A DNA stretch of 13,862 nt from Octopus sinensis (GCF_006345805.1 NW_021826024.1:1-13862); one strand, 5' to 3'. Positions 1-13,862 are shown, counted from the stretch's first letter. Notes: generated by a model from the sequence alone, not told the origin. Made by a program: numbers and translations.

Positions 1-270
1 TACACACACAACAACCACACACGCACGCACGCACACCACACACACATACACACACACACACGCACGCACACACACACACACACATACACACACATACACA
101 CACATACACACACATACACACACATACACGCACGCACACACACACAATCACATACATACACACACGCACGCTCACACACACACACACAATCATATACCTT
201 CACACACGCACGCACACACACACATACAGACACACATACACACACACACACACATACATACGCTCACACG
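1..270. repeat. Compound (CA)n/(CACATA)n microsatellite
   Basis: Directly visible CA, CACG and CATA runs. Confidence 0.97.
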
Positions 271-400
271 TATGCAAGTCATTCATAAACCTATACATCC
301 ACACATTTAAGAAACGGCGAAATGAACCCACAAAGCAGCTACGAAATATAAAATTAATTTAGAAAAAAAACCCAAACATTATTAATTAATCAAAAGCAAA

Positions 401-477
401 AAAAACAACAACAACAACAACAGTAATATCAACAATAACGATTGATCAAACTTGTTGTTGTTGTTGTTGTTGTTTTT
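401..477. repeat. Inverted AAAAA(CAA)n ... (TTG)nTTTTT microsatellite pair
   Basis: 401-421 aaaaacaacaacaacaacaac is the reverse complement of 457-477, with a ~35-nt spacer. Confidence 0.85.
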
Positions 478-584
478 CATGTCAGACGTGTTTCAGGTGT
501 CAGTGGAAGTCGGTGAAATTTGTGTATCGAGAGAATCTGTTGGTATGAAAAAACAAAAGAAGTAGAGGCAAGGGAAAGGGCAGC

Positions 585-595
585 AGCGGTAGGCG

Positions 596-640
<45 letters not shown>

Positions 641-930
641 AGGTGACGACAACACAATGTCAAAAAAAAAAAAAAATAGCAACCACAACATCAAGAAGAA
701 CATCATAAGCAACGGTAACAGCAACAACACTACCGCCACCATCTCCACCATTAACAAGAAGAAGAACAGCAACAAATAAACCATTAACAAGAGAAACATT
801 AACGATAACAGCACAGCACAGCACAGTGCCGCCGCCACCGCCTCCACCTACACCAACAACAACAACAACATCAACAACTGTAGCAGCAATATCGGCAATA
901 GTTCCAACGACAACAACAACAACAATTGTG
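585..930. repeat. Low-complexity trinucleotide region: (CAG)n, (CAA)n, (CCR)n
   Basis: (GCA)n at ~599-638 followed by degenerate CAA/CCA runs. These explain ORFs 500..847, 520..708 and 660..935. Confidence 0.85.
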
Positions 931-1199
931 ACCATTTCCTAAATTCAATTGTTCTAAGTTGATTTCCTCGCATCCCACGAAATTTAATTTCCGTTCATGT
1001 TGGATTAATTATTTTTTTCGTTAATTAATTATATTTTCATCGTCAATTAACTAATGAAGTAATTAGTTCAATCATTGTTTTAGCATTTATTATTTTTATC
1101 GGCTTTTTTCGTTGAACTACGACCATACTGGAGCACCACTCAAATGGATTCTTTCGCATTTGTTTTTCCCATGCCGGGAGGGGCTGAGGGGACAATGCC

Positions 1200-1790
1200 C
1201 ATAATCTTTGCAGATTCCGCTGTGAGCGGCGAGGTCGATGTCGCTAATGTTTCAGGTCAAGAGCAATCAGGAGATTCCAAAGGGACGAAGTTCTGAGGGA
1301 AAAGGATCCGAAAAGATGGTTAGTGGGTCTAGAAACAGCAAGGATGCGTCGGGGGCTACCTGTGTGGGAGTGTTACGAAATGCTCTCAGGTACAAAGGTC
1401 ACATAAGCAGCAATAGAAAAGACAGTAGCCTTGTGGGTCAGAGGCTGGAGTTTGTCCGTTTGAGACATTGCGCCAATTGACCAAGCGATCAAGTGACCAA
1501 GTGACTCGTCTCTGGATGGGGTTCAAAATGTCTAATATGTGTAGGGAGTCTAGATGACCTTCTGATGCTGAAGAGAAGAGACTGTCTTTAGGATGAAGTC
1601 CTACCTATGTTAAAGACGTACATTCACCAGGAGAGGGAGTCACTGGTAGTGAAGGCCAATATTAGGAGCGACTGCAAAAGCTCTAGCTGAACGTGGCTCA
1701 TGCTTAGAGATGTGGTGACCTTAATACCTGAAGTCCTTGAGATTTTTGTAACTATGAAAGGGACTGGAGAATGCTCTGAGGGGGTCAGTT
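1200..1790 (-). mobile_element. Decayed LINE (CR1/L2/Jockey-type) ORF2 C-terminal region
   Basis: Manual minus-strand translation gives, in order and with stops/frameshifts: ILAFTTSDSLSW*MYV (~1616-1662), HILDILNPIQRRV (~1505-1543), LQPLTHKATV (1421-1450) and SFSLRTSSLWNLL (1268-1306). These match the family pattern ILG..LSW / L.L.D.IQRRA / LQPLSHRR / SFFPRT..LWN.L. Confidence 0.75.
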
Positions 1791-1926
1791 TATAGAGTCA
1801 ATTCATGTTTGGTCTGTAGCATCTACGTCACGTGAGGATTTTGTATGGTATTATTCTGTGGTCGTTGATGAAATAAAATATCCTTTTCTTCTCTAGGCAC
1901 AAGGCCCGAAAATTAGGGGGAGGGGC

Positions 1927-2346
1927 TACTTAATTTATCGACCCCGAAAGGATGAAAGGCAAAGTCGATCTCGGTGGAATTTGAACTCAGAACGTAACGG
2001 CAGACGAAATACCTATTTCTTTACTACCCACAAGGGGCTAAACACAGAGAGGACAAACAAGGACAGACAAACGGATTAAGTCGATTATATCGACCCCAGT
2101 GCGTAACTGGTACTTAATTTATCGACCCCGAAAGGATGAAAGGCAAAGTTGACCTCGGCGAAATTTGAACTCAGATCGTAGCGGCAGACGAAATACCGGT
2201 AAGCATTTTGCCCGGCGTGCTAACGGTTCTGCCAGCTCGCCGCCTTTAAATATTCTTTATTACCCACAAGGGGCTAAACACAGAGGGGACAAACAAGGAC
2301 AGACAAACGGATTAAGTCGATTACGTTTCTGCCAGCTCGCCGCCTT
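1927..2346 (-). mobile_element. Tandem cluster of tRNA-derived SINE copies (one near-complete, one partial, one internally deleted)
   Basis: The minus-strand head AAGGCGGCGAGCTGGCAGAA occurs twice (ending at 2246 and 2346), with B-box-like GAGTTCAAAT. The conserved core GTCRACTTTGCCTTTCATCCTTTCGGGGTCGATAAA repeats at ~184-bp spacing. It resembles an abundant octopus SINE (from recall). Confidence 0.85.
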
Positions 2347-2522
2347 GTTGATAGGACATAATAACGAAATAAACTATCAATGAAGTAATGAGATCTAATC
2401 CAATAATCAGATCCTGGAGGTGATCGGAATAATGATAGTCAACTCAGCAGAATTGCAAATGAAAAATATGCTTTTTAAACATTTTTTGTTATATTGTAAA
2501 AATTCTATTTATTTCCCTAAGG

Positions 2523-2865
2523 GAACTGACACTATCGTTAGCATGTCAGTCAAATAGTTTAGCGACATTTAGTCCGTCCTTATGCTTTCAAAAGCCGCCG
2601 AGGTCAACGTTGGCTTTCGGGATCAATAAAATAAATACAAGTTGACCCCTGAAATTGACGTAATCGACTTGATCTTTCACCTGTACAAAATTTTAAACCA
2701 ATCGAAAAGTTAAATTTAGGCAGCAAATTGTCAGAATTGTTAGCACACCGGACAAAATGCTTCGCGGCATTTTGCTCGTCTTTATGCTCTGGACTTTGCT
2801 TTTCATCCTTTGGGATTCAATAAAATATGTACAAATTGAATACTGGGGTCGATTTTATCGATCCT
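2523..2865 (+). mobile_element. Two old, diverged copies of the same SINE family
   Basis: Degenerate heads at ~2523 and ~2718. Core remnants are gccgccgaggtcaacgtt, tttcatcctttgggattcaataaaat and ctggggtcgatt. Confidence 0.65.
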
Positions 2866-3109
2866 ACCCGTTCTACCAAATACCAGGCCGCGTGCCTCAT
2901 TTAGAAAAGAATATTTGAGCTAAGTTGTCTCCCATGAGCGAAAGCTTTCAATATATATGTTATAGAAACATTTTCTTATTTATTACGTTGTCAGTTCAAA
3001 TCCTCCCTGGCTCAGTTTGGCCTTTTATAGATCTGCGCTCGATAATATGAAGTACCAGTCATGTTCTGGGTCGATACTACCAACGAACCCTTTCTCCACA
3101 AAACTAGGC

Positions 3110-3345
3110 TTGGATGAATTTTGAAGCTAATATTGAGGTCGTTTGGACAATGCTTGTGGTATATTCTAGACATAGAAACAACTGCGCTGGAGAGAATAGA
3201 ATTTCAACGCTTTAAGACGGTCCCAGCAATCGAGATCAGTGATGCCCTAAATTCTTTTAGTGAATGCCCTTTGGGGTGATTGAATTTTCGAGAGGCTTTG
3301 TCTTGTATGAGGAGTATTCGAGGTAGGGCCGTACAAAGGAGAAAA
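3110..3345 (-). mobile_element. Second decayed CR1/L2-type LINE ORF2 C-terminal fragment
   Basis: The minus strand encodes FVRPYLEYSS (3308-3337), QRAFTKRI (3250-3273) and WDRLKALKFYSLQR (3184-3225), the classic VRP.LEY / Q..FTK.I / Y..RL..L.L.SL.RR motifs. Confidence 0.85.
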
Positions 3346-3347
3346 GA

Positions 3348-3415
3348 TACATATATACATACATATGTAAAGATACACACACACACATATATATACGTAT
3401 ATATATATATATACG

Positions 3416-3449
<34 letters not shown>

Positions 3450-3543
3450 AATGAGGGTGAAAAATTGATATTAATTTAATAATACCATTAATTTAACACC
3501 AAGTGTATTTTCTCCCTTGAATTTAAATTTGTATAAATTTATA

Positions 3544-3602
<59 letters not shown>

Positions 3603-3715
3603 CATACATACATACATACATACATACATACATACATAATACATACATACATCAGTATACACATACACACACGCTCACATACGTACTATTGTATGCATGT
3701 ATGTATGTATATATA

Positions 3716-3762
<47 letters not shown>

Positions 3763-3785
3763 TAGGTAGGTAAGTAGGTAGGGAG
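3348..3785. repeat. (TA)n, (TACA)n and (AGGT)n microsatellites
   Basis: Directly visible. They explain the YI/YV-repeat ORFs. Confidence 0.95.
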
Positions 3786-4042
3786 ATATTAGGAGAACGT
3801 TACGGTAATCTATGAGTGTAATGATACTTATACACATAAGAAGGGATACAATATTGACTTAACAAAGCAAGAGGAGTGAGTTTCAGTGGCGTTATGCATT
3901 TGTATACGGACAGTAATGGATAATATGGAGTTCACAACATCTAGATTCAAGAGAATGACAGAGAGCGTCGCTAAATCTGTAAGCACACACCTAGGCGTGA
4001 GTATATATAGCGATACAAACAGTGTATGAATTCAATATTTAC

Positions 4043-4155
4043 GTGTGTGTGTGTGTGTGTGTGTGTGTACGTGCGTGAGAAAGAGAGGAAAGTGAGAGAA
4101 AGAATGAGAGAGAGAAATGTAGAAAGACAGGGTCGGACAGACAGATAGACAGACA
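4043..4155. repeat. (GT)n followed by GA-rich/(AGAC)n simple repeats
   Basis: Directly visible. Confidence 0.9.
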
Positions 4156-4406
4156 GGCGAAGCAAGTGGTATTCATTTTACGCTGGAAATCAAAAAGAGA
4201 AGTACAAACCATGGGAGGTAACTTTGTAAGGGAAATAACTCCTATTCAGTGATTCTACATAGTGGAGGTTCAGAGAAAGACACGTTTATATCAGTACATA
4301 TACAGTCATTGCGTCATCCGCCCATTCACCCATCCATCCACCCATCCATATATTCATACTTATACACAAACACATACACACATATCCAGATGAATATATA
4401 TAATAT

Positions 4407-4640
4407 TCTTTTATTCTTTTACTTGTTTCAGACATTTGACGGCGGCGACGCTGGAGCACCGCATTTAGTCGAACAAATCCACTTCAGGACTTTCTAAGCC
4501 TAGTACTTACTTTATCGGTCTCTTTGGCTGAACCGCTAAATTATGGGGACGTAAGCACACCAACATCGGTGTCAAATGATGGTGAGGGGACAAACACAGA
4601 CAAACAAAAACTACCATGTTTATATATATATATATATATA
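4407..4640 (-). mobile_element. 3' half of the CORE-like octopus SINE, truncated at its internal (TA)n
   Basis: Alignable by eye to 10355-10600 (ttttacttgtttcag...ctggagcaccgc...ggggacgtaa...acaaacacagaca). Confidence 0.85.
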
Positions 4641-7452
4641 TCATTCACAAATTTGAATTCGGTGATACTAGTTGAGGATTCTAGCTCGCTCTGATACTGA
4701 GTTGAGTTGGTACCTCCTAGTATCTCAAAATTCAATATATAATCATTTATGATATAGTATTCCACGCTGAAGAGAAAAGAAGTTTCGGTAAGATAGAATT
4801 ATTTAATATTTAATATTTTAATTCTTATGCTTTCCTAAAACTTGATTTCGAAACGTACGTCCGTGGATAACTTTTAAAAATGTTTGATAGATTGCGGTTA
4901 ATTCATTCTCTCTTACCTGTTTGTGTCAGCCTTCCAATTGCTGTTTTTACTGAGATCTCCTTTTTAGTAGAAGAAATAGCTATAACCCTTTGACTGCTAT
5001 TTCTAAATTCGGTATGTGGTAAGGCAATTCGTTGCTGAACCCTTATTGCTTAGTATTACTTAAATTTTCCTCAAATGAGGCTTTTACATGCCGAAGACTA
5101 CTTGGTGTAATTGATAATTATTCCAAATTAATTAATTTCACCCTTCATTATTACGGATAACCATATTTTATCTCAGTAGATGACTACAGCATCTTGTTTT
5201 GGCTACACGCGGGTGGAAGGGGCTGTTGACACAATCGTTTCATTCACAAATTTGAATTCGGTGATACTAGTTGAGGATTCTAGCTCGCTCTGATACTGAG
5301 TTGAGTTGGTACCTCCTAGTATCTCAAAATTCATATATAATCATTTATGATTATAGTATTCCACGCTGAAGAGAAAAGAAGTTTCGGTAAGATAGAATTT
5401 TTAATATTTAATATTTTAATTCTTATGCTTTCCTAAAACTTGATTTCGAAACGTACGTCCGTGGATAACTTTTAAAAATGTTTGATAGATTGCGGTTAAT
5501 TCATTCTCTCTTACCTGTTTGTGTCAGCCTTCCAATTGCTGTTTTTACTGAGATCTCCCTTTTTAGTAGAAGAAATAGCTATAACCCTTTGACTGCTATT
5601 TCTAAATTCGGTATGTGGTAAGGCAATTCGTTGCTGAACCTTATTGCTTAGTATTACTTAAATTTTCCTCAAATGAGGCTTTTACATGCCGAAGACTACT
5701 TGGTGTAATTGATAATTATTCCAAATTAATTAATTTCACCCTTCATTATTACGGATAACCATATTTTATCTCAGTAGATGACTACAGCATCTTGTTTTGG
5801 CTACACGCGGGTGGGAAGGGGCTGTTGACACAATCGTTTCATTCACAAATTTGAATTCGGTGATACTAGTTGAGGATTCTAGCTCGCTCTGATACTGAGT
5901 TGAGTTGGTACCTCCTAGTATCTCAAAATTCAATATATAATCATTTATGATTATAGTATTCCACGCTGAAGAGAAAAGAAGTTTCGGTAAGATAGAATTA
6001 TTTAATATTTAATATTTTAATTCTTATGCTTTCCTAAAACTTGATTTCGAAACGTACGTCCGTGGATAACTTTTAAAAATGTTTGATAGATTGCGGTTAA
6101 TTCATTCTCTCTTACCTGTTTGTGTCAGCCTTCCAATTGCTGTTTTTACTGAGATCTCCCTTTTTAGTAGAAGAAATAGCTATAACCCTTTGACTGCTAT
6201 TTCTAAATTCGGTATGTGGTAAGGCAATTCGTTGCTGAACCCTTATTGCTTAGTATTACTTAAATTTTCCTCAAATGAGGCTTTTACATGCCGAAGACTA
6301 CTTGGTGTAATGATAATTATTCCAAATTAATTAATTTCACCCTTCATTATTACGGATAACCATATTTTATCTCAGTAGATGACTACAGCATCTTGTTTTG
6401 GCTACACGCGGGTGGGAAGGGGCTGTTGACACAATCGTTTCATTCACAAATTTGAATTCGGTGATACTAGTTGAGGATTCTAGCTCGCTCTGATACTGAG
6501 TTGAGTTGGTACCTCCTAGTATCTCAAAATTCAATATATAATCATTTATGATTATAGTATTCCACGCTGAAGAGAAAAGAAGTTTCGGTAAGATAGAATT
6601 ATTTAATATTCTTATGCTTTCCTAAAACTTGATTTCGAAACGTACGTCCGTGGATAACTTTTAAAAATGTTTGATAGATTGCGGTTAATTCATTCTCTCT
6701 TACCTGTTTGTGTCAGCCTTCCAATTGCTGTTTTTACTGAGATCTCCCTTTTTAGTAGAAGAAATAGCTATAACCCTTTGACTGCTATTTCTAAATTCGG
6801 TATGTGGTAAGGCAATTCGTTGCTGAACCCTTATTGCTTAGTATTACTTAAATTTTCCTCAAATGAGGCTTTTACATGCCGAAGACTACTTGGTGTAATT
6901 GATAATTATTCCAAATTAATTAATTTCACCCTTCATTATTACGGATAACCATATTTTATCTCAGTAGATGACTACAGCATCTTGTTTTGGCTACACGCGG
7001 GTGGGAAGGGGCTGTTGACACAATCGTTTCATTCACAATTTGAATCGGTGATACTAGTTGAGGATTCTAGCTCGCTCTGATACTGAGTTGAGTTGGTACC
7101 TCCTAGTATCTCAAAATTCAATATATAATCATTTATGATTATAGTATTCCACGCTGAAGAGAAAAGAAGTTTCGGTAAGATAGAATTATTTAATATTTAA
7201 TATTTTAATTCTTATGCTTTGCTTTCCTAAAACTTGATTTCGAAACGTACGTCCGTGGATAACTTTTAAAAATGTTTGATAGATTGCGGTTAATTCATTC
7301 TCTCTTACCTGTTTGTGTCAGCCTTCCATTGCTGTTTTTACTGAGATCTCCCTTTTTAGTAGAAGAAATAGCTATAACCCTTTGACTGCTATTTCTAAAT
7401 TCGGTATGTGGTAAGGCAATTCGTTGCTGAACCCTTATTGCTTAGTATTACT
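4641..7452. repeat. Head-to-tail tandem array of a ~600-bp unit, 4.7 copies
   Basis: Units start TCATTCACAA at 4641, 5240, 5839, 6440 and 7029 (periods 599, 599, 601, 589). The last copy is ~424 bp. Copies differ only by a few small indels, and both ends abut (TA)n. Confidence 0.98.
4767..4916 (-). other. Canonical GT-AG intron-like segment (150 nt), present in every array unit
   Basis: Minus-strand donor CAG|GTAAGA (GT = 4916-4915), branch-like CTTAC, and acceptor TTCTTTTCTCTTCAG|C (AG = 4768-4767). Confidence 0.55.
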
Positions 7453-7552
7453 TATATATATATATATAATATATATATATTATATATGTGTGTGTGTGTG
7501 TGTGTGTTGTGTATATATATATGTGTGTGTATATATATATATATATATATAA
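7453..7552. repeat. (TA)n/(TG)n microsatellite
   Basis: Directly visible. Confidence 0.95.
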
Positions 7553-7579
7553 TAAGATTAGCTCGTATACGAGTGGGTA

Positions 7580-8890
7580 TATATTTGTAAAAAATGAAGT
7601 TTGAAAATGCTGCTATATTAGACAAATTTTAATTTTTAACATGTTTCGGTTCTTGAAATGACGAACCTTATCAAAAAAAATTATATATAATAAAGGGAGT
7701 TCATGCTATATGTTTAAAGAGTATGATGTAATAGTTCATAATTGTGACATATATTCAATAGAGTCAAATATAAAAAATTCATATATAATATTCAATAGAG
7801 TCAAAATATAAAAAATTCATAGATAATAAAGGGAGTCCATGCTATATGTTTAAAGAGTATGATGTAGTAGTTAATAATTGTGACATATATTCAATAGAGT
7901 CAAATATAAAAAATTCATGTTCTTGAAAAGGCAAGGAATTCATTTTAGATTTTACCTTGTGTTCCAATGGGAGCAACAGTAATGATTTTTGGTTAGTTTA
8001 ACAGAACGAGACGTCATCAATGTTTTGACCAATCATCCTCGGTTTCTCCACACGATACAGCTATGGGTCAGACCCGATTCTGATTGGTCAAAACAATGAT
8101 GACGTCTCGTTCTGCTTGACTAGCCACCTAACAGGATGATTGGTCAAAACATTGATGACGTCTCGTTCTGCTGGACTAGTCACCTAACAGACCCGATTCT
8201 GATTGGTCAAAACATTGATGACGTCTCGTTCTGCTGGACTAGTCACCTAACAGGATACAGTCATGGGTCAGATCTAATCTCGATTCGTCAAAAAAATGAT
8301 GACGTATTTCTTCCGTGGCCAAACTGTCGCTCCGCTTGTTTGGTTTCCTAACAGGATACAGTTAGGAGTATTTTCACTATATTCGTTGAGACTGGGTTTT
8401 GATTGGTTTGGAACTATATGACGTCAGTGAAAAGTGCAAGTGACCACAGCTTAGCTGAGCTGATATAAACCCAACAATCACAAAATTCACCAAAATATTG
8501 CGAACAGACACCGACCCAAAATCATTACTGTTGCTCCCATTGGAACACAAGGTAAAATCTAAAATGAACTCCTTGCCTTTTCAAGAACATGAATTTTTTA
8601 TATTTGACTCTATTGAATGTATGTCACAATTATGAACTACTACATCATACTCTTTAAACATATAGCATGGACTCCCTTTATTATATATGAATTTTTTTAT
8701 ATTTGACTCTATTGAATATATGTCACAATTATGAACTATTACATCATACTCTTTAAACATATAGCATGAACTCCCTTTATTATATATAATTTTTTTTGAT
8801 AAGGTTCGTCATTTCAAGAACCGAAACATGTTAAAAATTAAAATTTGTCTAATATAGCAGCATTTTCAAACTTCATTTTTTACAATATAT
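7580..8890. mobile_element. Non-autonomous foldback-type DNA element with long TIRs
   Basis: The left arm 7580-7992 is the reverse complement of the right arm 8516-8890, apart from a ~37-bp extra duplication in the left arm and a few substitutions. Each arm holds two ~98-bp subrepeats. The ~520-bp interior is non-coding, and the element is flanked by TA-rich microsatellites. Confidence 0.88.
8011..8500 (+). promoter_or_regulatory. Array of CCAAT-box/CRE composite sites followed by a TATA box
   Basis: ATTGG-N12-TGACGT at 8083, 8139, 8202 and 8402 (the last with full TGACGTCA at 8419-8426), a variant ATTCG-N12-TGACGT at 8283, and an inverted copy at 8011-8033. TATAAA is at 8464-8469. Confidence 0.65.
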
Positions 8891-8892
8891 AT

Positions 8893-8940
<48 letters not shown>

Positions 8941-9024
8941 CACACCATATATATACATATATATGAGTGTGTCTGTGTATTTACATATATTTTATATATA
9001 TATATATATAATATTATATATATA

Positions 9025-9078
<54 letters not shown>

Positions 9079-9100
9079 TTATATATATATATATATATAA

Positions 9101-9140
<40 letters not shown>

Positions 9141-9145
9141 TATAA
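8886..9145. repeat. Long (TA)n microsatellite
   Basis: Directly visible. Confidence 0.96.
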
Positions 9146-9149
9146 ACAT

Positions 9150-9352
9150 CTTTCATCTTTCTCTTGTTTCAGATAATTTCTACTAAGGCCTTGCCTTGGA
9201 AGGATCTTGTTGAATAAATCAATCCTCGGTTTTGTTTATTAAAGCGCCGTACATATTCTATTGGGCTCTTTTACCGAAAGCGCTGAGTTACGTAGACGTA
9301 AACAAACCAACCCCGGCTGTCTAGCTGTGCTGGGGAACAAATATAGACACAA
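9150..9352 (-). mobile_element. Strongly diverged 3' half of the CORE-like SINE
   Basis: Remnants cttgtttcag, tattctattgggctcttttaccgaa, gttacgtagacgtaaac and agacacaaag are collinear with 10355-10570. Confidence 0.65.
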
Positions 9353-9354
9353 AG

Positions 9355-9680
9355 GGCTAGAAGCATGGCTGCATCTCATGGAGCTTGAAGCAGGCTTAAG
9401 CAAGGCACACACAAACCGAAACCAGGAGCTGATTGACAAGGTTCGGCGAATTGTCATGTAACGAATCAAAAAATTGCGAATAAGCACAGAATCAGTGTAT
9501 ACCATTTTCACGAAGGATTGTGTCGGCGAAATTCTTCTGCATTATAATCGACTCCACGTGGAAAAAGCTCAGGGCCATGCTGGACTGTGAAAACCACGAC
9601 ATGAAGACCGGAATCTCTAGTGGTGAGACATGGGTTTATTGGTCCGTGCTCGATGCATTTAGTCATCTTGTGAAAAAAAG
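9355..9680 (+). mobile_element. Decayed mariner transposase fragment (HTH to first catalytic Asp region)
   Basis: NQELIDKVRRIVM (9420-9458), RISTESVYTIF, VSAKFF and ISSGETWVY (~9613-9639) are collinear with mariner ENIDKV..IV / IS..SV..IL / VSARWVP / IVTGDETWV. Stops, frameshifts and deletions are present, and there is no intact GDETW. Confidence 0.7.
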
Positions 9681-9689
9681 AGAATCTAA

Positions 9690-9985
9690 CGAGGTCGCAT
9701 TACACATGCGGATGCTAGGCTTATCAGCTGGGAACTGTTACGTGGCAGGTCGATCCTCCTTCGAAAGAAGGCAGGAAACCCGCATGACCTGTCCAACTGG
9801 CGGCCTCTCACGATCTGCTCCGCGGTGTACCGCTTATACACTAAGGTGCTTGCCGCCAGGATGCTCCACACCACGCCCCTCAACCCCGCCCAGCGCGGCT
9901 TCATTAAGGCTGACGGATGCGGCGAGAATAACTTTCTCCAGGATCGAACATTTTCATGCATGCGCAGAAGGTGTGGCATCGCCTC
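9690..9985 (+). mobile_element. Fragment of an early-branching (R2/NeSL/Utopia-like) non-LTR reverse transcriptase
   Basis: The frame open from 9690, which includes ORF 9825..10037, reads GRSILLRKKAGNPHDLSNWRPLTICSAVYRLYTKVLAARMLHTTPLNPAQRGFIKADGCGENNFL. This carries the NWRPI / YRLF.K.LA.RL / QRGF...DGC.EN motifs. The segment is visibly more GC-rich than its flanks. Confidence 0.9.
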
Positions 9986-10189
9986 CCAACTAAAGAATTT
10001 TGCCCATGTGACATTAGTTTTGGCGGATACATTTTGAACGCAACTCGTATTCATAGATTCTTGTATTCCTTTGTAATATTCTGCTCGGGGCTTTCCTGGA
10101 CGGATGTTCGGTGGATGGTTCTGGTTTACCAGGAAGCAACTGTCTTTCCAGTGATTACAATTTCCAACATCCTTTACCAAATGATAATT

Positions 10190-10275
10190 ATGATGACGAC
10201 GAAGACGAAGACGAAGATGACGACGACGACGACGACGATGATGATGATGATGACGGCCGGTGGAATGATGATGGT
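10190..10275. repeat. (GAC)/(GAT)n trinucleotide repeat
   Basis: Directly visible. It gives the poly-D, poly-T and poly-M ORFs. Confidence 0.92.
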
Positions 10276-10354
10276 AAGAATACCGATGAGGTTGATATGT
10301 TCCTAGCTTCTGAACATCAGTGATAAAATGAAGTGTTAACTTACAAGTAAACTG

Positions 10355-10773
10355 TACTCTTTTACTCTTTTACTCTTTCACTTGTTTCAGTCATTTGACT
10401 GCGGCCATGCTGGAGCACCACCTTTAGTCGAGCAAATCGACCCCGGGACTTATTCTTTGTAAGCCCAGTACTTATTCTATCGGTCTCTTTTTGCCGAACA
10501 CTAAGTGACGGGGACGTAAACCCACAAGCATCGGTTGTCAAGCGATGGTGGGGGTACAGACACAGACACACAAACATATACACACACATACATATATATA
10601 TATATAATATACATATATACGACAGGCTTCTTTCAGTTTCCGTCTACCAAATCCACTCACAAGGCATTGGTCGGCCCGAGGCTATAGCAGAAGACACTTG
10701 CCCAAGATGCCACGGAGTGGGAAAGAACCCGGAACCATGGGGTTGGTAAGCAAGCTACTTACCACACAGCCAC
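10355..10773 (-). mobile_element. Full-length tRNA-derived, CORE-like octopus SINE
   Basis: Minus-strand head GTGGCTGTGTGGTAAG (A box), GGTTCTTTCCC (degenerate B box), CORE-like ATCTTGGGCAAGTG, an internal TA/TG microsatellite and a (AAAGAGTA)n tail. No clear target-site duplication (TSD). Confidence 0.92.
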
Positions 10774-10856
10774 GATGTGGTGATGCTGATGGTGGCGTTG
10801 ATATCAGTGGTGGGTATTATGTAGGTGGTTGTGGTGATGGTGGTGTTAGTGGTGGT
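10774..10856. repeat. Degenerate (GGT)n repeat
   Basis: Directly visible. Confidence 0.8.
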
Positions 10857-11113
10857 ATAAATTAGAATAAAACGCCAGTTAAAACCAACTTTTATCTCTG
10901 ATGCTGACAAAAGAAAAATTGTTGGAGCCATTATAAGGACATTAGCAGTGAATATAACAAAGCAGGAATATCCGCCATAATGAGAAGAGGAGAGGAAATG
11001 AAGAGGATGTCCATGGCGATTTCAATAACAGTTATAATAATGGCATTAATTGTAATAACGGTTTCAAAAAGAAGAATATTATTCATGATACTAACAATGA
11101 TACGACACCTACC

Positions 11114-11115
<2 letters not shown>

Positions 11116-11150
<35 letters not shown>

Positions 11151-11196
11151 TGATGATGATGATGATGATGATAATAATAATAATAATAATAATAAC

Positions 11197-11231
<35 letters not shown>

Positions 11232-11302
11232 TGATGATAATAATAATAATAATATAATAAAATAATAATATGATAATGATAATAATGATAATAATAATAA
11301 TG

Positions 11303-11339
<37 letters not shown>

Positions 11340-11356
11340 TAATAATAATAATAATT

Positions 11357-11402
<46 letters not shown>

Positions 11403-11405
11403 TAA
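11116..11405. repeat. (AAT)n/(GAT)n trinucleotide microsatellite
   Basis: Directly visible. It explains the poly-I and poly-L ORFs. Confidence 0.97.
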
Positions 11406-11539
11406 AATGTAATGAAGAGAAATACAAGTAATTGCAGAATATGTGGAGATGGACAAAAAAACAATAAATCATATTGTCTCTGGCTGCTTAGTCCTGGCTG
11501 AGAAGGAATATATTCACAGACACCACATCACAGCCCCCC

Positions 11540-11658
11540 CCCCTCCCGCCGGAGACTCGTGGAGCTTTTAGGTGTTTTCGCTCAATAAGCACACACAACG
11601 CCCAGTCTGGGAATCGAAACCGCGATCCCACGAACGCGAGTCCTTACCGTAACCAGCG
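11540..11658 (-). mobile_element. 5' tRNA-like head of a third SINE family (truncated)
   Basis: The minus strand reads GGACTCGCGTTCGTGGGATCGCGGTTTCGATTCCCAGACTGGGCG, containing B box GGTTTCGATTCCC. Confidence 0.75.
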
Positions 11659-11714
11659 TATATAATATATATATATATATATATACTCTTTTACTCTTTA
11701 TATATATATCTATA

Positions 11715-11759
<45 letters not shown>

Positions 11760-11825
11760 CATTATATATTAATATATATATATATAATATATAATATAAT
11801 ATATTATATATATAATATAATATAT

Positions 11826-11864
<39 letters not shown>

Positions 11865-11872
11865 CTATATAT
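11659..11872. repeat. (TA)n microsatellite
   Basis: Directly visible. Confidence 0.95.
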
Positions 11873-12041
11873 ATAATAGTTATCGCCATACTAATATGGC
11901 ATTCTTATAAAAATAAGAAAAAAAGCTGTCCGCTTATTAGCTCCATGAGGCCATCGCCTTAAGTTAGCTATTTGATACACAAACTGTGTCCATATAACCT
12001 TCGAACAAGGAGGTCAGTCGCTCCACACTACTTGACCGGCA

Positions 12042-12083
12042 GCTACAGACGCGTTTCGGGGTATTGCCCCTTTTCAATGCAGC
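12042..12083 (-). ncRNA. Mirror copy of the minimal type I hammerhead ribozyme
   Basis: Exact reverse complement of 12164-12205. The predicted cut is 3' of position 12048 on the minus strand. Confidence 0.8.
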
Positions 12084-12163
12084 GTAGCCAGCCAGTAGGT
12101 GTCGCTTCCGACAATCTCTGTTCGAACAGAGATTGTCGGAAGCGACACCTACTGGCTGGCTAC

Positions 12164-12205
12164 GCTGCATTGAAAAGGGGCAATACCCCGAAACGCGTCT
12201 GTAGC
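12164..12205 (+). ncRNA. Minimal type I hammerhead ribozyme (U3-A8 core variant)
   Basis: Stem I GCUGCA/UGUAGC; core UUGAAAA (12170-12176); stem II GGGG-CAAUA-CCCC; GAAA (12190-12193); palindromic mini stem III ACGCGU; cleavage triplet GUC, with the cut after 12199. Confidence 0.8.
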
Positions 12206-12431
12206 TGCCGGTCAAGTAGTGTGGAGCGACTGACCTCCCTTGTTCGAAGGTTATATGGATACAGTTTGTGTATCAAATAGCTAACTTAAGGCGATGGCCT
12301 CATGGAGCTAATAAGCGGACAGCTTTTTTCTTATTTTTATAAGAATGCCATATTAGTATGGCGATAACTATTATTTTCCGGGAACGCTGCCGCTGTTCTC
12401 TTTTAGAGAGACTTAGTTATTTTAATATTTC

Positions 12432-12490
12432 TATTATATATATATATATATATATACATATATATAGATATACATATAGATATAGATATA
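12432..12490. repeat. (TA)n/(TAGATA)n microsatellite
   Basis: Directly visible. Confidence 0.9.
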
Positions 12491-12881
12491 CGAAATGTAG
12501 TCCAGTGGTGCGGAGGGTGTATGTAATCGGTTTTATTAATAGAAAACACAATATAGATCTCACTTGGAGTCCAGGAAAAATTGTTTTATAATTAGTGTTG
12601 GGGAAGAAATGATTAGACGAACAGAGTGTGAGAATTGGGTGAGAAACGTGGCAGGAACGGAACTACATTAAAATTGCGTGGAGCGTGTAAAGGAAATAGA
12701 GAGATATTGCAGCAATTGCTTGTCGGAATGTGAAATATTGCGAGCAATGTGGACGGTAACAAGCAAGCATGAAATGCTTTGATGGAAAATACGAGAAGAT
12801 CTGATTGAAACGAATCCAGCATAAAATAAACCGGGCGAGTCAATGACTGTAATTTCATGTGTTTGATTATCTGAGTGGAAA

Positions 12882-13275
12882 TCTTTATAGATAAAAGAGA
12901 AGTTGTGTGTCTGTCTCCTACGATTTCGATTCCTAACTACTCCCACATTTTGCGGTGCAGTTTAACCAAAACCGGGTATCTTATAGTCGTGATTCATATC
13001 GAGCCCTTCTGGGTATTAGCGAGCGTCTACGATGAGTCTACGATTTAAAAAAATATTTATCATCATTTTTTCCATTTTAATGCATTTTTCGCTATTATAT
13101 AGGGGAAGGAACTCTCTAAAAATGTCTACGATGAGTCAACGATTAAAAAAAATTTACCATAATTTTTTTTCCATTTTTAATGCATTTTTTTGCTATTTTT
13201 TGGCTATAACTCTCTAAAAATGCTTATATAGCTATTTCCCTTACAAACTCGAGCAACGCCGGGCGATACTGCTAG
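12882..13275 (+). mobile_element. Complete non-autonomous Helitron (394 bp)
   Basis: 5' A|TCTTTATAGATAAAAG, 3' hairpin CTCGAGC-AAC-GCCGGG (13248-13263), then CTAG|T. It is inserted between A12881 and T13276 with no TSD. There is an internal ~99-bp tandem duplication (13025-13123 / 13124-13221). Confidence 0.88.
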
Positions 13276-13862
13276 TAGCAAATAAATTTGCGTCAAACCA
13301 CACAACTGTCTGAAATTGCGAAGTGTAGTTTGGAGAACTTGGTTCCGGATGCATTGTGGTGAAGAAAATTCAGTCTCGTCGCAATCGATACGTCTTTGAT
13401 CTTAAAGATACATGATCAGGGCTGATCTAAGGTTAATTAATAATTTATGGGGGAAAAAAATGTGCTGAGGTTGTGGAGCGTGCCAGGAGACTATATATAA
13501 TTTTAGAAAAAAATATTTCTGTTGGGAATCATTGATTTGGCGAGTCTTGGCAATAGAATACATTCAGGTAAAAGAGCCAAATAAGTTGAACAGTTACCAG
13601 AGAATACTGGAGATTTATGTCAGCTGTGAATAGAAGTGTTTTGGTCTGGGAATGGCTAGAGTTCAAAAGACAGGTGAGAAAATGTTTAAAGAGATAAAGT
13701 GTATGAAACGGTCAGCACTCATATGGCGAGAAGTGCATTGTGCGAAGGTGAAATTTCACTGCCCAAAGTTGGATAACATTTTTTGACTTAAAAGTTTGTA
13801 ATTTCATTGTGGCATATGAAAAAATCTTGGTAAATGTTCATTTTTTTTTTTAATGAGAAGAG

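What the first reader, a model, noticed from the sequence alone, without database searches (positions are those of the whole stretch)
11873..12374. Compact non-coding palindromic element carrying two divergent hammerhead ribozymes
Seen: a 251+251-bp near-perfect palindrome with no spacer, set between TA microsatellites, with no credible ORF and an intact minimal hammerhead in each arm pointing outward from the centre. Known: minimal type I hammerheads with a palindromic helix III mark the pLTRs of Penelope-like elements and retrozymes, and Penelope insertions often carry inverted pLTRs. Inference: this could be a non-autonomous, strand-symmetric ribozyme retroelement. Both strands give essentially the same RNA. 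A read-through transcript would fold into a 250-bp duplex that sequesters the ribozyme (a potential ADAR or Dicer substrate), whereas RNA initiated near the centre could self-cleave. I do not know this architecture as a described family, but I cannot search to confirm.
Basis: partly seen in the sequence, partly recalled or inferred. Interest (0 to 1): 0.85.

Follow-up and report, generated by a model that had tools for sequence, protein, structure and literature searches.

The report
Head-to-head hammerhead retroelement insertion
The 502-bp perfect palindrome is real and each half carries a variant hammerhead ribozyme, but it looks like the known footprint of a Penelope-like retrotransposon inserting two truncated copies head-to-head into a TA microsatellite, not a new kind of element.

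Summary
The palindrome is confirmed: arms 11873-12123 and 12124-12374, no spacer, three differences. Each arm carries an outward-facing type I hammerhead (+ 12164-12205, - 12083-12042). It has a 6-bp helix I, a 4-bp helix II and a palindromic ACGCGU helix III. The core is UUGAAAA, a U3-A8 covariant of CUGAUGA, so it is not the canonical intact motif. Rfam does not detect it, but my descriptor hit only these two sites in the window and 0 of 4000 random arms.

A canonical C3-G8 twin of the motif lies in a metagenome contig that encodes a Penelope-like (PLE) reverse transcriptase.

The same window holds a second, unrelated inverted-pair element (7553-8887). It also has outward U3-A8 hammerheads, (TA)n flanks and an extension on one side only.

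Published PLE biology describes these same features: 5' truncation, an adjacent inverted 5'-truncated copy, a one-sided "tail", (TA)n targeting, cleavage and priming on both strands, U3-A8 cores, and paired hammerheads on opposite strands.

Best reading: a head-to-head pair of truncated copies of a non-coding, PLE-mobilised hammerhead element. This is a new member of a known kind. Copy number, the autonomous partner, read support and ribozyme activity could not be tested.

The parts
11659..11872 (.). Left (TA)n microsatellite, the presumed insertion target; it abuts the left arm directly
   Evidence: TRF 11659-11875, period 2, 113 copies; sequence
11873..12123 (-). Left arm: the inverted 5'-truncated copy of the element (sense on the - strand, 3' end at 11873)
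   Evidence: 98.8% reverse-complement match to 12124-12374
12124..12374 (+). Right arm: the direct 5'-truncated copy (sense on the + strand, 3' end at 12374)
   Evidence: Arm plus tail (12124-12434) as RNA is strongly structured, z = -5.85
12164..12205 (+). Type I hammerhead variant: helix I GCUGCA/UGUAGC, core U3-U4-G5-A6-A7-A8-A9, helix II GGGG/CCCC with loop CAAUA, GAA, palindromic helix III ACGCGU, C17; predicted cleavage between 12199 and 12200
   Evidence: Coordinates and fold. Descriptor: only these hits in the window, 0 of 4000 random arms. Canonical twin in PLE contig L001. No Rfam hit
12042..12083 (-). Mirror hammerhead on the - strand; predicted cleavage between 12048 and 12047
12124..12248 (+). 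Extended helix I domain: an imperfect ~40-bp stem with a UAC internal loop and the hammerhead core at its tip. The base of the stem coincides with the palindrome centre. Mirrored at 11999-12123 on the - strand
   Evidence: MFE -54.9 kcal/mol, z = -5.2, 0 of 200 shuffles as stable. The UAC loop and CAAUA loop 2 resemble the HH9 consensus (UUAC, CAAAAA) printed
12375..12434 (+). Unique 60-bp extension on the right side only, between the arm and the resumed TA tract; a candidate PLE 'tail' (inference)
   Evidence: Sequence. No similarity to the arms or to the rest of the window beyond chance. One-sided 30-40-bp tails are a PLE signature
12435..12495 (.). Right TA-rich tract, the presumed other half of the interrupted microsatellite
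   Evidence: Sequence
7553..7993 (-). Element 2, inverted copy: one-sided tail at about 7553-7578 (contains the palindrome CTCGTATACGAG), then arm 7579-7993
   Evidence: Arm alignment ~98.5% identical apart from one 37-nt indel; the extension is on the left only; sequence
7634..7678 (-). Element 2 hammerhead-like motif on the - strand (UUGAUAA core = U3-A8, helix II GGUUC/GAACC, palindromic helix III ACAUGU, U17)
   Evidence: Relaxed descriptor. 0 of 3000 random arms and 0 hits in 60 random windows
7994..8513 (.). Element 2 asymmetric centre, with three 63-bp tandem repeats at 8081-8256; presumably the extra 5' part of the longer copy
8514..8887 (+). Element 2 direct arm; its hammerhead-like motif is at 8792-8836 with predicted cleavage 8832/8833. 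The arm ends in (TA)n 8885-9144

Best explanation
The palindrome is one retrotransposition footprint. It consists of two 5'-truncated copies of a non-coding, hammerhead-bearing element that Penelope-like element (PLE) machinery mobilises. That element is either the pseudo-LTR/3' region of a PLE or a retrozyme-like non-autonomous derivative. The two copies are joined head-to-head inside a (TA)n microsatellite.

Inferred mechanism: a PLE RT/GIY-YIG ribonucleoprotein cuts both strands of the AT-rich target. Each 3'-OH primes reverse transcription at an internal site near the 3' end of the element RNA. One start site lies further 3' than the other, which leaves the 60-bp tail on one side only. Both cDNAs stop 40 nt upstream of the ribozyme's helix I, which is 76 nt upstream of the cleavage site, and are joined 5'-to-5'.

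The template RNA had not been cut by its hammerhead, because the arms continue 76 nt upstream of the cleavage site. The exact symmetry is most simply explained if one cDNA templated the other strand after their ends paired at a short palindromic site (TTCGAA). This last step is speculative.

The hammerhead is a U3-A8 covariant of the metazoan type I motif and can only form helix III as a dimer. Its role is presumably to process multimeric element transcripts. In this palindromic locus it is probably functionless, because a read-through transcript is a perfect hairpin.

Shown: the anatomy, the non-random ribozyme motif, the recurrence within the window, and the PLE link of the twin motif. Inferred: the mechanism, the identity of the tail, and ribozyme activity.
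For: 1. The anatomy matches every published PLE insertion hallmark.
- Heavy 5' truncation, an adjacent inverted 5'-truncated copy, a tail at one end only and a (TA)n target are all described in PMC8557442.
- The window shows (TA)n | arm | arm | 60-bp unique extension | TA tract.

2. A purified PLE protein cuts AT-rich DNA on both strands and extends both. It uses internal RT start sites that account for the tail, and hammerhead cleavage is not needed for insertion (PMC11167929).

3. The hammerhead motif is non-random: only 2 hits in the window, 0 of 4000 random arms, and z = -5.2 for the domain.
- Its architecture is the one given for metazoan type I hammerheads: helix I 6 bp, helix II 4 bp, helix III 1-2 bp with a 2-4-nt palindromic loop.
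- The U3-A8 core and opposite-strand hammerhead pairs ~100-700 bp apart are both reported for PLEs (PMC4209133).

4. A pattern scan found one relative, L001. It carries the canonical C3-G8 version with the same helix II stem and the same helix III. It lies 3' of an RT ORF whose homologues carry RVT_1 plus GIY-YIG, which makes it a PLE.

5. A second, sequence-unrelated element in the same window (7553-8887) repeats the design: outward U3-A8 hammerheads, (TA)n flanks and a one-sided ~26-nt extension.

6. The PLE contig L003 shows the same head-to-head topology with 3' ends outward, and it abuts a minisatellite.
Against: - No RT/GIY-YIG ORF and no homology to any autonomous PLE could be shown for either element. 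The window's only RT fragment (9690-10034) looks LINE-like by motif reading (weak RVT_1 only).
- No other copies were found: 0 in the window, and no ORF homologues or records. Family status and the element's true 5' and 3' ends are therefore unknown.
- The 60-bp extension is longer than the published 30-40 bp and may simply be host sequence between two microsatellites.
- In the fetched PLE contigs L002 and L003, the hammerhead sits just upstream of the ORF. No second copy of that motif turned up near their 3' ends, although that regex demanded a canonical core. A hammerhead near the 3' end, as seen here, requires a tandem/pLTR-type template as in the anole PLE, which is not demonstrated.
- Rfam reports no hammerhead.
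- Published descriptions do not specifically mention spacer-less, identically truncated arms.
Confidence: 0.62

Rival explanations
1. A one-off DNA-level inverted duplication. A single solo copy of a hammerhead element was already present in the (TA)n tract. It was later duplicated in inverted orientation by fold-back replication, template switching or hairpin-capped break repair. The palindrome would then say nothing about how the element inserts.
For: The arms are truncated at exactly the same base with no spacer, and the inner 115+115 nt are perfect. This is typical of fold-back duplication. AT-rich microsatellites are fragile (general knowledge). No other copy was available to show that palindromic insertion recurs for this family.
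Against: A second, unrelated hammerhead element 3.4 kb away in the same window has the same outward-facing inverted topology, (TA)n flanks and one-sided extension. Two independent fold-back accidents, each centred on a hammerhead element, are less likely than a shared insertion mode. Inverted 5'-truncated copies are a documented product of PLE insertion.
Confidence: 0.14
2. One reading: a dedicated, strand-symmetric, non-autonomous ribozyme element whose transposing unit is the palindrome itself, with a fixed TTC|GAA centre and fixed outer ends.
For: Near-perfect symmetry, a ribozyme in both polarities, and the centre falling exactly at the base of the hammerhead's extended helix I. The element is non-coding.
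Against: A palindromic RNA folds into a ~249-bp perfect duplex. By general knowledge, that is a poor RT template and a likely target of dsRNA processing. The analogous element 2 is not symmetric, having a 520-bp centre. Each transcript has only one sense ribozyme, so unit-length excision is impossible. The known PLE insertion mode already explains the structure.
Confidence: 0.07
3. An assembly or sequencing artefact, such as a fold-back chimeric read or a mis-joined inverted copy.
For: Long spacer-less palindromes are unstable in vivo (general knowledge). PLE structures are known to cause problems in whole-genome shotgun assemblies. Two of the three arm differences are homopolymer indels, a typical long-read error.
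Against: The palindrome is internal and short. Its two flanks differ: (TA)n on the left, 60 bp of unique sequence on the right. Chimeric fold-back reads mirror everything up to a read or contig end. The arms also differ by a substitution. A second, imperfect inverted element of the same type lies in the window.
Confidence: 0.06
4. A DNA transposon of the MITE or foldback type with very long terminal inverted repeats, which happens to contain a hammerhead-like sequence.
For: It is a short, non-coding palindromic element in TA-rich DNA, so a TA target-site duplication would be invisible. Palindromic MITEs are known (general knowledge).
Against: The ends are asymmetric, with a one-sided extension in both elements. 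The ribozyme motif is highly non-random and lies in a structured RNA domain oriented 5'->3' outward in both arms. The twin motif sits in a PLE. I recognised no transposase-related sequence or typical TIR termini.
Confidence: 0.05

Closest known systems
Penelope-like element (PLE) insertions with an adjacent inverted 5'-truncated copy (Evgen'ev & Arkhipova 2005; Arkhipova 2006; Craig et al. 2021, PMC8557442)
   Same: Head-to-head inverted copies with 3' ends outward. Heavy 5' truncation. An extension on one side only. Insertion into a (TA)n microsatellite. A hammerhead in the repeated non-coding region. The same topology is seen directly in PLE contig L003.
   Different: Neither copy has an RT/GIY-YIG ORF. 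Both copies are truncated at the identical base, giving a spacer-less palindrome. The extension is 60 bp rather than 30-40 bp. No homology to a coding PLE has been demonstrated.
U3-A8 hammerhead variant of Cercyon PLEs in Schistosoma mansoni, and paired hammerheads on opposite strands (Cervera & de la Pena 2014, PMC4209133)
   Same: The compensated U3-A8 core. A palindromic, dimer-dependent helix III. Pairs of motifs ~100-700 bp apart on opposite strands; here the cleavage sites are 152 bp apart. Most copies are solo or truncated.
   Different: The hammerhead here has the canonical metazoan dimensions: 6-bp helix I extended to ~40 bp, a 4-bp helix II and no bulge between positions 9 and 10.1. 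It lacks the min-HHR form with a long helix II. The host is different and unidentified, and there is no sequence homology outside the core.
Metazoan non-LTR retrozymes (Cervera & de la Pena 2020, PMC7229834; Li et al. 2026 preprint, 10.64898/2026.07.22.740005)
   Same: A small (~250-310 nt), AT-biased, non-coding, highly structured unit with a type I hammerhead that has a palindromic helix III. Retrozymes are proposed to be non-autonomous derivatives of PLE pLTRs.
   Different: Retrozymes are defined by direct tandem repeats that yield circular RNA after double cleavage. Here the two units are inverted, so each transcript has one sense ribozyme and cannot release a monomer.
Hammerhead HH9 / Schistosoma-type type I hammerheads (Rfam RF02275, RF00163)
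   Same: Type I topology. A 6-bp helix I followed by an internal loop (UAC here, UUAC in the HH9 consensus). A 4-bp helix II with a CAA-rich loop (CAAUA versus CAAAAA). See the consensus printed.
   Different: The core is U3-A8. Helix III is 2 bp with a 2-nt loop instead of a stable hairpin. It does not reach E<=10 against any Rfam hammerhead model. The canonical twin in L001 scores only 23.9 bits against a gathering score of 52.

Membership tests
Hammerhead ribozyme, type I | Conserved catalytic core C3-U4-G5-A6-N7-G8-A9 ... G12-A13-A14 ... H17 | tested here: inconclusive
   The core is UUGAAAA...GAA...C17, with all positions canonical except C3->U and G8->A. These two bases pair with each other. 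A natural U3-A8 covariation is reported in PLE hammerheads, and compensated C3/G8 double mutants keep partial activity. No activity data exist for this sequence.
Hammerhead ribozyme, type I | Three helices around the core, with helix I open | tested here: met
   Helix I has 6 bp and extends to an imperfect ~40-bp stem. Helix II has 4 bp. Helix III (ACGCGU) can form only between two molecules; the predicted dimer is -31.9 kcal/mol.
Hammerhead ribozyme, type I | Match to a curated covariance model (Rfam CL00010) | tested here: not met
   No hammerhead hit at gathering score or at E<=10. This is weak evidence against, because the canonical-core twin in L001 reaches only 23.9 bits against a gathering score of 52.
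Hammerhead ribozyme, type I | Site-specific self-cleavage | not testable with these tools
   This needs in vitro transcription of monomer and dimer constructs, or mapping of RNA ends.
Penelope-like element insertion | ORF encoding a PLE-type RT with a GIY-YIG endonuclease, or demonstrable homology to such an element | tested here: not met
   No such ORF lies in or next to either element. The arm ORFs have no homologues. The elements are therefore at most non-autonomous or truncated derivatives.
Penelope-like element insertion | 5' truncation with an adjacent inverted 5'-truncated copy (3' ends outward) | tested here: met
   Element 1. Element 2. Comparator PLE L003. Definition.
Penelope-like element insertion | Hammerhead motif in the repeated non-coding (pLTR) region | tested here: met
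   The twin motif lies in the PLE contig L001. The PLE contigs L002 and L003 carry min-HHRs.
Penelope-like element insertion | Extension ('tail') of 30-40 bp at one end only | tested here: inconclusive
   One-sided unique extensions are present: 60 bp at 12375-12434 and ~26 nt at 7553-7578. Without other copies I cannot show that they belong to the elements.
Penelope-like element insertion | Insertion bias for microsatellites, (TA)n in several clades | tested here: met
   Both elements lie inside TA-rich microsatellites. Definition. The window has several TA tracts, so chance adjacency is not negligible.
Metazoan non-LTR retrozyme | Direct tandem repeats (two or more units of ~170-400 bp), each with a hammerhead, giving circular RNA | tested here: not met
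   The units are inverted, not tandem. There is only one sense hammerhead per strand.
MITE / foldback DNA transposon | Symmetric terminal inverted repeats flanked by a fixed-length target-site duplication | tested here: inconclusive
   The inverted repeats span the whole element, but the ends are asymmetric because of the one-sided extension. A TSD cannot be read inside a (TA)n tract.

The most novel reading that the evidence does not exclude
The palindrome is not an insertion by-product. It is the unit of a strand-symmetric, non-autonomous ribozyme element family with a fixed TTC|GAA centre and fixed ends, both of whose strands encode the same hammerhead RNA.

A milder version is that spacer-less palindromes like this are natural footprints of symmetric, two-strand target-primed reverse transcription by a dimeric PLE ribonucleoprotein. 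In that case the two identical cDNA ends would anneal at a short palindromic site at the base of the ribozyme's helix I.
Probability: 0.08. Interest if true: 0.65.

Novelty: new member of a known kind. Interest (0 to 1): 0.3.

Why it matters
It gives two compact natural examples, 3.4 kb apart, of the inverted, tailed, microsatellite-targeted insertion structure of hammerhead-bearing PLE-type elements. Both use the rare compensated U3-A8 catalytic core.

These footprints can be read against the recent in vitro finding that a PLE protein cuts and primes on both DNA strands. The spacer-less junction in element 1 constrains how the two cDNAs are joined.

The locus is a potential source of long hairpin RNA. 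It is also the kind of structure that confuses assemblers and repeat annotators. It does not reveal a new class of element.

Tried and rejected
- **Rfam.** I ran it at gathering score and at E<=10 on the region and on the whole window. There were no hammerhead hits. The sub-threshold miRNA and SymR hits only reflect the perfect hairpin, so I rejected them.
- **Other copies.** An exact-product lookup and a homology search with the 102-aa palindrome ORF found nothing.
- **Pattern scans.** Scans for the ribozyme or arm found nothing in bacterial/archaeal genome contigs or viral contigs.
- **Literature.** A full-text search for the ribozyme sequence returned nothing.
- **Host identification.** A search with the window's RT fragment found nothing. 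ARAGORN found no tRNA.
- **Tail as next unit.** I tested whether the 60-bp tail is the start of a following tandem or circular unit. It has no similarity to the arms beyond chance.
- **Relatedness of the two elements.** They share no similarity beyond chance.
- **Snap-back priming.** Priming at the hairpin domain would duplicate only 12249-12374, not the whole arm, so I rejected it.
- **PDB.** A sequence search with the L001 RT was uninformative.
- **PNAS 2004 Penelope EN/RT paper.** It is not held in the library.
- **PLE contigs L004-L013.** No hammerhead was found with my descriptors; Rfam at E<=0.1 was run only on L002-L005 and L009 and found none.

Full report
**Observation**

Arms 11873-12123 and 12124-12374 are reverse complements with no spacer, and the centre is TTC|GAA. 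The inner 115+115 nt are perfect. Over the full 251 nt there are one substitution and two single-base homopolymer indels. No further copy of the arm exists in the window.

On the left, a (TA)n array (11659-11875) runs straight into the arm. On the right, 60 bp of unique sequence (12375-12434) separates the arm from a resumed TA-rich tract at 12435-12495. The statement "set between TA microsatellites" is therefore only half exact, and the asymmetry turns out to be informative.

The only ORFs are mirror-image artefacts of 102 and 83 aa. They have no Pfam domain, no homologue and no exact record. A full-length transcript of either strand would fold into a ~249-bp perfect hairpin of -486.8 kcal/mol.

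**The ribozyme**

No Rfam hammerhead model reports the region, either at gathering score or at E<=10. The sub-threshold miRNA and SymR hits only reflect the long hairpin.

Read by hand, the + strand at 12164-12205 is GCUGCA|UUGAAAA|GGGG-CAAUA-CCCC|GAA|ACGCGU|C^UGUAGC. This has type I topology: a 6-bp helix I, a 4-bp helix II, G12-A13-A14, a 6-nt palindromic helix III and C17.

It is not the canonical "intact" core, because position 3 is U and position 8 is A. These two positions pair with each other. Cervera & de la Pena 2014 describe this same U3-A8 covariation in Cercyon PLE hammerheads of Schistosoma mansoni, with about 1,300 hits (PMC4209133). Compensated C3/G8 double mutants keep partial activity (PMC11167929). 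That paper also gives [quoted passage not shown] as the standard metazoan type I architecture, active only as a dimer. This is what is seen here.

I tested chance with my own descriptor. It required:
- helix I of at least 5 bp;
- an NUGANNA core with a C-G or U-A 3-8 pair;
- helix II of at least 4 bp;
- GAA;
- a palindromic A...U helix III;
- H17.

It hits only these two sites in both strands of the window, and none of 4000 Markov-1 random arms.

The motif caps an imperfect ~40-bp extension of helix I (12124-12248; z = -5.2). The internal loop UAC and the loop 2 sequence CAAUA resemble the HH9 consensus (UUAC, CAAAAA) printed. The base of this stem is exactly the palindrome centre.

The hammerhead is therefore real as a sequence family member. 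Its activity is unproven. PLE hammerheads cleave poorly in vitro, or only with the element's protein present.

**Relatives**

A degenerate 30-nt pattern of the core, helix II and helix III found nothing in bacterial/archaeal genome contigs or in viral contigs. It found one metagenome contig, L001. That contig carries ACGCAG|CUGAAGA|GGGG-CGAAA-CCCC|GAA|ACGCGU|C^CUGCGU. This is the canonical C3-G8 version with the same helix II stem and the same helix III. There is no similarity outside the ribozyme.

Rfam scores even this canonical twin at only 23.9 bits against HH9, whose gathering score is 52. Rfam's silence on the window motif therefore carries little weight.

L001's ribozyme lies about 720 bp downstream of an RT ORF (RVT_1). 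The homologues of that ORF carry RVT_1 plus GIY-YIG plus two further domains, PF26215 (HTH_animal) and PF28514 (DUF8422) (domain names). L001 is therefore a Penelope-like element.

I fetched further PLE contigs from this protein family.
- L002 and L003 carry min-HHRs just upstream of their first ORF.
- L003 shows a full-length copy with an inverted 5'-truncated copy joined head-to-head. The arms are about 3 kb and 98-100% complementary, and the ORFs are divergent.
- One outer end of L003 abuts a 10-bp minisatellite.

**A second case in the same window**

A relaxed descriptor found another outward-facing pair at 8792-8836 (+) and 7678-7634 (-). The motif is UUGAUAA (again U3-A8), helix II GGUUC/GAACC, GAA, palindromic ACAUGU and U17, with an A-U-only helix I. 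No hit occurred in 3000 random arms or in 60 random windows.

These motifs sit in the arms of a second inverted repeat, 7579-7993 and 8514-8887. The arms are about 98.5% identical apart from a 37-nt indel. They surround a 520-bp asymmetric centre that contains 63-bp tandem repeats.

This element is also bounded by TA-rich microsatellites: (TA)n/(TG)n at 7457-7552 and (TA)n at 8885-9144. It also has an extension on one side only, about 26 nt at 7553-7578, which contains the palindrome CTCGTATACGAG.

The two elements share no sequence beyond chance. The design [quoted passage not shown], with U3-A8 hammerheads pointing outward, therefore occurs twice independently within 13.9 kb. This argues against an assembly artefact and against a one-off fold-back duplication. 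It also shows that perfect symmetry is not intrinsic to the architecture.

**Comparison with what is known**

Craig et al. 2021 (PMC8557442) make five relevant points about PLE insertions:
- they are highly 5'-truncated;
- an inverted 5'-truncated copy often lies immediately adjacent, forming inverted repeats;
- a 30-40-bp tail is often present at one end only;
- (TA)n is a preferred target in some clades, which obscures target-site duplications;
- hammerheads typically lie in the pLTRs.

The in vitro study of the anole PLE (PMC11167929) adds more. The protein cuts AT-rich DNA on both strands and extends both. Reverse transcription starts at two adjacent internal sites, and the sequence between them is the tail. 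The protein is predicted to be a dimer, and ribozyme cleavage is not required for insertion.

Cervera & de la Pena 2014 noted paired hammerheads ~100-700 bp apart on opposite strands, and solo motifs that probably derive from truncated PLEs. [quoted passage not shown]

**Most likely explanation (confidence about 0.6)**

One PLE-mediated retrotransposition event into a (TA)n tract produced the palindrome. Both target strands primed cDNA synthesis on the RNA of a non-coding hammerhead element. One cDNA started further 3' than the other and left the one-sided tail. Both copies are 5'-truncated, ending 76 nt upstream of the ribozyme cleavage site, and were joined head-to-head.

Because the arms run through the cleavage site, the template RNA had not been cut. 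The identical truncation point and the absence of a spacer suggest that one cDNA served as template for the opposite strand, after the ends paired at a short palindromic site (TTCGAA). This step is my inference. It predicts that longer family members read CCTTCGAACAGAG at this point.

I rejected snap-back priming at the hairpin domain, because it would duplicate only the outer 126 nt.

**Rivals and limits**

- One-off DNA-level inverted duplication of a solo copy: about 0.14.
- Assembly artefact: about 0.06.
- MITE or foldback DNA transposon: about 0.05.

Several things could not be tested with these tools: genomic copy number, an autonomous partner, read support, expression, cleavage, and the host taxon. 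The search with the RT fragment found nothing, so the cephalopod origin is unverified.

Neither element contains or adjoins a PLE ORF. Membership in "PLE" proper is therefore not established. The claim is that these are PLE-mobilised, pLTR- or retrozyme-like derivatives. They are not retrozymes in the defined sense, because the units are inverted rather than tandem.

**Verdict**

The architecture is a known consequence of PLE biology, so this is a new member of a known kind. Interest is modest at 0.3. The value lies in two clean natural footprints that bear on two-strand priming, and in a rarely documented core variant.

Noticed in passing
window 7553-8887 (hammerhead motifs 7634-7678 on the - strand and 8792-8836 on the + strand): A second inverted-pair element with outward-facing U3-A8 hammerhead-like motifs, (TA)n flanks, a one-sided ~26-nt extension and a 520-bp asymmetric centre containing 63-bp tandem repeats. 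It is unrelated in sequence to the reported palindrome.
   Followed up: yes
window 4641-7457: A tandem array of a ~599-bp unit, about 4.7 copies at 97-98% identity. It ends at the (TA)n/(TG)n tract that borders element 2. My descriptors found no hammerhead motif in it.
   Followed up: partly
window 9690-10034 (+ frame): A decayed reverse-transcriptase fragment (…NWRPLTICSAVYRLYTKVLAARM…). It gives a weak RVT_1 match (E = 0.0018) and looks like a LINE rather than a PLE by motif reading. The homology search found no hits.
   Followed up: partly
window 4404-4638 and 10363-10606: Two direct copies of a ~240-bp dispersed repeat at 79% identity, probably a SINE-like element.
   Followed up: no
window 11600-11658: The sequence just left of the (TA)n tract (…GGGAATCGAAACCGCGATCCCACGAACGCGAG…) resembles, from my memory of tRNA sequences, a reverse-complemented tRNA T-arm/acceptor region. 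This suggests a tRNA-derived SINE head. ARAGORN calls no tRNA.
   Followed up: no
window 2-269, 3387-3760, 8885-9144, 11114-11405: A high density of simple repeats: (AC)n, (TA)n and (ATA)n, the last with ~98 copies. TA tracts are therefore common here, which weakens any argument based only on TA adjacency.
   Followed up: no
L003 943-8184: A metagenome-derived PLE locus. A full-length copy has a min-HHR at 3968-3994 upstream of its ORFs. An inverted 5'-truncated copy is joined to it head-to-head (arms ~3 kb, 1229-nt spacer). The left end abuts a (CTTTTCGGTC)n minisatellite.
   Followed up: partly
L001 1734-1776: A canonical C3-G8 hammerhead with the same helix II stem and ACGCGU helix III as the window motif. 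It lies ~720 bp downstream of a PLE RT ORF whose endonuclease part appears to be lost. Tandem repeats of ~215 bp follow at 2391-2883.
   Followed up: partly
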